Of a stretch of DNA of 64,000 nt, positions 1 through 64,000 are shown one piece after another (position 1 is the first letter of the stretch; each line of letters opens with the position of its first letter). Under the pieces are notes generated by a model, which saw only the letters and a program-made list of their open reading frames with translations, did no database searches and was not told the DNA's origin. The stretch is from positions 560 through 64,559 of the forward strand of contig NZCK01000014.1 of assembly GCA_002688265.1 (NCBI GenBank), written 5' to 3'. The position numbers and the translations under genes are program-made. Source of the DNA: an archaeon (GTDB lineage Archaea > Nanobdellota > Nanobdellia > Woesearchaeales > GW2011-AR9).

Positions 1-294
1 CAAGACCCATACAAAAAAAAGTAACTGTTTTTCGAAGTTTTGATTTGTTTAGATTCTTGGCAAAAAAAGATTAAAGGTTTTAAGAAATAAAAATGTTGTT
101 TTTTCCAGAAGTTTTTATTGAAAAGTTATCTGTAAATTATCTTGCAAGATATTGATAAATTTTGAAGTTTTGATAAAATTTTGTTTTTGAAAAGCCCACC
201 TTTTTGGGTCAAATAAGTAGTTTTATACATATTTTTGGGGTTTTCCAGTAATAAATATGTGAAACTACGCATAATATACATTATACGAAGGATT

Positions 295-519
295 TTAAGG
301 GAAATAATTGCTATTTTGATTACAATTTGTCGGTTGTTCGATAAACTTATAGAAATTATCTATTGTAACGTCTTCTTGACTGATGCAATCGATTGAAGCT
401 ATTGGGTTTTTTATAGCACTTGGCAAATCAAGGAATAGTTCTGCTTGCGTTTCAGCCAGATAAACCGAACCAATAGTTAAGCTGCCCCACAATATCTTTT
501 GATAAGTTTCCATTCCCAA
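295..519 (-). CDS. hypothetical protein (weak)
   Basis: Only ORF over 60 aa in an AT-rich, ORF-poor 755-nt stretch. No recognisable motif; may be spurious. Confidence 0.2.
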   Translation of the reverse strand: MGMETYQKILWGSLTIGSVYLAETQAELFLDLPSAIKNPIASIDCISQEDVTIDNFYKFIEQPTNCNQNSNYFP

Positions 520-755
520 TAGGTTTTTAGTTTTCTTTTAATAATTTATGGGTGCAAGGTGTTTGTTCTAGAAATTGCGTTTTTTGATTAAAAGTTTTGA
601 ATATAAATATTTTAAGCAATTATTGGATTTTCCTTTATTCAAGTGGTCTTTGTTTGGTACCATTACTTATAATCTTTAATAATAAAACTTATAGTCAAAT
701 CTTAATATGTGTTTTTATCGGTTTTAAAAAAAGAATAAAAATAAAAATAATCTTA

Positions 756-1310
756 TTATTTCTTAGATGATGGCATCAAACATTCCCCATTAGAACACCC
801 ATAGAGACAGTTAATAACTTTCAAATTGGCATTAAAGCTCCATTCTGACCAGTACAAAAGTCCCCCATAATAGTAAGGAAGTGCGCTCTCCATACAAGAA
901 TGTTCAATAATATTAACTCCACTATCACTCCCCACATATGTAGAAAAACCAATCCCTTGATCATCATATGTTGTATCCCATAATTCTGGATTATCAGTAA
1001 ATAAAACATCTGTATTAGTTAGGTCAGTTTCAACTGGCAAATTGGTACATACATCCGGGAAGGAATAAGAATTTGAACTCTCAGCAATTTCTAAAGTTAT
1101 CTCCCCATAATTATAAACATCATGTCCACTATCGGTATCTCTACAACTTCCAATTTCATTTAAACTAGTACTTACTTCCAAAGTATCCTTATCAGAGATA
1201 TGACCACTTACTTCTCCAACATAGTGCCCTTGCCCAGCTAAAGTTTCATCTAAATCTGCTCCAAAAAATGCTGCACCAATTACTACAATAATTGCAGTAA
1301 ACATGATCAC
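756..1310 (-). CDS. secreted or membrane-anchored Cys-rich acidic protein, last gene of the surface cluster
   Basis: N-terminal hydrophobic segment FTAIIVVIGAAFFG, acidic body, several Cys including C-terminal CLYGCSNGEC. Co-directional with 1386-7924. The track start is GTG; an in-frame ATG lies at 1304. Confidence 0.55.
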   Translation of the reverse strand: MIMFTAIIVVIGAAFFGADLDETLAGQGHYVGEVSGHISDKDTLEVSTSLNEIGSCRDTDSGHDVYNYGEITLEIAESSNSYSFPDVCTNLPVETDLTNTDVLFTDNPELWDTTYDDQGIGFSTYVGSDSGVNIIEHSCMESALPYYYGGLLYWSEWSFNANLKVINCLYGCSNGECLMPSSKK

Positions 1311-1385
1311 AAAAATATCTTTCTTATCTATCTTTAAGACCTCAAATTAATTTAAAAAAACAAAATAAATAAATAATCTTATTGT

Positions 1386-2315
1386 TTACTCTGCACTTTC
1401 TTTAACTCTAAGAGTCTCACTTACTATATCACGATAAGTATAGTCTAAAGTCAAAGCAATTGATTTGGTATACAAAGCATCTTCATCAAGTGCGTCTGCT
1501 AGTTGACAGATAATCTCTGCTGTCCCATCAACCATTCTGGCTTCTCCTTCACGTCCACCACTTTTACATTCCCAAGAGAGAGAATCTTCAAGAGTGTAAC
1601 TAACTTGACTAAACCTATCATCAAATTCTTCTCCAACGATGGTAGATTCACCTGTATCAACGTTACTGATACCTATTTTTAACAACATTATTCCTTTCCC
1701 ACCACTATCTTGTTCAACACTAGTTACCGTAATTGGTGCTCCAGAAACTGAATAAGTTCTTCCTTCTGAAACTGTACAAACTCTTTCATCACTAGAATCA
1801 CCTTTAAAACATACATCATTAACAATCAAATATGTTTTGTAATCAAATTCGTAATCAACATACCAAGTAAGATCTTGATATCCAACAATTACTGCATTAT
1901 ATGTTGCATAATCATTTGGAGTAAAACTAATTACTTCTTCATCTCCACTAGGGTTAAACTCTGAAATCTCTTCTATTGTCTCAGAATTAGATTTTTCCCA
2001 GGAAGGGATGTTGCTAAAATCTTCTTGTGCAGGCCCTAGTAGTTCTAATCGAACTTCTCCTGCTGCAACCGTGTGTTCTCCTTCATTTGTTACAATAAAT
2101 TCTAATGGAAAATCTTCAGTATCATAAATTGTGTAATATCCATCTTCCATGATACTCATGGGTTCAAAACTAACTTCAATTCCAGACATTCCTCCAATAA
2201 ATGCTCCTGGGCTAGTTGTGTCTAATTCGCTTGAATTTCCAGAACATGCTGCTAAAAATACACTCAATGCCAAAATTGAAATTATAATTGCTAATCTCTT
2301 AACCATATGTGCCAC
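1386..2315 (-). CDS. lipobox-type secreted protein with two beta-sandwich-like modules (paralog 1)
   Basis: Signal peptide ending in LAAC-SG. h-x-h-x-N-x-G motifs FIVTNEGEH and IGISNVDTGES. C-terminal strand LTLDYTY...TLRV is shared with the neighbouring ORFs. Confidence 0.75.
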   Translation of the reverse strand: MAHMVKRLAIIISILALSVFLAACSGNSSELDTTSPGAFIGGMSGIEVSFEPMSIMEDGYYTIYDTEDFPLEFIVTNEGEHTVAAGEVRLELLGPAQEDFSNIPSWEKSNSETIEEISEFNPSGDEEVISFTPNDYATYNAVIVGYQDLTWYVDYEFDYKTYLIVNDVCFKGDSSDERVCTVSEGRTYSVSGAPITVTSVEQDSGGKGIMLLKIGISNVDTGESTIVGEEFDDRFSQVSYTLEDSLSWECKSGGREGEARMVDGTAEIICQLADALDEDALYTKSIALTLDYTYRDIVSETLRVKESAE

Positions 2316-2411
2316 CTTCTTTTTTTAGTAATAATAATTATTATCTTTTAAACCAAGCGATTTTGTTATAAAAACTCTTCGGTTAAATTAAACAAAAATA
2401 AATTACTTTTT

Positions 2412-2478
2412 GTTCAGAATCATTCAGGCACTGGTCAGGCTTATTCCACTCCAAACTGCTGCGCCCACGATTCTGAAC
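2412..2478. repeat. intercistronic inverted-repeat element (10-bp perfect arms, GC-richer core)
   Basis: GTTCAGAATC at 2412-2421 is the exact reverse complement of GATTCTGAAC at 2469-2478. The 47-nt core is visibly GC-richer than the flanks. It lies between the stop of 2506-3453 and the start of 1386-2315. Confidence 0.6.
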
Positions 2479-2505
2479 TTTATTAAGAATAATATAATAA
2501 TATAA

Positions 2506-3453
2506 TCATGGTGTTGCAATTACCTGAACACTTTTCTGAGTGCTATCCATATATTTATAATCCAATGTAATTATTAATGGGGTTTCATATGCTGTTGTTC
2601 CTATTATATTAAAAGTACAAACAATTTTTCCAACATCATTACTTAATCTTAGAATTCCATCAGAAGGAGTACAAGAAACTAAACTTCCTCCTGTCATCTC
2701 CACACTATAACTTACTCGATCTAAATCATCATAGTCAAGGTTACTTTCTCCACAATTAGAAATGTCTGCATAAGGGCTTAGAACTCGTCCTCCCCCTCCG
2801 TTATGAACACTAATTTCAAAAACTGCTGTGTCACCGATCATATCTACTCCTAGATATGACACGCTTACTGGGCCACCTTGGCCACCACCCATTGAAACGT
2901 CTTGTGGAGTACATGCTTTTTGTTCAGAGGTTATTTGATAAAATAGTGGATCAACACAAATACTAGGGTTTGCCCATGTTTGATAATCATAACACCAAAC
3001 CAGATTCAAACTTGGTGAATATTCTAAGGTTCCATAAGGTAGAGAAATACTTGAAGAGCTATATTCTACTTGATTCCATCCCCCATCTAAATTGTAAACA
3101 TTTTTTCCGTCAACTGGACCACAACTTTGAACATAATCCACTCCCATTATTATGTTTGGATCAAAACCTGTTACTTGTAGATAACATTCTGTTGCTCCAA
3201 CATCATATGCTCCTTTGTTTTCAACTTCTAAGAGCATTACAAAATCACTCACATCATACATAGTGTATGGAGGATAGTCATTAACAAAATCTACATCTAT
3301 TCCTTGTGTCCCGCTTTGTACTTGAGAAAGGACGTTTGCAGTGCTATCAGCGTCTTCTCCTTGTGGTATAACTGAACAAGAACTTAAAAAAAGAGTTGAT
3401 ATTAGCAATAGTACAATTGCTGTTCTATATGAAAAACCATCCATCACAATCAT
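2506..3453 (-). CDS. lipobox-type secreted protein with two beta-sandwich-like modules (paralog 2)
   Basis: Signal peptide with LSSC-SV. Motifs LEVENKGAYDV and ISVHNGGGGRV. C-terminal ITLDYKY...VQV strand. Several Cys suggest extracellular disulfides. Confidence 0.75.
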   Translation of the reverse strand: MIVMDGFSYRTAIVLLLISTLFLSSCSVIPQGEDADSTANVLSQVQSGTQGIDVDFVNDYPPYTMYDVSDFVMLLEVENKGAYDVGATECYLQVTGFDPNIIMGVDYVQSCGPVDGKNVYNLDGGWNQVEYSSSSISLPYGTLEYSPSLNLVWCYDYQTWANPSICVDPLFYQITSEQKACTPQDVSMGGGQGGPVSVSYLGVDMIGDTAVFEISVHNGGGGRVLSPYADISNCGESNLDYDDLDRVSYSVEMTGGSLVSCTPSDGILRLSNDVGKIVCTFNIIGTTAYETPLIITLDYKYMDSTQKSVQVIATP

Positions 3454-3580
3454 TAGCGAAGCAATTTTAGTTAATAAAGCTTACGTTAATTTTTTTTAAA
3501 TTAACGAAGTTTGTTAATTTCATTAACATAACTTACTAAAATTTCAGGGATTTACGAACTTTGTTGATATTATCAACTCT

Positions 3581-4528
3581 TTACCTTGCTTTTGTAATAG
3601 TAAGCGTTTCTGTATCATACAATTTGTAATCATAAGATAAATCCAAATACAAGACTTTTTCCATAGCTGGTGTGTTTGGATCAAAAGTATATTCGCAATC
3701 TAAATCTACTGATTGTTCTCCTGAATCAAATTCATATGAATATCCGTTTGATTCACCTTCTCCTTCAATAAATTCACAAACTAAATCTTCAGCTGTTAAT
3801 TGTGCATTAACTACACTAATTTCTTCAACTTCACCCAAGCCTTTGTTTTCAATATGAAATAAGAAATATGCTTTCCCTAATCTTTCTGAAACTGTTTGTT
3901 CAAACCCACTTACAACTACTGGGCTATATTGGGAATTTGCTTGCACTTCACTTTCTGGATTTTCACAATTTCCATCAACCACATTGTACAGTGAAGGATT
4001 AATACAAATTTCTTGTTCTAATTCTGTGTTGTAATGAAACTTAGCTGTTGCAAACAAAGTTACTTCTAATTCACTGTTTTCTACAGGAATTTCATTAACG
4101 AAGGCATCGAATTCAAAAATGTCATCATCGATTGCAACATTTTCATTGTTATATCCTAGTAGTTTAATATTATCGATAGTATCTGTTTGCCATTCAACTA
4201 AACCATCACTGTATGCAACAGACATTGTTAATTCTCCTTGGGTTAAGTCTTGCGATCCTTGATTTTCTAGATAAATATAAACATAAAGATCACTGAATTC
4301 TTCTATTCTGTCTCTTGGACCAATTTCAAATTCAGTTATTGCTGGTCCAGCATAGCTAGATTCATAATCTAATTCTACAATGTTCCCTCGAACTTCATCA
4401 TCACTACTATTTCCTCCTGAGCAAGCTGTTAATGTGATAACTAGTAATAGAATGGATAATAACAAAACATATCTTAGAGGTTTTGTGATAAACTTTGAAT
4501 TAAGTTGTTGCTGATTCACTTTCTTCAT
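3581..4528 (-). CDS. lipobox-type secreted protein with two beta-sandwich-like modules (paralog 3)
   Basis: LTAC-SGGNSS lipobox. Motifs IYLENQGSQDL and FHIENKGLGEV. C-terminal LDLSYDYKLY...LTI. The track start at 4582 lies 83 nt inside the upstream gene. The internal ATG at 4528 (MKKVNQQQ...) reduces the overlap to 29 nt. Confidence 0.7.
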   Translation of the reverse strand: MKKVNQQQLNSKFITKPLRYVLLLSILLLVITLTACSGGNSSDDEVRGNIVELDYESSYAGPAITEFEIGPRDRIEEFSDLYVYIYLENQGSQDLTQGELTMSVAYSDGLVEWQTDTIDNIKLLGYNNENVAIDDDIFEFDAFVNEIPVENSELEVTLFATAKFHYNTELEQEICINPSLYNVVDGNCENPESEVQANSQYSPVVVSGFEQTVSERLGKAYFLFHIENKGLGEVEEISVVNAQLTAEDLVCEFIEGEGESNGYSYEFDSGEQSVDLDCEYTFDPNTPAMEKVLYLDLSYDYKLYDTETLTITKAR

Positions 4529-6479
4529 CAACTGTTTCTTCGACTGGTTCTTCTGTTGACTCTTCCTCTGCCACTGTATCATATATATCCACCTCCATTC
4601 TAAATTTTCCTTTTATTTGATATTTATAATCTACATTTGCTATAAAATTATGAAATGAAATCCCATAGTCTTCTACGGTGTCTTCAACAGATTCAAAAGA
4701 AACGAAACATGATCCTAAGAAGACAGAATCTCCTTCATTGTTATCTTCTTCGATGTATGTGTTTTGTCCATAAGCACAACTGTCGTCGTCTCCTTGAATT
4801 TCTAATTCTCCTAACTCGAGGGAATAAGAAACTATTTCTGTAATCGTTCCATCTCCAATATTTTCTATATTAGAAGAGAGTACTGGATAATCATCAAGTT
4901 CAATTATTTTTTCACCGATAGCAAAATTTATTGCCACAAATTCGTCTGCATAATATGCATCCCCATTTTTTCCGTCTCCACTAAAAAAAGCTGATAACAA
5001 TTGATATTGGGTTGCGTCTCGCATTGGATTTTCTTCATCATATTGTTCTACTACTGCTCGCTTTAAGTATGAATGAGTCTGCATATTGAAGTCCATAGTT
5101 AACTCTAGGTTATAGTCTCCGTTTAAGTTTTCGGTTGGAGAACAAATAAATTCGTATTCATCACTTTCAGTAATTAACATACTGCCTTCTTCATCTAGCA
5201 ATCCATGACTCACAATTCCAGTTACTGAAGAGTCGTCTCTACCTCTGCCTTCAAAATTACAAGCAACATCAATTTCGAATTCTTTTTCGAGAGGATTTTC
5301 AATTCTAACTTCAACTGGATACATTAGAGAATTTTTATTCTCAGTTATTGTTTTTATTTCATCATCAAAATAACCACCTTTAGTTATTTCAATGTCTACG
5401 TGTTGATCTAAATCTGAACTTACTTGTCCATCTGCTGAGTTTTCCCAGTTTTCTTGGTCTTCGTATACTTTAGCCACACATTCATCATGTGCTGAGCTAC
5501 CTTCATCATATCCTTGGTTATGGCAGTCGGCGCTAATTTCTGCTGCCTCTTTTCTTTCTTCAATACAAACTGCCAAATCATTCATTCTTCCTTCCTTAAA
5601 ACAATGCCAATATGAGACTATTGGATTTTCTGTTCCCGACAATTGCTCACGATATTCTTCTTGTGTTGAAGCGAAGGTTGATGCATCAGGCACTAAACTA
5701 TTAGAATCATAACCAACAGTTGGTATCATTGGAAGTAAAAACACAAACACTATGTATATTACTCCAAGAACATGTAATATTCGCATTAAAGCATTTATTT
5801 TTGATTCTTTGTCTGTTGTATCAATTGGGAAGGTCATTATTCCAAAGAACGCCCACCATGGCATGAATAAAACTAGACTTTGAACAAGATCAGTTATTGG
5901 AAGTCCAATTGTATCAATTAAGAAAGGGATTAATCCAATGTCTAAAAAGAAGAATACAACTGGGATAAATCCATACAGTTCTGGTTGTATGCCTTTTCCT
6001 TTTGTAACTACATCAATTATTATAAGAACAAATGCTGATATCGTCAAAAAATAAATTAAAAAACTAGGCATATAATTTGCTTTAAAATAAAAGTACCATA
6101 CACAAAAAATTAGCATTGGAAAAAATACAACTATCCTATCAACTTGCACTTTCTCGGCCAGAGCATAACCTGCCATTACGAATAACACTAATGATAAAAC
6201 AAAAATAATGGAGCTTGAATCTCCTAATATTGGGCGTAATAAAAATTGAAATGTCCCTAATATTATCATGATGATGGACATGTTTTTTACAGCATTACCT
6301 GCTTGAGTTAATGCGAAGTTTCCAGCAGCAACTGCACCACCTGCAACCGCACTTCCAGCAGCACCAGCAGAGGAAGCCAATTGTCCTCCCATAGCAGCGC
6401 CTGCAGCTCCCGCTACCACGTTAATATAATATTGTAAGAAATTCTCCTTCCTATAACTAGTACCAACTAAGGTTTCCAT
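4500..6479 (-). CDS. polytopic membrane protein fused to the cluster-specific two-module ectodomain
   Basis: Gly/Ala-rich N-terminus (AGAAGAAMGGQLASSAGAAGSAVAGGAVAAG), then about 7 hydrophobic helices. The C-terminal half carries VRIENPLEKEF and NIENIGDGT motifs and an NVDYKYQ strand homologous to ORFs 1386-4528. Acidic tail. Confidence 0.75.
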   Translation of the reverse strand: METLVGTSYRKENFLQYYINVVAGAAGAAMGGQLASSAGAAGSAVAGGAVAAGNFALTQAGNAVKNMSIIMIILGTFQFLLRPILGDSSSIIFVLSLVLFVMAGYALAEKVQVDRIVVFFPMLIFCVWYFYFKANYMPSFLIYFLTISAFVLIIIDVVTKGKGIQPELYGFIPVVFFFLDIGLIPFLIDTIGLPITDLVQSLVLFMPWWAFFGIMTFPIDTTDKESKINALMRILHVLGVIYIVFVFLLPMIPTVGYDSNSLVPDASTFASTQEEYREQLSGTENPIVSYWHCFKEGRMNDLAVCIEERKEAAEISADCHNQGYDEGSSAHDECVAKVYEDQENWENSADGQVSSDLDQHVDIEITKGGYFDDEIKTITENKNSLMYPVEVRIENPLEKEFEIDVACNFEGRGRDDSSVTGIVSHGLLDEEGSMLITESDEYEFICSPTENLNGDYNLELTMDFNMQTHSYLKRAVVEQYDEENPMRDATQYQLLSAFFSGDGKNGDAYYADEFVAINFAIGEKIIELDDYPVLSSNIENIGDGTITEIVSYSLELGELEIQGDDDSCAYGQNTYIEEDNNEGDSVFLGSCFVSFESVEDTVEDYGISFHNFIANVDYKYQIKGKFRMEVDIYDTVAEEESTEEPVEETVDEESESATT

Positions 6480-6554
6480 TCATCATCCTCTTATAGATAT
6501 ATTAAGACAAATATTCTAGCATATAAAAAGCTTAGTGTAAATGGCATAAATATT

Positions 6555-6690
6555 TTGGTTGCCATGTTCGCCTCTTTGCCGAAACATACAACAACTATTT
6601 CAAATTTTCACAAGCATTTTTCTGCACCTGTACAGAAAAATCCCTGCGCAGTGAAATGGAAGAGCTCGGCCTGGCTTACATGGCAACCAA
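6555..6690. repeat. intercistronic inverted-repeat element (13-bp perfect arms, nested hairpin)
   Basis: TTGGTTGCCATGT at 6555-6567 pairs with ACATGGCAACCAA at 6678-6690. An internal 9-bp hairpin pairs 6616-6624 with 6633-6641. The core is GC-richer than the flanks and is followed by (TAA)7 at 6693-6713. Confidence 0.6.
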
Positions 6691-6721
6691 GCTAATAATA
6701 ATAATAATAATAAAGAAAAAC

Positions 6722-7924
6722 CTACTCCAAATCAACCAACAATTCTCTAACTTCCAAGGTCTTACTTGGTTGTATTGAAATTGCATTATTTCCACTAGTT
6801 ACATAATCACTTATGTCAAAAGAATAACTTGAAGAGGTTGTATCAAAATGTCTTTTGTATCCATTAATACTTACATAACCTGCTTTGGTTTCTCCTTCAT
6901 CGGCAAATTCTAAAGTCACTTCCACAGTATCATCATCATTTAATACACTTTGTTCTTCTTCATATGTTAGTTGGAAATAATAAGTTGGATATTCTACATC
7001 AATTAAATCAGACTTAACTTCTAAGTTATACAACACATAATCCCCAGTATCAGTTGAGAAATGTAAAGTATTTTGTCCAACGAATAACATTGAAGGGTCA
7101 AGTTCTACATCTCCCATTTGAACGCTACAATCTGGACTCGCTGAATACAAAGTGTAAGCACTATTCAAAGTAATAATCATTGTTCCTGAAGTATCACTTG
7201 CACAATCTGGTTGGAAACTAAAGACTGCGGTTTCCATGTTTTCATATTCAGTGTCTGATATACTAAACACGCCTGTAGCCTCACGATGAGAATTATCTGT
7301 AACATCTGATACAATAATTAAAGATTCAATACTAATTTCATTACTGCTCCAAAAAGCAGCACCAGGAGATGACGCACTAAAAACTAACTCGTTATCTTCT
7401 TGAAGTAATTCTGTTGGTAGATCAATGGTTACACTTTCTTCTCCAGTAAATTCTTGTTGCAACAAACTTTCTCCGTTCAATGTTAAAGATAAACTTCCGC
7501 TTGAATCAACTACTCTAAAACTAAGTAATGTGTCATCAACCAGATCGACATCATCAATTCCAAAAGACACTTCTGCATCAGTTGAGCTAAAAACACTGCG
7601 TTTTGCAAAAAGACTGCTTCTCTCAGTGAGTGTTTGAACCTCTGTCTCTGTATAGATATGCACCGAAGCTAGGCTATGTTCCACTTCATCAACGCTTAAG
7701 TATTCTATTTTTCCTGGAAATTCTTCAAGTAATAATTCTCCAGAACTACCTGTGCTATCTGAATCAGAATCAATATCACCATCTAAGATGGCAGCTCTTT
7801 CTTCTGGACTTACTAAGATTACATAAGATACCAGCATTGCCCCAATAATTGCAACTAGAACTGCTGCAGCCGCTGCAGCTTGAGCTTTTTTAGCAAAACT
7901 TCTCTTTCTACCACCTAAAACCAT
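6722..7924 (-). CDS. secreted acidic protein with pilin-like (class III-like) signal peptide, first gene of the surface cluster
   Basis: N-terminus RKRSFAKKA-QAAAAAAVLVAIIGAMLVSYVILV has a basic n-region, K at -2, A at -1, Q at +1 and about 23 hydrophobic residues. This is the archaeal prepilin pattern. The remainder is acidic and Ser/Thr-rich. Confidence 0.7.
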   Translation of the reverse strand: MVLGGRKRSFAKKAQAAAAAAVLVAIIGAMLVSYVILVSPEERAAILDGDIDSDSDSTGSSGELLLEEFPGKIEYLSVDEVEHSLASVHIYTETEVQTLTERSSLFAKRSVFSSTDAEVSFGIDDVDLVDDTLLSFRVVDSSGSLSLTLNGESLLQQEFTGEESVTIDLPTELLQEDNELVFSASSPGAAFWSSNEISIESLIIVSDVTDNSHREATGVFSISDTEYENMETAVFSFQPDCASDTSGTMIITLNSAYTLYSASPDCSVQMGDVELDPSMLFVGQNTLHFSTDTGDYVLYNLEVKSDLIDVEYPTYYFQLTYEEEQSVLNDDDTVEVTLEFADEGETKAGYVSINGYKRHFDTTSSSYSFDISDYVTSGNNAISIQPSKTLEVRELLVDLE

Positions 7925-8040
7925 AATTCAAATAAGCCAAGTCTAGTATATAAATATTGCTCCTTTTTGAACAATAGGCCCAAGTTATGTTAATTGAGAC
8001 TATGAATTATTTACTTAGTTAAGTGATTAAAAGGCATGGC

Positions 8041-8073
8041 CAATTTACAAACAATTTACAAACAATTTGCAAA
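8041..8073. repeat. three tandem 11-bp repeats in a divergent promoter region
   Basis: CAATTTACAAA, CAATTTACAAA, CAATTTGCAAA head to tail. They sit between the surface cluster (minus) and pelota (plus). Confidence 0.7.
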
Positions 8074-8116
8074 CATATTAATAAACCTAAAAAACCTAAA
8101 TTAAAAATTAGAAAAA

Positions 8117-9169
8117 ATGTTAATCAAAAGATTTGAGCCAAAATTAGGAATTGCCAAGATTAAAGTCACCGATCCTGATGACTTGTGGTACCTAAGCCAT
8201 TTAATAGATGCTGGGAATAAGATAAAAGGCACTGCTCACCGTAAGATCAAAATTGGAGAAGGTGACAATGTTAGGATCGTTCGTAAGGTTGTAACTATCA
8301 CAATTTTAGTTGAAAAGATTGAATATCAGGCTCAAAATGCTACGTTAAGAATTAATGGTACTATTGTGGAAGGACCTGATGATTTTCCAAGAGGCAGTTA
8401 TCAAAATATTAGTATTAATGAAGATGACGAACTTAGCATTCAAAAAGAGTATTGGCCTAGTTTTCAAGAGCAGAAATTAAAAGAGGCTGCTAAACCAAAA
8501 CAACAAATATTAATTTGCATAATGAATCGTGAAGAAGCCATTTTTGCTATTTCCACTAAGTTTGGCCATAAGGTTCTTTCAGAATTCAAAGGTGAGACCA
8601 ACAAAAAGTATGCTGGGCACACAAGTAGAGGCAATTTTTACCAGGACTTACAAAAAATTATTCAAGAGTATAATTCTAGGTTCAATCCTTCCAGGATTAT
8701 TTTAGCGTCACCTGCGTTTTATACCGAAGATTTTCTTAAACAAATGAATAATTCAGAGTTTAAAAAAAAAATTATTACTGCTAATTCTTCTTCTGTTGAT
8801 AGTTCTGCAATTACCGAGCTTCTTAAAAATCCTAAACTTCAGTCAACATTGAAAGAAAATCGTGCAACTCAAGAAGCAAATTTAATTGACCAGTTACTAA
8901 GAGAGATAGGGAAAGGGTCTGGGAAGTATGCTTATGGTTTAAGAGATACTTCTAATGCTATTTTGCAGGGTGCTGCTGTTAAGGTTTTAGTTTCGACTAA
9001 GTATATTAATAAAGCGAAGGAAGAGAATAATTATGCAGAGATTGATTCTGTGTTAGTTACTGCTGATAGAATGAAAGCAGAGGTTCATATTTTATTTAGT
9101 GATTTGCAAAGCGGTAAGCAGTTAGATGGGCTTGGAGGAATAGCTGCAGTTCTAAGATATGCAATTTAA
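8117..9169 (+). CDS. pelA: Pelota / Dom34 (mRNA surveillance, ribosome rescue)
   Basis: 350 aa. The N-terminus MLIKRF...IKVTDPDDLWYLSHLI is typical of Pelota. eRF1-like central and C-terminal domains. Confidence 0.9.
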   Translation: MLIKRFEPKLGIAKIKVTDPDDLWYLSHLIDAGNKIKGTAHRKIKIGEGDNVRIVRKVVTITILVEKIEYQAQNATLRINGTIVEGPDDFPRGSYQNISINEDDELSIQKEYWPSFQEQKLKEAAKPKQQILICIMNREEAIFAISTKFGHKVLSEFKGETNKKYAGHTSRGNFYQDLQKIIQEYNSRFNPSRIILASPAFYTEDFLKQMNNSEFKKKIITANSSSVDSSAITELLKNPKLQSTLKENRATQEANLIDQLLREIGKGSGKYAYGLRDTSNAILQGAAVKVLVSTKYINKAKEENNYAEIDSVLVTADRMKAEVHILFSDLQSGKQLDGLGGIAAVLRYAI

Positions 9170-9179
9170 CATCTTAATA

Positions 9180-9216
9180 GTGGGACTGAAACGAAGTGAA
9201 AGTCGCACCTCTTTTT
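9180..9216 (+). terminator. hairpin plus T-run downstream of pelota
   Basis: GTGGGAC at 9180-9186 pairs with GTCGCAC at 9202-9208 (one mismatch). It is followed by CTCTTTTTA. Confidence 0.35.
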
Positions 9217-9233
9217 ATCAAATGTTTTGTAAA

Positions 9234-9299
9234 CATTTGGTGAGTAAACAGTTAGATGGTTTAGATGGCATTGCAGCAATTCTTAGATATGCCACATAA
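9234..9299 (+). pseudogene. displaced second copy of the pelota 3' end
   Basis: Translates as HLVSKQLDGLDGIAAILRYAT-stop, against DLQSGKQLDGLGGIAAVLRYAI-stop for the real C-terminus. About 75 percent nucleotide identity, with most differences synonymous. Confidence 0.6.
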
Positions 9300-9607
9300 T
9301 TCCAAAAAAATTCACTAAAAAATCAAACAAAAAACTGCCAAAAACACGAATATAAAGTATATAAACTACCATAATTGCAAGCACATAAAAATCTTTTTCT
9401 CGTCGATAAAACCACTAACACCAAGGTCCAAAAATAACTTTGAAGAAACCACAACCTTTTAATAGTAGTGTTTGTTCCTTATAACTTAGTTACAAAAGAG
9501 GGTGAATTCCGAAGAAGGGTCTTCAAAAGAGGTGTTTTGAACTGTATATCCCGTTCTTCATTATTTGTTATTTGCGCCCTATTTAGTAAATGGGGAGGGT
9601 ATTAAAA

Positions 9608-10405
9608 ATGATCGTAAAAGAGGAATTATTAGCACAGTTAAGAAGATATTTCGATCTTAATTTGTATGAAGTTAAATTGTGGGCTGCTTTACTTAGTCGT
9701 GGCGTTTCAACAGCTGGAGAACTTTCTGACATTGCAGACGTTCCAAGATCTCGAAGTTATGATGTTCTTGAAAGTTTGGAGAAGAAAGGTTTCGTTGTTA
9801 TGAAAACAGGCAAGCCAATTAAATATATTGCAATTCCACCAAGTGAAGTTGTTGACCGTGTAAAGAAGAATATGCATTTGAATGCTCAAACAAAAATCAA
9901 CCGTTTGGATTCAATCAAAACTTCTCCACTATTAGTGGAATTAGAACAATTACACACAACAGGAATTTCTCTGATTGATCCATCAGAGATGACTGGAACC
10001 TTAAAAGGCCGTCATAACTTATACAACCACCTTGATTTCTTAATGAAAGGTGCAAAAAAATCTGTAAATATTATGACAACTGAGAAAGGTTTTATGCGAA
10101 AAGCTGAAGGTCTTAAAGCAAGTATGGAAAAAGCCAAAAAGCGTGGTGTAAAGATTAGAATTGCTGCTCCTTTAACTAAAGAGAACAAGCATATTGCTGC
10201 TGAATTAAAAGGTGTTGCAGAAGTAAAACATAACGCTAAGGTTAATTCCAGGTTTGTTACAGTAGATGCCGCTGACCTTGTTTTTATGACAATGGATGAC
10301 GGAGAAGTTCACCCTAGTTATGATTTAGGTGTTTGGGTAAAAACCCCTTACTTCGCGTCAAGTATGGACAGTATGTTTAATACTAATTGGGGCAATTTGA
10401 GATAA
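9608..10405 (+). CDS. TrmB-family transcriptional regulator
   Basis: N-terminal wHTH YEVKLWAALLSRGVSTAGELSDIADVPRSRSYDVLESLEKKGFV. GGAGGG lies about 9 nt upstream of the ATG at 9608. The track start at 9590 is an alternative. Confidence 0.8.
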   Translation: MIVKEELLAQLRRYFDLNLYEVKLWAALLSRGVSTAGELSDIADVPRSRSYDVLESLEKKGFVVMKTGKPIKYIAIPPSEVVDRVKKNMHLNAQTKINRLDSIKTSPLLVELEQLHTTGISLIDPSEMTGTLKGRHNLYNHLDFLMKGAKKSVNIMTTEKGFMRKAEGLKASMEKAKKRGVKIRIAAPLTKENKHIAAELKGVAEVKHNAKVNSRFVTVDAADLVFMTMDDGEVHPSYDLGVWVKTPYFASSMDSMFNTNWGNLR

Positions 10406-10495
10406 ACCAATATTTTAAATTTATTTATTTTTTCTTCTCTTTCTTCTTCTTAATGGCAGGTAATTTTATAAACAAACATTGGCATTATTTATCAT

Positions 10496-12034
10496 ATGTC
10501 AAAAAGTAGCTCTCATGCAAAATTGATTTTAAAATTGCACCCTTATGAAAGGAAAGTACTTCCTCTTCTAGCTAAAACCAGTGATTTCCAAGAACTAATC
10601 AGCCAAAGTGGACTAAAAGACATTGAGGTTATGCGAGCGTTGCAATGGCTTAGCAATAAAGAAATTCTTAATGTTGAGACTCAAAAGACCAAAATGATTC
10701 ATTTGGGTAAAAATGCACTACATTATCAAAAACATGGGATGCCAGAAAAACAATTAGCAAAAGCACTAAAAGATTCATTTCAATCTACTGCAACAATTAC
10801 TAAACTCACAAAATTAAGCTCTGAAGAAATCAATGCCAGTATTGGTCAACTCAAAAGGAATAAAGCGGTTGATATGCAAAAGGGGGAAAAAGGTTTAGAA
10901 CTTAAAGCGACAAAAGATACTAAAAAATTCTTAACAACTAAAAGTCTTGAAGAAAGATTTCTTTGCAAGCAATTTCCCTTTAACTATGAAAAACTAAGCA
11001 AAGAAGATGAGCAAGCTCTCAAATGTTTGAATAAAAGAAAAGATTTCATTATAATTAAAGACGAAAAATCAGTCAAAATCAATATTAAAAAACTAGGAAA
11101 GCAACTAAGCAAACTAAAAATTAATCAAAATGTCACTAGTAGATTAACTCCAGCAATGTTAAAAGATGGTTCTTGGAGAAAAAAAGAATTCAGAGCATAT
11201 GATATAGAAATTAATGTTCCAACCATTCATCCAGGGAAAAAACATTTTGTCAACCAAGCAGTTGATTACATCAAAAACATTTGGCTCGAGATGGGTTTTG
11301 AAGAGATGCAAGGCAATTATGTTCACTCAGCTTTTTGGGACCTTGACGCTTTATTTGTACCGCAAGACCATCCAGCAAGAGAGATGCAGGACACTTTTTA
11401 TTTGCCAGGAAAAGCAAAATTACCAAAAAAGATCTATCCAAAAATCAAGGCTGTTCATGAAGATGGTGGAAACACAGGTTCAGCAGGTTGGGGTTACAAA
11501 TACAGTAAAGAAGAGGCAGAAAAAATAATGTTAAGAACTCACACGACTGTTCTCAGCGCTCAAACTATTTCAAACTTAAAAGAGAGTGATTTACCTGCTA
11601 AGTTTTTCGCAGTCAATAAAGTATTTCGTAATGAAGCTCTTGATTGGAAACATTTATTTGAATTTTATCAAGTTGAAGGGATTGTAGTAGACCCTAACGC
11701 AAATTTAAGTCATCTTAAAGGATATTTAACTCAGTTTTACAAAAAAATGGGCTATAGCAAAGTTAGAATGCGGCCAGCTCATTTTCCATACACCGAACCG
11801 AGTGTAGAAGTAGACGTTTTTCATCCAATAAAAAAAGAATGGGTAGAACTTGGTGGAGCAGGAATTTTCCGTCCAGAAGTTGTAAAACCTCTACTTGGAA
11901 TCGACTGCCCAGTACTTGCTTGGGGCCAAGGCATGGGAAGAATAATCAGTGCTTATTGGCAAATTACTGACATAAGGGACCTCTATCGTAACGATTTGAA
12001 ACAACTTAGAGAAATGAAATTATGGTTAGAATAA
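10496..12034 (+). CDS. pheS: phenylalanyl-tRNA synthetase alpha subunit
   Basis: Class II motifs (FRNEALDWKHLFEFYQVEG; GAGIFRPEV...AWGQGMGRI). Archaeal-type N-terminal wH repeats. Adjacent to pheT. Confidence 0.92.
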   Translation: MSKSSSHAKLILKLHPYERKVLPLLAKTSDFQELISQSGLKDIEVMRALQWLSNKEILNVETQKTKMIHLGKNALHYQKHGMPEKQLAKALKDSFQSTATITKLTKLSSEEINASIGQLKRNKAVDMQKGEKGLELKATKDTKKFLTTKSLEERFLCKQFPFNYEKLSKEDEQALKCLNKRKDFIIIKDEKSVKINIKKLGKQLSKLKINQNVTSRLTPAMLKDGSWRKKEFRAYDIEINVPTIHPGKKHFVNQAVDYIKNIWLEMGFEEMQGNYVHSAFWDLDALFVPQDHPAREMQDTFYLPGKAKLPKKIYPKIKAVHEDGGNTGSAGWGYKYSKEEAEKIMLRTHTTVLSAQTISNLKESDLPAKFFAVNKVFRNEALDWKHLFEFYQVEGIVVDPNANLSHLKGYLTQFYKKMGYSKVRMRPAHFPYTEPSVEVDVFHPIKKEWVELGGAGIFRPEVVKPLLGIDCPVLAWGQGMGRIISAYWQITDIRDLYRNDLKQLREMKLWLE

Positions 12035-12123
12035 TTAGAACACAACTAAAACATAGATTAACAAAATAAGACAAACTTAACAAAACTAGAAGAAATAAAC
12101 AAATAAAAATTAAGAGAAAAACA

Positions 12124-13809
12124 ATGCCAACTATTACAGCAAGCAAAAAAGAACTGTTCAAACTAATTGGCAAAAAATTGCCTGAAGCTACTCTTAAAGA
12201 TCGAATTAGTATGCTTGGAACTGATTTAGAAGAGATTGATGGTGATGACATTAAAGTAGAAATTTTTCCAAACAGGCCAGACCTCCTCTCAACTCAAGGT
12301 TTAGGTAGAGCCTTAGCTTCTTTTATTGGAACAAAACCAGGATTAAGAGAATACAAAGTAAAACCAAGCAAAAAAAAAGTTATTGTTGATAAGAATGTAA
12401 CCATGCGACCCTACACTGCTTGTGCTATTGTAAAAGGTTTAACTCTTAGTGATCAAAATATCATTGATTTGATGCAATTACAAGAAAAATTGGCTACAAC
12501 TCATGGTAGAAATAGAAAAAAGTCTGCCTATGGAATTTATCCATTAGAATCAATTAATTTTCCTGTTCATTATGTTGCAAAAGATCCAAAAAAAATAAAA
12601 TTCAAACCACTAGGTTTTGAAGAAGAGATCTGTGCAGCTTTAATTCCAGAAGTTCATCCAAAAGGTAAGTCTTTTGCTAGTCTAACTTCAAATTGGAAAC
12701 AATTTCCTTTCTTCATTGACGCAAAGGACAACATCATGTGTATGCTTCCATTCACCAATTCTGAAGAAACAGGAAAAGTAACTGTTGACACTAAAGATGT
12801 TTTTATTGAATGTACTGGTATTGACTTATGTAATGTTAACATCGCCTTAAACATCCTTACAACTACTTTAGCAGATATGGGTGGAACTATTGAATCACTT
12901 GAAATTGAATATAAAGCGAACAAAAAAACTTTCACAACACCTAATTTAAATCCAAAAGAAATGCTATTAGATTTAAACAGAATCAACAAATTGCTAGGTT
13001 TAAAGCTCAACCAAAATGATGCAATAAAATGGCTGAAGAGAATGGGTTTTGGAACAAAAAAGATAGTTGACAAAGCCAAGAAAGATAATCTAACTGTTTT
13101 AATTCCTTCCTACCGGAACGATATTTTACATCAAGTAGATTTTGCTGAAGATATTGCAATAGCATTTGGTTATGAAAACTTCAAAGAACAGATTCCTGAA
13201 GTTGCAACTATTGCAAAACAAGATCCTCTTCAAATATTTTCAGAAAAAATTAGACAGATTCTTATTGGTCTTGGTGAATTAGAAGTCAAAAATTTCCATC
13301 TAATCAAAGAAACAGAATTAACTGAGTTAATGTCTACAAAGCAAAAAGTAATCAAACTTTCCAATTCTTTAGGTGACCATAACATTTTAAGAGATGCAAT
13401 TCTTCCAAGTCTTTTGAAAACTTTATCAATTAATTCTCATAACGAATATCCTCAAGATATTTTTGAGATTGGAAGAGTCTTCAAGAAAAGTTTTGATAAA
13501 AGTATTGACACTGGTATTAAAGAAACTTTGAATTTAGCTGTTGCCTTGTGTAGTGAACAAGTAGATTTTACTGCTATTAGGCAAGTTGTTGATAGTGTAT
13601 CTTTACATTTAAACACTAAAATAAGTGTGAAAGAGATAAGTCATCCAAGTTACATCGAAGGGAGGGTTGGCCAGATTATGCTAAACAAAAAAACAATAGG
13701 TATTATAGGAGAAATTCACCCCCAAGTTTTAGAGAACTGGCAGATAAAAGCCCCTGTTGTAAATTTAGAACTTGATTTGGAAGAGTTGTATAAAGAAGCT
13801 AGAAAGTAA
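12124..13809 (+). CDS. pheT: phenylalanyl-tRNA synthetase beta subunit
   Basis: 561 aa, the archaeal beta-subunit length and B3/4-B5 layout. The N-terminus MPTITASKKELFKLIGK is typical. Sits downstream of pheS. Confidence 0.9.
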   Translation: MPTITASKKELFKLIGKKLPEATLKDRISMLGTDLEEIDGDDIKVEIFPNRPDLLSTQGLGRALASFIGTKPGLREYKVKPSKKKVIVDKNVTMRPYTACAIVKGLTLSDQNIIDLMQLQEKLATTHGRNRKKSAYGIYPLESINFPVHYVAKDPKKIKFKPLGFEEEICAALIPEVHPKGKSFASLTSNWKQFPFFIDAKDNIMCMLPFTNSEETGKVTVDTKDVFIECTGIDLCNVNIALNILTTTLADMGGTIESLEIEYKANKKTFTTPNLNPKEMLLDLNRINKLLGLKLNQNDAIKWLKRMGFGTKKIVDKAKKDNLTVLIPSYRNDILHQVDFAEDIAIAFGYENFKEQIPEVATIAKQDPLQIFSEKIRQILIGLGELEVKNFHLIKETELTELMSTKQKVIKLSNSLGDHNILRDAILPSLLKTLSINSHNEYPQDIFEIGRVFKKSFDKSIDTGIKETLNLAVALCSEQVDFTAIRQVVDSVSLHLNTKISVKEISHPSYIEGRVGQIMLNKKTIGIIGEIHPQVLENWQIKAPVVNLELDLEELYKEARK

Positions 13810-13813
13810 CGTC

Positions 13814-14317
13814 TTATTCTTCAACAAACACTGACATCAAATATTTTTTCCTTCTTCTTTTTAATTCTCGGTATTTATAACTAAGTCCATAAAACAAGAA
13901 ATACACTATTGGTCCAAAGATTATTGCTAAGAAAAAAGCTCCAAGGAAGACTTGTTTAGCCACAGGAAGAAGATTCATGTTTGTAATGTTTTCAACCAAT
14001 CCAATTCCGTTACCAATTATTTTTTCTCCAACTCGATATTCAAATAAGTACCAAAAAGAAGCTGTGAAAGGGTTAACAAATAAAGTTCCTAAGTAGGTTG
14101 ACAACAAATTCCACTCTCGTTTCCAAGCAATCAATAAAGAAATTATCATTCCTCCTCCAAACGATGGGAAAAATGAGAACATGAAGCCAGTTGCAAATCC
14201 TGCTGCAATATCATGTGGTGTAGAGTGAGAATATATTACTGTTTTTTTCAGACTTTTTAGTAATCCTTCTTGTTTAAATTGCAATTTAACTAATGCAAAT
14301 CTCTCTTTGAAGGTCAT
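13814..14317 (-). CDS. DUF2062-like membrane protein
   Basis: HDIAAGFATGFMFSFFP motif followed by 3-4 hydrophobic helices. Confidence 0.55.
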   Translation of the reverse strand: MTFKERFALVKLQFKQEGLLKSLKKTVIYSHSTPHDIAAGFATGFMFSFFPSFGGGMIISLLIAWKREWNLLSTYLGTLFVNPFTASFWYLFEYRVGEKIIGNGIGLVENITNMNLLPVAKQVFLGAFFLAIIFGPIVYFLFYGLSYKYRELKRRRKKYLMSVFVEE

Positions 14318-14444
14318 TTTTAGAAAAAAACTGCCTTTTTATTAAAACGTAACCCTTAGTATTTCAATATAATCTAACTTTGACATTATTCTTTTACTAC
14401 AACAATGCTTTTAAGATAAGCTCCTCCTCAAATTAATTTGTAGG

Positions 14445-15122
14445 ATGGTATACAAGATAGGTTTGATGGGTACCCATAATATTGGAAAAACTGCTCTTGG
14501 TGGACAAGTTACTGGAACTCTTCAAAGCAGAGGTTTAGAATCAAAATTTATTGGAGAATATGCTACAAAAGCAAGAGATACTGGGCTAAAAATTAATGAA
14601 GGAACAACTTTTGAGGCTCAATATTGGATTTTATTTAGTCAATTTGCAGAGGAATTAAGACTAAATAGAGAAAGAGAAGGTCACCCAAATTATGATGTGT
14701 TAGTTTGCGATAGAGGTCCAGATAATTATTGTTACTTAGCTGAAAATTTAAAAGAAGACCCATTAGCACTTTCAATTGTGTTAGGTATAATGGAAAAGGC
14801 ACCTTACTCTCGCCTTTACTTACTTCCAATAGTAAACTCTGAAATTTCAAAAGGTACTGGTACCCGCTCAGAAAATATTAACTTCAGGACAAGTATGGAT
14901 CAAGCAGTGAGGTCATTCTTAAACAAACACGATATTCCCTATATTGATTTACCTGCCCCAATAAGAGGAGATAGTTTCAGAGAAGAATGGACCAGAATAA
15001 TTGTTAACCAAACTTTAGAAGACTTTGGAATGCCAAAAAGATTAATGATACCAGATTCAAGATCACTCAGAGGACTCTTTCATAGTTTAGCTAGGATTCT
15101 AGTTACTGGATATAGGCGTTGA
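14445..15122 (+). CDS. P-loop NTPase (NadR/AAA_28-like ATPase or kinase)
   Basis: Walker A GTHNIGKT at the N-terminus and a DRG Walker-B-like segment. The 3' end overlaps the convergent gene by 24 nt. Confidence 0.55.
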   Translation: MVYKIGLMGTHNIGKTALGGQVTGTLQSRGLESKFIGEYATKARDTGLKINEGTTFEAQYWILFSQFAEELRLNREREGHPNYDVLVCDRGPDNYCYLAENLKEDPLALSIVLGIMEKAPYSRLYLLPIVNSEISKGTGTRSENINFRTSMDQAVRSFLNKHDIPYIDLPAPIRGDSFREEWTRIIVNQTLEDFGMPKRLMIPDSRSLRGLFHSLARILVTGYRR

Positions 15123-15842
15123 AATCTCTTCACAATTAACTTCTATCCACTCGCCTTCCTGCAAACTTCCTAATTTTAAGTTTCCAATAGCTACTCGTTG
15201 CAACGCTGCAACTTTGTTACCAACAGCCTCTAGCATTTTACGCACTTGTCGAAATTTCCCTTCAGAAATAGAAAGATATAATTCATGATCTCGAATCCTT
15301 GTAACTTTAGCTGGCAAACATTGATAGGTTCCTCCTTGCTTCATTTCAATTGTAACTCCTCTCTGTAATGATTCTATTTGCTCATCAGTTATTTTTTCTT
15401 TCACGAGGACTTTGTATTTCTTCCAAACTTTCATGTCTGGACTTAATATTTTACGAGAAAATTCTCCATCATTAGTTATTATCAAAAGTCCAGTTGTTGG
15501 CACATCAAGTCGACCTACACAAAAAAGACTGTTCCAAACCTTCCCTCCAATTTTCTCTTTATCAATCAAATCTCTACAATATTTAAATTGATCACCAAAC
15601 TGGCAACTTGTATTGAAAGGTTTGTTTAAGATGAAATATTTCTTTGTAACAAATGTAACTTCTTTTCCAGAAACAGTCACAGATCTTGTGTTTGGATTGC
15701 ATTGAAACTGTTGATTCTTCGTAACTCTTCCATCAATTGCAACCTTACCTCCACGCAATGCATCAACTAATTCTTCTTTAGAGGAAAACATTCCTGACTT
15801 TCTAAGAATTTGATAAAGAGTTAGTTTTTTTGCCATTGTCAA
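15099..15842 (-). CDS. RsuA/RluB-type (bacterial-type) pseudouridine synthase with S4 domain
   Basis: N-terminal S4-like domain. YFILNKP, GRLDVPTTGLLIITNDG (catalytic Asp) and ISEGKFRQVRKMLEAVGNKV line up with E. coli RsuA motifs. Confidence 0.8.
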   Translation of the reverse strand: MTMAKKLTLYQILRKSGMFSSKEELVDALRGGKVAIDGRVTKNQQFQCNPNTRSVTVSGKEVTFVTKKYFILNKPFNTSCQFGDQFKYCRDLIDKEKIGGKVWNSLFCVGRLDVPTTGLLIITNDGEFSRKILSPDMKVWKKYKVLVKEKITDEQIESLQRGVTIEMKQGGTYQCLPAKVTRIRDHELYLSISEGKFRQVRKMLEAVGNKVAALQRVAIGNLKLGSLQEGEWIEVNCEEISTPISSN

Positions 15843-15885
15843 AAATAAATTTCAAATTAAAAAAAAAAGGAATTTAAACCTAATT

Positions 15886-16338
15886 TTATTCAGTTTTCGC
15901 TTCAGTTTTTACTTCTTCCTTAACTTCAGCTTTTGGAGCAACAGGTGCTTCTACTTTTTTTGGAGCTACTGCTTCCTTAACTAATTTAGCTTCTTTTTTT
16001 ATTTTCTTTGCTGGTTTCCCTTTATCAGCAGACTTACGCTTAGTTTTCTTTGCAAGTCTCACTTGTTTTGGACGAGATCCCGCTTTCTTAGCTTTTGTTT
16101 CACTTAACTTTACACCAAATGGTTCAAGTACTTTAGAAACTTCTGCTGTGCTAGCTCCTGCTTTAACTTCAACTGTGTCAGCGAGTGGTTCTAGATGATT
16201 CACGTTTACCTCTCGGCGTCTGGTTGCTCCATCAATTAAAACTCTGCTATTCTTAATTTCACTCAATACCACGCATTTTTGTCCAGCGTCTCTTCCGGCT
16301 AGTTTTACACAAATTCTTCCAATTGTATACAGACTCAT
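15886..16338 (-). CDS. rpl14e: ribosomal protein L14e with K/A/E-rich C-terminal tail
   Basis: KOW-type N-terminus IGRICVKLAGRDAGQKCVV. 4-nt overlap with L34e. Confidence 0.85.
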   Translation of the reverse strand: MSLYTIGRICVKLAGRDAGQKCVVLSEIKNSRVLIDGATRRREVNVNHLEPLADTVEVKAGASTAEVSKVLEPFGVKLSETKAKKAGSRPKQVRLAKKTKRKSADKGKPAKKIKKEAKLVKEAVAPKKVEAPVAPKAEVKEEVKTEAKTE

Positions 16339-16667
16339 TGTGATTCACCTCCTTCCATTGATTCAGACTCAACTACGTCTTCCTGATTTTCTATTCTTGA
16401 CTGTTCTTTGATTACAGCACGCATAGCCCGGCTTGAAAGAACTCCTCCGTATGGTCTTTCTGGTCGTCTTTGTGATTTTGGCAAGTTTCGAATTTTGCTT
16501 GTCTTATCTTTAGGAACTCCAGCCAGAGGTGTACCATAAATTGCGCAGATTGCTGGGCTTGGTTTTCTTTTTCTGTAATGTTTTACTGTCTTTCCGCCAG
16601 GTGTTTTAACGCTCACCCTACGAAACCTTCGTGATTTTAGTTTTCCGTCTACCATTTTATTCTCCAT
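16335..16667 (-). CDS. rpl34e: ribosomal protein L34e
   Basis: RSRRFRRVSVKTPGGKTVKHYRKRKPSPAICAIYGTPLAGV is the L34e signature. Confidence 0.88.
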   Translation of the reverse strand: MENKMVDGKLKSRRFRRVSVKTPGGKTVKHYRKRKPSPAICAIYGTPLAGVPKDKTSKIRNLPKSQRRPERPYGGVLSSRAMRAVIKEQSRIENQEDVVESESMEGGESQ

Positions 16668-16690
16668 TAACTTTGCAAAGGTTAACTTCC

Positions 16691-16699
16691 TTTTATAAG
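16691..16699 (-). promoter_or_regulatory. TATA box for L34e-L14e
   Basis: The minus strand reads CTTATAAAA. Its proximal edge is 24 nt upstream of the L34e ATG, consistent with a leaderless or very short-leader transcript. Confidence 0.45.
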
Positions 16700-16850
16700 C
16701 AAAGCATTTTGTATATTTTTTAGTAGAAACGATTCAAGAAACTTTTAACTTTTAATTCAAAAAATCAAGTTGCTTCTGATTGAGTCGCCTCCAATCTTAT
16801 CCACAAGGGATATATGACTATTATTTTGCTCCTGTTTAAAAAGGTTATGC

Positions 16851-17192
16851 TTAAGAATCTCTCTCTAACAATGAACGATATTCTTCGAGATAAGATCCAG
16901 GTAAACCACTTTGTGATGCAAAATAAATTAAAACATATCCTTCTGCCTTCTCTTCTAATACTGGAGAAGAACTTCCTACAAGAGGATGGATCCCTGCCAT
17001 TTCGTTACAATGTTCTGGATCACACTGACAAAGGTAAGCTAGTGAAATACCCCCATTTATTGTATCCCTAAAAACTACTGCATCATTAGATTCTGAAGCC
17101 GTTCTATGTTGCATTCCAATTACTGTTCCTTCTAATAATTTTAACTTTTCCAACGCCGCTTGGCCTTCGTATTTTACAGTTTCAAGTGACAT
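16851..17192 (-). CDS. hypothetical protein (113 aa) in the slot usually held by cmk
   Basis: Co-directional with DUF106 and L34e. No P-loop. The competing plus-strand ORF 16814-17071 is low-complexity. Confidence 0.5.
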   Translation of the reverse strand: MSLETVKYEGQAALEKLKLLEGTVIGMQHRTASESNDAVVFRDTINGGISLAYLCQCDPEHCNEMAGIHPLVGSSSPVLEEKAEGYVLIYFASQSGLPGSYLEEYRSLLERDS

Positions 17193-17255
17193 AACAATTC
17201 AAAAAACTATCAGTATAAAACGTTATCTAAAAAGAAAAAGATATTTTAGTAAATC

Positions 17256-18026
17256 CTAATGCAAACCCATAACCTTACGTAAACCTAAGCTTAAAATCAA
17301 AGATACTACAATATAAAGTGCAAGCCATCCTGGGTTCCATCCAAAGATACTAAGCTCACCTAGTGGCTTTAATTTACTATATCCTACATTGATACTAGAA
17401 ACATCTGAATCAACAAACTTAACTTCTGTATCTGCATAATCAAGTTCACCTGAAGTTACCAAAACAGTAACTTCTTCTGAAGCCGAACCTGTTTCCACTG
17501 CAAGTATGTGTTCACCCACTGCTTTTGATTTTACTCGCCAAGTAACACTACCTTCAGAAATTGTTTGTACTGCTTCTGAACTACTAAACTCTGATTCTAA
17601 ATCCAAAACAAGTTGTGCTTGTCCACTTACACCTTCTGCAAATTCTGCCATGATTGTATAAGAGTCACCAACAGAAATTGGGTCATAAGCAAGTGCTCCA
17701 CTCATCCAACCAAAAATAAGTAAAATTGGAAGCATTGTAAACAAAGTTGGTTTCAATGAATGTTTCATATATTCCATATTGACTTTCATTGCTTCTTTTT
17801 GGACAGACATCATTTTCTCAGGGTTTTCCCTATGAGATTTCATTTCTGCTTGAAACTCTTTTTGACGACCCTTCAGATGCTTCATCTTGTCTTGGTCTGT
17901 CAAATATTTGTATGCTAGTGTAATAATTACTGTAATAACTGCTGCAATTATAACTATCCCTAGTGCTGGACTCCAATTTAAAAGTGGCCCAAAAATCGGA
18001 TCAAAAATCGGATCTAATATTGCCAT
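17256..18026 (-). CDS. DUF106 / EMC3-Oxa1-like membrane insertase homolog with extra ectodomain
   Basis: KHLKGRQKEFQAEMKSHRENPEKMMSVQKEAMKVNMEYMKHSLKPTLFTMLPILLIFGWM is the DUF106 coiled-coil plus TM signature. The track start at 18047 is TTG; an in-frame ATG is at 18026. Confidence 0.75.
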   Translation of the reverse strand: MAILDPIFDPIFGPLLNWSPALGIVIIAAVITVIITLAYKYLTDQDKMKHLKGRQKEFQAEMKSHRENPEKMMSVQKEAMKVNMEYMKHSLKPTLFTMLPILLIFGWMSGALAYDPISVGDSYTIMAEFAEGVSGQAQLVLDLESEFSSSEAVQTISEGSVTWRVKSKAVGEHILAVETGSASEEVTVLVTSGELDYADTEVKFVDSDVSSINVGYSKLKPLGELSIFGWNPGWLALYIVVSLILSLGLRKVMGLH

Positions 18027-18097
18027 AATATCAATTTTTCCTAACAACCACTTATAAAGCTTATGGTTTATTTATGACACTATTAAGAATTAAATAA

Positions 18098-19141
18098 TTA
18101 AGACTCAATTCTCTCTATTTTGTAGAATCCTCTACTTTCAACTTGTTCTTTAGTCAGATCTATTACTAATTCCCAAACAATTTCTCCAGAAGGGCTTACT
18201 TCAATTGCTCTTGTCGATCCAGAAACTAAATAATTACCATTAGACAATTTATTCACATCCCTCACTAATTGTTTTCGAGAATCACTCCAATCCCCTTCAT
18301 TATATTGCCAAATAATTTCATCAGTATCAATATCTAATTCCATTGCTGCAATATGAGCAGAATAATCATTTTCAGCATAACAATCTAACGGTTTTTGCGA
18401 CGCTACTGTTATTTGCCTTGTTCCTTCAATAATTGTTGGGTCATGTGATGAAAAAACTATCCCTTTTCCTATTTCATTTACTACATTTCCTTCTGGGTCA
18501 ACTTCAACAACCATATTAAAATTTCTTAAACTTACTAATGTATTTCCATTGTCCAATCTTCCAACTGCATTGGTATGTGTAAAACCGTCGCAAGAAATCT
18601 CTGCATAAGGTTCATAATCAAAATGTTCTCCTGCTTTCCAAAACCAGACCATTTCTCCTTCAGGTGTAATCTCTTTAACTTGAAAGTCTTCTGTTGTATC
18701 ATGCCCACCATAAGCTATCAGAATATTTCCATTATCTAAGCGATCGGCATCATGTGATATTTTATTATCATAATACTCCCAAACAATTTCTCCTCCTCTC
18801 TCAATTTCAAATACACCATATCCTGGTGCCAATAATTGTAAATTTCCATTATCTAAGAGTTCTACATCAAATCCAGGGTTAAGATAATCTTGCATTTCCA
18901 AACTAATTTCATGTTCCCATAGAATATTTCCTTCCATGTCTATCTCTAGTATTCTGGGATAATCTGTACTAAATCTATCAAAAAAGATTGTAGTTCCGTC
19001 TTGAGCTTTCTCTGGATTATAGACTGCTATGTATAGATTTTCATCAACTTGCGAATAGAAGCTTTCAGTTGAGCATGCACTAACAAACAAACTAATTAGA
19101 ATTAATACTAACAAGACTAGAACAACCTTTCCTCTTTTCAC
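18098..19141 (-). CDS. lipobox-type beta-propeller protein (arylsulfotransferase/ASST-like repeats)
   Basis: Signal peptide with VSAC-ST. A repeated LDNGN motif occurs four times (LLDNGNLQLL, RLDNGNILIA, RLDNGNTLVS, KLSNGNYLVS). GTG start. Confidence 0.65.
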   Translation of the reverse strand: MKRGKVVLVLLVLILISLFVSACSTESFYSQVDENLYIAVYNPEKAQDGTTIFFDRFSTDYPRILEIDMEGNILWEHEISLEMQDYLNPGFDVELLDNGNLQLLAPGYGVFEIERGGEIVWEYYDNKISHDADRLDNGNILIAYGGHDTTEDFQVKEITPEGEMVWFWKAGEHFDYEPYAEISCDGFTHTNAVGRLDNGNTLVSLRNFNMVVEVDPEGNVVNEIGKGIVFSSHDPTIIEGTRQITVASQKPLDCYAENDYSAHIAAMELDIDTDEIIWQYNEGDWSDSRKQLVRDVNKLSNGNYLVSGSTRAIEVSPSGEIVWELVIDLTKEQVESRGFYKIERIES

Positions 19142-19223
19142 ATTAATTTACAAAAACTCTTAATATTTATAGTTATTGTATCCCAAAATAATAATCCTTC
19201 AAAAAAAGAACAAACTAAAAAAA

Positions 19224-20621
19224 TTACTCCATCATCTTTCGAAGTGCTGGGTGCATATCCATCATATGTTGTTTTGCAATTTCTTCATACAACTTGTATA
19301 CAATCATCACTGCTAGCAAGATACCTGTTCCTTGAGATAACGCTCCTGTTAAGTCAGCTAGTGCCGCAAGCAATCCTACAGAAAGTCCTCCAACAACAGT
19401 AAGTGGCCAAATATATCTTGATAAAATTCTTTCAAGTACTCTTTGATCTCGTCTAAATCCAGGAATCTGTAAACCAGAGTTTAAAATTTGTTTAGCTTGA
19501 GACGCTGCATCCATGTTTGCTGTTTGAACCCAAAAAATACTAAACACCATCGATCCTAGTGCCATAACTACTGCGTAAATTATTGCTTGACCAATATTCA
19601 CCATAGTAAAACTACCTGTAATGAATGCTCTAACAATATCTGGTGCATATAACCAGAAAACAAATCCAGAGATAGGTGTGTTACCTGAGAAAGTACCTAA
19701 AATTGGAAATCCCCAATTCTCCAGCAGAGTTGCTACTAATTGAATATTAGCTAATAGTGCTGCAACTAAAATTACTGGAATATTTGAAGTATAAAAGAAA
19801 TTTAACGGCCAACGAAGACTATGTCCACGCACCCTTCCAAAAGAAAGTGGAATTTCTACCTTCATTGCCTGACAATATACACAGACCATAAATACAACAA
19901 TTGTAGAAATAACTGCTGCTAATTGTAATGCTGCTGTTGTCACGTCTCCAGTTCCCAAGGATTGGAATAGTGCAGGGATTGCTCCTGCTGCAATAGCTGG
20001 GTTAGTTGGGCTTGGTAAAAAATTGAAAGCCCTAATGAAAATCTGCTGACTTACTCCTGCTGCAATGAATAAACTTACTCCTGAACCAAAACCCCATTTT
20101 GAAACTACTTCATCCATCCATAAGATCAGCATTCCTCCAATAAATAATTGTGCAATTAAGATTCCTTGTAACATGGGATACAATGTAGTTCCTGCATAAA
20201 TTGCACTAGGAGCTAGTCCACCCATCATTACATAGATAAATGCTTCAAGTAGTGTGAAACCTACTGCCATAACTTTTTGTAATCCTTGAAATCTTTGTCT
20301 TCCTTCAGCTGAAGTTAGATCCATATTCAAAATTCCAGTTCCGCTCAGAAGTTGCAAAACAATGGATGCTGTTACAATTGGTCCAATTCCAAGTGAAACA
20401 ATACTTCCAAAACTTGCTCCAAGAATAATACTTAAGAACTCAAATTGTTGTAAACTGTTCTCTCCAAGACCAGCTAATGGAACTAATCCCATCACGAAAA
20501 ATATTACTAAAATTATTGCTGTCCACTTAAGTTTGTCTTTGAATGGCAGTCTTTTCTGTGTTGGCCCCTTTACTTCAGGAAGCATACCAATCAGTGTATC
20601 AAGAATGGACATTATAATCAC
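19224..20621 (-). CDS. secY: preprotein translocase subunit SecY
   Basis: 465 aa, 10 TM. Canonical position after L15. Confidence 0.95.
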   Translation of the reverse strand: MIIMSILDTLIGMLPEVKGPTQKRLPFKDKLKWTAIILVIFFVMGLVPLAGLGENSLQQFEFLSIILGASFGSIVSLGIGPIVTASIVLQLLSGTGILNMDLTSAEGRQRFQGLQKVMAVGFTLLEAFIYVMMGGLAPSAIYAGTTLYPMLQGILIAQLFIGGMLILWMDEVVSKWGFGSGVSLFIAAGVSQQIFIRAFNFLPSPTNPAIAAGAIPALFQSLGTGDVTTAALQLAAVISTIVVFMVCVYCQAMKVEIPLSFGRVRGHSLRWPLNFFYTSNIPVILVAALLANIQLVATLLENWGFPILGTFSGNTPISGFVFWLYAPDIVRAFITGSFTMVNIGQAIIYAVVMALGSMVFSIFWVQTANMDAASQAKQILNSGLQIPGFRRDQRVLERILSRYIWPLTVVGGLSVGLLAALADLTGALSQGTGILLAVMIVYKLYEEIAKQHMMDMHPALRKMME

Positions 20622-20680
20622 TAAATCTCCTTATATGTTTATTATGCTTTTCCACTTAAAAAAGTGATAAAACATTATTT

Positions 20681-21196
20681 TTATTTTTCAGCAGAGGTAT
20701 CGACAGCTTCAGTTTTTTGTGTTTCTGCCACTTTTTTTACTTCTGCGGAACTTTCAACAGCAACTGCTTGAATTGAACCACCTGCTGCAGTAACTTTTTC
20801 TTCAGCTTTTGCACTCCATTGTTTGGATTTAAATTGAACAGCTAATGATATTGATCCTGTTCCAAGTAATTTTTGAAAACCTAAACTTGCTAGCTCAACA
20901 GTGTAAACTTCGGCTTTTTTACTTGCCAATTTTGCTTCAACTAAACTAGCTAATCTTTCTGCTGTGAAATATGATATATTTACTGTTCGCGGTTTTGCAA
21001 TACTTCTGTGCATTTTAAACCCTTTAGCTCCTAGGCTTGGTGCTCTTCCTGCTTTTTTCTGCCCAGCTTTCTTACCAGTACCTGCATTTCCACGTCCTCC
21101 TCGACTTCCAGCCCCTCGACGTTTCTTTCGATGACCTCCTCCGTGAGTTGTACTAGCTCGATATTTGCTTACTTTTTTCTGTTTGCGAACAACCAT
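20681..21196 (-). CDS. rpl15: ribosomal protein uL15
   Basis: THGGGHRKKRRGAGSRGGRGNAG signature. Extended C-terminus. Confidence 0.92.
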   Translation of the reverse strand: MVVRKQKKVSKYRASTTHGGGHRKKRRGAGSRGGRGNAGTGKKAGQKKAGRAPSLGAKGFKMHRSIAKPRTVNISYFTAERLASLVEAKLASKKAEVYTVELASLGFQKLLGTGSISLAVQFKSKQWSAKAEEKVTAAGGSIQAVAVESSAEVKKVAETQKTEAVDTSAEK

Positions 21197-21260
21197 TTTT
21201 GTTTCCTTTTCATTAATCTTATATTATTAAGTGTTATATTAAGTATTATATTACTCAAAA

Positions 21261-21776
21261 TCACATCATTCTTTCAATTAATTCAGTGATTTTTTCTCCT
21301 CTATTTCCTAAGGTCCCACCTACAGTAAATCCTTTTTTGATTCCTGCTCTTCCAAAACCTTTTCTAGGTGGATTTAATCTAAAACATTTTTTGTATTTTT
21401 TCCCTTCATACTCAAATGTAGAGTAAGTATATTTTGATTTTGAATCTTGTAAACGTCCTTGATATTCTAATCCGCGCGCAGCTACTAATTTTTTTACCAT
21501 ATCCATTTTTACTGGCCCGTAAGTAGTATAATCCTTAACCTTCACTAACATACCTGTTAGACTTGGATTATTTTCAACTAATACGCATTGGTTCACTCTT
21601 GTTAAACCAAGCATTCTAAGTGTATCTTTAACTTTAGCTCTAACTCCTGCTAATCCTCTTACCTGAACAACTGCGATGTACTTTTCAGTAGATTCACTTT
21701 TTGTTGTTTTCTTTTCTGCTTTAACTTCAGATTCATTACCAGCAGTTTTGTTGATTTCCGTATTTGTTTCGCTCAT
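21261..21776 (-). CDS. rpl30: ribosomal protein uL30
   Basis: VVQVRGLAGVRAKVKDTLRMLGL core. About 30-aa charged N-terminal extension. Confidence 0.9.
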   Translation of the reverse strand: MSETNTEINKTAGNESEVKAEKKTTKSESTEKYIAVVQVRGLAGVRAKVKDTLRMLGLTRVNQCVLVENNPSLTGMLVKVKDYTTYGPVKMDMVKKLVAARGLEYQGRLQDSKSKYTYSTFEYEGKKYKKCFRLNPPRKGFGRAGIKKGFTVGGTLGNRGEKITELIERMM

Positions 21777-21810
21777 TGTTTCACTTCATTAAATATTATA
21801 TATTAATCAT

Positions 21811-22797
21811 TTATTCAGTTGTCTCTGCAATTGCTTCAGTAGATTTTGTTGATTCTTTCGATTCCATTGTTTCAACTGGTTTTGCAACTTCTGCTGTTTT
21901 TGTTTCAGTTGTTTCAGCAGTCTCAGATGCTTCTTCCTTCATTTCCGCTTGAATTTCTTCAATAGATGAAATTTCTGGAGCTACTTTTTTAGTTTCTCCA
22001 TAACTACCTTCAACAATTCCTAATGTTTGAAAATGTTTTGTTTGAATTTTCATCTCGCTTAATCCACGAAGAGCATTCATACAAGCTTGAACTAGATTAA
22101 CTTTTGTTTTAGTTTGTCCTTCAGTTTTACTCCAAATATCTCTAATTCCTGCGGCTTCCAATATTTTTGCACATTCACTTTCAATACAAAGGCCTGTTCC
22201 TTTTGGAGCAGGAAATAATGTCACAATAGTAGACCCACATTTTCCTTGTACTGCAAACGGAATTGAATTAACATCTGCACTTCCTTCCCATGCACCACAT
22301 CCTCGACGGATCTTAATTAGATTTAACTTTGCCTTAGTAACTGCTTTATCTCGAGCAGGAACTGTTTCTTTACTTTTTCCAAGTGCAATTCCTACATAAC
22401 CATTTTTGTTACCTACTACAGCACAAGTTGTGAATTTGATGGTGTTCCCTTCTCGAGTTTTCTTTTGTGTTTGACGAAAAATTCTTCTTTTTCCTCCACC
22501 AAACTTTCCTTTAGCTTGACCAATAAGTAGTAGATCAGAATGTAGATCTGGGTTTAACATATCAACAATTTCTGCTTCTTTGATTACTTCACCCATTTCA
22601 AAAATTTGATCTAAGGAGACAATTTCTCCTCGTTTAACTTTTTGACCAAGTTCAGTGACTGGCTTCCATGCTTCAAGCATTTGCTCACGAGTAATTCTAG
22701 GAGCATTTCTCTTTCGATTAGAACCGGATCTTCGCGAGTCTCTTCTAGCTCCGCCTTGTTTATTTCTATTATTTTTTGATTGGTCTTCTTTTGACAT
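21811..22797 (-). CDS. rps5: ribosomal protein uS5 with N- and C-terminal extensions
   Basis: FTTCAVVGNKNGYVGIALGKSKETVPARDKAV core. 328 aa, much longer than the core domain alone. Confidence 0.92.
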   Translation of the reverse strand: MSKEDQSKNNRNKQGGARRDSRRSGSNRKRNAPRITREQMLEAWKPVTELGQKVKRGEIVSLDQIFEMGEVIKEAEIVDMLNPDLHSDLLLIGQAKGKFGGGKRRIFRQTQKKTREGNTIKFTTCAVVGNKNGYVGIALGKSKETVPARDKAVTKAKLNLIKIRRGCGAWEGSADVNSIPFAVQGKCGSTIVTLFPAPKGTGLCIESECAKILEAAGIRDIWSKTEGQTKTKVNLVQACMNALRGLSEMKIQTKHFQTLGIVEGSYGETKKVAPEISSIEEIQAEMKEEASETAETTETKTAEVAKPVETMESKESTKSTEAIAETTE

Positions 22798-22826
22798 TCT
22801 TTAACTCCTTTGATTATCTTAATAAT

Positions 22827-23414
22827 TTATCCTAATAATGCTTGTTTAATTTTTACAAACTCTTCGGGCATTTTTATTGGATCTACTCCATTTAATATGC
22901 ACTTCGAAAATTGTTTCTTATACTTTTCATTCGCATCTTTCTTCAAAAGTTCAGCGTATTCTGCTATCTTTTTTCCACTAACAGTGTTCTCATCTGGCAA
23001 AATTTCAGTTTCACCATGTTTAATTAATAGTCCACCATCCATTACCCCTTTGAGTACTGCAAACATTCTTCCTTGTTTTTGAATTGTAGCAAATCCAGTA
23101 TCCAAGATTAATTCTCCTGAATAATTTTTGGCTTTTGCTTGTTTTGCAAGTAATAAACCAGTTAAATATGATGCCGGAATGCTTTTAATTCCAAATTTCC
23201 AACCAAATTTTTCTAAACCTGCTGAATTAACACCAAAAGCAACTTTATCTCCTGTTTGATGATAGTTTACAATCTGTGCAGTTACTGAGTTTCCACTAAA
23301 ACGTACAACTAATCTATCTTTTCCTGACATTAGAAGACGAAGTCTCTTACGATAATTCGTTCTTCCGCTTGCTTTTCGTCTATATTGTACAACTGGAATT
23401 TTTCCTTTTGCCAT
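22827..23414 (-). CDS. rpl18: ribosomal protein uL18
   Basis: RRKASGRTNYRKRLRLL...RLVVRFSGNSVTAQI signature and operon position. Confidence 0.9.
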   Translation of the reverse strand: MAKGKIPVVQYRRKASGRTNYRKRLRLLMSGKDRLVVRFSGNSVTAQIVNYHQTGDKVAFGVNSAGLEKFGWKFGIKSIPASYLTGLLLAKQAKAKNYSGELILDTGFATIQKQGRMFAVLKGVMDGGLLIKHGETEILPDENTVSGKKIAEYAELLKKDANEKYKKQFSKCILNGVDPIKMPEEFVKIKQALLG

Positions 23415-23435
23415 TTTTCTTCCTTAATTTAGTTA

Positions 23436-23894
23436 TTATTTTGTTTTTACTTCTCTTTGAACTAATTTATTTTCATCCAAATATAATTTAATGTGACGTT
23501 TATTCCTGAAATATCCACCTTTACTTTTTTGGTACATGTTTCTGTAACTGGAAGAGGTTAGTAGTCCTTTTGCTTTGAGTTCCTTTAAAAACTTTCTTTG
23601 AGTTCTAATTTTTTGCATCCAAAGTTCTTTTCTTGTAACACTTGCATACTTAGCTCCTTTACGGCTTCCTCTCCCACTTCGTCTACCTTTTCGTTTTTGT
23701 AGAGCTAATTTTCTTGCTCGACCACGGGATTGCTCATTAGTTCTGCGCAAAGCTACTTTTCCTATTGCAATTAATCCTCGCATATCACTTCTAGTAATTG
23801 CTTTTTGGATATCACTGAGTGCATCTTCTGCAAAAATCACTTTTGAAGGTGATGCTTTAAGCAATTTTCCAGCTAAGATTTTTTTTGAGTTCAT
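23436..23894 (-). CDS. rpl19e: ribosomal protein L19e
   Basis: RGRARKLALQKRKGRRSGRGSRKG signature and operon position. Confidence 0.9.
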   Translation of the reverse strand: MNSKKILAGKLLKASPSKVIFAEDALSDIQKAITRSDMRGLIAIGKVALRRTNEQSRGRARKLALQKRKGRRSGRGSRKGAKYASVTRKELWMQKIRTQRKFLKELKAKGLLTSSSYRNMYQKSKGGYFRNKRHIKLYLDENKLVQREVKTK

Positions 23895-23951
23895 ATTATC
23901 ACGTTTTCTTATTCTTGATTTTTTATGTTGTTAATTTACAGTTTATAATTT

Positions 23952-24596
23952 TCAATTTTCTTTATTTTCAAGTTTAGATTTTGACTCTGATTTAACTGTT
24001 CCTTCCAGTTTAGCTGTTGTTTCAGGATTAGATTTTGCCTCAACTTTCTCATTTACTTTCTCTTCTTTCTTAACTTCTTTTTTATCATCTTTCTTATCGT
24101 CTTTTTTTGCTTTAGCTTCAGATTTTACTTTAGTTTGTTTTTCTTTACGTCTAGCATTTGTTATCTTTTTACTGTCTGCAAATTGACGGTCTCTTGTTGA
24201 AAGTTCTTTTTTCAAATCTGAAGGTCCTGCTAAGATAAGTCCTTTCTCTCTACATACTTTCAATAATGATAATCTTTTTCTAAGTCCTACTGTGGATCCA
24301 ATTACAACTACATCTGTTCTTGCATTTACTTTATCTAAATCTCCAATTCTTTGAACAAAGACAGGTTTCTTTCCATCACGAGTCAAACCATAAACTTCCT
24401 TTGGTGCACCATATCCTGGTGTTGGCATTCTAATTCTGCCTTTGTGGTATTGTCTAACAGGAGAATGTTTTCCTCGAGGTTTTCGCCAGTTTGGTTTTAC
24501 CCCTGCCTTGAAATTAGATTCTTTTACAACAAACGCTGGTTTACGTAAAGAGTTTCTTTGTTCAAGTAACTTTTTTGAGTTATTTTCTTCTGTCAT
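23952..24596 (-). CDS. rpl32e: ribosomal protein L32e with K/D/E-rich tail
   Basis: WRKPRGKHSPVRQYHKGR signature and operon position. Confidence 0.9.
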   Translation of the reverse strand: MTEENNSKKLLEQRNSLRKPAFVVKESNFKAGVKPNWRKPRGKHSPVRQYHKGRIRMPTPGYGAPKEVYGLTRDGKKPVFVQRIGDLDKVNARTDVVVIGSTVGLRKRLSLLKVCREKGLILAGPSDLKKELSTRDRQFADSKKITNARRKEKQTKVKSEAKAKKDDKKDDKKEVKKEEKVNEKVEAKSNPETTAKLEGTVKSESKSKLENKEN

Positions 24597-24638
24597 TTTT
24601 ATTCCTTAACGATTTTTTCTTTTATTATCAACATATTA

Positions 24639-25184
24639 TTAATTTAATATTCTTGAAGGTTTTTTAACGATATAAATTCCATCTTGGAAAATTCGTCTAT
24701 CTCTGTTTGTAATTCTACACATCTGTTCGATTCTTGCTGCAACCATCCCTGCGGATTCTCTTGAAGCAGAATTCACAATTACTTGTGTTCCGTTAATTTT
24801 AACTTTAACTTCACTTGGAATTGCAACACTTCTTGGATGTTTTTCTCCTAAGAAATTCTTTACAACAAAGTTTGATCCAGATACAGACACATTCATTGGA
24901 AAGTGGCCTGAACAAATTTTTAATTCGTATTCAAATGGATCAACAACTCCACGAAGCATATTTTTAATATGAGCAATAAAAGTACTAAGCATTCTTTTTT
25001 CTCGCTTGCTAGCTCCTTTTACTTGAAATTCTAAATCACGACCACTTACAGATAGATGTACTTTAGGATTAGCAAAACTACGTCTATCTTCTCCTTTTGG
25101 TCCTTTAACAAAAAGCTCAGACCCTTCTAATGTAAGACTCACTGTCTCAGGAGCTGTTACTTTTTCGTTTAAATCAGTTTTCAT
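24639..25184 (-). CDS. rpl6: ribosomal protein uL6
   Basis: Two-domain L6 pattern and operon position between S8 and L32e. Confidence 0.9.
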   Translation of the reverse strand: MKTDLNEKVTAPETVSLTLEGSELFVKGPKGEDRRSFANPKVHLSVSGRDLEFQVKGASKREKRMLSTFIAHIKNMLRGVVDPFEYELKICSGHFPMNVSVSGSNFVVKNFLGEKHPRSVAIPSEVKVKINGTQVIVNSASRESAGMVAARIEQMCRITNRDRRIFQDGIYIVKKPSRILN

Positions 25185-25238
25185 TGTTAATTCTCTTATT
25201 TTTTTACTTTATACTATGAATATTTATTTTTTGAGATA

Positions 25239-25640
25239 TCAGTAACAAAAGGCTAAGAGTTTCCCCCCTATTCGTTTTTCTTTTGCATCATAATGAGTCA
25301 TTACTCCTTTTGGAGTTGAAATCACTAAAAATCCAAAATCACGTGCTGGCAAATATCTCTTTTCCCATTTAGTATATTCTACAAATTTGGTAGAAAACCT
25401 TGGTTTAATTACGTTACATTTGTTAATATTTCCAAGCAAATTTATTTTTACTAACTTTCTGCCTGGGCCTTCATTTTCAACTATATAACTACCGATGTAA
25501 CCTTTTTCATGCATAAGTTCTAAGATTTTCAAAATCATTGCTGAAGCAGGGCGAATTACTACTTCTTTCTTTCCAACAATTTCTGCGTTGTGAATTTTTG
25601 CAAGTGCCGCTGCGAGTGGATCATGTAACATTTTTTTCAC
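25239..25640 (-). CDS. rps8: ribosomal protein uS8
   Basis: DPLAAALAKIHNAE N-terminus and operon position. Confidence 0.92.
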   Translation of the reverse strand: MKKMLHDPLAAALAKIHNAEIVGKKEVVIRPASAMILKILELMHEKGYIGSYIVENEGPGRKLVKINLLGNINKCNVIKPRFSTKFVEYTKWEKRYLPARDFGFLVISTPKGVMTHYDAKEKRIGGKLLAFCY

Positions 25641-25672
25641 CTAATATTTATTTATTATTATCATCATTATTA

Positions 25673-25903
25673 TTAATTCAATTTTTTAAATCCTAATTCA
25701 TTTGCTACTTCCCGGAATGCATGTCTACAAATATCAAGGCCATACTTTCTGATTAATCCCCTGTGTGTACCAGTGATTTTACACCTTACTCTAGCTTTAC
25801 CACAACTCCGCTTCTTTGGTTTATTGTGTTTAATGTATTTTGCTTTTTTAATAGGCTTAGCGTTAAGTTGTGTGAATGCCTTGTTCCAATTGCTTGATGT
25901 CAT
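25673..25903 (-). CDS. rps14: ribosomal protein uS14 (degenerate zinc motif)
   Basis: [26 protein letters not shown] matches the S14 C-terminus. Only 3 Cys are present, and the last CxxC is C-R-H-A. Confidence 0.85.
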
Positions 25904-25928
25904 TTTAAATTAACTCCTATTTATTTTC

Positions 25929-26471
25929 TTAAGCTTCAACTGTAATTCCTAATTCTTCTCTTGCAAATTTGATTGCATCTTCTTTACTCACAACATGAGT
26001 TGATCCTACTTTTCTACTTCTAATTTTTCTTCTTTTTATACTATATCCTGGTCGCTCTAAACTAACTGCAACTTCAAGACCCATTATTTTCAAATCTGGA
26101 TCGTATTCTAATCCTGGAATGTCGATATATTCTGCAATCCCAAAAGAGAAATTTCCTTGTGCATCGAACTGTTTTGCCTTCAAAGTCATAGCTTTTGCTT
26201 CAAGTAATCTTAATAATAATTCTCTTGCCCCTTCTCTTACTGTTGCTTTACAACCAATTGCCAAATTAGGTCTCAGTCCCCAGCCAGGGATTCTTTTAGT
26301 TGTTTTTGTTTTCATTGGATTAACAGGAGATAATTTTTTTAACAATTTGACTGCTTTTTCTAATAAAGCTTCGTTTTTTCCTGCACCACAATTTAGAGTT
26401 ATCTTACTAACTCGAATCTTCCGCATTGGGTTTGATTCTGACGCTTTTTTTGGAATATTTTCTTCTGCCAT
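25929..26471 (-). CDS. rpl5: ribosomal protein uL5
   Basis: NPMRKIRVSKITLNCGAG signature and operon position. Confidence 0.92.
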   Translation of the reverse strand: MAEENIPKKASESNPMRKIRVSKITLNCGAGKNEALLEKAVKLLKKLSPVNPMKTKTTKRIPGWGLRPNLAIGCKATVREGARELLLRLLEAKAMTLKAKQFDAQGNFSFGIAEYIDIPGLEYDPDLKIMGLEVAVSLERPGYSIKRRKIRSRKVGSTHVVSKEDAIKFAREELGITVEA

Positions 26472-26524
26472 TGTTTTATTTTTTCCTGTTTTTCCTTAAA
26501 TTTTATTTTAATTTTTTGAAATTT

Positions 26525-27214
26525 TTATTTTGCTTTTGCTGCTGTTTTTCCGGAGTCAACTACAAACAAATATCTTGTTGCAGTTTCCACTACTTCTTTA
26601 TTTTCTTTAGATAAATATCTTGCTAATTCTCCTTCAATTGCTTGAAGAGTTCCAGTTGATCCTGCGTGTTTTCCTTGTGTCAAGAAAATTTCTGCACCTA
26701 TTTCTTTTTTCAATACAGATTTAACTTTTCTTGTTGCCAAATCTAATTCAACAGAATCTCCTACTTTTACTGCACCGTCATAAAGGATATTTTTTCCATC
26801 ATGTAATCGTAATTGAATTTTCCCTCCAGGGACTTGGTGTTTTCCTACGACCTTGGCTTTTTTAGTTGCAGCTTCTTTTTCAGATAACTCTTCAACTTCA
26901 AGTTTTCCTTGATTTGAAATAATAAGATGATAATTCTTCTTGATTGCTGGAATTGAAATAACATCAAACAAACCAACCATATCTCTTCGATCTTTTTTTC
27001 GCTTGCCATCAACTAAAACTTCTTTAGCATGCAGCATTTTTTGTCCTTCTTTTAAAGTTTGAACTAAACCTAATTTATCACGAAGTACTGCTCCAAGTGC
27101 CATTGAAAAGTCTAGACTATGTCCGCCAGGATGTGGTCGAACAATAAATTTCTCTTGTTTTCTAGCAATTGACCATGTTCTTGGTGTTGCGATTCTTTTC
27201 AGATGATTCTTCAT
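26525..27214 (-). CDS. rps4e: ribosomal protein S4e
   Basis: HLKRIATPRTWSIARKQEKFIVRPHPG signature. Confidence 0.92.
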   Translation of the reverse strand: MKNHLKRIATPRTWSIARKQEKFIVRPHPGGHSLDFSMALGAVLRDKLGLVQTLKEGQKMLHAKEVLVDGKRKKDRRDMVGLFDVISIPAIKKNYHLIISNQGKLEVEELSEKEAATKKAKVVGKHQVPGGKIQLRLHDGKNILYDGAVKVGDSVELDLATRKVKSVLKKEIGAEIFLTQGKHAGSTGTLQAIEGELARYLSKENKEVVETATRYLFVVDSGKTAAKAK

Positions 27215-27251
27215 TGTAATTCTCCTTATTTCTTAGTTTAATATTTTTAAT

Positions 27252-27671
27252 TTATTTTTTAGTTAGCTTTTCACTTGCTGCGTTTGTTCCTGTTCTTGCC
27301 AAAACTAATTTTCTTTTAGCATCAGACAAGTCTACAAGTTCAATTCTTAAGTTTGAAGGGTTTACTGGATAAGGTGTCATTGAAGCGTCTTGTTTTCGAA
27401 GTTCTACGCCTGCCACATATGCTTTTCCTCTTTTAAGGTCAATTCGTTCAACTTTCCCTTCGTGTTTTCTAAATTGGCCTCGCATAACTCTAACGGTGTC
27501 TCCTTTCCGTAATTGGATTGCTCTTCTTCCATATTTGCTTCGAAGAGTTTTACTTAAAGGACTATGCATCAAGTTTTGTCTCACATGCAACTTAGCTTTG
27601 GAAAGTGCTAATCGCTGTTTACGTCCTTGACTACTGGTTCCAGTTTTTGTTTTTTTGCTTGTTTCTGCCAT
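27252..27671 (-). CDS. rpl24: ribosomal protein uL24
   Basis: KOW motif LRKGDTVRVMRGQFRKHEGKV and operon position. Confidence 0.9.
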   Translation of the reverse strand: MAETSKKTKTGTSSQGRKQRLALSKAKLHVRQNLMHSPLSKTLRSKYGRRAIQLRKGDTVRVMRGQFRKHEGKVERIDLKRGKAYVAGVELRKQDASMTPYPVNPSNLRIELVDLSDAKRKLVLARTGTNAASEKLTKK

Positions 27672-27721
27672 TTTTTAATTTTAAATGATTCTCATTATTC
27701 TATTGTCCTATCAAACAACCT

Positions 27722-28123
27722 TCATAACACAGTCTTTGCAACCTTCGCTACTGCTGGCCACCTTTCAGCCACTTCTTTTGAAATTGGCCCTTTAAAGATT
27801 GTTCCTTTTGGGTTTCCTTTTTCATCTTTTAATACAATTGCTGCGTTATCTTCAAATTTAATTCTAATTCCGCTTGGTCGTCTAAATTCTTTTCTCTGCC
27901 TTACTAGCACACATGGAACTACAGTTTTACGCATGTCTAACTTCCCTTTTTTAACAGAAGCCAAAAACATTCCAGCCACACCAGTTGCAGGAATTCTTCC
28001 CTTCACTGTTTTGTGTCCTTTAACAGAAACTAGTTTGAGGATTTTTGCTCCAGAGTTATCACAGCTAGCAATTTTTGCTTGTGATGGGATCGCCCGAACA
28101 ACTTTTCCTTTTACTGCTTTCAT
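27722..28123 (-). CDS. rpl14: ribosomal protein uL14
   Basis: CDNSGAKILKLVSV signature. Confidence 0.93.
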   Translation of the reverse strand: MKAVKGKVVRAIPSQAKIASCDNSGAKILKLVSVKGHKTVKGRIPATGVAGMFLASVKKGKLDMRKTVVPCVLVRQRKEFRRPSGIRIKFEDNAAIVLKDEKGNPKGTIFKGPISKEVAERWPAVAKVAKTVL

Positions 28124-28134
28124 TTGTATTTCCT

Positions 28135-28494
28135 CTACTTCTTCTCTACACTTGATTCAGATTCAAGCACATTAATTATTACGTGATGTTTTGTTTTACT
28201 TATTGGCCTGGTTCTTGCAACCAATACTTTTTCGCCTACTTTTGCATTGATACTTGCCGGATTATGAACTCTGACTCTGCTTTTTCTATATTGGAACCTT
28301 TCATATTTAGGAACAAATTTAGATCTAACCCATTCTATTGTTGCTGTGCCGTTGGCATCTTTCTTGATAATTGTTCCAACTAGGTTTGCTTTTTTAACAT
28401 TTAGCTTTCCATAAAATGGACAGTTTTTATCACTAGCTGTAGCTGATTTGGCTTTTTTTGCCGGTGCTGGTACTCCAAGTATTGTTTTTGCCAT
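28135..28494 (-). CDS. rps17: ribosomal protein uS17
   Basis: OB-fold S17 pattern (VRVHNPASINAKVGEKVLVARTRPISKTK). Confidence 0.9.
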   Translation of the reverse strand: MAKTILGVPAPAKKAKSATASDKNCPFYGKLNVKKANLVGTIIKKDANGTATIEWVRSKFVPKYERFQYRKSRVRVHNPASINAKVGEKVLVARTRPISKTKHHVIINVLESESSVEKK

Positions 28495-28549
28495 ATTCTT
28501 TTGCTTCCTTATTTTTTTAATTGTAATTTTTCTAAATTTTTTTCATCAA

Positions 28550-28813
28550 TCATCCTTTTATTCTGTCCCAAGGCCTGCCAAAAATGGCTTTTCCCATAAG
28601 TTCATTTTCATAATTTTGATTTTGAACTTTTAAACGAATAATTGCCGTTTTTAGGATTTTTACTTCCTTCCCTTCTTGTATTTTTACATACAATAAGCTA
28701 CGACTTTCATCGATGATTTTTCCTTCCAATCCCACAAGATTTTTGCTTGTGGAATCTAATATTTCAAGTTGACTTCCAATCAACTCATGAGGATGAACTG
28801 TGATTTTTATCAC
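28550..28813 (-). CDS. rnp1: RNase P protein component 1 (Rpp29/Pop4)
   Basis: LVGLEGKIIDESRSLLYV pattern. Canonical archaeal slot between SUI1/L29 and S17. 4-nt overlap with the upstream gene. Confidence 0.8.
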   Translation of the reverse strand: MIKITVHPHELIGSQLEILDSTSKNLVGLEGKIIDESRSLLYVKIQEGKEVKILKTAIIRLKVQNQNYENELMGKAIFGRPWDRIKG

Positions 28814-29115
28814 CTAATCTCTATTGATTCTTGGGCGAACCCTAACTCCATTAAAGCGTCTTTAATACGAGACAAATGGTCTCCCTGTAATTCAACTTGC
28901 CCGTTTTTGCTACTTCCTCCGCAGGCAAATTTAGATTTCAGTTTTTTCCCGATATCATTTAATGATATCTCCGGACCGAAACCTTTAACGATTGTGTATT
29001 TTTTTCCAAACTTTCTTTTTTCAATGGATGCAGTTATTTTTTGATTTTCTAGACTGATATTCTCCCATACGCCCAGCTCTTTTGGTAAACCAGTAATCGG
29101 ATCTATCTCAACCAT
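28810..29115 (-). CDS. sui1: translation initiation factor SUI1/aIF1
   Basis: KRKFGKKYTIVKGF...KLKSKFACGGSSKNGQVELQGDH is the SUI1 signature. Confidence 0.88.
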   Translation of the reverse strand: MVEIDPITGLPKELGVWENISLENQKITASIEKRKFGKKYTIVKGFGPEISLNDIGKKLKSKFACGGSSKNGQVELQGDHLSRIKDALMELGFAQESIEIR

Positions 29116-29117
29116 AT

Positions 29118-29381
29118 TTATTGTTCTCCACCTTCAGTTTGTATTGAGGTTTTTTGCATTTTCTTGTTTTTTTTCTTAAATGATTTTGACTTTGTATCAT
29201 TCATTGATATCAAAGTTAAAACTCTTGCTATTTGTCTTCTTAAAACGCTAAGTGATGCTGGTTTTTCTAAAGATCCTGTGCTTTTTTGTGCTCTAAGTGC
29301 AAACTGTTCTTTTCTCAATTCTTTGAGTTTTGAATCTAACTCTGACCGGTCAAGTTCTTTTAATGTTTGCATAGCTTTCAT
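29118..29381 (-). CDS. rpl29: ribosomal protein uL29
   Basis: LKELDRSELDSKLKELRKEQFALRAQ signature. The track start at 29453 is TTG inside the S3 tail. The in-frame ATG at 29381 (MKAMQTLKEL) is preferred. Confidence 0.85.
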   Translation of the reverse strand: MKAMQTLKELDRSELDSKLKELRKEQFALRAQKSTGSLEKPASLSVLRRQIARVLTLISMNDTKSKSFKKKNKKMQKTSIQTEGGEQ

Positions 29382-29397
29382 GATTATCACAATAATA

Positions 29398-30420
29398 TTA
29401 TTCTTTCTTTTCAGTAGGTTCTTCTGATTTTGTTGATTCTGTAGACTCTGCAATTTTTTCTTCTGCAGGAACTGCTTCTGTTGTTTTAGTTTGTTCTTTT
29501 ACTTCAACAGTTTCAGCTTTTTTTGATTCTTCCTTTGTAACTTCTTCCTTAGCTTCTTCCTTAACTTCTTTTATCTCTTTTTTTGTTTCTTCCACAACAG
29601 TTTCTGCTTTTGTTTCAGTTTCAGCTGTAACTTTTTCTTTAACTGGTTCTGGAGCTACTTTTTCTCCATCTCCTTTTTCAACAACTTCTGTTTTCTTCTT
29701 TTCAACTTTTTTCTTAGTTGTTTTTTTCTTAGTGCTTTTCTTCTTAGTAGCTTTCTTTTTTGATCCTGATTTTTTGTCTTTTTTCTCTTCAGCTGTTGCT
29801 TCTTCTTCAATTACAACTTCTGCTTCATCTAAAATTTCAACAGTGTCTGGTAAAACAACATCTTTTGGCATAATTCTAACTTGAATTCCTACAACACCAC
29901 TTTTTAATTGTGCTGCAGCGTAAGCTTTCAATACTCCTGAAACTGAAATATCTCCGCATTTCTTCAAATAACCCATGTAAAATCTCCAACTCTTTGCTCG
30001 AGACCCAGGGATCTTTCCAGAGATTTTTATTTCTACACCTAAAGCCCCTGCACCCATTACATCACTTAGTACTTTATGTCCGGTTCCTTTAAACCTAGCA
30101 CTTCCGTAACGCTCTAATGTGGATGCAATTCTTTGTGCAACAACCTCAGCATCTAAATTAGCGTCTGGTACTTCTTTGATTTCTACTTGAGGATTTTCCA
30201 ATCCAAAAACAGTTTTTAGATCTTGAGTTAATTTTCTAATGTTTGATCCTTTACTTCCTACAACCAGACTTGGTCGGTTTGTGGTTACAACTATTTTTTC
30301 ACCAAGAGGAATCTTTTTTAGGTTTACTTCTGAAATTTCAGCACCTTTCAACATACTACTGATATGGTTTTTGATATAGTATTCTTTGGTTTTTTGTGAA
30401 ATAAAATCTCTTTCAATCAT
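29398..30420 (-). CDS. rps3: ribosomal protein uS3 with about 130-aa K/E/T-rich C-terminal tail
   Basis: KH-domain N-terminus and S3 core to about aa 205, then low-complexity KKK/EEK/TET sequence. Confidence 0.92.
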   Translation of the reverse strand: MIERDFISQKTKEYYIKNHISSMLKGAEISEVNLKKIPLGEKIVVTTNRPSLVVGSKGSNIRKLTQDLKTVFGLENPQVEIKEVPDANLDAEVVAQRIASTLERYGSARFKGTGHKVLSDVMGAGALGVEIKISGKIPGSRAKSWRFYMGYLKKCGDISVSGVLKAYAAAQLKSGVVGIQVRIMPKDVVLPDTVEILDEAEVVIEEEATAEEKKDKKSGSKKKATKKKSTKKKTTKKKVEKKKTEVVEKGDGEKVAPEPVKEKVTAETETKAETVVEETKKEIKEVKEEAKEEVTKEESKKAETVEVKEQTKTTEAVPAEEKIAESTESTKSEEPTEKKE

Positions 30421-31076
30421 TGTGCTTCACCTTTTGTAGTATCTTGATTTGGAGTTGTTTTTTGAGTTGGATTTTCTGTCTTCTGTTCTGTAACTGGTTT
30501 TGCAGGTTCCGTTTTCTCAACTTCAACTGGCTTCTCTTCTACTTTCTCAACAGATTTTTCTTCAACTTTTTCAACCTTTTTTACTGGTTTTTCAGCTGGC
30601 TTTGCTTTAGCAGGTGCAGACTTCTTGGTTTTTCCCTTCTCTTTTTTAGCAAGTTCAGCAACTTTAATTTCTAAATGTGTCCTTTTGGTAGCGCCTTTAG
30701 TTCTGCCACCAGTCATTGGAATAGATGCTTTATTAGCAAGTAAATGTACAATTTTCAATGAACTCGGATCCAATCCAATATCTTCTGCATTTTTCTCAGC
30801 ACTTTTAACTAATGCCAAAAAAGATTTTGCTGCTTTAACAGGGAATCTTCCACTCGCCATTCCTTTTTTGTGCCCTATATCTCTAACAAACCTTTTGAAA
30901 GGAACAGGTTCTGATAAAGTGATTACTTTTTCCAAAAAAGTTTTAGCAGCAGTACTTGATTTGAATCTTAAATGCCTGGAAATCTCAATGGAATGTTTTG
31001 TTGAAATTGGAAGACTTCGCATCTGGGCCGTAGCTAAATGTGTCCCCTCTGTTCCATTTTTTTGTTCTACTGCCAT
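30417..31076 (-). CDS. rpl22: ribosomal protein uL22 with K/P/E-rich C-terminal tail
   Basis: AQMRSLPISTKHSIEISRHLR signature. 4-nt overlap with S3. Confidence 0.9.
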   Translation of the reverse strand: MAVEQKNGTEGTHLATAQMRSLPISTKHSIEISRHLRFKSSTAAKTFLEKVITLSEPVPFKRFVRDIGHKKGMASGRFPVKAAKSFLALVKSAEKNAEDIGLDPSSLKIVHLLANKASIPMTGGRTKGATKRTHLEIKVAELAKKEKGKTKKSAPAKAKPAEKPVKKVEKVEEKSVEKVEEKPVEVEKTEPAKPVTEQKTENPTQKTTPNQDTTKGEAQ

Positions 31077-31126
31077 TGTTTTTTCCTTTTCATAAATTTT
31101 ATTTTTTATCTTTTATCAACCAATCT

Positions 31127-31507
31127 TTATCTCGCAGTTACAGCCTTACTACTTCGAGTAGATCCAACTCCTGCACCACTGTGACTAACTAATTTTCTGC
31201 TTGAAGCAAATTCCCCAAGTAAATGACCTAACATTTCTACATTAACAATTACTTGTGCAAAATCTTTGCCTGTAAAAACCTTGAAAGTTTTTCCAAGCAT
31301 CTCTGGAATAATTATGATATTTCTCCTATGTGTTCGAATATTATTTTTTCCACTTCGTAACTTCTTGAAGAATCGCTCTTGCATAGGGTGAGGCCCTCTT
31401 TTAATGCTTCTACGTCTTCGTGCAGGAAGCAGAGTTACAAATTCTTCAAAGCTAAGAGCCTTAACTTGTTCTTCAGTAAGTCCGTTCCATTTGAGTTCTT
31501 TTGCCAT
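31127..31507 (-). CDS. rps19: ribosomal protein uS19
   Basis: THRRNIIIIPEMLGKTFKVFTGKDF signature. Confidence 0.92.
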   Translation of the reverse strand: MAKELKWNGLTEEQVKALSFEEFVTLLPARRRRSIKRGPHPMQERFFKKLRSGKNNIRTHRRNIIIIPEMLGKTFKVFTGKDFAQVIVNVEMLGHLLGEFASSRKLVSHSGAGVGSTRSSKAVTAR

Positions 31508-31533
31508 TTTATTTATTTACCTTTAATATGATT

Positions 31534-32244
31534 TTATCTTTTTCTTCCAACCCTTCTAGGTGCGATCTTTCCTACTTTTCGTCCAGGTGGCGCTGATCTT
31601 GGTGATTGAGTTGGTCGTCCTTTACTATGTGAACACCCACCTCCAAATGGATGGTCTACTGCATTCATTGAAATTCCACAAACTCTTGGATATAGTTTAT
31701 TACGTGCTCGCATTCGGTGATAATTAGTTCCTGCCTTAAGCATTGGCTTATCAACACGTCCTGCTCCAGATACAACACCAATAGATGCCCTGCAGTGTCC
31801 TAAAAATAATTTTTCTTTCTTACTAGGGAGTTTAACTTTTACGCCCTTAGGAGTATGGGCAACAACTCTTGCAAATGATCCTGATCCTCGAACAAATTTT
31901 CCGCCATCTCCTGGCCTTCCTTCGATGTTATGAACAAATGTTCCTTCTGGCACATCTTTTAATAATAATGTATTACCTGTGTTAAGTTCTTCTCCACCAA
32001 CTTTTAATGAATCTCCTACTCTAATTCCAGCTGGCGCAAATGCTAAATTTACATCTCCACTATCATATTCAACTGCCATTAATGGTGCACTATGTCCTGC
32101 ACAATGCAAAATGTCAAGCACCATTCCTTCGGTTGCAGGAGCAGCATTAGACAAATGTTTTACTGCACCTTTAAAGCGATGACTAGGACTACGATACCTA
32201 GGAGTTCCTCTTCCCCTTCGTTGTTGAATTAGTCGTTTTCCCAT
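31534..32244 (-). CDS. rpl2: ribosomal protein uL2
   Basis: MNAVDHPFGGG...GRPTQ signature. Confidence 0.95.
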   Translation of the reverse strand: MGKRLIQQRRGRGTPRYRSPSHRFKGAVKHLSNAAPATEGMVLDILHCAGHSAPLMAVEYDSGDVNLAFAPAGIRVGDSLKVGGEELNTGNTLLLKDVPEGTFVHNIEGRPGDGGKFVRGSGSFARVVAHTPKGVKVKLPSKKEKLFLGHCRASIGVVSGAGRVDKPMLKAGTNYHRMRARNKLYPRVCGISMNAVDHPFGGGCSHSKGRPTQSPRSAPPGRKVGKIAPRRVGRKR

Positions 32245-32282
32245 TTTTCTATCTCATTATTATTGTAATACATTATAGTAGC

Positions 32283-32579
32283 TTATATGAATCCTAAATC
32301 TGCACTAACGTCTGCTGCCAAGTGGCCTGGAGCTAATCTAACGTATGCTTTTTTTCTTCCATCTACTGAATTTTGAATATTTACTCTGCTTACTTTAACT
32401 TTGAATTCATTTTCAACTGCTTTTTTTACATCTTGTTTGTTTGCTTTATTTGTTACAACAAAACAAAGCACGTTATCAGCTTCAATTTGACGAATACATT
32501 TCTCTGTAGCCAGTGGTGCAATTAAGATTGTTCGGTCCTTCTCGCTTTCAATTTTCCGAGTCTTGTGTTCGTATCTCAT
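32283..32579 (-). CDS. rpl23: ribosomal protein uL23
   Basis: LIAPLATEKCIRQIEADNVLCFVV signature. The ATG at 32579 lies 10 nt after the L4 stop. The longer track start at 32624 would overlap L4. Confidence 0.88.
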   Translation of the reverse strand: MRYEHKTRKIESEKDRTILIAPLATEKCIRQIEADNVLCFVVTNKANKQDVKKAVENEFKVKVSRVNIQNSVDGRKKAYVRLAPGHLAADVSADLGFI

Positions 32580-32589
32580 GATATATTTC

Positions 32590-33402
32590 CTACATAAACA
32601 AATTATTTTCAGCCACTTTTTCAACCGCGGCTTTGGTCCAAAGAGTTAATCGTCCAGCATCAGCACCTGGTGCCAATAATTCAGTATTAATTGCATGACA
32701 TTCCACTATGTCAACTCCAGCCACATTAGCTGCACTTTTAATTAAAGGACATGTCTTTGAAACTACAATTAATGGCCCTTTTGCTTTTTTGTATTTTCGA
32801 CCCCGAGATTTTCCTCGCCCAGGCCTAACATTTTTAGCACTGGCTCGAGTTAGTTCATCTTTTAAACCTAAAGCACCTAATGCTTTTTGTAAGTCTGATG
32901 TTTTTGAAAGATCTTCAAATGATGTATCAAGTGCGAATGGAAATCCAGATGGTGCCACATGGCCTCTTTCTGAAACAAGTCTAGCATTAATTCCTGCTGC
33001 CATAGCAGAACGAATTGCTTTACGATTTTCTTTAGCATTAATTTTTTGTTCGAAATTCTTCGCAGCTTTTGGTGCATGTGCTCTTCGTCCGCCTTTAGTT
33101 TGAGGTGAAAATGCTCCTACCCAAAAAAACCTGGTCCCACGACGCGTATGAATTTTTCGATTTACTCTACTAATTCCAAATCCGTAACACCCTCGATATT
33201 TTCGACGACGTTTACTTAATTTTGAAGAGTGACGCATTCCTGCTTTTGGATCACTTCCATAAGCTTGCCTTGCACGGGACTGTAAGGATAATACACTTCG
33301 ACCAATCAAATCAGACCGAATTGCTTCGCTAAATTGAACTGGCAACTCAGTTTCACCAATTTTCTTTGCGTTCGCGTCCAATACTTGAATTTTTTCTGCC
33401 AT
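32590..33402 (-). CDS. rpl4: ribosomal protein uL4
   Basis: Archaeal L4/L1e pattern and operon position. Confidence 0.92.
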   Translation of the reverse strand: MAEKIQVLDANAKKIGETELPVQFSEAIRSDLIGRSVLSLQSRARQAYGSDPKAGMRHSSKLSKRRRKYRGCYGFGISRVNRKIHTRRGTRFFWVGAFSPQTKGGRRAHAPKAAKNFEQKINAKENRKAIRSAMAAGINARLVSERGHVAPSGFPFALDTSFEDLSKTSDLQKALGALGLKDELTRASAKNVRPGRGKSRGRKYKKAKGPLIVVSKTCPLIKSAANVAGVDIVECHAINTELLAPGADAGRLTLWTKAAVEKVAENNLFM

Positions 33403-33448
33403 TTTTTTTTTCTTAACTTATTTTTAACTTGTCTTTAATCATTAACAT

Positions 33449-34462
33449 TTATCTTGATTCATTGTATGCTTTTCGTGAAATGTAACTTACCTCTGGAACT
33501 CCCTTGAAGGCTTTGTTTTTGTAAGAATTACTTCTAATTGCTGAAGTCAATAGAACTGCTTTTTTACGAGGACCAGCAATTGATCCACGAATTAACATAT
33601 AATTATTTTTTAATAAACCATATTGATGTAATCCTCTCTTAGGATTAATCTCACTAACTTCTTCAGCATTGCCGAGCTTAATGATTTGTTTATTATACTC
33701 ACTTCTTGAATGATAACCCATTTTTCCTGGTTGAGGGATTCTATAACCTACTCGTTTTGGAGTCCATGCCCCCATTGCAGCTACTCCTCTTACCACTTTT
33801 TCGGATTTATGTAATGTGGTTCTAACACCATATCTTTTTACGCTTCCTTGGAAGCCTTTTCCTTTAGTTACTGCTCTAATATCAATAACTTCACCTGTTT
33901 TGAATACATCTGATGCTGCAATTTCTTTTCCTAAATTTTCTTTAAGGTAATTAAGTGCATCATCTTTTGATCCACCAATATCTAATTCAATAACTTGTGG
34001 TTTTTTAGCTCCAACAGTTGTTTCTCCTGGTCTTGAACAAGTAATTAATCGCACATGATCAAAATCGGTGACATTTTCTAATTTTTTTGTTGATTTTTTT
34101 GCAAGAGGAATTCTAAGTGACGCAACTTTTCTCCAATCTTTTGGTATTTCTGTTGCAAATACATCTGTGATCTTTTTCATTTTCCCACGAGAATCTTTAG
34201 AATAAAATGCTGCTCCTAAAGCAAACATTTGTGGGCATTCTACAATTGTAACTGGAACTTGAATTTTTTCACCTGAAGTTGTTGATTTTCCTCTGCTATC
34301 AATCATCATAAGGTGAGTCATTCCTGCCTTGTATCCGATAAATCCCAATGGTTTAGCATCTTTGCTATTGGCCCAACTTCTAACTCTAACAAAACTATGT
34401 CTAGAGCGTTTTCGTGGCCAGAATTGCCAACTTCCGTGTCTTGGACTGTGTGCTTTTCCCAT
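33449..34462 (-). CDS. rpl3: ribosomal protein uL3
   Basis: PRHGSWQFWPRKR...GYKAGMTH signature. First gene of the operon. Confidence 0.95.
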   Translation of the reverse strand: MGKAHSPRHGSWQFWPRKRSRHSFVRVRSWANSKDAKPLGFIGYKAGMTHLMMIDSRGKSTTSGEKIQVPVTIVECPQMFALGAAFYSKDSRGKMKKITDVFATEIPKDWRKVASLRIPLAKKSTKKLENVTDFDHVRLITCSRPGETTVGAKKPQVIELDIGGSKDDALNYLKENLGKEIAASDVFKTGEVIDIRAVTKGKGFQGSVKRYGVRTTLHKSEKVVRGVAAMGAWTPKRVGYRIPQPGKMGYHSRSEYNKQIIKLGNAEEVSEINPKRGLHQYGLLKNNYMLIRGSIAGPRKKAVLLTSAIRSNSYKNKAFKGVPEVSYISRKAYNESR

Positions 34463-34660
34463 TTTTAACTATTATTTTTCTGATATTTTCTTATATCTTT
34501 TTTATTCAAGCCAAACAAACAACCATTATCTGATTTACTTCATTAAAACGCATTGTTTTTGAAGCAAACCTTTGCGGGCCAACTGTCCTTATCCCATATT
34601 TCGCCTTGATACGAGGTATATGAGTAAGCGCTGCTTGAATACCTGATTGCCAGGTAGGTT

Positions 34661-34670
34661 ATTTATAAAG
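34661..34670 (-). promoter_or_regulatory. TATA box upstream of a long leader of the r-protein operon
   Basis: The minus strand reads CTTTATAAAT, about 200 nt upstream of the L3 ATG. The same TTTATAAAT core is seen at 61924-61933. Confidence 0.4.
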
Positions 34671-34701
34671 TTATCGGTAAAATACCACCGTCCCTAGGTG
34701 T

Positions 34702-35595
34702 TTAGTATCTACCAACAGATTGTCCTTGATACTTCAGAGCCATATCTACAACACCTTTTCCTTTTCTCTCCCTAGGAACTAAATGAGCTATTACTCCTGG
34801 TCTTTGATTAACATCTTCTAAATAATTAAAACCTAAATTATCATTCCTAAGTATTGGTGCGATTCTCTCACAAGCCTCCTGCCTAAGATCAAAAAATTTC
34901 TTTAAATCACCAGAATCCAATTCAGACAGGTATTTAGCACTTAATTTTAATTCCAACTTCATATGTCCAGGAACTACTTGCATCCCACTCAGATATGCCT
35001 CTGCCACATCATTTTTAGCTATTGTTTCTCCTCTCCCACTATAACTTAATTCTGGATGATATCCCTCACTAAGTGCCAACATACCAAAATAACGCATTAA
35101 CATTTCTTCAACATTTTGCCCAGGCCTTGTTACAGGAAAAATATGCCCGTGTGCATGCATTACAGATTGTCCTGCAGCATCTCCTATATTTTCTCCATAA
35201 ATAAAAGAAGCATATGTTCTTTGTCTGGGACTAAAACTTCCTAATACTTGTCTTGCAAGTTCTCCAGCAAAAGGAAATGGAGGATTATCTTTAAGATCAC
35301 GGTAAAAATTAGTTAATTCCAAAGAATCTCCTCGAAGCGCCCTTATTACTCTTCTCTGAGTTGCAACTCTTGCTTCAATAAATCCTTTTAATTCAGCTTC
35401 TTTTAATTCTTCAATTCTCTCTACATGTCTTTTAGAAATAAGAAGGGCGTGCCCTACTGTTGCGGGAGTTACACACCAGATTGAGTAGGCATTTTCATCT
35501 TCATCATTACCATCATCTTCGCTTTTATCACTAGCCAAGATTTTTCCTTGTTCTCGCCAAGTACCATACAACTTGCAAAATATGTCATCTCCCAT
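34702..35595 (-). CDS. tandem-HIT protein (active N-terminal HIT domain plus degenerate second HIT-like domain)
   Basis: The first half has GHALLISKRH and the histidine triad HAHGHIFP. The second half repeats the fold pattern (PGHMKLELK...VIAHLVPRE) but keeps only one His. Confidence 0.7.
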   Translation of the reverse strand: MGDDIFCKLYGTWREQGKILASDKSEDDGNDEDENAYSIWCVTPATVGHALLISKRHVERIEELKEAELKGFIEARVATQRRVIRALRGDSLELTNFYRDLKDNPPFPFAGELARQVLGSFSPRQRTYASFIYGENIGDAAGQSVMHAHGHIFPVTRPGQNVEEMLMRYFGMLALSEGYHPELSYSGRGETIAKNDVAEAYLSGMQVVPGHMKLELKLSAKYLSELDSGDLKKFFDLRQEACERIAPILRNDNLGFNYLEDVNQRPGVIAHLVPRERKGKGVVDMALKYQGQSVGRY

Positions 35596-35680
35596 TAAAT
35601 GAATTTTTTAAGATTAGATTTAAATAAATTTCTATTTTAAAAAAAAAAAACTATTACATACAAAAATTAAAATTTGCCAT

Positions 35681-35944
35681 TCACTCTTTCTCAAATCCTT
35701 TTGGAAAATTACTTTCTACTTCTTTTGATTGCTTTTCAAAGAAGTTTCTTGGATCAAATCCATCTAATTTCACTGAAACCCATTTTCTTTTTCCACAACC
35801 ACATTTCTTAATAGAATATTGTTGATCTGCTTCAAAATGACACTCCCAACCATCTTTTCCTTCCAAATTTATATGACAATAGTCACAAGAAATCTCTAAA
35901 ATTTTTGGCAAAGCAGCCTCAGTTATACCCATATGTAATTTCAA
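35681..35944 (-). CDS. small Cys/His-rich protein (putative zinc-binding)
   Basis: 87 aa with CDYCH, C-H and CGCG clusters. No family recognised. Confidence 0.45.
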   Translation of the reverse strand: MKLHMGITEAALPKILEISCDYCHINLEGKDGWECHFEADQQYSIKKCGCGKRKWVSVKLDGFDPRNFFEKQSKEVESNFPKGFEKE

Positions 35945-36047
35945 TATACTTAGATAAAAGTTTATATAGTTTACGAAACGCTAGTAAGTAAACTCCCAAA
36001 ACAAAAAGTTGAGGGTAGTTTACGAAATCAAACTCTTGAAGAAGGAA

Positions 36048-37001
36048 ATGACTACTTTACATAAAACATTAATTGGACATTTTGTAACTAACAACAAAGA
36101 AATTATTGATTCTACTAATTTTAAATCATTAAAAGATTATAACAATTCAGGCAAAGAACAAAAAAAATTACTTAAAAAATATAAAACTAAATTAGCCTCA
36201 AGTGAACAAAAAAAAGAATTGCTCCCTTTAATTAAAGATAAAAAATATTTTTCAAATTTTAGAGATCAAAATATTTTACTAAGCAAACAACAAATTAAAA
36301 ATTCGGTTAACGAAGATGATTTGATTGTTCAAACTGTCAACAACATTAATGAGCTTGACACCACAGCCAACACCTTAGTGAAGCGTTTAAGAGAATGGTT
36401 TTCTCTCATACTTCCGGAATTAGATAAGGGTGTTTTCAACCATGAAAAATATGCTGAATTGGTTGCCACTAAGACTAAGACTCAACTGGTAAAAGAATTG
36501 AAAGTTAATGCTAAAGAGAGCATGGGTGCAGATATTGATAAAGTGGATATTACTCAAATGAAATTATTGGCTGAGCAAATATTAAATTTATATCAACTCC
36601 GAGATAAACACGAGGAATACCTTGAAAAAATTATGAAAGAATATTGTCCAAATTTCCATGCAATTGCTGGAACCAATATTGGAGCAAAATTGTTTGAACA
36701 CGGAAGGTCTTTAAGAAGATTAGCCTGTCTTCCTGCCTCTACAATTCAACTTTTAGGTGCAGAAAAAGCATTATTCCGTCATATAAAAACTGGAAGTAAA
36801 AGTCCAAAGTATGGAATTCTTTATACACATTATCTTGTGCAGAAGGCTAAACGTAAAGACAGAGGGATGGTAGCAAGAAGTGTTGCAAATAATCTTTCAA
36901 TTGCACTTAGAATAGATTTCTTTAAGGGAGAATTTCGAGGAGAAAAAATGCGAAAAGACCTTGAGGATAAATTTGGTTACAAAAAAGATGATAAGAAATA
37001 A
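36048..37001 (+). CDS. nop5: Nop5 (Nop56/58) box C/D RNP protein
   Basis: Nop domain AGTNIGAKLFEHGRSLRRLACLPASTIQLLGAEKALFRH. The track start at 36009 is TTG; an in-frame ATG is at 36048. Confidence 0.88.
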   Translation: MTTLHKTLIGHFVTNNKEIIDSTNFKSLKDYNNSGKEQKKLLKKYKTKLASSEQKKELLPLIKDKKYFSNFRDQNILLSKQQIKNSVNEDDLIVQTVNNINELDTTANTLVKRLREWFSLILPELDKGVFNHEKYAELVATKTKTQLVKELKVNAKESMGADIDKVDITQMKLLAEQILNLYQLRDKHEEYLEKIMKEYCPNFHAIAGTNIGAKLFEHGRSLRRLACLPASTIQLLGAEKALFRHIKTGSKSPKYGILYTHYLVQKAKRKDRGMVARSVANNLSIALRIDFFKGEFRGEKMRKDLEDKFGYKKDDKK

Positions 37002-37127
37002 CTGATTCTAGTAATCACTAAGATTTTAACCTGTTTTTTATTATTCTTCATAACTAACTAAAAAATGTTACACAAACATAAAAAAATTAATCCATGCAAT
37101 TAAGAATGGTCTTTCTCAATTAGAACC

Positions 37128-38123
37128 ATGAATCGATATTCCCTAGTTAATTCTATAGAAACAATATTAACTATTGAGCCAATGACTAATTCTGCGCTTG
37201 AAGGCCTAGCTTTGATTTTTTGTGACAGAGATCAAGGCGACATGACATTTGCAGATTGTTATGAACAACTGGCTGCAGAGTTTTGCCAGTCTGCAGATGA
37301 AAAACCGTGGACTAAGGAAATGGATCAATCAATTGATGATTTATTGGATGCCATTGACCAAAGACAAGATATTTCTCAAGCATCCACAAAAAAAATATTT
37401 TACATTAAAAGAATTGATCCAAAATTAGTTGCCAACGCTATTTCTGCCTTAGAACTTTTGGGATACAATTGTAGTCATCTTGATCAACCTAGCGCTTCTT
37501 GGAGAAATAGAAATAGAACATCTACTTTTATTGATTTTAGAGATGAAAGAATTTCTCTTCCATCAGCCTTAGAAGAAGGATTAATTATTAGAAAAAAAGA
37601 CAAGCCAGACAATTTTTATGGTTTTGTTAGTCAAAGAGTTACTCATTCCCTTGCTTTTTACACTTCCGCTTTTGCCTCAATTATTGGCACAGTAAATCAT
37701 TTTTCCGATCCAACAAAGTTGTTAACTCCCCTCTTTGGTGCGGCGATGGGGGCAGCTATGGCAACAGCGGTTTTGTATAGTAGGTTTGGTTACAACAGTT
37801 CTATAGAAGGTTCTTACTTAACTTTAAAGGAAGATATAACACGCCGCCGTGAATTTATCAAAGAACATGACTTAAACGGATATGAATTCCAAATTCCAGA
37901 TCAATTAATTGCTTGGAACAATTATACTCCAAATGAAGCATTAAGAAGAACAAAGAAAACTAAAAACATAACAATTTCAGAGAGAATATTAACTGCAGCA
38001 GTGATTGTTTCCATATGCCTTGGTGTTGCAACAACTGGATATGCTGCCTATAAAGGATACCCTTATTTTAATTCACAATTGCAAAAAACAGAACCAAGCT
38101 CCTTTTCTACTAATTCAGAATAG
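37128..38123 (+). CDS. hypothetical membrane protein
   Basis: Acidic N-terminal region and two to three hydrophobic helices (FGAAMGAAMATAVLY; ILTAAVIVSICLGVATTGYAAY). No family recognised. Confidence 0.5.
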   Translation: MNRYSLVNSIETILTIEPMTNSALEGLALIFCDRDQGDMTFADCYEQLAAEFCQSADEKPWTKEMDQSIDDLLDAIDQRQDISQASTKKIFYIKRIDPKLVANAISALELLGYNCSHLDQPSASWRNRNRTSTFIDFRDERISLPSALEEGLIIRKKDKPDNFYGFVSQRVTHSLAFYTSAFASIIGTVNHFSDPTKLLTPLFGAAMGAAMATAVLYSRFGYNSSIEGSYLTLKEDITRRREFIKEHDLNGYEFQIPDQLIAWNNYTPNEALRRTKKTKNITISERILTAAVIVSICLGVATTGYAAYKGYPYFNSQLQKTEPSSFSTNSE

Positions 38124-38272
38124 AAGACATCTCTGCATGCTCATCAGTTACTACCGTCGGCTATAAGGAAGCCATGGTGTTCACATAATCATTGCATGAT
38201 ACAGTGTCCCCATGATAGGATTTCTACCACAGAATAATTGTCAAAAATAAAAAAGCAAAAGCCAATAAAAAC

Positions 38273-39475
38273 TTATCCAAAGATATGCACTTCATCTTCA
38301 TCATTATCTTTATTACGCACTTTCTCAATAGCCAAATCAAAATCTTTTTTTATCAAATAATCTCTATCTTCTCGAATAGCAAAATATCCTGCCTCAGTAC
38401 AGACTGCTTTAATCTCTGCTCCACTGAATCCATCTGTAAATTTTGCAATATCTTTCAATTTCACTTTCTTCAAAGTCATAGCAGCTGTATGGATTTTTAA
38501 AATTTCCACACGCCCTTCTTCTGATGGCATCCCAACTTCAATGATCCGATCAAGTCGACCTGGCCGTAGAATTGCTAAATCTAAAATATCTTTACGATTG
38601 GTTGCTGCAATGATTTTTACATTATCTAATCCCTTGAAACCATCTAATTCTGCAAGTAATTGCATAAAAGTTCGGTTAACTTCTCGCTCTCCAGAAGTCC
38701 CCATTGGCATCCTGGATGACGCTAAAGCATCAATTTCATCAATGAAAAGAATAGTAGGTGATTTCCGTCTGGCAAGTGCAAATATTTCTTTCACCAGTTT
38801 ACTCCCTTCTCCAATGAACTTCTGAACTAATTCTGATCCTACCACTTCAATAAAAGTTGCATTAGTACTATGAGCAACTGCTTTAGCGAGTAAAGTTTTT
38901 CCAGTTCCAGGTGGTCCATGTAATAAGACTCCTTTAGGAGGAATTATTCCCATTTTCTTGAACAACTTTGGTTTTATTAGTGGCAGTTCAATAACTTCTT
39001 TGATTTCTTGAACTTCATCTTTGAGTCCACCAATTTGTTTCCAATTTTCTTGGGGTGCTTCAAGTAAAACATATTTCTCTACATCAACGCCAGCTGAAAC
39101 ATCAATAACATCTAATATATTAAGTGACTTTTGTTCAACTAACACTGTGTCTCCAGCTTGCAATTCTTTAATAGAATTACTGATATGAGAATAAAATTTG
39201 TTGCCGTTTGGCAATTTTACAATTGCCCGTTTTTCATGAACTGCTACTACCTCTGCTACTAGTAATGCTGGTTTGCGTAAAGTTTCAAGTTCATTATGGG
39301 TTTTGTTAAATAGAGCGCGCAATAAGGATGCTTCTTCTTCTAGTTTATGTAGTGCTACTTGAAGTTGACGGTTTTCTTCTTCAATTTGTTCTACATCCAC
39401 TTCTTCGACTACTTCTGTGTCCATGAGTTTTTCTTCTACTCCAACGCTTACTTTCACATTTCGGTTTATTGCCAT
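38273..39475 (-). CDS. pan: proteasome-activating nucleotidase (AAA+ ATPase)
   Basis: N-terminal coiled coil, OB region, Walker A GPPGTGKT, Walker B ILFIDEID. About 400 aa. Confidence 0.88.
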
Positions 39476-39559
39476 AGAATCTCCTTTGATCTAAATTTCT
39501 TATATACTCTGGCACTCATTGTATAAAAAGCTATGCCCAATATTACAAAGATCTATTAA

Positions 39560-39721
39560 CTAAAACAAACTTCCTGTATAAACTTTAGTAATCAGTATTG
39601 CTAGGATTGCCAAAAGAATCACAAAGAACATCACTCTGAAAAACCAACTAACAAATTTCTTGAGAATAGTAAGTAAAAGTAAAACAATTAAAATAAAAAC
39701 AATTAATGACCAGACATTCAC
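39560..39721 (-). CDS. possible 53-aa two-helix membrane peptide (GTG start)
   Basis: Hand translation gives VNVWSLIVFILIVLLLLTILKKFVSWFFRVMFFVILLAILAILITKVYTGSLF. It starts 1 nt after the MscS stop. AT-rich DNA easily yields hydrophobic ORFs. Confidence 0.25.
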   Translation of the reverse strand: MNVWSLIVFILIVLLLLTILKKFVSWFFRVMFFVILLAILAILITKVYTGSLF

Positions 39722-39722
39722 T

Positions 39723-40814
39723 TTACTTCACCTTCTTTACAAGCAAAGTTTGTGTAGGGTAGGGAATACCTATCTTTTTCTTATTCAAAACATCATAAAT
39801 TAATTGTGTTGCTTCCAATTTTTTTGAATAAGCATCTTTCCAATTATCTACCCATAAATGTGCCTTAAATTCTAAAGCAAAATCACCCATATTCAAAAAC
39901 GAAACAGATGGTGCTGGCTTTTCCAAAACCCCCTCCATCTTTACAAGTTCCTTTTCTAATATTGAAATAACTTTCTTAGTGTCTGAGCCATACTCAACAC
40001 CAAAAGCTACCCAAACCCGCATTTTACGGTTTGGTTTAGTATAATTTTGTACACGAGAATCAGCCAAGTATCCATTTGGTACTGTCAATTCTTCATTATC
40101 ATAAGTTCGAATTTTAGTACTTCGAAGCCCAACATCAATTACTTCTCCAACTTCTCCGCTTTCCAATCTGATTTTATCCCCTACTTTAATAGCACCATCA
40201 ATAATCATGGCCACCCCACCAAACACATTTTTCAAAGAATCTTGCAAAGCAAGACCCAAAACAATTCCACTTATTCCAACTCCTGCAAGATATGGGGTAA
40301 TATCAATTCCCCAGATAGAAAGAGTCCACATTAAAGCAACTACTACGAAAATAACTTTTGTAAATTTGTGTAATAAAGGGAGTAATACTTCATCTAGTTT
40401 AGTTGAAGTTTTGTGGGCAATAACTTTTCCCCAGATAATAATTATTACATCTACTGCCCTTGCAATAACAAAGACAAACACACAAGCCATAATGGTGTTC
40501 ATCAACAAAGTTAGATTTCCATTCACTTCTAAATAACGTAGAGCTAGCTTTAATCCTCCGGCCAACAGCAGATAGAACAAAGGGTGTTTAGTTTTTTCAA
40601 AAATCATATCATCTAGATCAGTTTCAGTTTTAGCGGCAAAAACTTCTAAATATTTCGAGAAGATTAAAAGTAACAACCAAGCTAAAATAGCAGTCATAAC
40701 TACAATGAATAATGCTGCCAAGTATTGGTTTTCTAAAAAGCTCAACTGAGGAGCTTGTGCCATAAGCCATGTAAAAAATTCTTCGATCATAATAGAAGAC
40801 TTATTCACATTCAA
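39723..40814 (-). CDS. small-conductance mechanosensitive channel (MscS family)
   Basis: N-terminal TM helices plus the MscS beta-domain pattern VGDKIRLESGEVGEVIDVGLRSTKIRTYDNEELTVPN. Confidence 0.88.
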   Translation of the reverse strand: MNVNKSSIMIEEFFTWLMAQAPQLSFLENQYLAALFIVVMTAILAWLLLLIFSKYLEVFAAKTETDLDDMIFEKTKHPLFYLLLAGGLKLALRYLEVNGNLTLLMNTIMACVFVFVIARAVDVIIIIWGKVIAHKTSTKLDEVLLPLLHKFTKVIFVVVALMWTLSIWGIDITPYLAGVGISGIVLGLALQDSLKNVFGGVAMIIDGAIKVGDKIRLESGEVGEVIDVGLRSTKIRTYDNEELTVPNGYLADSRVQNYTKPNRKMRVWVAFGVEYGSDTKKVISILEKELVKMEGVLEKPAPSVSFLNMGDFALEFKAHLWVDNWKDAYSKKLEATQLIYDVLNKKKIGIPYPTQTLLVKKVK

Positions 40815-40831
40815 TTATTTAAAGCTTCTTA

Positions 40832-41614
40832 TCATCTAAAAAAATCTTGGATCTTTTTTAGCATTGGAACTTGTCTCTTTGAACCACTAGTCCCTTTATT
40901 AATTAAATCATTCTTCCCATTTTTTCTTCTCTTTCGAATCATTCCTTCAATCTCTTTCTCAACTGCCGCTTTATTTGAATACAAATTCTCTCTTCGTTTG
41001 AATTCAGGGGTATGCGTCCTCATCCTCCCATTCTTACAATTGAATTGTAAATCTTTGTGTAACATTTCGTGATACATCAACAAATCTAAAACTTGTTGTG
41101 GTGCTTCTTTAAACAGAGAACTAACTGTTATTGAATCATTGTTGAAATTATAAGATGCCAAGCGCCTAACAGCAATATTGCCCCATTTCAGAGTGCACTC
41201 TGACATTAAATTATCAAAAAATTCAGTATTCATTCTAGTAAATGATTCGCGCAATAAATTACAATTAGCTTCTAAATCATGATCATCTGTCATGTAAATT
41301 GGAATTTGTTTGCAAAAGTTATTGTAGAGTTTGATGTTAAAGGTTGACTTTTTTTTATCGACTACAGTTTTCGCCAGCATCCTAATCAACAAATGTTGAA
41401 TTAATCCTATCTGAATTTCAGAGTCTACTTTTTTCCACTGCAAATTATACTTCACACCTAAATGTTTCCCTCGCAAAGAAATGTTAGCATTGAATGGCCC
41501 AAGTCTACGATTATATTCCTCACTAACAACATAAGAGAACTCTTTATCTGGCCAAAGCCTAGAATAAGCCTTATGTACCAAAGAATCGTATTGAACACCA
41601 GAATCTATTTCCAT
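40832..41614 (-). CDS. SprT/DUF45-like zinc metallopeptidase
   Basis: RRLASYNFNNDSITVSSLF...VLDLLMYHEMLHKDL...HTPEFKRRE contains the HExxH motif in an SprT/YgjP-like context. Confidence 0.6.
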   Translation of the reverse strand: MEIDSGVQYDSLVHKAYSRLWPDKEFSYVVSEEYNRRLGPFNANISLRGKHLGVKYNLQWKKVDSEIQIGLIQHLLIRMLAKTVVDKKKSTFNIKLYNNFCKQIPIYMTDDHDLEANCNLLRESFTRMNTEFFDNLMSECTLKWGNIAVRRLASYNFNNDSITVSSLFKEAPQQVLDLLMYHEMLHKDLQFNCKNGRMRTHTPEFKRRENLYSNKAAVEKEIEGMIRKRRKNGKNDLINKGTSGSKRQVPMLKKIQDFFR

Positions 41615-41666
41615 TAAGAAATACCAAGAATGTGGATAGATAAAAAGATTGCGAAGAATTAGTTAT

Positions 41667-42299
41667 TCACTGAGGTAATGTTCCTAACAAATATGTAGAT
41701 TCTAAATCATACCTTTTCAATCTAATGTAAGGAACATGTGATTCTCTTCTTCCCACAATTACTCCAGAATTATTAAAATCTAAAGTGTAACCCTTCCTTA
41801 AAGTAGGAACTCTCGCTGGATATTCTCCCCCAATTACATCTTGATTACACCTTATTTCTGAAGTTCCTATAACAACATTGAAATCTTGATGAAGGCACAA
41901 CAATACAAAATTATCTTTTATTTGATCGTAACTAACTATTTTTTTCAACTTACCATTGGGTAGAAGAACTTCATGTGCGAAAATATCTCTAACAGCTCTG
42001 GCAGCAGGTTGCAAGATGCTTTTAACTTCATCTGTCCATTGAGCGGCATTATTGTACCCTTTTCGAAGAAATACATGAGCTTGAATATAATCCATTACTT
42101 CTAATTTTTCAACTGCTTTCAAAGTAGTTTCTCTGAACACTTGATCCAATGATTCTGGATGGCCCATCATAGGTAAATGAACTCTCTTCTCTTTAGCAAA
42201 ATATTCTTCCCAAATAGAATTTGCTTGCCCAATTAATCTTGAAAATTCTTCTCTTAAATTTCTGTTTATATTCGACATTGTTCTTTTCACTAATAACAA
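41667..42299 (-). CDS. hypothetical protein
   Basis: 210 aa, soluble. No motif recognised. Co-directional with the SprT-like gene, 52-nt spacer. Confidence 0.5.
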   Translation of the reverse strand: MLLVKRTMSNINRNLREEFSRLIGQANSIWEEYFAKEKRVHLPMMGHPESLDQVFRETTLKAVEKLEVMDYIQAHVFLRKGYNNAAQWTDEVKSILQPAARAVRDIFAHEVLLPNGKLKKIVSYDQIKDNFVLLCLHQDFNVVIGTSEIRCNQDVIGGEYPARVPTLRKGYTLDFNNSGVIVGRRESHVPYIRLKRYDLESTYLLGTLPQ

Positions 42300-42417
42300 A
42301 CCTTAGAAATCACCAACTACATAAAACCAAGAACGATCTCTCTTAAAACCTCTTATTAGAATATTTACTATCATAAAATTCCAAAAAAGAATTCTTTAAC
42401 TAACTCTTACTTTAAGC

Positions 42418-43530
42418 TTAACTAATAGAAAACCTAAGCAATGCTGCATATCCACCTAAATTCTTAAGCTGCACACCTTCTCGAGTCTCCCCAGATATCA
42501 CTCGAACTTCACTTCCACTTTCTTCAGCAGCATCCTCATAATCTTGAATTACTTCTTCTGAGACTACATCTTCAGATAACAACAACACATCAACTGCCCC
42601 CATCTTCATTGCTTTCTCTACTTGAGCTTTCCCATAAGTCACCCGATGCTCATCTTTAACCAAACGCATCAAAAAACGCTGCATAATCTTTTTCTCCTGA
42701 GCTACTTCCTCTGCTGCAAGTAAATCTTCAGACTTCTCAAGTAACTCTTGTAAACCAAAATCTCCAGTATATGACAAATCTTTGGTTCCAATAATTTTTT
42801 TCTTCAAATCACCTGTGACATAGTCTTTATTCATAAAATCTTGAACAGTAACTCCTGGACCACCAATAATTATTCCCATCAAATTATTTCCTAAATGTAA
42901 AAATTGATCTTTCATGTATTCTGCAACTTTCTTGTAATGTTCTTTAGCAGCACCTTCACGCAGACGAGCGAAACGTTGAGCGGATTGACCTCCTGCCCGG
43001 AACTTTCCTGGAACTTCAGAATGAGTTTTCTGTAAAGGAACAATTGTCTTTCCCTTAAGCAAAGCGATATTGGCGTCCCTTCGATCCATAACAACTAATC
43101 CGTATGCTCGTTTATCAACCATTAAATTTTCTAGATGTTCAGTAACGAATGCTTTATCACAACGATAAATTCGAATGTTCAGCGGAACTGGTGGTTCTAT
43201 ACTCCATGAATGAAAATCTTGTTTTCCCTGTGTTGAACCTAAATTTCCAGCAAACACAGCCAATCCATTTTTTGGAGTTTTAGAATATCCCTTTAACGTC
43301 TGGATCATTTTTTCAAGTGCGTTTTGAACATTTTTACGAGTCACAGCACTTTTAATGTTAGATGCTGTTCCTTGCTCATCAGAAAGGTGATTAATAATTT
43401 TAGAAATATCATATCCTGCTGGAACATACACTGATACAAACTCTGTGTGCATAGCTCTTTGAGCTTTTAGTTCCCGAATTAGATTTTTCAATCTTCGACG
43501 TTCTTTTGGTGGTATAACAACAGTTGACAT
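42418..43530 (-). CDS. prf1: peptide chain release factor aRF1
   Basis: NIKS (TASNIKSAV) and GGQ (RAGGQSAQRF) motifs. Confidence 0.95.
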   Translation of the reverse strand: MSTVVIPPKERRRLKNLIRELKAQRAMHTEFVSVYVPAGYDISKIINHLSDEQGTASNIKSAVTRKNVQNALEKMIQTLKGYSKTPKNGLAVFAGNLGSTQGKQDFHSWSIEPPVPLNIRIYRCDKAFVTEHLENLMVDKRAYGLVVMDRRDANIALLKGKTIVPLQKTHSEVPGKFRAGGQSAQRFARLREGAAKEHYKKVAEYMKDQFLHLGNNLMGIIIGGPGVTVQDFMNKDYVTGDLKKKIIGTKDLSYTGDFGLQELLEKSEDLLAAEEVAQEKKIMQRFLMRLVKDEHRVTYGKAQVEKAMKMGAVDVLLLSEDVVSEEVIQDYEDAAEESGSEVRVISGETREGVQLKNLGGYAALLRFSIS

Positions 43531-43576
43531 AAGAAATACAATGATTGCTTCTTTTTATAAGGTTATCCGCAATTAT

Positions 43577-44107
43577 TCAGAACAAATTCATGGATAATAA
43601 CATTTCTTCTACTAAAGAAACAACTGAACTTTCATCTAGTCCACCAGCAGAATCGAATGTTAAGGTTTCCACACTTAATTCCAGAGATTCATCATAACAT
43701 ACATCAAAAATTTCTGAATCCAAATTCTCTTTAACTTTATTTGCTGAATAATTTCTTGCGAGCAAGCGAGACTCTAATTCTTTAAGATCAGAACACCTAA
43801 CTATAATTGCTCCACAAATAATTTTTGAAGACAAATGATGAGCTACATGAGAGTCAAGTACCATTACTTGACCAGGGTTTTCTTCCAAACGCAACTTAAC
43901 CAATTCTTCAACTTTATCCATATCAAGATCATAACAATCTTTTTCTTTGTTGTATTCAGAGCTAAGCTTTTTATCTGATTCTATAAGTTCATATAAATCA
44001 AGGTGTAATAACCCTAATTGTTCAATTAATAGTTTAGCTAAAGTTGATTTTCCTGTTCCAGGAGTTCCTGTGATTATCAGCAACCTTTTTAATGAATCTT
44101 GTTCCAT
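43577..44107 (-). CDS. AK6/Fap7-like adenylate kinase / NTPase
   Basis: P-loop GTPGTGKST. About 176 aa, typical of archaeal Fap7 homologs. Confidence 0.75.
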   Translation of the reverse strand: MEQDSLKRLLIITGTPGTGKSTLAKLLIEQLGLLHLDLYELIESDKKLSSEYNKEKDCYDLDMDKVEELVKLRLEENPGQVMVLDSHVAHHLSSKIICGAIIVRCSDLKELESRLLARNYSANKVKENLDSEIFDVCYDESLELSVETLTFDSAGGLDESSVVSLVEEMLLSMNLF

Positions 44108-44152
44108 TAAATCAAAAAACTAACTCCTAGCTAAAAAAGTTTCTAACAATAA

Positions 44153-46009
44153 TTATAAATCAATCCCTTTCTTCTTACGCCTAAACAACTTAGAAAATAT
44201 TCCTTTCTTTTTCCGCCTACGTGAATGTCGAATAGATTTGTGTCGTTTGAATTTTTTATCTCTTAACTCAACATCTTCTAAACCTAATTCAGTTACTGCA
44301 TCATCACGTTCTTTTCTTCTTGCTAATTTCTTCTCATGCAAACGTCTAACTTTCTTATGTTGACCATATAAAGCTCTCTCAACTAAGTGTTGGTGCACAA
44401 ACGAATCAAATACTAAAATTCCCATAAACAAAATTATAGCATACAAAGCAAGAGTGATATATGGATTAACTAATCCTTCAAAACTTCCTCCAAATACAAA
44501 CACTCTTCGAATCACTTCTTCAGCAATCACAAATGGATTTAATTGTGTTAACTCCCTCAAACCAGGGCTCATCCCTTCAATTGGTAAGATTACGCCAGAT
44601 AAGAATAAGAATAAAGATCCTGTCGAAATTGATGCTAAAATACTTGTTTCTTCAGAACTAAAGATTGAACCCAGTACCATCCCAATTAAGCCAAAGACTG
44701 CCATTGCAAACAACAGGGTGATAAAAATAACTAAGAATGCCAAAATATCTCCTGGAACAAACAGCAAAGACACCAAGAGTAAAACTAATGTCTGAAATCC
44801 CACCATCACCATCATACTAAAGAAATTCGCTACGATAAATTTTGATTTACTAATCGGTAAAAGAACGTTACGAACATAAGCTGGACTCTTTTTTTCCATC
44901 ATAACTAGTGTATTCCCTAACATTATTGATAAAAACATGATTACTAAGACTACTAAACTTGGAAACAGATAATTAAATTTAGATTTTTCGGAACTAACCA
45001 ATTCTATATTAGTTACTAATGGTGCAGAGATTGTTGAACTATCATCAACTTCAAAATCACTTAAATCAGAAGACAGAGTGTTTAGTGAATTAACTACTGA
45101 ATCTAAATTTTTTTGAGCAGAAACAATATTTGTATTTGCAGAACTAACTCCACTACTTGAAGAACTAAGTGAGTCTTGTAAACCAACTATGGCTTCTTGA
45201 ATTTCTCCAAAACTGCTATCTCCTGTTCCAGCGACATAAATTTCTAATTGATCTACTGCTGCCTGTACGACATCAATAGCATCTTCCAAATTACTTCTTT
45301 CTGAAGAAGTAATGTTATCTAAATTATCAACTTGATTTTCTAGTTCCACTAATTTTTCATCAGCTTCAACTATTCTTCCAACAACATAAGTTTCAAATGT
45401 TGAAATCAAAGAATTTTGAGTAGTATAATCTTCATCAGTAACTGTTACTTCAACTGAACTTAAACTCGAACTGACACCTTCTTGAGAACTTTGAATGGTA
45501 TCAAGTACATCGCGCTGCGCATCTAATTCCGTTTGTGCAGTTGTTATTTGGGTGAAAATATCTGCTACTAATTGTTCAGATACTTCTTGGGTTTGAATAC
45601 TAAATTCACTACTAAGTACTTCTTGGATAATCCAAACAACATTTATCCTACTTTGATCTAAGTGAAAAGTTACAGTTTTTGCGGAGTTGCCTTCCACTGA
45701 AAACTCAGCGGGCAGTTCTACACAAGCATGAGTATAACTTTGTTCGATATCAAATAAACAATCTTCCAATAGATCATAATTTGTTACAGAAAAGTCTTGA
45801 TTTTCAAGTGAGGTTTGCAGTGCAGTTACATCATCCCCAACAGATTCCGAGATAAATCCAATTGAAAGCCCATATCCTGCAAAATTATCATAAGATAAAC
45901 CGATCAATAAAATTAATAACATTGGTGCAAATATTACAATTAATGCTGACGCTTTACTTCTAACTAACAAAGTTATATTTTTCTTTACTAAAAGGAATAA
46001 TTCTTTCAT
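44153..46009 (-). CDS. ABC-2 type permease with large coiled-coil ectodomain (YhgE/Pip-like)
   Basis: N-terminal TM, about 300-aa Ser/Thr/Asp-rich helical ectodomain, five C-terminal TMs, poly-basic tail. Confidence 0.7.
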   Translation of the reverse strand: MKELFLLVKKNITLLVRSKASALIVIFAPMLLILLIGLSYDNFAGYGLSIGFISESVGDDVTALQTSLENQDFSVTNYDLLEDCLFDIEQSYTHACVELPAEFSVEGNSAKTVTFHLDQSRINVVWIIQEVLSSEFSIQTQEVSEQLVADIFTQITTAQTELDAQRDVLDTIQSSQEGVSSSLSSVEVTVTDEDYTTQNSLISTFETYVVGRIVEADEKLVELENQVDNLDNITSSERSNLEDAIDVVQAAVDQLEIYVAGTGDSSFGEIQEAIVGLQDSLSSSSSGVSSANTNIVSAQKNLDSVVNSLNTLSSDLSDFEVDDSSTISAPLVTNIELVSSEKSKFNYLFPSLVVLVIMFLSIMLGNTLVMMEKKSPAYVRNVLLPISKSKFIVANFFSMMVMVGFQTLVLLLVSLLFVPGDILAFLVIFITLLFAMAVFGLIGMVLGSIFSSEETSILASISTGSLFLFLSGVILPIEGMSPGLRELTQLNPFVIAEEVIRRVFVFGGSFEGLVNPYITLALYAIILFMGILVFDSFVHQHLVERALYGQHKKVRRLHEKKLARRKERDDAVTELGLEDVELRDKKFKRHKSIRHSRRRKKKGIFSKLFRRKKKGIDL

Positions 46010-46114
46010 ACCTAAATTCCATCCATCTTTTTTTTAATTATCTTGTTTTATTTATTATCTTATTATTTAATAAAAGTAAATCCAATGTTTCTTACCCTAT
46101 TCATGTTTCTTGCT

Positions 46115-47056
46115 TTACTCTTTTCCTATTCTCTCAAACACACCACGAAGCTTTGGAGTAGACATCTCAATATGAGTTAAAGGTAATTTTTCTCGAGCTG
46201 CAAATCTTACCATCCCGTCCATTAATGCTGGTAAATTATGTGTTTCTAATTCTAAATGATCTCCTTTGTCAACAATCGAACTTACTGGTAAATTATGTGC
46301 TGATGCTAATAATTTATCATGGTATTTACCTGTTTGCAACCTTAATATCCCATGTTTATGACCAAACTTTCGTTTAATTTCCTCAACTGACCCGTAAGCG
46401 AAAATTTTTTTGTGATGCAGTATTGCAATTTTGTGACATAGATCTTCCATATTATCCAAATCATGCGAAGCTACTACTATAGTTACTCCTTGCCGATTCA
46501 CTGCTCGAATTAATTCAATAATATCTCGACGTAGTAAAGGGTCCAAATCTACTGTTGGTTCGTCCAAAACCAAAATTTTTGGTTTGTGTACCAAACTACA
46601 ACTAATATCTAATCGCTTTTGCATTCCTCCACTAAGAGATTCTGCTAGCACATTTCGATATTTATGTAGGCCAGTAAATTCTAATAAGCTTCTTGCATTT
46701 GCTCGCAATACTTTTTCTTTTATTTTATACATCCTCCCAAAATGTAGAATGTTTTCCCAAACAGTTAATTTTGGGTAGAACGATGAATGTTGGGGTGTGA
46801 ATCCTACTTTTGCTCGCAAGGCTGAAAGGTGAGAATGTAAGTGATATTTTTTTCCGGTTGCCGGACTGTGAAAATACACCGCTCCTTCTTCTGGTGCCAA
46901 AAATCCTACCAGTAAACTAAGTAATGTTGACTTTCCACTACCAGATCCACCAATGATTCCACAGATATCTCCTTCCTCAATAGCAAAATCAATTCTATCG
47001 AGTACTAAATGTGTTCCAAATTCTTTAGAAACCCCATTAAATTCTATGATTTTCAC
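46115..47056 (-). CDS. ABC transporter ATP-binding protein
   Basis: Walker A GGSGSGKST, signature LSGGMQKR, Walker B ILVLDEPT. Confidence 0.92.
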   Translation of the reverse strand: MKIIEFNGVSKEFGTHLVLDRIDFAIEEGDICGIIGGSGSGKSTLLSLLVGFLAPEEGAVYFHSPATGKKYHLHSHLSALRAKVGFTPQHSSFYPKLTVWENILHFGRMYKIKEKVLRANARSLLEFTGLHKYRNVLAESLSGGMQKRLDISCSLVHKPKILVLDEPTVDLDPLLRRDIIELIRAVNRQGVTIVVASHDLDNMEDLCHKIAILHHKKIFAYGSVEEIKRKFGHKHGILRLQTGKYHDKLLASAHNLPVSSIVDKGDHLELETHNLPALMDGMVRFAAREKLPLTHIEMSTPKLRGVFERIGKE

Positions 47057-47153
47057 CGCAGCCTCCCTCGTTAGAATTATTCTTTAGAGTTATATAAATG
47101 TTTAGCTGAAAACAGTAATGTTAAAAAAATTTCTTGCGTGCATATCTTTTGCT

Positions 47154-48764
47154 TCACTCTTCACTCTCTTCAAGGAGAATTCTAATAATAGCTGCATATG
47201 CTGGCCGAGCAATGAATACTCCTAAAGTAATTCCCACAATTGTTGTAAAAGCAAACCCTTTCAAAAGTCCGGCCCCTGCAAACCAAAGAGGCAACATTCC
47301 AACAGTGGTTGTAAAATAAGCTCCAAATACAATAAACATCGCATTCTTAATTCGCTCCTTTAGTGAACTAGCTTTTTCTCCACGCAAAGTTTCGTCCGTG
47401 ATTATTATTAAATGGTCAACTCCCGTACCTGCTGCAATAATAATTCCAGCAAATGCTGCTAGATCTAAATTCCAAGATACTGCTGCTGCGAATCCTAAAA
47501 TCATTAATATTTCACTTAACATGATCAATGACATTGGTAATGCAACTATTAATTTTCTATAACGAACAGTAATTACTGTAAAAACTGCTAAGATAGCAAC
47601 TAGTGCAACTATCAAAAGATTTTGTAAAAACTCTTCTCCTAAAAGAGCAGAAACTGTGTCCATTTTCACAATTTCTAATTGAACAGGTAAGGATCCTGTG
47701 ATCATGATTGTTTGAAGACGATTCATTTGATTGAGTGTGTCTTCTAGTGCAATTGCTTCAGTTGTTCCTCCTCCTGAACCAGAGATTTGGATTTCTGTCG
47801 TTGCTCTTCCTTGTAAACTAGCGCCAATTCGAAGTCGATCTACTTCCACATCATCAAGATACAATACTAAATCTTCGCTCAAATATTCTTGGGTTCCTTC
47901 ATATTCTATTTCAAGGTCTTGTGTTAAATCTGCTTGACGTTGTGCAGCTTCACTTGTTAATGCAATAGAAAAGAAAAATCTACATGAATGCTGCCCCTCA
48001 CTAACTAATCCACAACCTGCGTTTGGATCAATCCCAGAGCAATCAGCACTTCGACAAACATAAGTTATGTCTTTATCTCCACCAAAAAATACTGTTTCGT
48101 TAGCAATTTTAGCTTCAAATTTTCCTTGTTCTTCCAAAAGCGATCTAACTTCACTTTCAGTAGCTCCAGCGATTTCAATTACAATATATTGTTCTCCTGC
48201 TAAATCTTTAGCTGGAGATATTGAAATATCTGAGAGCCCATAAACGTTCAGTCGCTCATACAAATTTGAAATAGTTAAGTCTAATGTTTCACTGTCAATT
48301 GTTTCAGTTGGTTGTAATAAAACTCTGGTTCCACCTTCTAAATCAAGCCCTTTTTTCAAATTACTATTTGGAATTTCTCCAACTTCAATCCCAAAATCAA
48401 TCACTTCTGAAGTTACATCTTCTTCTGTAACTAAAAGAACATAACTACCAAAGTCTGTTTTTATCGTAACTGTGTCTCCTGTTTGAACAAATTCTAAACT
48501 ATCATAAAAATCATCTATTGAAATTATATCTTCTCCATTGATTTCTTGGATTCTCTCTTGGTTAAGTGGATGAGTTCCAGAAGTTGGACTTGCCATTCCT
48601 GCTATTGCAGCTGAAGAGTTTAATTCTACTGATTCAATATTTATCCCTTCAGCAAACCAATTATTGGGACTCATTGTAAATATTGAAGTTAGAGCCATAA
48701 TCACTACAAAGAGTAATAATAGAACTCTCCAATTCAAGAAAATCTTCTTTATTCTGGATGTCAT
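47154..48764 (-). CDS. secD: protein-export membrane protein SecD
   Basis: N-terminal TM, large extracytoplasmic domain, C-terminal 5-TM block. Upstream of SecF. Confidence 0.85.
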   Translation of the reverse strand: MTSRIKKIFLNWRVLLLLFVVIMALTSIFTMSPNNWFAEGINIESVELNSSAAIAGMASPTSGTHPLNQERIQEINGEDIISIDDFYDSLEFVQTGDTVTIKTDFGSYVLLVTEEDVTSEVIDFGIEVGEIPNSNLKKGLDLEGGTRVLLQPTETIDSETLDLTISNLYERLNVYGLSDISISPAKDLAGEQYIVIEIAGATESEVRSLLEEQGKFEAKIANETVFFGGDKDITYVCRSADCSGIDPNAGCGLVSEGQHSCRFFFSIALTSEAAQRQADLTQDLEIEYEGTQEYLSEDLVLYLDDVEVDRLRIGASLQGRATTEIQISGSGGGTTEAIALEDTLNQMNRLQTIMITGSLPVQLEIVKMDTVSALLGEEFLQNLLIVALVAILAVFTVITVRYRKLIVALPMSLIMLSEILMILGFAAAVSWNLDLAAFAGIIIAAGTGVDHLIIITDETLRGEKASSLKERIKNAMFIVFGAYFTTTVGMLPLWFAGAGLLKGFAFTTIVGITLGVFIARPAYAAIIRILLEESEE

Positions 48765-48787
48765 TTTATTATTTCGGTATTTTGTTT

Positions 48788-49687
48788 CTATTTGTGATGT
48801 TTACTACCTCTTTTGCCCTCCAAAAATAATCGAAGAATTCCTACATTTTGAATCCAAGTCATAATCAAATCTACTATTAATCCTATGAATAATATTAACA
48901 TAATTTGTTTAACGGTATCACTTTCTACCAAGAAAACAGTAATTGTGATCACAACTAGTGTAGTTCCAGTCATTGTTAATCCTGTTTTCATTGCATCATA
49001 AACTCGATGCATAATTGACTTACCTTGTCTTTTCAATAATTTTGTTGTAACTAAAATGTCTGTATCTACAGAATAACCAATTAACATTAATAGTGCTGCA
49101 ATTCCTGCTGTTGATAATTTTTCTCCAGTAAGATTAAATATTGCTATTGTGCAAATGATGTCTGATGCCGCCGCCAAGATTACAGCTAATGATGGTACAG
49201 GTGTCCTAAAATAAATTAGAACCACCAAACCCATTAATAGAAATGCTACAACAAGTGCTAACATTGTTTGTTTGAAAAAACTTTCACCAAGACTTGAACC
49301 AGTAATTTCTACAGAAAAGTCTCCAGAATTCATTCCTGTATTAGTTTCTATGCTAACAAGTAAAGAATCTAACTCATCTCCTTCTTGTAAACTAGATTCC
49401 ACAACAACTGCTGTTGTTTTACCAGCTGAAGATAATGAACGAACTGAAAGTCCAGCGTTAGGATAATCTAAAGATAAACTTGTTTGTAAAGAATCAATTT
49501 CACTTTGAGTCATCGAACTTGCAATTGTGATAGTTGATCCACCTTTCAAGCTAACTCCTTTGTTAACAAAATCGCCTGTTTGGGAATATTGAAATCCTAT
49601 TTGAATTACTGAGAATAATAATAGCAAAAATGGAATTATTAACAGTAATTTGTAATTTTTCTCATAGAATTCTTTTATTTTCTTCAT
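48788..49687 (-). CDS. secF: protein-export membrane protein SecF
   Basis: 299 aa with SecF topology. The C-terminal TM block is homologous to that of SecD. Confidence 0.85.
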   Translation of the reverse strand: MKKIKEFYEKNYKLLLIIPFLLLLFSVIQIGFQYSQTGDFVNKGVSLKGGSTITIASSMTQSEIDSLQTSLSLDYPNAGLSVRSLSSAGKTTAVVVESSLQEGDELDSLLVSIETNTGMNSGDFSVEITGSSLGESFFKQTMLALVVAFLLMGLVVLIYFRTPVPSLAVILAAASDIICTIAIFNLTGEKLSTAGIAALLMLIGYSVDTDILVTTKLLKRQGKSIMHRVYDAMKTGLTMTGTTLVVITITVFLVESDTVKQIMLILFIGLIVDLIMTWIQNVGILRLFLEGKRGSKHHK

Positions 49688-49815
49688 TATACCACTTCTT
49701 GATCCTAAGTTCCATTTAATCTTAGGGTATTCTTAACCTTATATTGGCCAGCACCTTGGTCATTATATAAAGATTGTGGCAACCTATGTTAATATTAAAG
49801 AAATTAAAGAATATT

Positions 49816-50346
49816 TCACTCAACCAGTCCCCAATATAACAAGTAAGGGATTAAAATACCAAAACTAGCCACTAACCCAACTTGCCAATTTGAAAACATA
49901 GAACCACTAACTACTCCTTCCATGATCATCGATAATATACTATGTGCTAAAAAAACACTAGCAAAACTAAATACCACAAATAAACCTAACAAGAATAAGT
50001 GGTGATGTTTTTCAAATTCCGGATTAATATGAATAAAGTAAACTGCAAAAACTCCTAAAACAAAAGCACTGGTTGCATAAGTTCCATAAAATAAAATTGC
50101 TGGTAGCACTGTTTTGAATGGTAACACTATTAGAGAAGTAATAATACTTAAAACAAATACTACTGCAATTACACTAAAAAACAATATATTGCTTGAATGT
50201 TGCATTATTTTCTTCTGAGAATCTAAAACTTTTGTTAAGTGAGAAAATTCTGCTTCGTTAAACTTACCCTTTAGGTGTTTTTTATGTTGTGTGAGTGTCC
50301 TAGATACCATTACCTTAAACCCTTTTAGTAATAAAGAATAAAACAT
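49816..50346 (-). CDS. hypothetical polytopic membrane protein
   Basis: 4-5 hydrophobic helices. 11-nt spacer after MinD. Confidence 0.5.
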   Translation of the reverse strand: MFYSLLLKGFKVMVSRTLTQHKKHLKGKFNEAEFSHLTKVLDSQKKIMQHSSNILFFSVIAVVFVLSIITSLIVLPFKTVLPAILFYGTYATSAFVLGVFAVYFIHINPEFEKHHHLFLLGLFVVFSFASVFLAHSILSMIMEGVVSGSMFSNWQVGLVASFGILIPYLLYWGLVE

Positions 50347-50357
50347 GATATATAAAA

Positions 50358-51080
50358 TTAATCAAAATTCATTAGAACAAAATTACTTAATCGAGAAAAT
50401 TCTTTAGCAGGTTTACTTCGTTTAGAAAAAAATCCCATCGCAGCTAATGGTACGCCTTTATGTTGGGCTTTATGCATTTTACGGTCGTGAGGGATGTTAG
50501 CAATTATTGGAACCCTTAGTAATTCTTTAACTTCTTTTTCAGAAAGTTCATGTTTGCCCTTATGAGTCATATTCAAGACAACGCCAGTGACCACATTTCC
50601 TTTTGATTTAGCAACTTCAAGTGATTTAAGTGCTTCCATTACTGAACTAAGTGTGGGGGTAGTTACAACCAGAACTTCATCTGTATGATTAAGGAGTGTA
50701 GACAATTCTGGTCCCATTCCACTGGGTGCATCTAAAAGAACAATATCATGAGCTCTATCTAGATGTTCCATAACTTTTCCGATCCGAGAAGGGTCTGTTT
50801 TTTGAAATTCAATAAATGAGGAAGATGCTGGAATGTAGGAGAAGCCTAGTTCATGTTCTTTTAAAACTTCATGAATATGTTTTTCTTTTCTTAAAAATTC
50901 ATTTATTGTGCTAGAATGAGATACTTTTCCAAGGTGGTGCCCTAAATTTGCTGTTGCCATATTGGCATCAACTAACACTACTTTTTTCCCTTTTTTTGCT
51001 AAACTATGCCCAAGGTTTACTGTAACACTAGTTTTCCCAACTCCTCCTTTCCCTGAAATCAAAGCCATAAATCGCGTCAT
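50358..51080 (-). CDS. minD: MinD/ParA-family ATPase
   Basis: Deviant Walker A SGKGGVGKTS and Walker B-like VLLDAPSG. Confidence 0.85.
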   Translation of the reverse strand: MTRFMALISGKGGVGKTSVTVNLGHSLAKKGKKVVLVDANMATANLGHHLGKVSHSSTINEFLRKEKHIHEVLKEHELGFSYIPASSSFIEFQKTDPSRIGKVMEHLDRAHDIVLLDAPSGMGPELSTLLNHTDEVLVVTTPTLSSVMEALKSLEVAKSKGNVVTGVVLNMTHKGKHELSEKEVKELLRVPIIANIPHDRKMHKAQHKGVPLAAMGFFSKRSKPAKEFSRLSNFVLMNFD

Positions 51081-51232
51081 TTAGTTAAAGAAGATGATAT
51101 TGAAGAACTTAAACCTTTTGATTCCGAGAACTATGTTATCGCGAACTTTTCAGGCTCCAAGAACTACAATATCACAAAGCTTTTGATTCTTAAGAACATT
51201 TAGAAACCTTTTAATTCAAAATATAATCCTAA

Positions 51233-51727
51233 TCAATACTCTTCTTCTTTTTTCAACCCTAAAAGAATTAAGCTATATTGAAAGAATTGATGAGCATACC
51301 ATTCCATTGCTTCTAAGGTATCAATGTTAATAATTACAGTATTATCTTTGTTAGAATATACTTTTCCTACATGTCTTCGATATTCATTTATTCGATTAAA
51401 ATCATCTCGTTTCAGAAGTTCACGCATGAAGAAATAAAATCCTAAATGTTGTTGAAATTTAGGGTCATCAGAATGAAGTTTTCCTAAATCTTTTGCTCTA
51501 AGTGCTGGACTTTTAGCAATTCTACTAATATTTCCTTTTTCTAAGGCATCTATTAAATATCCTTCTACCATAAAATCATAGAATGAAACTAATCTCACTA
51601 AAGCATTATTTACAACATCTGTAGTTCGGGTATACTTCAAACTAACATATATAATATGTTCGACCCTCTTGAGTTCTTCTCGGCCTTCAAAAATATGTTC
51701 TTCCATTCCAGTTAATGCCCCATGCAA
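51233..51727 (-). CDS. hypothetical helical protein (164 aa), tandem paralog A
   Basis: Predicted all-helical. Shares an LV-x-FY...YL...L-x-K block with 51815-52309. Confidence 0.55.
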   Translation of the reverse strand: MHGALTGMEEHIFEGREELKRVEHIIYVSLKYTRTTDVVNNALVRLVSFYDFMVEGYLIDALEKGNISRIAKSPALRAKDLGKLHSDDPKFQQHLGFYFFMRELLKRDDFNRINEYRRHVGKVYSNKDNTVIINIDTLEAMEWYAHQFFQYSLILLGLKKEEEY

Positions 51728-51814
51728 ATAGATTAATTAACCACCACTCACCACAAAAAGCTAACCAAGCCGATCTTATAATGCCTAATATATGCCTAAT
51801 AATATGCTAATAAA

Positions 51815-52309
51815 TCACAAATTCCTTCCAATTTTCTCTGCTACTTGTAAAATTTGAAGCGCGGAAGATTCACTAATCACTCGGACTTTATAATTCTTTT
51901 CACATATTATATAGTCTTTTTTGCGTGCAAAGTCTGCAGGGCCAGTTTTTTGTGCCTCAAGTAGCTCCTGCAACAGTGATTTTTGAGTGAATAACGTTGT
52001 TAACTCAAAATTTAACCCCATCTGTTTTTTCAAGAATTCTTCTTTAGATAATAATAATCTCTGAAGAATAACTTTATTCACTTCTTGTTTTGGTGCCATT
52101 CCTTCTTTTTTTAGTAATTCAAATAAGTATTTCTCAAATAATTCATAAAATTTTACTAGTAATTGAAACACACTTAAGAATAATTTTTGTTCTTGCACTA
52201 AGGGGTATGTTCTGCGTAATAGGTGTCTTGCATGGTCTAGTGTTTCTTGTAGTTCTTGTTTCAAAGAAAAAATAATATTATCATTTAGCATAGATATAGT
52301 AAATAACAC
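51815..52309 (-). CDS. hypothetical helical protein (164 aa), tandem paralog B
   Basis: Same length and strand as 51233-51727, with weak sequence similarity. Confidence 0.55.
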   Translation of the reverse strand: MLFTISMLNDNIIFSLKQELQETLDHARHLLRRTYPLVQEQKLFLSVFQLLVKFYELFEKYLFELLKKEGMAPKQEVNKVILQRLLLSKEEFLKKQMGLNFELTTLFTQKSLLQELLEAQKTGPADFARKKDYIICEKNYKVRVISESSALQILQVAEKIGRNL

Positions 52310-52351
52310 TACTAGAAAAAGATATAGTAAATAAAGTTCTTTTCTTTATTT

Positions 52352-52696
52352 TTATTCTTCACTGCTCAAATTCATGATCGCTTCAGCTAAATCTCCTTTA
52401 GCCTCAATGATTGCAGCCCGTGCTTCATCTTCAGTTTTACCAGTTTGATCTACAACTGTTTGAACGTCTTCAGAAGAAATTTCTGGCATGCTGTCTAATG
52501 TTTGTTCTATAGGGCTTCCAGTAATCTGATATGTTTCTTGACCCATCATATTTATTTTTGATAGTCCTGGATTTTCAAAAACTAATTCCTTGTCAGTCAA
52601 AGTTATTACAATCTTTAATGCTTTAAGATCTACTTGTTGCATACCCATCTTTTGCATCATTTTTTGCATTTGTCTTGGATTTACTCCTGGAAACAT
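52352..52696 (-). CDS. nac: nascent polypeptide-associated complex protein (NAC)
   Basis: MFPGVNPRQMQKMMQKMGM N-terminus, NAC domain, C-terminal UBA-like EDEARAAIIEAKGDLAEAIMNL. The track start at 52708 is GTG. Confidence 0.88.
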   Translation of the reverse strand: MFPGVNPRQMQKMMQKMGMQQVDLKALKIVITLTDKELVFENPGLSKINMMGQETYQITGSPIEQTLDSMPEISSEDVQTVVDQTGKTEDEARAAIIEAKGDLAEAIMNLSSEE

Positions 52697-52715
52697 TTTA
52701 TTTAACACCCCATGT

Positions 52716-52895
52716 TTATACTGTCCCTAACCATCCATTCAACAAAAAGTTTAAACCAATTATTAATAAAACAACAATTGCACACATAATTATGATCCAA
52801 TGTGGAGACATTTGAAATTTGGTGGTTGATTCTCCTGAGAAACTTGTAAGTCCCCCTTGCCCGCTTGGCATTTGAATTTTGTTATCTTTAGCCAT
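52716..52895 (-). CDS. secG: preprotein translocase subunit Sec61beta/SecG (59 aa, absent from the ORF track)
   Basis: Hand translation gives MAKDNKIQMPSGQGGLTSFSGESTTKFQMSPHWIIIMCAIVVLLIIGLNFLLNGWLGTV. It has the G-L-x-x-F motif plus a single C-terminal TM. 19 nt upstream of NAC. Confidence 0.7.
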   Translation of the reverse strand: MAKDNKIQMPSGQGGLTSFSGESTTKFQMSPHWIIIMCAIVVLLIIGLNFLLNGWLGTV

Positions 52896-53022
52896 AATAG
52901 AAGCTCAACAAAGCTTTCTGTTTATAAAATTTCTTGTGAAAATAGCATGTTCTTTAAATTAACTTGGTGGGACTTCACAAATCAACAGACTTTTATAGGC
53001 AAAATATTTCTTTTTCATTGGG

Positions 53023-53691
53023 ATGGCACCAAGTACACTTATAGATAATTTACTAAATGGGTTCTCTCATATCAGTGCAGCCCCTTTTCAGAATTTAGAA
53101 ATTTGGTGGTATTTGTTTCCTATCCTTGCTCTTTGGATAACTTTAGAATTTTACTTTGGCTTCTACAAAAGTGAAAAAATGGGTTGGAATACTGCCCTTG
53201 GAAACGCTTTCTCATTTGCTTGGGTTAGTATCGAAGGTATGCGTGTTTTGTTTGAAAAAAGTTTAGATCTATTTTTGCTTAGGTTTGGAATTCTTTCACT
53301 TGCAATAGCTTATTCAGTGTTTATTATCTATTTAGTATTCACCCACAAAATCAAAGATAAATATGCTTTTTTAGCAGCTTCACCCTCATTAACTTATTAT
53401 CTCTCAGCTGTTTCTATTCTTTGGATGCACGGATTAATAATTATTGATTTGTGGGTTCTAATAGATTTGATCATTCTCTTTTTTGTAACAATGTTATTGT
53501 TTATGTTAATCAAGAAAATTCTCCCTCAAAAGGCTGAAAGTAACAATAGTGGTAACGATGATTACAAATATGACAAAGTTGGTTTTGATGAAACGAAAAA
53601 AGAATCAATATCTGAAACCGAAAACACCACTAAACCTTCTACTAATAAAGAAAACTCTGATTCACCTTTAGATTTTATGAATTTTAAATAA
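53023..53691 (+). CDS. hypothetical membrane protein
   Basis: About 5 hydrophobic helices and a polar C-terminal tail. Confidence 0.55.
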   Translation: MAPSTLIDNLLNGFSHISAAPFQNLEIWWYLFPILALWITLEFYFGFYKSEKMGWNTALGNAFSFAWVSIEGMRVLFEKSLDLFLLRFGILSLAIAYSVFIIYLVFTHKIKDKYAFLAASPSLTYYLSAVSILWMHGLIIIDLWVLIDLIILFFVTMLLFMLIKKILPQKAESNNSGNDDYKYDKVGFDETKKESISETENTTKPSTNKENSDSPLDFMNFK

Positions 53692-53719
53692 TCTTATTTT
53701 TAGAATTAAAAAATAAAAA

Positions 53720-54066
53720 GCGTAGTTACGCAATAGGCCACCTTCTGTCCAGTCCAAAGCACTTTACATTAAGTAAAATCCCGATAACTGAGAGGAACAT
53801 TCGACTAAGCGTTGTAACAACTTGCATCAGAGCAGATTCGCACGTTCCACCGATCCCTACATCGACGTCAAGAGGTTAAGGTTCTCATTTTGCTCGCGCA
53901 AAACTTCGCATCTATCATTCCATTAAATGTAGGACGTGTCGTTTCTGTGCCAGAGCTAAGTGTCTCCACTTCTTACTAAACGCGAACATCAAGTAAGGCT
54001 CATTTACGATGGGCGGACCTTCCTCAGCAACTTTAAAGTCACCGTCAGTTCCACTAGCGTAACTAC
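53720..54066 (-). ncRNA. rnpB: RNase P RNA
   Basis: The minus strand contains GAGGAAGGUCCGCCC (CR-I/P4 5' strand) and GGACAGAAGGUGGCCUA (CR-V/P4 3' strand). A terminal helix pairs GTAGTTACGC at 53722-53731 with GCGTAACTAC at 54057-54066. The region is a GC-richer island of about 350 nt with no credible ORF. Confidence 0.85.
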
Positions 54067-54099
54067 AAAAAGAAATAGCACTTACTGTTTTATAAAACT

Positions 54100-54849
54100 T
54101 CACACAACTTCTACATTAATTTTTTTCTTCTTCAAATAAGCTAGCATTCCAGCTACATGTCCGGCACCAACTACTGCAAGTATTACTGGTTCTTGAACTA
54201 GAGCATTATCAGAATTAATCTCAGCTTCAGTTTCTCTATGCTTCATTTCCTTATTATGTAAATGTATCAATGCTTTACTCATATACTTATCTCGCTCAGA
54301 AATTAAGGCTTTATACATGCCTGGATATCTTTTTTTTATGTATCCAGTCATCTGCACAATCACATCTTGCGAAGGTACTCCTGAAAGATCAAATGAACCA
54401 ACTCCCATCTCTTGCAACCTTTTTTTACCAACAAATGGTCCACTAATCAAATCCCAGAGCATTCTCATTTTATCACGAAAAGTAAACTGCACTGACAAGG
54501 ATTTCAAAGTCAGTTGGATTGGCCTATCAATTAATGCGATTTTGGATTTTGCTTTATGTGCTTGAACTAATGCTTCTTTCATTTCACTTCCTGGTTCTAC
54601 TCCTACTATTTTTCCTAGGTGTTGTTGTACAAAACGGCCGATTAAAACAAACATGAATCCAAATAATCCTATTTTTGGTAGCATTTGCCAAGGAATTCCT
54701 CGCTTCATATTTTTGGATTGTAAGGCTTGCGCTCTCCCAATATCTAATTCAACTCCTACAATATCAGGATGATTTTCTTTGATTTCTCTTCGAATTGCAG
54801 AAATACTTTTAGAAGAGATATGTGAAGTTCCAAGGATTCTAATAACCAT
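54100..54849 (-). CDS. TraB/GumN-family protein
   Basis: ILGTSHIS N-terminal motif and AVVGAGHVAG near the C-terminus. Confidence 0.7.
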   Translation of the reverse strand: MVIRILGTSHISSKSISAIRREIKENHPDIVGVELDIGRAQALQSKNMKRGIPWQMLPKIGLFGFMFVLIGRFVQQHLGKIVGVEPGSEMKEALVQAHKAKSKIALIDRPIQLTLKSLSVQFTFRDKMRMLWDLISGPFVGKKRLQEMGVGSFDLSGVPSQDVIVQMTGYIKKRYPGMYKALISERDKYMSKALIHLHNKEMKHRETEAEINSDNALVQEPVILAVVGAGHVAGMLAYLKKKKINVEVV

Positions 54850-54984
54850 AAACTAAGCAGTATTCAGCTCAGATTAAGAATCTTTGCTTTAATTAAACAA
54901 ATCTAGCAAATTATTTCTCCTTCCAGAGCACAGAAAACTATTTAAAGCCAAAGGGCCTTTTTAAATGCCAGAGGTGAGGCATCG

Positions 54985-55260
54985 ATGCTAAAGATGAAAA
55001 AAATATCACAAACTTACGATTTAAAGGTCTTTACGGACTCCGGAGAATATTTCGGTGATGTTGAAGACAGTATCATGACTGCAAATAAAGTGTTTGGTTG
55101 GAAAATTAGATCTACAAAAAACTCTTTTTTAAGCAGAGTCTTAGGTAGTGCAAAAGGAGTAATTGTACCACATCAACTTGTAAAAGCGGTTGGAGACATC
55201 TTAATTATTTCAAAAACAGCTGTACCAAGTGGGTCATCTGATGGAGCGACTGGAGAATAA
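54985..55260 (+). CDS. PRC-barrel domain protein (CdpB-like size class)
   Basis: About 90 aa with VFTDSGEYFGDVEDSI...VPHQLVKAVGDILII, the PRC-barrel pattern. Confidence 0.6.
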   Translation: MLKMKKISQTYDLKVFTDSGEYFGDVEDSIMTANKVFGWKIRSTKNSFLSRVLGSAKGVIVPHQLVKAVGDILIISKTAVPSGSSDGATGE

Positions 55261-55412
55261 TAAAAATGAGACTTCAAACGAGTAGAATGTATGAGAAGTT
55301 CTATCAGGATTTTGTAAATTATCAGCTCTCTTGTAATCGCAGTGAAGAACTTATTCGAGTTTTTCCTCCTGCAGCTTAATTTTTTTCTAATTTATTTTTG
55401 AAGGTAATTTTT

Positions 55413-56144
55413 TCAAATTTTCGCTTGCTTCCACAAAATCCCAAATTGTTTTCTATATCCTTCTGCAACTAATTTATCTTTGATTAAAATTCCATAAGGG
55501 TTCTCAGTAAATATTGTAATTCCTACACAATTCCCAATAATTATTGTTTCTTGTAGTTGTTCAAACTTAGAAGATAAAAACCGGATATTTGTTAATTTCT
55601 TCTTATTCAATTCTTCTCCAAATGTTCTTATTGTTTCATCAAAAACTTGCCTACATTTAATCTTCTTAGAAATTCTTCTAGCATGAAGATTTTTCCACCA
55701 AGTTTCTCCCATAATATCTTGAGTTACTCGAATTCCTCCACCAAAAGTATTATACTCTCTACCTCCAGAATTCAACAAGGTATTATACAACTCATTTATT
55801 CCTCGTTTTCCCCTAAAAACTGTTGCTTGTTCTTCTTTCTTAGCAAGTTTTTGTTTTACTTTTAGTTCAGGCAATAATCTTTCAAACCTTTTCTTTTTAT
55901 CGTCAATAAAATTATAAAAATTCTCTGGATCAGTTGCAAGATATACTCGTCTTCTTCCTTCTAAAATAAAACTAATCAACCCTTTTTCAATTAAGGAGTT
56001 AAGAGCACGATGAACAACTGAATTTTGAAGTTTAGATTTCTTTAGAATCTGGCCTGCAGTTGTACTTCCTTCTTCCAATAAAGCCAGATAAACTTTAATC
56101 TCTGCTTGAGTTAAACCCAAATCTTCAAGAATCGTTACATCCAT
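55413..56144 (-). CDS. TrmB-family transcriptional regulator
   Basis: LGLTQAEIKVYLALLEEGSTTAGQILKKSKLQNSVVHRALNSLIEKGLI wHTH. Confidence 0.8.
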   Translation of the reverse strand: MDVTILEDLGLTQAEIKVYLALLEEGSTTAGQILKKSKLQNSVVHRALNSLIEKGLISFILEGRRRVYLATDPENFYNFIDDKKKRFERLLPELKVKQKLAKKEEQATVFRGKRGINELYNTLLNSGGREYNTFGGGIRVTQDIMGETWWKNLHARRISKKIKCRQVFDETIRTFGEELNKKKLTNIRFLSSKFEQLQETIIIGNCVGITIFTENPYGILIKDKLVAEGYRKQFGILWKQAKI

Positions 56145-56240
56145 AATTTACCAAATTACTTTAGTTATTTATAAAATTTATCTTTATAGTCTCAATTGAG
56201 AGGACAAAGATTATTATAATCAAGAGATTGCTACTCTCAC

Positions 56241-57170
56241 ATGACAATCAAAGTAGAAAGAAACGAAGTACTCCATGAACACACTACTTCTTTCAAAAAA
56301 GATAGTAAACTAGATCCTATTGATTTAACTGCAATGGGAATCATCAAAGAAGCCTTCCCAGGAATATTTGCAATCGGTCCAAAAGGGACAAAACTTCTAA
56401 ATCAAATCTACGAAGCCCTACAAAAATACGTTGTTCAACCATTGGATTTTGAAGAAGTTGTTCTTCCGAAAATGGCTCCAGTAGAGACTTTTGAAAAAGC
56501 TTCATTAGTAGATTTTCCAGATGGAAGACAAAGACAAAGTGCCTTTCCTTGGTCTTGGAACCAATACTTAATTGCAGCTAAGCCATTCGGAGAAACTAAA
56601 GGAGTTAAAGAAACTTACATTTGGGATCCTTTGCAATGCACAGTTTTCTACCAACTTTTCGAAGGTGAAACAGTAGATGTTGCAAATGGACCAATGAAAT
56701 GGTATGATCGTTCAGGTCCAAGTTATAGAAATGAAGATTTAGATTCTCTTTTCCCTGGGGTCAAACAGAGAGAATTTCATCGAGCAGAATTTATTTTCTT
56801 AGGTAAAAAGGAAGATGTTATTGAAACTCGAGAACAAACCTTAAAGCAACTAGAAGCACTTTGTCAAGACTTAAATTTGGGTTACAGAGTTGTTGTTGGC
56901 GGCTCTTGCCACAGATTAGAAGATCATGAAGTTCGTAAGCCAACAAGTCAGAGAGATATTCCTGTAAAAGATATTGAGATTTATTGTCCAGGTTATGGTT
57001 ATTTAGAAGTATCAGGTAATGCTATCATGGGCGATGTCTTAACTAAAAGATTTGATATTAAAGGAAGAGAAGGAGAAAAACTTTGGAGTGGTTGCAGTGG
57101 AATCGGATTAAATCGAATGATGTATGCGATTGTTTCAAACTACAGAACTAGTAATTTATCCTTTCCTTAG
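56241..57170 (+). CDS. stand-alone class II aminoacyl-tRNA-synthetase-like catalytic core
   Basis: Motif-2-like SYRNE...REFHRAEFIF and motif-3-like GCSGIGLNRMMYAI. 309 aa with no anticodon-binding or tRNA-binding extension. Confidence 0.65.
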   Translation: MTIKVERNEVLHEHTTSFKKDSKLDPIDLTAMGIIKEAFPGIFAIGPKGTKLLNQIYEALQKYVVQPLDFEEVVLPKMAPVETFEKASLVDFPDGRQRQSAFPWSWNQYLIAAKPFGETKGVKETYIWDPLQCTVFYQLFEGETVDVANGPMKWYDRSGPSYRNEDLDSLFPGVKQREFHRAEFIFLGKKEDVIETREQTLKQLEALCQDLNLGYRVVVGGSCHRLEDHEVRKPTSQRDIPVKDIEIYCPGYGYLEVSGNAIMGDVLTKRFDIKGREGEKLWSGCSGIGLNRMMYAIVSNYRTSNLSFP

Positions 57171-57311
57171 CTTCCTCAATCAAAACGTCCAACTCTTCAA
57201 AACTATCAAAATAACAAGTTATTGATCTATTCATGAAAAGATTCCACCTATCGCTTGCTCCAATAATTACAACGTTCATAAGTCAACGAAACAAGAACTA
57301 AAATAATAAAT

Positions 57312-57833
57312 TTATCTTCTCTTCCCAGCTTTTCTTTGCAAATGTCCATGCACTTTTCTACTTTCTTTCTCATTATTAAAGAATAGAACATGCTTGCGAG
57401 CCTTAGTTAAGATATAAGCTCCTAAAAAGAAATGATCAAACTTATGTAAAACAATATCTGCTAATGCTACTGTTTCTGTTGCAATTTTTTTACCATTCTT
57501 GAATCTTGTTATTCTAAGTTCCTTATTTGATAAGTTATATTTTTCTTCTACAGAATGAATTCTTTTTACAATCGATGAAATTACAAAATATAATGAAACA
57601 AACAAAATTGCGCTTAATGCTCCACCAAAAAATTGTTGTTCAAATTGATGATACATATACCAAAAGATAAAAACTGCAAAAACCAGTAAAGCAAACATCT
57701 CGATGCGAAGGATATGGAGCTCGCGCGTAGGAAATTCCCACTTCAAACCTGCCTTAGCTGAACTTGAAGCCTTTGTTTTCTTTTTCACTACTTTCCTTTT
57801 TGTATTTTTGCGAGCCGCCATAAACTTCTCCAC
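57312..57833 (-). CDS. hypothetical membrane protein (basic N-terminus, 2 TM, small C-terminal domain)
   Basis: Hydrophobic hairpin FALLVFAVFIFWY / ALSAILFVSLYFVISSIV. Confidence 0.5.
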   Translation of the reverse strand: MEKFMAARKNTKRKVVKKKTKASSSAKAGLKWEFPTRELHILRIEMFALLVFAVFIFWYMYHQFEQQFFGGALSAILFVSLYFVISSIVKRIHSVEEKYNLSNKELRITRFKNGKKIATETVALADIVLHKFDHFFLGAYILTKARKHVLFFNNEKESRKVHGHLQRKAGKRR

Positions 57834-57901
57834 CTCTTTTCCTCTGGGGTTCTTCTCCCTTTGGCAATCTTGATATTTCTAATTAATTCTTTTTTTCAAT
57901 A

Positions 57902-58105
57902 TTAACCCTGTACTGGTGCTTTTGTCATACTAATCAATGATGCTATAAACATTAAAACAAAAACTAATCCAAATGCAAATCCAAACTTTGTACTTTGTGG
58001 ATATACCCAGTAAACAGAAATTACAAATCCTAAAATTGCTGTTACCATAAACGAAGCACTAAGCGGTACTGCATGCCAACGTCTATCCTTTTTTCTTGCA
58101 ACCAT
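57902..58105 (-). CDS. small 2-TM membrane protein
   Basis: 67 aa with two hydrophobic helices. Confidence 0.4.
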   Translation of the reverse strand: MVARKKDRRWHAVPLSASFMVTAILGFVISVYWVYPQSTKFGFAFGLVFVLMFIASLISMTKAPVQG

Positions 58106-58283
58106 TAATTAAACACCAAACTGTTGTTTGTATCTTAACGATTCTGTAATACACTTTTGCTTATAAGGTTTTCTTAAAATTGACGACAAAAAGGCTTATT
58201 TTACCTCTTAAAAAATAGCATTTAACAAATTCATTTTTTTCAAAAAAAATAATATTAGCGCCACCAATTTAGCTAAAAAAATT

Positions 58284-59471
58284 CTAAAACACATTCTCTT
58301 TCATAAATTTCTTTACTTGTTTTTTTGCTACCTTTCTTTTTTTATGATGTGATTCTAAAAACTCAGTGATTTTTTCAACTAAATACATTTTCATTTCTCC
58401 AGAAAGCATTTCTCCAGAAAGATATTTTTTTCTCAAATCTTCTAATTTAGAATCATCAGATTCTAAACCAAACTTAAGCATTTGAAATGCCACATCAACA
58501 TCAGGGTTTCCGCCTTTCTTTCGGTGTTCTTCAAGAGTTGCTCTTCCTCCACTAAATGCATACTTCTTAATTTTACGAGCTGCTTCTTTTGGATCTTCTG
58601 AAAGTGCAATGTAAGATGTTAGGTCTGATGAAGACATCTTGCCTCCTTTAAGGCCAAATGCAAATTTGTGATTCGTAGAACTTAATTGAATAAATTTGTG
58701 CAGTTTACATCTCTTAGCCAAATCTCGAGCCAATCTTAAATGTGGATCTTGATCAGCACCCACTGGAACAACAACAGGAAGAGGTTTCCCTTCAAATTCA
58801 GGGAGTTGTGGGTGCAACATGTCTGCTGCTTGCAGAAGTGCTGCTGCCATTTTTCCAGGACTTACATCTCCATAAATTGCTTTAAATTCGTTGTAGGTTA
58901 CGTGCCGAGCTAGCATACTTGCAAGAGAATAATAAGAATTAGATTTGGCCCCATCAAGCGAGCGTTTTGATTGAAAATAAAAATCACACTTACTAAGATC
59001 CAATCCTAAAGCCACATAGTTTGTGAGATATTCTTCTAGTGCCACTTTATGCAGTTCTTTAAGATTATCTGACCTAGAATTATAAGCTTCAATATCTGCT
59101 ACATTCAAATAAACTTTGGCCCCCAATTTTTGGTAAAAGATTACTTGATCTGCCACCATCTTGTGCCCAAAGTGCATTTTTCCAGATGGCATTAGGCCAG
59201 TCATCATTACAAATGGTTTTTTCTCTTTAATTGCTTTTAATATTCTCTCAAAATCACGGTGAGCAAACACTAATCCTCTTCGAAATAAAACTTCTTTTTC
59301 AAAAACAGCTGGCAATTTTAATGAAGACATTGATTTTAGTCCAAAGTCTTTAATCAGTTTGTTATAATTTATCTTGCCTTTAACTTCCCAAGGAGTAACT
59401 TTAGCTGCCACTTTATTAAATAGTATCTTCTTCTTGCTTTTTAAGCTTTCTACTTCCAAACAAATCTTCAC
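58284..59471 (-). CDS. trpS: tryptophanyl-tRNA synthetase (archaeal/eukaryotic type)
   Basis: VTPWEVKGKINYNKLIKDFG N-terminus, HIGH-like GKMHFGH, KMSSS loop, AHRD motif. Confidence 0.88.
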   Translation of the reverse strand: MKICLEVESLKSKKKILFNKVAAKVTPWEVKGKINYNKLIKDFGLKSMSSLKLPAVFEKEVLFRRGLVFAHRDFERILKAIKEKKPFVMMTGLMPSGKMHFGHKMVADQVIFYQKLGAKVYLNVADIEAYNSRSDNLKELHKVALEEYLTNYVALGLDLSKCDFYFQSKRSLDGAKSNSYYSLASMLARHVTYNEFKAIYGDVSPGKMAAALLQAADMLHPQLPEFEGKPLPVVVPVGADQDPHLRLARDLAKRCKLHKFIQLSSTNHKFAFGLKGGKMSSSDLTSYIALSEDPKEAARKIKKYAFSGGRATLEEHRKKGGNPDVDVAFQMLKFGLESDDSKLEDLRKKYLSGEMLSGEMKMYLVEKITEFLESHHKKRKVAKKQVKKFMKENVF

Positions 59472-60673
59472 TTAAAGAATTTTGCTAACTTTGCACCTTT
59501 CTGCACACCATAATTAGAACCTAGGCCACCAACACCATATATCAAATCTGGAACTTCAAGTAAACGCTCATAAACCATCCTACAAATAGGATCTCCATGG
59601 CGCAAAATTCTATCTTTCTCAAAACTTCTTATTTCTAGTACTGCTGCATTTCCTTTACGAATTTTTGAAGTTTTTTTACCAAACAGTTTTGCTTTAGTAT
59701 TCAATTTTGTTTTTTGGTGCCAACCAAATCCAGGATCAAAAAATCCAGCATAGTGGGCTCTAAATTCTCCTGCGGTAGGATCATAAATCATCATTACTCC
59801 ACTAAATCCTGGCTCAATTGCTCTATCCTCTACGTTTCTTCCTCGAACGAATGGGGGGAAAGCTACAAATTCTTTAGTTACATAAATCCCAAACTGACCA
59901 TGCGGCACATGTAAAAAACCTTTTTTAGGTTGAAGTATTGGTTCCCAGAATTCAGAGATTGGATTGTCTAAACGGTTCATAAATACTGGCCTATGGGTGT
60001 GTTTAGCCCACCACCCTATAACATCATAACTTTGTAAATCTAATGTCAGCAAAGTTCCAGGCAATTGAGAGGTGATGCTTGGGGGAGTGTTGGTTCCAGT
60101 TTTGTCATAGACAAAACCATGAAGTTCCCCCAGCATCTTGGTCTCTAGGTAATCTAGTGTCGCTTCTCCGCTCCGGAAACGAAGTTGCATGACAGGTATT
60201 CCAGATTCAATGTATACTCTAAAACTGTTTGAAACAACGTAAATGTAAATATATCCTTCATAACCCCGGGGAATAGTATCAAATAATTGTCCACCATCAA
60301 CTACTGTTCTGGTGTGTAGATCAATTCTCCCAATAGAGGATTTAGGACTAGCTTCAACTTTGATATCAGCATCTAGTTTTACTCTAACTGCACTTCGAAT
60401 GAGATAGGTTGCTCCTTTCTCTAATATTGCTCCTTTGCTTAAGTTCAATGCTGGGACTAAAGGTACCCTATATTTTTCAATTATTTCAGTGACTTTCTCT
60501 CCTTTACGTGGCAGAACCACTCCTTGCATTTCGTATGCGACGTCTCCTACTGGAAGGTCTATGCTTGCTGGTTGAATGTGAGGATAAAGGTTCAAATTAG
60601 AACTAATTCTTTTAGAATCCACCATGCTTCGTAATAGTTGGCTTGGCAGTACACCTCCCTTATTCCACCCCAT
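59468..60673 (-). CDS. long-form dCTP-deaminase-like protein (two-domain DCD family)
   Basis: IQPASIDLPVGDVAYEM motif. About 400 aa rather than about 190. 4-nt overlap with trpS. Confidence 0.65.
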   Translation of the reverse strand: MGWNKGGVLPSQLLRSMVDSKRISSNLNLYPHIQPASIDLPVGDVAYEMQGVVLPRKGEKVTEIIEKYRVPLVPALNLSKGAILEKGATYLIRSAVRVKLDADIKVEASPKSSIGRIDLHTRTVVDGGQLFDTIPRGYEGYIYIYVVSNSFRVYIESGIPVMQLRFRSGEATLDYLETKMLGELHGFVYDKTGTNTPPSITSQLPGTLLTLDLQSYDVIGWWAKHTHRPVFMNRLDNPISEFWEPILQPKKGFLHVPHGQFGIYVTKEFVAFPPFVRGRNVEDRAIEPGFSGVMMIYDPTAGEFRAHYAGFFDPGFGWHQKTKLNTKAKLFGKKTSKIRKGNAAVLEIRSFEKDRILRHGDPICRMVYERLLEVPDLIYGVGGLGSNYGVQKGAKLAKFFK

Positions 60674-60749
60674 GTGACTATCACTAAAAACTCTGCTTAA
60701 AAACTTTCACTAACTAAAAAACAGATAATCCAAGATATACAAACCAGAA

Positions 60750-61844
60750 CTACAAATCCAAAACCACTGCTTTCTTCTTCAAATCCAAAGACTTAACCTT
60801 AGAAAGCTTCTCCAATTCTTTCTTGATCTCATCCCAACTTTTAGTCTTCTTCATAGCTGCAACTACTTCTTGCAACTTAGCGATATCAGAATACTTCTCA
60901 TAAATTAACTCGCCCTTTAGTGAATTCTGTTCAATCTCCTTCTCAATTAAAGAACATGCTTCTTCTTGCTTTTCAATAATTTTCTCGATTCGCTCAATTT
61001 TCTTCAAGTATGGAGAAACTTTCACAAGTGGATTCACTAAATCTAAAGCTGAGCTAAAAGATTCTTTTTCCTCAAGCAATTTCTCTGCTTTAGAATTTAA
61101 TAGTTTAACCGCAGAGATTTCTTTTTCAAAAACATAACCTCTAGACACTTCCAACTCTTTTTTCAAAGTTGTAAGCTCCAAAAACATTTTCTTGATCTCT
61201 TTTGTTGAAACTTCTTTAATTGCTAATTTTGCATCTATTCCTGAACGAACACAAATTTCTTCTGCAAAATTTCCGCCTAAACCAATTTCTGTTGCAAGTG
61301 CAGTTGCTAAATTTTTCTTATCACTATTCAAAACAACTTTTGCAAATTCTGCCTCATTACATTCCTTCCAATTAAACAATGATTCAGGAAACTTGTACTC
61401 TTGTTTCATTTTAACAGCCCCGCTACGACGCAGCTGCCAACTTTGGAGTGCCAAAATCTTCCAATTTGAATCACAGAGAACTACATTGCCTTTAGAGAAC
61501 AATTCTACAATTAGATGAAACTTCTTATCTTTCATAATCAAATCAAAAATAATTATTCTTTCACTTCTTCGCTGCCAAACCTTTTCTATAACAGCCCCAC
61601 TAATGTGTTTACGAAGTAGCATAGTAAGTCCGCTTGGTTTCAAACTGCTTCTTTTCTCAGAAGCAAAGTTGATCATCTTCCCTGCAATAATCCGCATGTA
61701 CTGTTTCCCTTTACCAGGAACATGAAAATGTAGACAAAATTCAGTTTTTGAAGGGTGATAAATCTGCTGCAATTTTGCACGCACAAGTACTTGAAACTCC
61801 CTCTCAAGTGCAAATAAGTCAACGGACGATAGTGTTTTGTTCAT
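60750..61844 (-). CDS. NFACT-N (Rqc2/FbpA-like) protein, short form
   Basis: N-terminal NFACT-N pattern (LSSVDLFALEREF...IIFDL...HLIVELFSKGNVVLCD) followed by a coiled coil. No NFACT-R/C region. Confidence 0.7.
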   Translation of the reverse strand: MNKTLSSVDLFALEREFQVLVRAKLQQIYHPSKTEFCLHFHVPGKGKQYMRIIAGKMINFASEKRSSLKPSGLTMLLRKHISGAVIEKVWQRRSERIIIFDLIMKDKKFHLIVELFSKGNVVLCDSNWKILALQSWQLRRSGAVKMKQEYKFPESLFNWKECNEAEFAKVVLNSDKKNLATALATEIGLGGNFAEEICVRSGIDAKLAIKEVSTKEIKKMFLELTTLKKELEVSRGYVFEKEISAVKLLNSKAEKLLEEKESFSSALDLVNPLVKVSPYLKKIERIEKIIEKQEEACSLIEKEIEQNSLKGELIYEKYSDIAKLQEVVAAMKKTKSWDEIKKELEKLSKVKSLDLKKKAVVLDL

Positions 61845-61923
61845 AATAGATCAAAATATCATTTTCTTTAAGTAAGTTTCTTTGGAGACAACTTTGCTAA
61901 ATTCACAAAAAATCCAGGGAAAG

Positions 61924-61933
61924 TTTATAAATA
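61924..61933 (+). promoter_or_regulatory. TATA box for the murein-hydrolase-like gene pair
   Basis: TTTATAAATA ends 30 nt upstream of the ATG at 61963. Confidence 0.45.
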
Positions 61934-61962
61934 AGAGAAAATACTACTAGAAAGTAGTTAAT

Positions 61963-63078
61963 ATGGCTAAAAAAAGAAAAAAACAAGGTTTAGAAGATCG
62001 ACTTAAGTCTAGTGCTATTCAGGTAGGAAAGAGTTTACAGAACGGTGTTAACTCTTGGGGCCCTTACGCTCTAGCTACAATAGCAACAGCTGCTGGTCTT
62101 GAATCAGCTATTGACAATTATGGAGCCATTCTTAACACTCCTGAACTAGTTGACACTGTTGCTTTTTATGGTGGGCTTGGTGCTTTAGCTACATTAGTAC
62201 TAAAACCAATTCATTCAGACAGTTTATCAAATTTTGCAAGGAGTATTGGAAATGCTGTTTACCGTGGCGTTACTAGAAGCAAAAAAGATAAATTCAGATA
62301 TGATACAAAAAGAGATACTGAAAAGAAAAAAAGAGATTTTCAAAAGAGTGCTATTAAGAAAAATATTCGCTCAGGAATACTAGCAGCAGGCCTTACTGCA
62401 ATGTTATGTGTACCTGGTTTTAAACAACATGCCAAATACGCTATTGGAGATGTAGCAGGAGATGTTGCAACTGTAGCAGAAGGCATCCAAGGTTTACTTG
62501 AAGACAAAGTAGCTATTTCTTCAAATACAAATTCAGAATACAACAATATGTTTGAAACTTTAGAGTACAAAGATAGTACTTGGGAAAGTAGAGCTGTTGG
62601 CTTAGCTGACACCATTCAGGCTAACAAAAGTAAGTACAAAGTTGTTGAGAGAAAAACAGGTGTTCCTTGGTATGTAATTGGGGCAATTCACATGCGTGAA
62701 TCTAGTGGTAGGTTTGATACTTACTTGCACAATGGAGAAGATCTTGGAACTGTTACTAAAAAAGTTCCGAAAGGAATTTTCTTTACTGATTGGAACCAAG
62801 CAGCAATTGATGCGCTTGAGCGTCACTTTACTAATAATCAAGGTAGGTTTGGAACTCTTGAAGCTGTAGAACGTTACAATGGAATTGGTGCAAGAAAAAG
62901 AACTTGTGATGGTAACCCTGTTCCAACACCTTATCTTTGGAGTGGTTCGCAACATTATGAAACTGGAGACTATGTTGCAGACGGAGTCTTCAAATGTGTT
63001 CCAGACAAACAAGTTGGTGTAGCTCCAATTCTAAAAGCTATGATCGCTCGTGGCCACATTAAAGAGGTTGAATTATGA
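61963..63078 (+). CDS. membrane-anchored lysozyme-family (muramidase/transglycosylase-like) protein
   Basis: Basic N-terminus and about 3 hydrophobic helices. The C-terminal domain has GVPWYVIGAIHMRESS, ERYNGIG and PYLWSGSQHYETGDYVADGVF. From memory this resembles the bacterial COG5526-type lysozyme family. Confidence 0.65.
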   Translation: MAKKRKKQGLEDRLKSSAIQVGKSLQNGVNSWGPYALATIATAAGLESAIDNYGAILNTPELVDTVAFYGGLGALATLVLKPIHSDSLSNFARSIGNAVYRGVTRSKKDKFRYDTKRDTEKKKRDFQKSAIKKNIRSGILAAGLTAMLCVPGFKQHAKYAIGDVAGDVATVAEGIQGLLEDKVAISSNTNSEYNNMFETLEYKDSTWESRAVGLADTIQANKSKYKVVERKTGVPWYVIGAIHMRESSGRFDTYLHNGEDLGTVTKKVPKGIFFTDWNQAAIDALERHFTNNQGRFGTLEAVERYNGIGARKRTCDGNPVPTPYLWSGSQHYETGDYVADGVFKCVPDKQVGVAPILKAMIARGHIKEVEL

Positions 63079-63722
63079 GAAGAGATCGTAAAAAATCTGG
63101 TAAACGTGGACTAATTGCGATTCTTGGATTAAGTGCTTTTATTGGAATCAGTGCACTTCTTGGAAAAGACATTCAAATTCCTGGCCCATCTAAAGGTAGT
63201 ACTGCAAAGAGAATTGTTGACGAAACTTTAGAAGAGTACGAAAGGTTTGGGAAAGGTAAAATCAAAGAATCAAAAATGTGTGATCTTATTGAAGACACTT
63301 ATTTTCCTGCAGGTAATGGAGATGGCTTTTCTTGCACAGGAGACGCTTGGTCTGCAGCTTTTGTGTCTTATGTAATGGATGAAGCAGATGTAGACTTTCC
63401 TGGACATTATCGTCATTTAACTTATTTTACCACTATTAGAGATAATCCTCGTTCTTATGATTGCCAAACAGAAACAATGTCGAAAATATCAGATATTGAA
63501 CCAGGAGACGTCTTATGTGGAGGAAGGTCTGGAAGTCAGATTGATTATAATATCTCTCATGGTGAAAAAAGAAATTCTCATTGTGATGTTGTCATCAAAA
63601 ACCGAGAAGACTCCTTGTTAGTAATTGGTGGAAACGTAGGACATTCAGTAGAATCTACAGTCATTCCTAAGAGTGATCTAGGTAATTCAAAATATTTTGG
63701 ATTTATCTCTTGCGACGATTAA
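63075..63722 (+). CDS. signal-anchored DUF2272 / NlpC-P60-like putative peptidoglycan amidase or peptidase
   Basis: N-terminal signal anchor. Motifs FSCTGDAWSAAFVSYVM and HCDVVI...VIGGNVGHSV. ATGA overlap with the upstream gene. Confidence 0.6.
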   Translation: MRRDRKKSGKRGLIAILGLSAFIGISALLGKDIQIPGPSKGSTAKRIVDETLEEYERFGKGKIKESKMCDLIEDTYFPAGNGDGFSCTGDAWSAAFVSYVMDEADVDFPGHYRHLTYFTTIRDNPRSYDCQTETMSKISDIEPGDVLCGGRSGSQIDYNISHGEKRNSHCDVVIKNREDSLLVIGGNVGHSVESTVIPKSDLGNSKYFGFISCDD

Positions 63723-63736
63723 ATATTTTCTAAATT

Positions 63737-64000
63737 TTATGATGCAACTTTAGCAACATGTCCATCATTCAACCTAAAAAACACCAAACCTATTGCAACC
63801 ATAACTAGAGCAACATAAACCCCTGCATACTGATGAAAACTAGTTAGATAAGCAGTAAGAAGCATTGCAATTATTTGCACTTTTCCACCAAGCATACTTT
63901 TCAAAGACAATGCAGTTGCACGATGACTTGATTCAATGTGTGAATTAAGATAATCTGAAATAAGTGGCCTTCGAGACACACTCATAATAAACACCAAATA
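63737..64000 (-). CDS. partial membrane protein (C-terminal fragment; the ORF runs off the window)
   Basis: The reading frame stays open to the window edge. Hydrophobic helices IIAMLLTAYL and VYVALVMVAIGLVFF. Confidence 0.5.
   Translation of the reverse strand, partial: YLVFIMSVSRRPLISDYLNSHIESSHRATALSLKSMLGGKVQIIAMLLTAYLTSFHQYAGVYVALVMVAIGLVFFRLNDGHVAKVAS

What the first reader, a model, noticed from the sequence alone, without database searches (positions are those of the whole stretch)
756..7924. Six-gene co-directional cell-surface module built from one repeated two-module unit
Six minus-strand genes all encode exported or membrane proteins. They are a pilin-like signal-peptide protein (6722-7924), a polytopic membrane protein (4500-6479), three lipobox proteins (3581-4528, 2506-3453, 1386-2315) and a Cys-rich anchored protein (756-1310). 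Four of them share one architecture. It has two acidic modules, each with an h-x-h-x-N-x-G motif (FIVTNEGEH, LEVENKGAY, IYLENQGSQ, FHIENKGLG, VRIENPLEK, NIENIGDGT), reminiscent of CARDB/NEW3-type Ig-like sandwiches. It ends in a conserved strand [LV]-[DS]-Y-x-Y followed by alternating hydrophobics (LTLDYTY..TLRV, ITLDYKY..VQV, LDLSYDY..LTI, NVDYKYQ..MEV). I recognise no enzyme, ATPase or known S-layer or archaellum component. A conserved terminal beta-strand on paralogous sandwich subunits, a pilin-like partner and a membrane-embedded family member would fit a polymerising or anchored surface structure. Donor-strand-type filaments or a host-attachment apparatus of an episymbiotic archaeon are examples. 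That functional reading is inference.
Basis: partly seen in the sequence, partly recalled or inferred. Interest (0 to 1): 0.8.

Follow-up and report, generated by a model that had tools for sequence, protein, structure and literature searches.

The report
Conserved Woesearchaeal cell-surface protein complex genes
Five of the six genes encode a membrane-anchored set of surface proteins of unknown function, conserved about as strongly as housekeeping genes across one order of tiny symbiotic archaea (Woesearchaeota) and matching no described protein family.

Summary
The six minus-strand ORFs are real. C, D and E are clear paralogues (HHalign probability 99.5-99.9%). Each is a lipobox lipoprotein with two Ig-like beta-sandwiches and shares an N-x-G motif in each domain, two Cys pairs and a terminal Y-x-Y strand. 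B is a 7-TM protein with a Cys-braced helical stalk and the same two-sandwich ectodomain; its link to C/D/E rests on fold and a weak profile match (E about 3e-4). A is unrelated. It has an archaellin/pilin-type N-terminus ([KR][GA]Q followed by a hydrophobic helix) and three beta-rich repeats. F occurs only in very close relatives and is not a conserved part.

The "module" is two conserved operons joined in this lineage. A-B-C sits beside Pelota and D-E beside RFC in most Woesearchaeota. D and E are as conserved as PheRS-alpha. A, D and E almost completely lack N-glycosylation sequons. A, C, D, E and F (not B) use ribosomal-protein-like codons. Pfam, NCBIfam, PDB sequence searches and Foldseek give nothing beyond generic tandem Ig-like folds. 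No pilus ATPase, usher or enzyme domain lies nearby in the genes examined.

Best reading: a constitutive, fixed-composition envelope complex, either structural or an uptake base. A donor-strand filament or a variable host adhesin is less likely. Function is inferred, not shown.

The parts
6722..7924 (-). Gene A (400 aa). It has a short basic leader, a conserved [KR][GA]Q and a hydrophobic helix, which together form a class III (archaellin/pilin-type) signal or anchor (residues 1-38, nt 7811-7924). Three beta-rich repeats follow: d1 at nt 7289-7747, d2 at nt 7001-7288 and d3 at nt 6725-7000.
   Evidence: ORF. N-terminal motif conserved in about 30 orthologues. d1~d2 HHalign 96%, E 3.6e-9; d3 only weak. 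No Pfam or PDB match in any of 31 members. Orthologues are 36-74% identical.
6480..6721 (-). A-B intergenic spacer (242 nt). It holds a T-rich tract just after the A stop codon and a TTTTTATAT box about 40 nt upstream of the B start, which could be an independent archaeal promoter for B.
   Evidence: Read directly from the sequence; not tested. In relatives L004/L084 a 748-aa gene is inserted here, so A and B need not be co-transcribed.
4500..6479 (-). Gene B (659 aa). Regions: an Ala/Gly-rich, probably cytoplasmic N-terminus (nt 6282-6479); a 7-TM domain (residues 67-251, nt 5727-6281) with invariant E167, D180 (mid-TM5) and P207-W208-W209 (mid-TM6); a helical stalk with 4 invariant Cys (residues 266-346, nt 5442-5684); beta-sandwich 1 (nt 5049-5429); beta-sandwich 2 ending in Y618-x-Y620 (nt 4581-4958); and an acidic tail.
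   Evidence: Alignment A2. AF2 model, pLDDT 72 overall and 80-93 in the ectodomain. Topology. Foldseek. The TM-domain profile finds only 133 clusters in 1.84 billion representatives, all with one architecture.
3581..4528 (-). Gene C (315 aa from the ATG at 4528; the longer ORF starts at 4582). It is a lipobox lipoprotein (LTAC) and a two-sandwich paralogue of D and E. It travels with A and B in all Woesearchaeota examined.
2506..3453 (-). Gene D (312-315 aa). It is a lipobox lipoprotein (LSSC) with a conserved N-terminal helix, two Ig-like sandwiches (residues 52-167 and 196-312) and 8 invariant Cys. D and E are the two most conserved members (47-83% identity).
   Evidence: alignment A1. AF2 pLDDT 88.4, pTM 0.80. 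Also.
1386..2315 (-). Gene E (about 306-309 aa). It is a lipobox lipoprotein (LAAC) and a two-sandwich paralogue. It lies next to D in almost all of the 82 loci that contain D (adjacent or within a gene or two).
756..1310 (-). Gene F (182-184 aa). It is a small acidic protein with 6 Cys and an N-terminal hydrophobic segment. It is lineage-specific and not part of the conserved unit.
   Evidence: No homologue in 82 related loci. Its 90%-identity cluster has 4 members, including a Tara Oceans scaffold. Its codon usage resembles that of the module.

Best explanation
A-E encode a Woesearchaeota-specific, constitutively needed cell-envelope complex of fixed composition.

Two sub-assemblies are conserved as separate operons in most members of the order:
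- A-B-C comprises a pilin-type-anchored three-domain protein, a 7-TM protein carrying a disulfide-braced stalk and two Ig-like sandwiches, and a lipoprotein paralogue.
- D-E comprises two further lipoprotein paralogues.
In this lineage the two operons have been joined.

Proposed mechanism:
- The ectodomains are exported. A is held by its N-terminal helix, B by 7 TM helices, and C/D/E by a lipid on the lipobox Cys.
- Conserved disulfides stabilise them.
- They pack into a tight, unglycosylated hetero-oligomer on the outer face of the membrane.
- This assembly serves as a structural layer or scaffold, with B as its membrane-embedded base.

Shown: genes, anchor motifs, predicted folds, paralogy, synteny, conservation, sequon depletion and codon bias. 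Inferred: physical association, stoichiometry and the structural role.
For: - Three kinds of extracytoplasmic anchor are conserved across orthologues.
- The two-sandwich unit is homologous in C/D/E and is fold-equivalent in B, with shared NxGxG, Cys and YxY motifs.
- In every locus examined each of C, D and E appeared once. D lies next to E in almost all of 82 loci, and A-B-C is intact in most of the 41 loci fetched with B. The two operons are fused in this subclade only.
- In the same genomes D and E (47-83% identical) are as conserved as PheRS-alpha and more conserved than Pelota. A matches Pelota.
- N-X-S/T sequons are strongly depleted. The window ectodomains hold 2 against 14.3 expected. 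Per protein, family D has 0.01 against 2.42, E 0.08 against 1.34 and A 0.19 against 3.30. Thirty other window proteins show 39 against 49. This fits surfaces buried in protein contacts.
- Codon usage of C, E, D, F and A lies in the ribosomal-protein range, giving 5 of the top 8 non-reference genes. This fits abundant proteins.
- Even numbers of conserved Cys occur in the mature parts: D 8, E 4, C 4.
- Lipobox lipoproteins and the AliA lipidation enzyme are reported for DPANN (PMC12462473).
Against:
- Known archaeal S-layer proteins are usually larger, glycosylated and fast-evolving. These proteins are small, sequon-free and slowly evolving.
- B's TM domain has an invariant intramembrane Asp and a Pro-Trp-Trp motif. 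That suggests more than an anchor.
- The codon-bias signal is modest, and the reference set comes from the same strand.
- The B model's TM region has only moderate confidence (pLDDT 55-85).
Confidence: 0.42

Rival explanations
1. This is an uptake or transfer machine. B's 7-TM domain would be a new channel, transporter or membrane enzyme. The tethered Ig-like lipoproteins (C, D, E) and A would capture or hand over a ligand such as lipids or cell-wall sugars, which these metabolically reduced archaea must import.
For: - B has an invariant mid-membrane D180, E167 at the membrane face and P207-W208-W209 in a kinked helix.
- The TM domain never occurs without the ectodomain, and the architecture is fixed in 133 clusters.
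- Housekeeping-level conservation fits an essential supply function.
- A-B-C is followed on the same strand by a GpsA-type G3P dehydrogenase and a GH3/NagZ-like hydrolase in many genomes.
Against: - No ATPase, binding-protein fold or known transporter fold was detected.
- No hydrophobic-cavity fold hits (LolA, ML or Lpt-like) appear among the Foldseek matches for D.
- The neighbouring genes are housekeeping genes whose order may be conserved for unrelated reasons.
Confidence: 0.22
2. This is a host-contact (adhesion or junction) complex of an episymbiont. The Ig-like ectodomains would bind a conserved host surface component and B would organise the contact site.
For: - The lineage is DPANN.
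- Ig-like, integrin-like and WxLIP-like fold matches are typical of adhesins.
- A pilin-type protein with a large head (A) could reach outward.
Against: - D, E and A are conserved at housekeeping level across an order found in marine, groundwater and sediment habitats. Host-recognition proteins usually diversify.
- Each family appeared once per locus and no hypervariable regions were seen in the alignments examined.
Confidence: 0.15
3. This is a strand-exchange filament, analogous to type V or chaperone-usher pili. The lipoprotein paralogues would polymerise by donating the conserved C-terminal Y-x-Y strand to the next subunit, with B or C as the anchor and A as the tip.
For: - Lipoprotein precursors with two beta-sandwiches and a conserved C-terminal strand, encoded as tandem paralogues, resemble type V pilins (recalled knowledge, not tested).
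- PapD-like chaperones appear among B's Foldseek hits with probability 0.94-0.99 but TM-score of at most 0.31.
Against: - The Y-x-Y strand is modelled with high confidence inside its own sandwich. This is not decisive, because monomer models always fold it back.
- B carries the same strand while being a 7-TM protein.
- There is no usher, no processing protease and no assembly ATPase in the cluster or in the neighbouring genes examined.
- No Pfam FimA/Mfa hit was found.
- Pilins usually evolve fast, whereas D and E do not.
Confidence: 0.08
4. There is no common function. These would be merely neighbouring genes for unrelated exported proteins.
For: No interaction was shown. A-B are separated by 242 nt here and by an inserted gene in L004/L084.
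Against: - A-B-C and D-E adjacency is conserved over sequence divergence down to 22-47% identity.
- The paralogy links C (operon 1) to D/E (operon 2) and to B's ectodomain.
- The two operons have fused in one subclade.
Confidence: 0.05

Closest known systems
Type V pili of Bacteroidota (FimA/Mfa1 superfamily)
   Same: Subunits are made as lipobox lipoproteins, consist of two beta-sandwich domains, are encoded as tandem paralogues with anchor and accessory members, and use a C-terminal strand for assembly. This comparison rests on recalled knowledge.
   Different: No sequence-family match was found. The organism is an archaeon with a single membrane. No processing protease is present. One paralogue here is fused to a 7-TM domain. 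Conservation is far higher than is usual for pilins. Strand exchange was not tested.
WxL/Csc cell-surface complex clusters of Enterococcus and Lactobacillus (WxLIP/DUF916 proteins)
   Same: Both are gene clusters encoding several non-enzymatic surface proteins that assemble into a complex. WxLIP has tandem Ig-like domains with a membrane anchor and appears among D's Foldseek hits (9i25_C, 9i1y_A).
   Different: The matches are weak (E about 3e-3 to 8e-3, TM-score about 0.2). There are no WxL domains and no LPXTG protein. The anchoring modes differ, and the host lineage is archaeal.
Archaeal S-layer systems (two-component SlaA/SlaB; lipid-anchored Haloferax S-layer glycoprotein)
   Same: Both are extracellular arrays built from Ig-like beta-sandwich domains, tethered by a membrane or lipid anchor, abundant and constitutive. 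This comparison rests on recalled knowledge. The module's codon bias is consistent with abundance.
   Different: The subunits are small (about 30-70 kDa). There are five different chains. N-glycosylation sequons are almost absent, whereas S-layer proteins are typically glycosylated. Evolution is slow. No known S-layer family hit was found.
Archaeal class III signal-peptide surface proteins (archaellins, type IV pilins, Sulfolobus bindosome sugar-binding proteins)
   Same: A's N-terminus (short basic leader, [KR][GA]Q, about 20 hydrophobic residues) fits the prepilin-peptidase substrate pattern used by these proteins. The bindosome precedent shows that such signals can anchor large globular non-filament proteins (recalled knowledge).
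   Different: There is no archaellin or pilin domain. There is no FlaI/PilB ATPase, FlaJ/PilC platform or peptidase in the scanned parts of the window or in the neighbouring genes of relatives. Cleavage was not shown.
CARDB / NEW3 / DUF11-type Ig-like domains
   Same: They share the h-x-h-x-N-x-G strand motif and the sandwich fold. A DUF11 protein appears among the BFVD hits.
   Different: hmmscan of every family member finds none of these Pfam families, even at E 0.05-1.

Membership tests
Lipobox (bacterial-type) lipoproteins: C, D, E | Signal peptide ending in [LVI][ASTVI][GAS]C, with Cys about 15-35 residues from the start | tested here: met
   Present in 27/34 C (plus 5 relaxed), 72/75 D and 73/75 E; median Cys position 21-23; invariant Cys column.
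Lipobox (bacterial-type) lipoproteins: C, D, E | Actual lipid modification, and presence of the archaeal lipidation enzymes AliA/AliB in the genome | not testable with these tools
   There is only a literature statement that AliA (arCOG02177) occurs in DPANN (PMC12462473). The genome beyond the window was not available.
Class III signal peptide / type IV pilin-like proteins: A | Short charged leader, [KRDE][GA] cleavage motif, then a hydrophobic stretch of about 20 residues | tested here: met
   [KR][GA]Q-AA(G)AAVLLAIIAGLL is conserved in nearly all of 31 orthologues, 4-8 residues from the likely start.
Class III signal peptide / type IV pilin-like proteins: A | Associated assembly ATPase, membrane platform or prepilin peptidase in the locus | tested here: not met
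   None was found among the called neighbours in relatives or among the 20 window ORFs scanned. Such genes may lie elsewhere in the genome.
CARDB (PF07705) / NEW3 (PF10633) / DUF11 | Significant match to the Pfam model | tested here: not met
   No hit at E<=1 for the six window proteins, nor at E<=0.05 for 42 D-family and 24 B-family members.
Chaperone-usher pilus subunits / PapD-like chaperones | Incomplete Ig fold completed by a donor strand; usher and chaperone genes in the operon | tested here: not met
   The D and B models show complete sandwiches with their own C-terminal strand. PapD-like hits have a TM-score of at most 0.31. No usher-like gene is present. Strand exchange itself was not tested.
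Type V pilins (FimA/Mfa) | Match to the FimA/Mfa Pfam families; protease-dependent maturation | tested here: not met
   No Pfam match. Maturation could not be tested.
Known archaeal S-layer protein families | Match to an S-layer Pfam or NCBIfam model; typical N-glycosylation | tested here: not met
   No family hit. Sequons are depleted 7-fold or more instead of present.
Known intramembrane enzymes or transporters (CPBP/myxosortase, Lgt/Lsp, GT-C and others) for B's TM domain | Significant profile or fold match | tested here: not met
   Only scattered hits to single members at E>=0.002 (Pfam) or >=0.016 (NCBIfam). The PDB profile search found nothing. No TM-domain target appears in the Foldseek top 50, but the query was the full-length model, so the TM domain alone was not searched.

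The most novel reading that the evidence does not exclude
The five proteins form an order-wide, essential envelope machine unique to Woesearchaeota. Its 7-TM subunit would be a new family of membrane channel or enzyme that works with tethered Ig-like lipoproteins, for example as the apparatus through which these lipid- and nucleotide-auxotrophic archaea take material from their surroundings or hosts.
Probability: 0.15. Interest if true: 0.85.

Novelty: new variant of a known kind. Interest (0 to 1): 0.55.

Why it matters
Woesearchaeota are among the most widespread DPANN archaea. No envelope or host-interaction component of theirs has been defined, and most of their genes are "hypothetical".

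This work identifies five protein families, absent from Pfam, NCBIfam and the PDB, with three properties:
- They are confined to this lineage.
- They are conserved like translation genes.
- They are predicted to sit on the cell surface as a fixed complex.

That gives concrete targets for cryo-ET assignment, metaproteomics, antibody or FISH-based cell capture, and heterologous reconstitution.

The near-total avoidance of N-glycosylation sites and the fusion of a new 7-TM domain to a lipoprotein-type ectodomain are specific, testable oddities.

Tried and rejected
- Pfam and NCBIfam scans of the six proteins and of every member of alignments A1 (D), A2 (B) and A3 (A) gave no consistent family.
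- Profile searches of PDB sequences with A1, A2 and A3 found nothing.
- Foldseek of the D and B models against PDB, and of D against BFVD, returned only generic tandem Ig-like, arrestin, transglutaminase-barrel, integrin and PapD-like matches with TM-scores of about 0.1-0.3.
- Internal duplication within D (N-terminal against C-terminal sandwich) was not detectable by HHalign.
- A showed no relationship to B-E.
- F was tested as a conserved member and rejected: it is absent from 82 loci.
- I searched for a pilus ATPase, prepilin peptidase or usher near the cluster in the window and in relatives, and found none.
- The myxosortase-like hit in B (E 0.11) was not reproduced in other members.
- Literature searches for a described Woesearchaeota surface or lipoprotein complex found nothing specific.
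- One script timed out and one Pfam call failed on a wrong frame. Both were repeated successfully.
Full report
**Observation**

The window is a low-GC (about 34%) archaeal sequence. All six ORFs lie at the stated coordinates on the minus strand: A 6722-7924, B 4500-6479, C 3581-4528/4582, D 2506-3453, E 1386-2315 and F 756-1310. The flanking genes are housekeeping genes. They include Pelota, a TrmB-like regulator, PheRS alpha and beta, SecY, a YidC/EMC3-like insertase, SecD/F, aRF1 and PAN. None of the six proteins matches a Pfam or NCBIfam family.

**Paralogy**

- BLASTP among the six links D to E over their full length (E 3e-11) and C to D (E 1e-4).
- Using orthologue alignments from 82 related loci, HHalign gives C~D 99.9% (E 6e-34), D~E 99.8% and C~E 99.5%, all full length.
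  - the lipobox Cys;
  - N79-x-G81 and G96 in sandwich 1;
  - the C166/C181 pair;
  - N218-x-G220-x-G222 in sandwich 2;
  - the C261/C279 pair;
  - Y299-x-Y301 in the last strand (D numbering).
- D has two extra Cys pairs: 8 Cys in the mature protein, against 4 each in C and E.
- The AF2 model of D is confident (pLDDT 88.4, pTM 0.80). It has a signal helix, a conserved helix at residues 35-46 and two beta-sandwiches.
- The two sandwiches within one protein show no detectable sequence similarity to each other.

**B**

- The alignment of 24 homologues has invariant E167, G170, P173, D180, G182, P207-W208-W209 and G213 in the membrane part. It also has six invariant Cys and Y618-x-Y620 outside.
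- The AF2 model (pLDDT 72; ectodomain 80-93) contains about 7 TM helices, a helical stalk at residues 266-346 and two sandwiches at 351-477 and 508-633.
- The topology is N-terminus in, C-terminus out. D180 lies mid-TM5 and PWW lies mid-TM6.
- The ectodomain aligns collinearly but weakly with the lipoproteins. The match to E has E 2.4e-4 over 206 columns. The match to a merged C/D/E profile has E 3e-4, pairing IENxGxG, two Cys and YDY.
- Foldseek returns the same generic target classes for B and D (transglutaminase C-barrels/protein 4.2, arrestin/VPS26, integrin alpha and the STT3 soluble domain), all with TM-scores of about 0.1-0.3.
- I accept B's ectodomain as a divergent copy of the same unit, with moderate confidence.

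**A**

- A is unrelated to B-E.
- Its N-terminus is conserved as a short basic leader, [KR][GA]Q and an Ala-rich hydrophobic helix. This is the archaellin/pilin (class III) pattern.
- The rest consists of three beta-rich repeats. d1~d2 is supported at 96% (E 3.6e-9), and d3 only weakly.
- No family or PDB match exists.

**F**

F has no homologue in any related locus. It occurs only in a 4-member 90%-identity cluster, which includes a Tara Oceans 0.1-0.22 um mesopelagic scaffold. It is not part of the conserved unit.

**Distribution and synteny**

- D has more than 215 homologues at 50-82% identity. All are unnamed, and the named sources are Woesearchaeota/Nanoarchaeia MAGs.
- The A-B-C-D-E order beside Pelota occurs only in about a dozen close relatives.
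- In the other roughly 70 genomes only a D-E pair is present at the locus, usually next to the RFC small subunit.
- B homologues from more distant genomes sit in an A-B-C triplet, divergent from Pelota, without D/E.
- A metagenome scan shows the intact triplet in most of the 41 loci fetched with B. D-E is attached to it in only three of them (L084, L090, L117).
- One MAG, judged by locus-tag prefix, carries both modules at separate loci (P0107 and P0136).
- The "six-gene module" is therefore two conserved operons fused in this lineage, plus one lineage-specific gene.
- The fusion and the C-D/E paralogy argue that the two operons work together.
- A profile of B's TM domain finds only 133 clusters among 1.84 billion representatives. 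All full-length hits are 545-792 aa with the domain at the N-terminus, and 94 of 101 keep the terminal Y-x-Y. The only taxonomically named member is from Nanoarchaeia.

**Selective signatures**

- Identity to the window proteins, compared within the same genomes:

| Protein | Identity to window |
|---|---|
| D | 47-83% |
| E | 44-79% |
| A | 36-74% |
| B | 25-51% |
| C | 22-57% |
| Pelota | 27-76% |
| PheRS-alpha | 36-68% |

- D and E are thus conserved like a tRNA synthetase.
- N-X-S/T sequons are nearly absent from the ectodomains. The window proteins hold 2, against 14.3 +/- 3.4 expected.
- Sequons per protein in the families:

| Family | Observed | Expected |
|---|---|---|
| D | 0.01 | 2.42 |
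| E | 0.08 | 1.34 |
| A | 0.19 | 3.30 |
| C | 0.33 | 1.76 |
| B ectodomain | 1.05 | 2.27 |

- Controls show no such depletion. B's cytoplasmic and TM part has 1.05 against 0.73, and 30 other window proteins have 39 against 49.
- A codon adaptation index built on the window's ribosomal-protein cluster places C, E, D, F and A within the ribosomal range. They are 5 of the top 8 non-reference genes. B is at the median.

**Interpretation**

- The evidence fits a constitutive, probably abundant hetero-oligomeric envelope complex of fixed composition, with tightly packed and unglycosylated surfaces.
- It is anchored in three ways: A's N-terminal helix, B's 7 TM helices, and lipid on C, D and E.
- I favour a structural layer or scaffold (confidence 0.42).
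- The invariant intramembrane Asp and PWW of B keep an uptake or transfer machine as a serious rival (0.22).
- A host-contact complex (0.15) is disfavoured by the slow evolution.
- A strand-exchange filament (0.08) is disfavoured by the integral placement of the Y-x-Y strand, by its presence in a 7-TM protein, and by the lack of any usher, protease or ATPase. It was not directly tested.
- Lipobox lipoproteins and the AliA lipidation enzyme are reported for DPANN (PMC12462473).

**Comparison with known systems and novelty**

- The closest analogues are type V pili, WxL/Csc surface complexes, two-component or lipid-anchored S-layers, and class III-signal surface proteins.
- None passes a membership test (see the membership table).
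- The folds are common, but the five families and their combination are undescribed. The literature searched holds no description of them.
- I rate it a new variant of a known kind: a membrane-anchored, multi-protein Ig-like surface complex.

**Limits**

- No multimer prediction was available.
- B's TM domain was not searched on its own by fold.
- No expression data were available.
- Only 64 kb of the genome was visible.

Noticed in passing
window 756-7924; families from L001-L123: The ectodomains of A, D and E almost completely lack N-X-S/T glycosylation sequons (for example family D: 0.01 observed against 2.42 expected per protein). Other window proteins are not depleted (39 against 49). The cause is unexplained. 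It suggests selection to stay unglycosylated.
   Followed up: partly
window 9590-10405 (+): The TrmB-like regulator next to Pelota is 72-91% identical across Woesearchaeota. That is more conserved than PheRS-alpha (36-68%) or Pelota (27-76%) in the same genomes. This is unusual for a transcription factor.
   Followed up: no
L088 9733-12928; L106 9784-13442; L113 10363-11523: In many Woesearchaeota the A-B-C operon is followed on the same strand by a bacterial-type NAD(P) glycerol-3-phosphate dehydrogenase (GpsA) and a GH3/NagZ-like glycosidase. It is unclear whether these are functionally linked to the module.
   Followed up: partly
L084 4463-6709 (also L004): A 748-aa gene is inserted between A and B in the closest relatives. 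By eye it looks like a UvrD/Rep-type helicase (GAGSGKT Walker A motif) with a C-terminal HRDC-like end. This was not verified by a family search.
   Followed up: no
window 756-7924: The ectodomains are extremely acidic (D+E 13-20%, K+R 3-6%). F's cluster includes a Tara Oceans station 37 mesopelagic 0.1-0.22 um scaffold. Both point to a marine, ultra-small-cell origin.
   Followed up: no
window 1386-4528, 756-1310, 6722-7924: Codon usage of C, E, D, F and A falls in the range of the window's ribosomal-protein genes (CAI 0.67-0.72, against a median of about 0.63). B does not.
   Followed up: partly
L001 14584-16569 (-); L002 14057-16039 (-): A roughly 660-aa single-TM protein with a transglutaminase core (PF01841) lies a few genes downstream of E in relatives of the window's subclade. 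The matching region lies beyond the left end of the window.
   Followed up: no
window 17256-19141 (-): An arylsulfotransferase-like (beta-propeller) 347-aa protein with 0 sequons (2.5 expected) sits between a YidC/EMC3-like insertase and SecY.
   Followed up: no

Follow-up and report, generated by a model that had tools for sequence, protein, structure and literature searches.

Peptidoglycan hydrolases of bacterial origin have been described in archaea (Strock et al., PLoS Biol 2025, PMC12352652), as have GH23 murein transglycosylases in Woesearchaeota (Vigneron et al. 2022, PMC9723730). The notion that archaea, notably DPANN/Nanoarchaeota, direct murein hydrolases against bacteria is therefore already in print. 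These enzymes are recognisable with Pfam or CAZy and mostly modular and secreted, with a catalytic and a cell-wall-binding domain. We have analyzed a pair of overlapping genes, ORF A and ORF B, in a stretch of 64,000 nucleotides of archaeal DNA (the window). Like the published enzymes, the pair represents murein-directed homologs in murein-free archaea, a group of proteins enriched in Nanoarchaeota/DPANN, with proposed bacterial targets and presumed acquisition from bacteria or phages. In contrast, it combines a domain that lacks a Pfam model with DUF2272, neither of which is mentioned in those papers, and its two genes, which are predicted to be translationally coupled and of which the second is swappable, encode membrane-anchored proteins. 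Neither ORF has the combination of catalytic and cell-wall-binding domain that defines modular enzymes in Strock et al. 2025. We hence call the pair a membrane-tethered, two-gene, swappable-partner variant, with families and a layout undescribed before among archaeal murein hydrolases. An earlier note on this DNA had proposed that the pair acts on bacterial walls. Families and topology are consistent with this; the idea itself is already contained in PMC12352652 and PMC9723730, and the concept is thus less new than the note implied.

With the COG5526 lysozyme-like family, the predicted catalytic domain of ORF A has in common a Glu that is invariant within its E-S motif, and in homologs a transmembrane (TM) module and a peptidoglycan-binding domain accompany the domain. 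COG5526 members are likewise said to associate with such a binding domain and TM module. Phage lysis cassettes and the lytic transglycosylases of secretion machines open murein locally with a glycan cutter, which sometimes acts together with a peptidase.

Results

Gene structure and expression signals

The overlapping pair was found where the earlier note had placed it, together with every motif quoted there (Table 1). As read from the sequence, the ATGA at 63075-63078 is common to the end of ORF A and the start of ORF B. The ORF A translation contains GVPWYVIGAIHMRESS, ERYNGIG and PYLWSGSQHYETGDYVADGVF, and that of ORF B contains DAWSAAFVSYVM and HCDVVI...VIGGNVGHSV. ORF A is a real gene with a full-length homolog at 62% identity and domain homologs by the thousands; that ORF B is one follows from its DUF2272 match above the Pfam gathering score. 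As for the TATA box ascribed to the pair, the motif TTTATAAATA is present upstream of ORF A, but its role as promoter of a two-gene operon is backed just modestly, since the window holds three copies against 0.92 expected and three or more matches occurred in 7 of 100 shuffles. A second copy lies 22-31 nt 5' of a gene start at 56144. The Shine-Dalgarno-like GAGGT, which lies within ORF A close to its 3' terminus, may couple translation of ORF B to that of ORF A.

Table 1. Features of the gene pair; positions refer to the window.
Feature	Position	Strand	Remark
TATA-like TTTATAAATA, putative promoter of the two-gene operon	61924..61933	+	30 nt 5' of ORF A ATG
ORF A, membrane module and C-terminal lysozyme-like domain	61963..63078	+	371 aa
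ORF A membrane module	62059..62421	+	hydropathy, charge counts
ORF A predicted catalytic domain, about aa 190-371	62530..63075	+	AF2 model
Glu246 codon (E of HMRES), candidate catalytic acid	62698..62700	+	invariant 23/23
GAGGT, Shine-Dalgarno-like, within ORF A 3' end	63064..63068	+	6 nt before ORF B ATG
ORF B, signal-anchored DUF2272 protein	63075..63722	+	215 aa
ORF B signal-anchor/TM, aa 12-30	63108..63164	+	hydropathy
Ser93 codon (AWSAAF), papain-like nucleophile position	63351..63353	+	Ser in 40/40
His169 codon (SHCD), candidate catalytic His	63579..63581	+	invariant 40/40
Asn187 codon (GGNV), candidate third triad residue	63633..63635	+	invariant 40/40

The C-terminal domain of ORF A

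The C-terminal domain of ORF A probably belongs to COG5526. Its family, here termed family A, has no Pfam model; at the 50% identity level it splits into at least 3,210 clusters. Searches against Pfam, NCBIfam, PHROGs and PDB sequences, run with ORF A alone and with a 23-sequence profile, returned nothing usable. SLT or related Pfam models did not match ORF A, SLT_2 was hit by just one of the 23 family A homologs (E 0.022), and Glyco_hydro_108/COG3926 had no match among the homologs. Of the two domain placements that the earlier note had wanted checked by profile searches, Pfam thus provided the one of ORF B, in DUF2272, whereas ORF A stayed without a Pfam or NCBIfam match. Thirteen family A homologs are named 'lysozyme family protein' by JGI.

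The AF2 model of the domain (pLDDT 91.5, pTM 0.87) weakly suggests a lysozyme-like fold. With Foldseek, no PDB entry reached an E-value below 0.001 and TM values ranged from 0.35 to 0.45. The best match was GEWL (3gxk, E 0.29, TM 0.35-0.38), and 153l (TM 0.43/0.45), the T6SS effector Tge (4kt3), FlgJ, MltE, MltF and Slt were further weak matches; weak as they are, nearly all are lysozyme-like (g-type lysozyme, Tge, FlgJ, Mlt/Slt). The phage homolog A0A6J5MUJ5 matched the model closely (TM 0.79, E 3.7e-12), and the BFVD matches beyond one true homolog were weak LT_GEWL/SLT proteins.

In the model, the candidate catalytic acid Glu246 sits where helix 61-72 ends on its C-terminal side. As in goose-type lysozymes of GH23 and family-1 lytic transglycosylases (SLT), this helix-end Glu has Ser or a small residue after it and a YN.G motif further downstream (ERYNGIG versus AYNAG), and GEWL, MltE, MltF and Slt are also the top folds. 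A weak local hhalign match of family A to five E. coli SLT domains (P 0.045, probability 1.2%) sets Glu246 on the catalytic Glu of Slt, MltC, MltD, MltE and MltF. Unlike GH23/SLT enzymes, family A holds further acidic residues invariant (D283, E303, D340) and has a D/E 13 residues after Glu246, next to the low TM values and the missing SLT match of ORF A. A glycosidase, as ORF A had been described, would fit the invariant Glu of the E-S motif and the wall-binding fusions of its homologs, while the fold and profile scores remain weak (E 0.29, P 0.045).

In a scan of genome contigs with a 6-sequence alignment and on viral contigs, family A turned up overwhelmingly in bacteria and phages. Its homologs carry fusions to PG_binding_1 (PF01471), CHAP, Peptidase_M15_3, SH3_3 and GDSL domains, and the bacterial ones end in hydrophobic C-terminal tails. 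Unlike COG5526, the archaeal clade has its TM module, of three helices, at the N-terminus and not at the C-terminus, it lacks the binding domain, and it contains an insertion of its own that carries a Cys pair. The family occurs on 44 IMG/VR viral contigs. In the Bradyrhizobium phage ppBjS10J-1, a family A protein composed of the domain and a PG-binding repeat occupies an endolysin-like position ahead of holin-like TM ORFs, as in a phage lysis cassette. In contrast to such cassettes, the pair is chromosomal in an archaeon, has no holin and is predicted to be anchored outward in the membrane of its producer.

ORF B, a DUF2272 protein with a serine at the nucleophile position

ORF B matched Pfam DUF2272 (PF10030) with 59.2 bits (GA 27, E 6.2e-16) over residues 88-202, corresponding to profile positions 44-168 of 191. 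The TIGR02594 score was 19.6 bits, below the NCBIfam cutoff of 70.55. From these scores ORF B appears related to TIGR02594, yet no member of it, and of the likeness to DUF2272/TIGR02594 noted earlier the DUF2272 part stands. DUF2272, which holds at least 2,662 proteins, has been classified with the papain-like NlpC/P60-CHAP group (PMC10318531). In agreement with this, the AF2 model of ORF B (pLDDT 83.6) shows a papain-like NlpC/P60-CHAP fold, in which the N-terminal helix would carry the nucleophile and the beta-sheet the His. The best Foldseek match was the CHAP endolysin Ly7917 (5d74, prob 1.0, E 0.014), and Gsp amidase, PlyC, phi812 CHAP, NlpC and calpain were found with modest E-values.

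ORF B shares the papain-like fold, the HxD...GGN His and Asn and a predicted extracytoplasmic location with TIGR02594, CHAP and NlpC/P60 amidases and with T6SS amidase effectors, but it has Ser instead of Cys at the nucleophile position. The Ser pointed out in the earlier note is no local change: it is found throughout DUF2272, in all 40 aligned sequences (ORF B included, identity about 25-30%), in line with the conserved Ser reported for the family where relatives have Cys (PMC10318531). The Cys seen six residues upstream is indeed present as Cys87. As only 2 of the 40 sequences conserve it, we rejected Cys87 as alternative nucleophile. In non-significant hhalign alignments of DUF2272 with Gsp amidase and MepS, His169 fell on their catalytic His, and by analogy with CHAP and NlpC/P60 triads Asn187 may be the third residue.

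We found no demonstrated enzyme activity for any member of family A or DUF2272 in the literature, and the authors of the DUF2272 classification called its activity speculative (PMC10318531). ORF B might instead lack catalysis altogether, its papain-like fold serving to bind murein peptides and to target or regulate ORF A. Ser in place of the nucleophilic Cys throughout the family, the existence of inactive peptidoglycan-binding relatives such as DUF1175 (PMC10318531) and an ORF A that has no binding domain of its own would fit this explanation. We nevertheless consider it unlikely, since Ser93, His169 and Asn187 are as invariant at this low identity as in a working triad, the negatively charged DUF2272 pocket is compatible with Ser catalysis (PMC10318531), and other lineages swap the partner for an unrelated protein.

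Membrane anchoring and outward topology

Hydropathy indicated two clear TM segments in ORF A (aa 62-82 and 135-153) and a weaker one (aa 33-52), which makes the previously suggested count of about three helices reasonable. Both N-termini are basic, as had been noted for ORF A, with 8 K/R within residues 1-32 of ORF A and 7 K/R within residues 1-12 of ORF B, ahead of its TM segment. The ORF A loop at aa 85-137, predicted to be cytoplasmic, holds 17 K/R. By the positive-inside rule, the catalytic domains of both ORFs are thus predicted to be extracellular, in agreement with the surface tethering proposed before. Extra Cys residues of the archaeal clade (C315 and C345 in ORF A; C69, C87, C130 and C213 in ORF B) would fit extracellular disulfides. 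The ORF A membrane module is kept in five long archaeal-type homologs. Linkers are short, with about 35 aa in ORF A and 10-15 aa in ORF B, and Pfam and NCBIfam searches revealed no peptidoglycan-binding module in either protein.

Families and outward topology would equally fit a surface-bound system that scavenges free peptidoglycan debris or muropeptides and supplies sugars and amino acids to a reduced archaeon, i.e., no weapon at all. The tether would keep the products close to the cell, the cell-wall-binding domain typical of lytic enzymes is absent, and DPANN archaea have been described as recyclers of cellular compounds. Against scavenging, which we regard as quite unlikely, speak the lack of amino-sugar uptake or catabolic genes adjoining the pair and the lysis-type positions of the phage homologs.

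A third explanation concerns the substrate. The hosts of characterised DPANN archaea are mostly archaeal, and a bacterial toolkit could have been repurposed for archaeon-archaeon episymbiosis, with an archaeal envelope polymer of the cell itself or of its host as substrate (pseudomurein, a glycan layer or glycoprotein). Among the fold matches of ORF B is PeiR, a papain-like pseudomurein endoisopeptidase (8z4h, E 0.22), and chitinases and chitosanases, too, adopt lysozyme-like folds. However, PeiR is one weak match amid many CHAP/NlpC proteins, the glycan linkage of pseudomurein withstands lysozymes, and the closest relatives of ORF A are bacterial and phage proteins with murein-binding domains. 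We therefore hold an archaeal substrate to be similarly improbable.

Distribution and origin of the pair

The survey of related genomes suggested in the earlier note recovered the pair in the Nanoarchaeota MAG GCA_030698685.1. There, the two genes again overlap by 4 nt, are 60-62% identical to those of the window and lie in another neighbourhood. Intact orthologs at this divergence that retain all candidate catalytic residues point to purifying selection. Among seven archaeal-type lineages sampled, two have the DUF2272 partner. In two others (L005 and L092) it is replaced by an unrelated, Cys-rich gene with a signal anchor resembling that of ORF B. Family A loci of bacterial, phage and metagenomic origin, 189 in all, contained neither partner gene. 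The alternative partner has 188-194 aa and is located at 4531-5097 of L005 and at 1158-1742 of L092. On visual inspection it resembles LAS/M15 zinc peptidases and an extra 330-aa ORF of L005 resembles SleB; Pfam, PHROGs and PDB sequences supported neither assignment, and we report both only as secreted or anchored proteins without a family name. A metagenome scan for family A loci gave no new archaeal-type loci besides the contig of the window and short fragments. The ERZ11848503 and CEPX01 assemblies are among the source samples. The sister sequences in the tree, P0167 and P0169, are on contigs too short, or lack the DNA, to name a donor.

The host is archaeal, as assumed before: the window encodes the core archaeal genes for PheRS, aRF1 and PAN, and an archaeal RNase P RNA matched with 123.9 bits. 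The pair adjoins genes for a dCTP deaminase, an NFACT protein and an MFS fragment. Horizontal acquisition, part of the earlier proposal, is plausible given that family A resides overwhelmingly in bacteria or phages; a recent transfer was rejected, as the GC content of the pair (36-38%) lies within the range of the window (29-38%) and shows no trace of it. An origin from a provirus or contamination was likewise rejected from the core archaeal context and the recurrence of the pair. That the pair is left over from a virus or mobile element as a lysis module, or arose as an artefact of assembly or binning, and has no role for the archaeon is thus very improbable: although viral contigs often carry family A, a phage-like contig (L004) holds the closest non-archaeal DUF2272 homolog and the neighbourhoods of the pair differ between the window and L001, core archaeal genes flank the pair on the same contig at matching GC, inspection of the neighbourhood revealed no holin, integrase or capsid genes, several contigs and samples independently yielded the same pair, and its diverged orthologs are intact in their candidate catalytic residues.

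Discussion

On balance, we consider it probable that the pair is a coupled operon of two membrane-tethered ectoenzymes that act on the wall of a contacted bacterium. In a DPANN-type, Nanoarchaeota-like archaeon, a translationally coupled two-gene operon would give rise to two tethered ectoenzymes with catalytic domains that may descend from bacterial or phage cell-wall enzymes. On its three-helix module, ORF A would display to the outside a lysozyme-like (COG5526-type) domain that cleaves glycans by means of Glu246 as general acid. ORF B may act as a papain-like hydrolase with a Ser93-His169-Asn187 site and would most likely cleave the peptide part of murein, as amidase or endopeptidase. Since archaea of this kind have no murein, the enzymes would likely act on the wall of a bacterium that the archaeon touches directly. 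Glycan and peptide cuts made jointly at the contact site could then serve attachment, access to the cell contents, or killing. As an argument against murein cutting, tethered enzymes would have to cross the surface layer of their own cell and, in Gram-negative targets, the outer membrane as well. The mostly archaeal hosts of characterised DPANN, and a DUF2272 partner in just two of the seven lineages, also speak against this reading. We may only tentatively, and with some doubt, speculate about a contact-dependent tethered cassette, in which a conserved lysozyme-like enzyme on its three-helix anchor and a translationally coupled, interchangeable second hydrolase with a signal anchor (DUF2272 or the unrelated Cys-rich protein) open the murein of bacteria that the archaeon sits on.

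If the pair is active on murein, it would be a concrete piece of surface machinery, and this DPANN lineage would probably be in physical contact with bacteria, whereas the characterised partners of DPANN are archaea. Should the cassette exist, it would imply bacterial hosts or prey for the lineage and a first activity for two uncharacterised families, including a papain-like murein peptidase with a Ser nucleophile. Surveys that require Pfam-recognisable catalytic and wall-binding domains would overlook such enzymes, and the published figure of about 5% of archaeal genomes could hence be too low. The pair would provide test cases for a large lysozyme-like family that has no Pfam model and for DUF2272, and it bears on the question of whether the papain-like fold works with a Ser nucleophile.

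Results

Setting and structure of the gene pair

The window is archaeal DNA. An archaeal RNase P RNA is present (123.9 bits), and among the encoded proteins are PheRS alpha and beta, aRF1, a Pelota-like protein, a PAN-type AAA ATPase, SecD/F, a Tyr/Trp-tRNA synthetase, an NFACT protein and a dCTP deaminase. Two of its proteins have the eRF1 fold, presumably Pelota and aRF1, which is ordinary for archaea. For two large ORFs of 659 and 400 aa, Pfam gave no match at E 1e-5 or below.

The earlier note had described two overlapping genes, and both ORF A (upstream) and ORF B (downstream) were found as described, joined by an ATGA and containing all peptide motifs it had quoted. As to the TATA box it proposed, a TTTATAAATA element is present and may be regarded as a putative promoter with modest support: the motif is found 3 times in the window where chance predicts 0.92, and 3 matches were reached in 7 of 100 shuffles. 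A second exact copy precedes a TrmB-family regulator gene, which fits a genuine promoter element and transcripts with little or no leader.

Features of the gene pair and of related loci
Feature	Position	Strand	Remark
ORF A	window 61963..63078	+	371 aa
ORF A C-terminal domain	window 62530-63075	+	about aa 190-371
ORF A Cys315, Cys345 codons	window 62905-62907, 62995-62997		
ORF B	window 63075..63722	+	215 aa
ATGA overlap	window 63075-63078		common to ORF A and ORF B
GAGGT, Shine-Dalgarno-like	window 63064-63068		just ahead of ORF B start
TTTATAAATA element	window 61924-61933		30 nt upstream of ORF A ATG
Second TTTATAAATA copy	window 56166-56175	-	22-31 nt upstream of TrmB-family gene start (56144)
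eRF1-fold protein	window 8117-9169	+	
eRF1-fold protein	window 42418-43530	-	
ORF without Pfam match	window 4500-6479	-	659 aa
ORF without Pfam match	window 6722-7924	-	400 aa
Alternative partner gene	L005 4531-5097; L092 1158-1742		overlaps 3' end of ORF A homolog
Third ORF 3' of L005 pair	L005 5066-6058		probable start Met at 5099; 319-330 aa; signal-peptide-like N-terminus
DUF2272 gene	L004 (GCA_034680565.1, JAXOUH010014930.1) 6001-6696		closest non-archaeal homolog, 36% identity
'Peptidoglycan-binding protein' and downstream ORFs	L085 (phage ppBjS10J-1, OP596615.1) 4899-6757		

ORF A starts with a basic N-terminus (8 K/R in 32 aa), followed by three hydrophobic segments, one weak (33-52) and two clear (62-82 and 135-153); a loop with 17 K/R precedes the last. 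From this charge pattern and the positive-inside rule, its C-terminal domain would lie outside the cell. ORF B has 7 K/R among residues 1-12 and a single predicted TM or signal anchor at 12-30. Cysteines specific to the archaeal clade in both ectodomains would fit an extracellular location. Those lacking a bacterial counterpart (a CxG insertion and Cys345 in ORF A; Cys69, Cys87, Cys130 and Cys213 in ORF B) may form added ectodomain disulfides.

A putative lysozyme-like domain in ORF A

Neither full-length ORF A nor its C-terminal domain, also as a 23-sequence profile, found a match in Pfam, NCBIfam, PHROG or PDB sequence searches. Its relatives, here family A, are numerous: 3,210 representative clusters matched with E no higher than 1e-3, and 2,305 with E no higher than 1e-10. 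The Pfam, NCBIfam and PHROG library copies used contain no model for this family, whose clusters at 50% identity number at least 3,210. Thirteen homologs bear the JGI name 'lysozyme family protein', and family members are fused to PG_binding_1, CHAP, Peptidase_M15_3, SH3_3 or GDSL/SGNH domains. Very large members (2,038 and 2,243 aa) contain no recognisable domains.

Invariant family positions include Glu246 (HMRES), Asp283, Glu303, Asn306, Gly307 (ERYNG) and Asp340; at position 259, 21 of the 23 sequences have D or E. In the confident AlphaFold model of the domain (pLDDT 91.5, pTM 0.87) Glu246 is located at a helix end. Foldseek matches against the PDB were weak (best E 0.29, TM 0.35-0.45), and the better ones were nearly all lysozyme-like: g-type lysozymes, FlgJ, MltE, MltF, Slt and the T6SS glycoside hydrolase effector 4kt3. 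The sole true homolog in BFVD was a 511-aa 'Peptidoglycan binding-like' Caudovirales protein (TM 0.79, E 3.7e-12), the remaining matches being weak LT_GEWL/SLT proteins. Aligned by hhalign with five E. coli SLT domains, GVPWYVIGAIHMRES fell on the SLT catalytic motif, Glu on Glu, in a weak alignment (P 0.045, probability 1.2%). COG5526 reportedly combines a domain of this region with a peptidoglycan-binding domain and a TM module (Pei & Grishin 2005), and the ORF A domain is probably a member, as the earlier note suggested.

The cultured Bradyrhizobium phage ppBjS10J-1 encodes a 315-aa protein that has this domain at its N-terminus and also a peptidoglycan-binding repeat. Directly 3' follow overlapping ORFs of 81 aa (2 TM), 171 aa (about 3 TM) and 51 aa (1 TM). 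Judged by gene order, this looks like an unannotated lysis cassette with an endolysin from the Pfam-less family A.

ORF B is a DUF2272 protein

ORF B scored 59.2 bits against Pfam DUF2272 (PF10030; gathering score 27), in line with the resemblance first suggested; the parallel assignment to TIGR02594 failed (19.6 bits; cutoff 70.55). At least 2,662 DUF2272 proteins were recovered in a profile search, and all taxon-labelled matches were bacterial except a Nanoarchaeota ortholog. Searches of 50,697 GenBank phage records gave no DUF2272 match. The closest non-archaeal homolog lies among small same-strand ORFs beside a 900-aa ORF, resembling a phage structural region; some phages may hence have DUF2272 associated with the virion as well.

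In a 40-sequence alignment, Ser93 (AWSAAF), His114, Tyr117, Asp145, Cys148, Arg151, His169, Cys170 and Gly185-Gly186-Asn187 were invariant. The Ser at the expected Cys position and a Cys six residues upstream, both noted before, are present; Cys87 occurs in only two of the 40 sequences, both archaeal, and is thus not a substitute nucleophile. Cys69, Cys130 and Cys213 are likewise archaeal-only. The AlphaFold model (pLDDT 83.6) matched papain-like enzymes, among them the CHAP endolysin Ly7917 (5d74; probability 1.0, E 0.014), Gsp amidase, PlyC, the CHAP domain of phi812, Trichomonas NlpC and calpain. Family alignments by hhalign to E. coli Gsp amidase and MepS were non-significant (P 0.22 and 0.6), with His169 placed on the catalytic His of both.

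Distribution and exchange of the partner gene

At 60-62% identity and with an identical 4-nt overlap, the pair is found again in a Logan assembly and in the Nanoarchaeota MAG GCA_030698685.1; its neighbours there are ThyX and MsrB, unlike in the window. The N-terminal membrane module is kept in the archaeal-type A genes of L005 (an archaeal MAG), L092 and L093 (gene context L37ae, prefoldin, SepF); L003 and L094 have short one-TM versions. The gene that overlaps downstream in L005 and L092 is unrelated to DUF2272 and encodes a Cys-rich signal-anchored protein of 188-194 aa. These alternative partners are 51% identical, and their N-terminal anchor is similar to the one in the DUF2272 partners (52% across 29 aa). 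They found no match in Pfam, PHROGs or PDB sequence searches, which thus gave no support to a LAS/M15-like reading by eye (KNSAHYGCKD.Y.GSLAVDF, H..VHISV). The third L005 ORF, missing from syntenic L092 and SleB-like by eye ('YFEAG...NVIKNR'), likewise had no Pfam, PHROG or PDB match. Neither partner type lies beside the A genes of L093, L003 and L094.

In an unbootstrapped NJ tree, archaeal-type A sequences group into a single clade inside a radiation of bacterial and unlabelled sequences. Species-representative genomes, 185,579 in all, yielded 80 family A loci, of which 79 were bacterial, mainly from Bradyrhizobium, Xanthobacteraceae and Nostoc. Neither partner occurred in the retrieved flanks of family A loci from bacteria (79), metagenomes (65), viral contigs (44) and a phage (one), and the phage-like L004 contig has no A homolog. 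It therefore seems that the two genes were brought together in this archaeal lineage, or else in a donor that has not been sampled.

Discussion

We lean slightly towards ORF A and ORF B being murein-directed ectoenzymes, the reading with the best support. The data show how the genes are built, where the proteins belong by family, that the candidate residues are conserved, that the pair recurs in archaea, and how both families are spread over bacteria and phages; topology is inferred from sequence, and so are the enzymatic activities, the substrate and the ecological role. The pair could also scavenge free murein fragments. Alternatively, the substrate might be an archaeal envelope polymer, e.g., pseudomurein; the ORF B model also weakly matches the pseudomurein endoisopeptidase PeiR. 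ORF B might be an inactive binding partner. A classification of papain-like proteins put DUF2272 in the NlpC/P60-CHAP-amidase group, with a conserved Ser where Cys is expected, next to the other two active-site residues; its negatively charged pocket was found compatible with catalysis and activity was termed speculative (PMC10318531). Finally, the pair might be a viral remnant, the family A domain being found on 44 IMG/VR viral contigs; a provirus, like contamination or a chimeric assembly, is unlikely given the archaeal genes, a pair GC of 36-38% inside the window range of 29-38%, and the same pair proteins on several independent contigs.

Murein hydrolase homologs published from archaea, especially Nanoarchaeota (PMC12352652), and GH23 transglycosylases in Woesearchaeota (PMC9723730) have been read as anti-bacterial, so murein hydrolases in archaea aimed at bacteria are a known concept. 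Undescribed in the searchable literature, where DUF2272 is mentioned in only four papers and none of them deals with archaea, are the involvement of both families, membrane anchors where a wall-binding domain would be expected, the presumed translational coupling of two genes and the second-gene swap behind a conserved anchor. As murein-directed ectoenzymes, the two proteins would form a membrane-tethered pair, one cutting the murein glycan and the other its peptide, and would act on a bacterial cell wall at close range.
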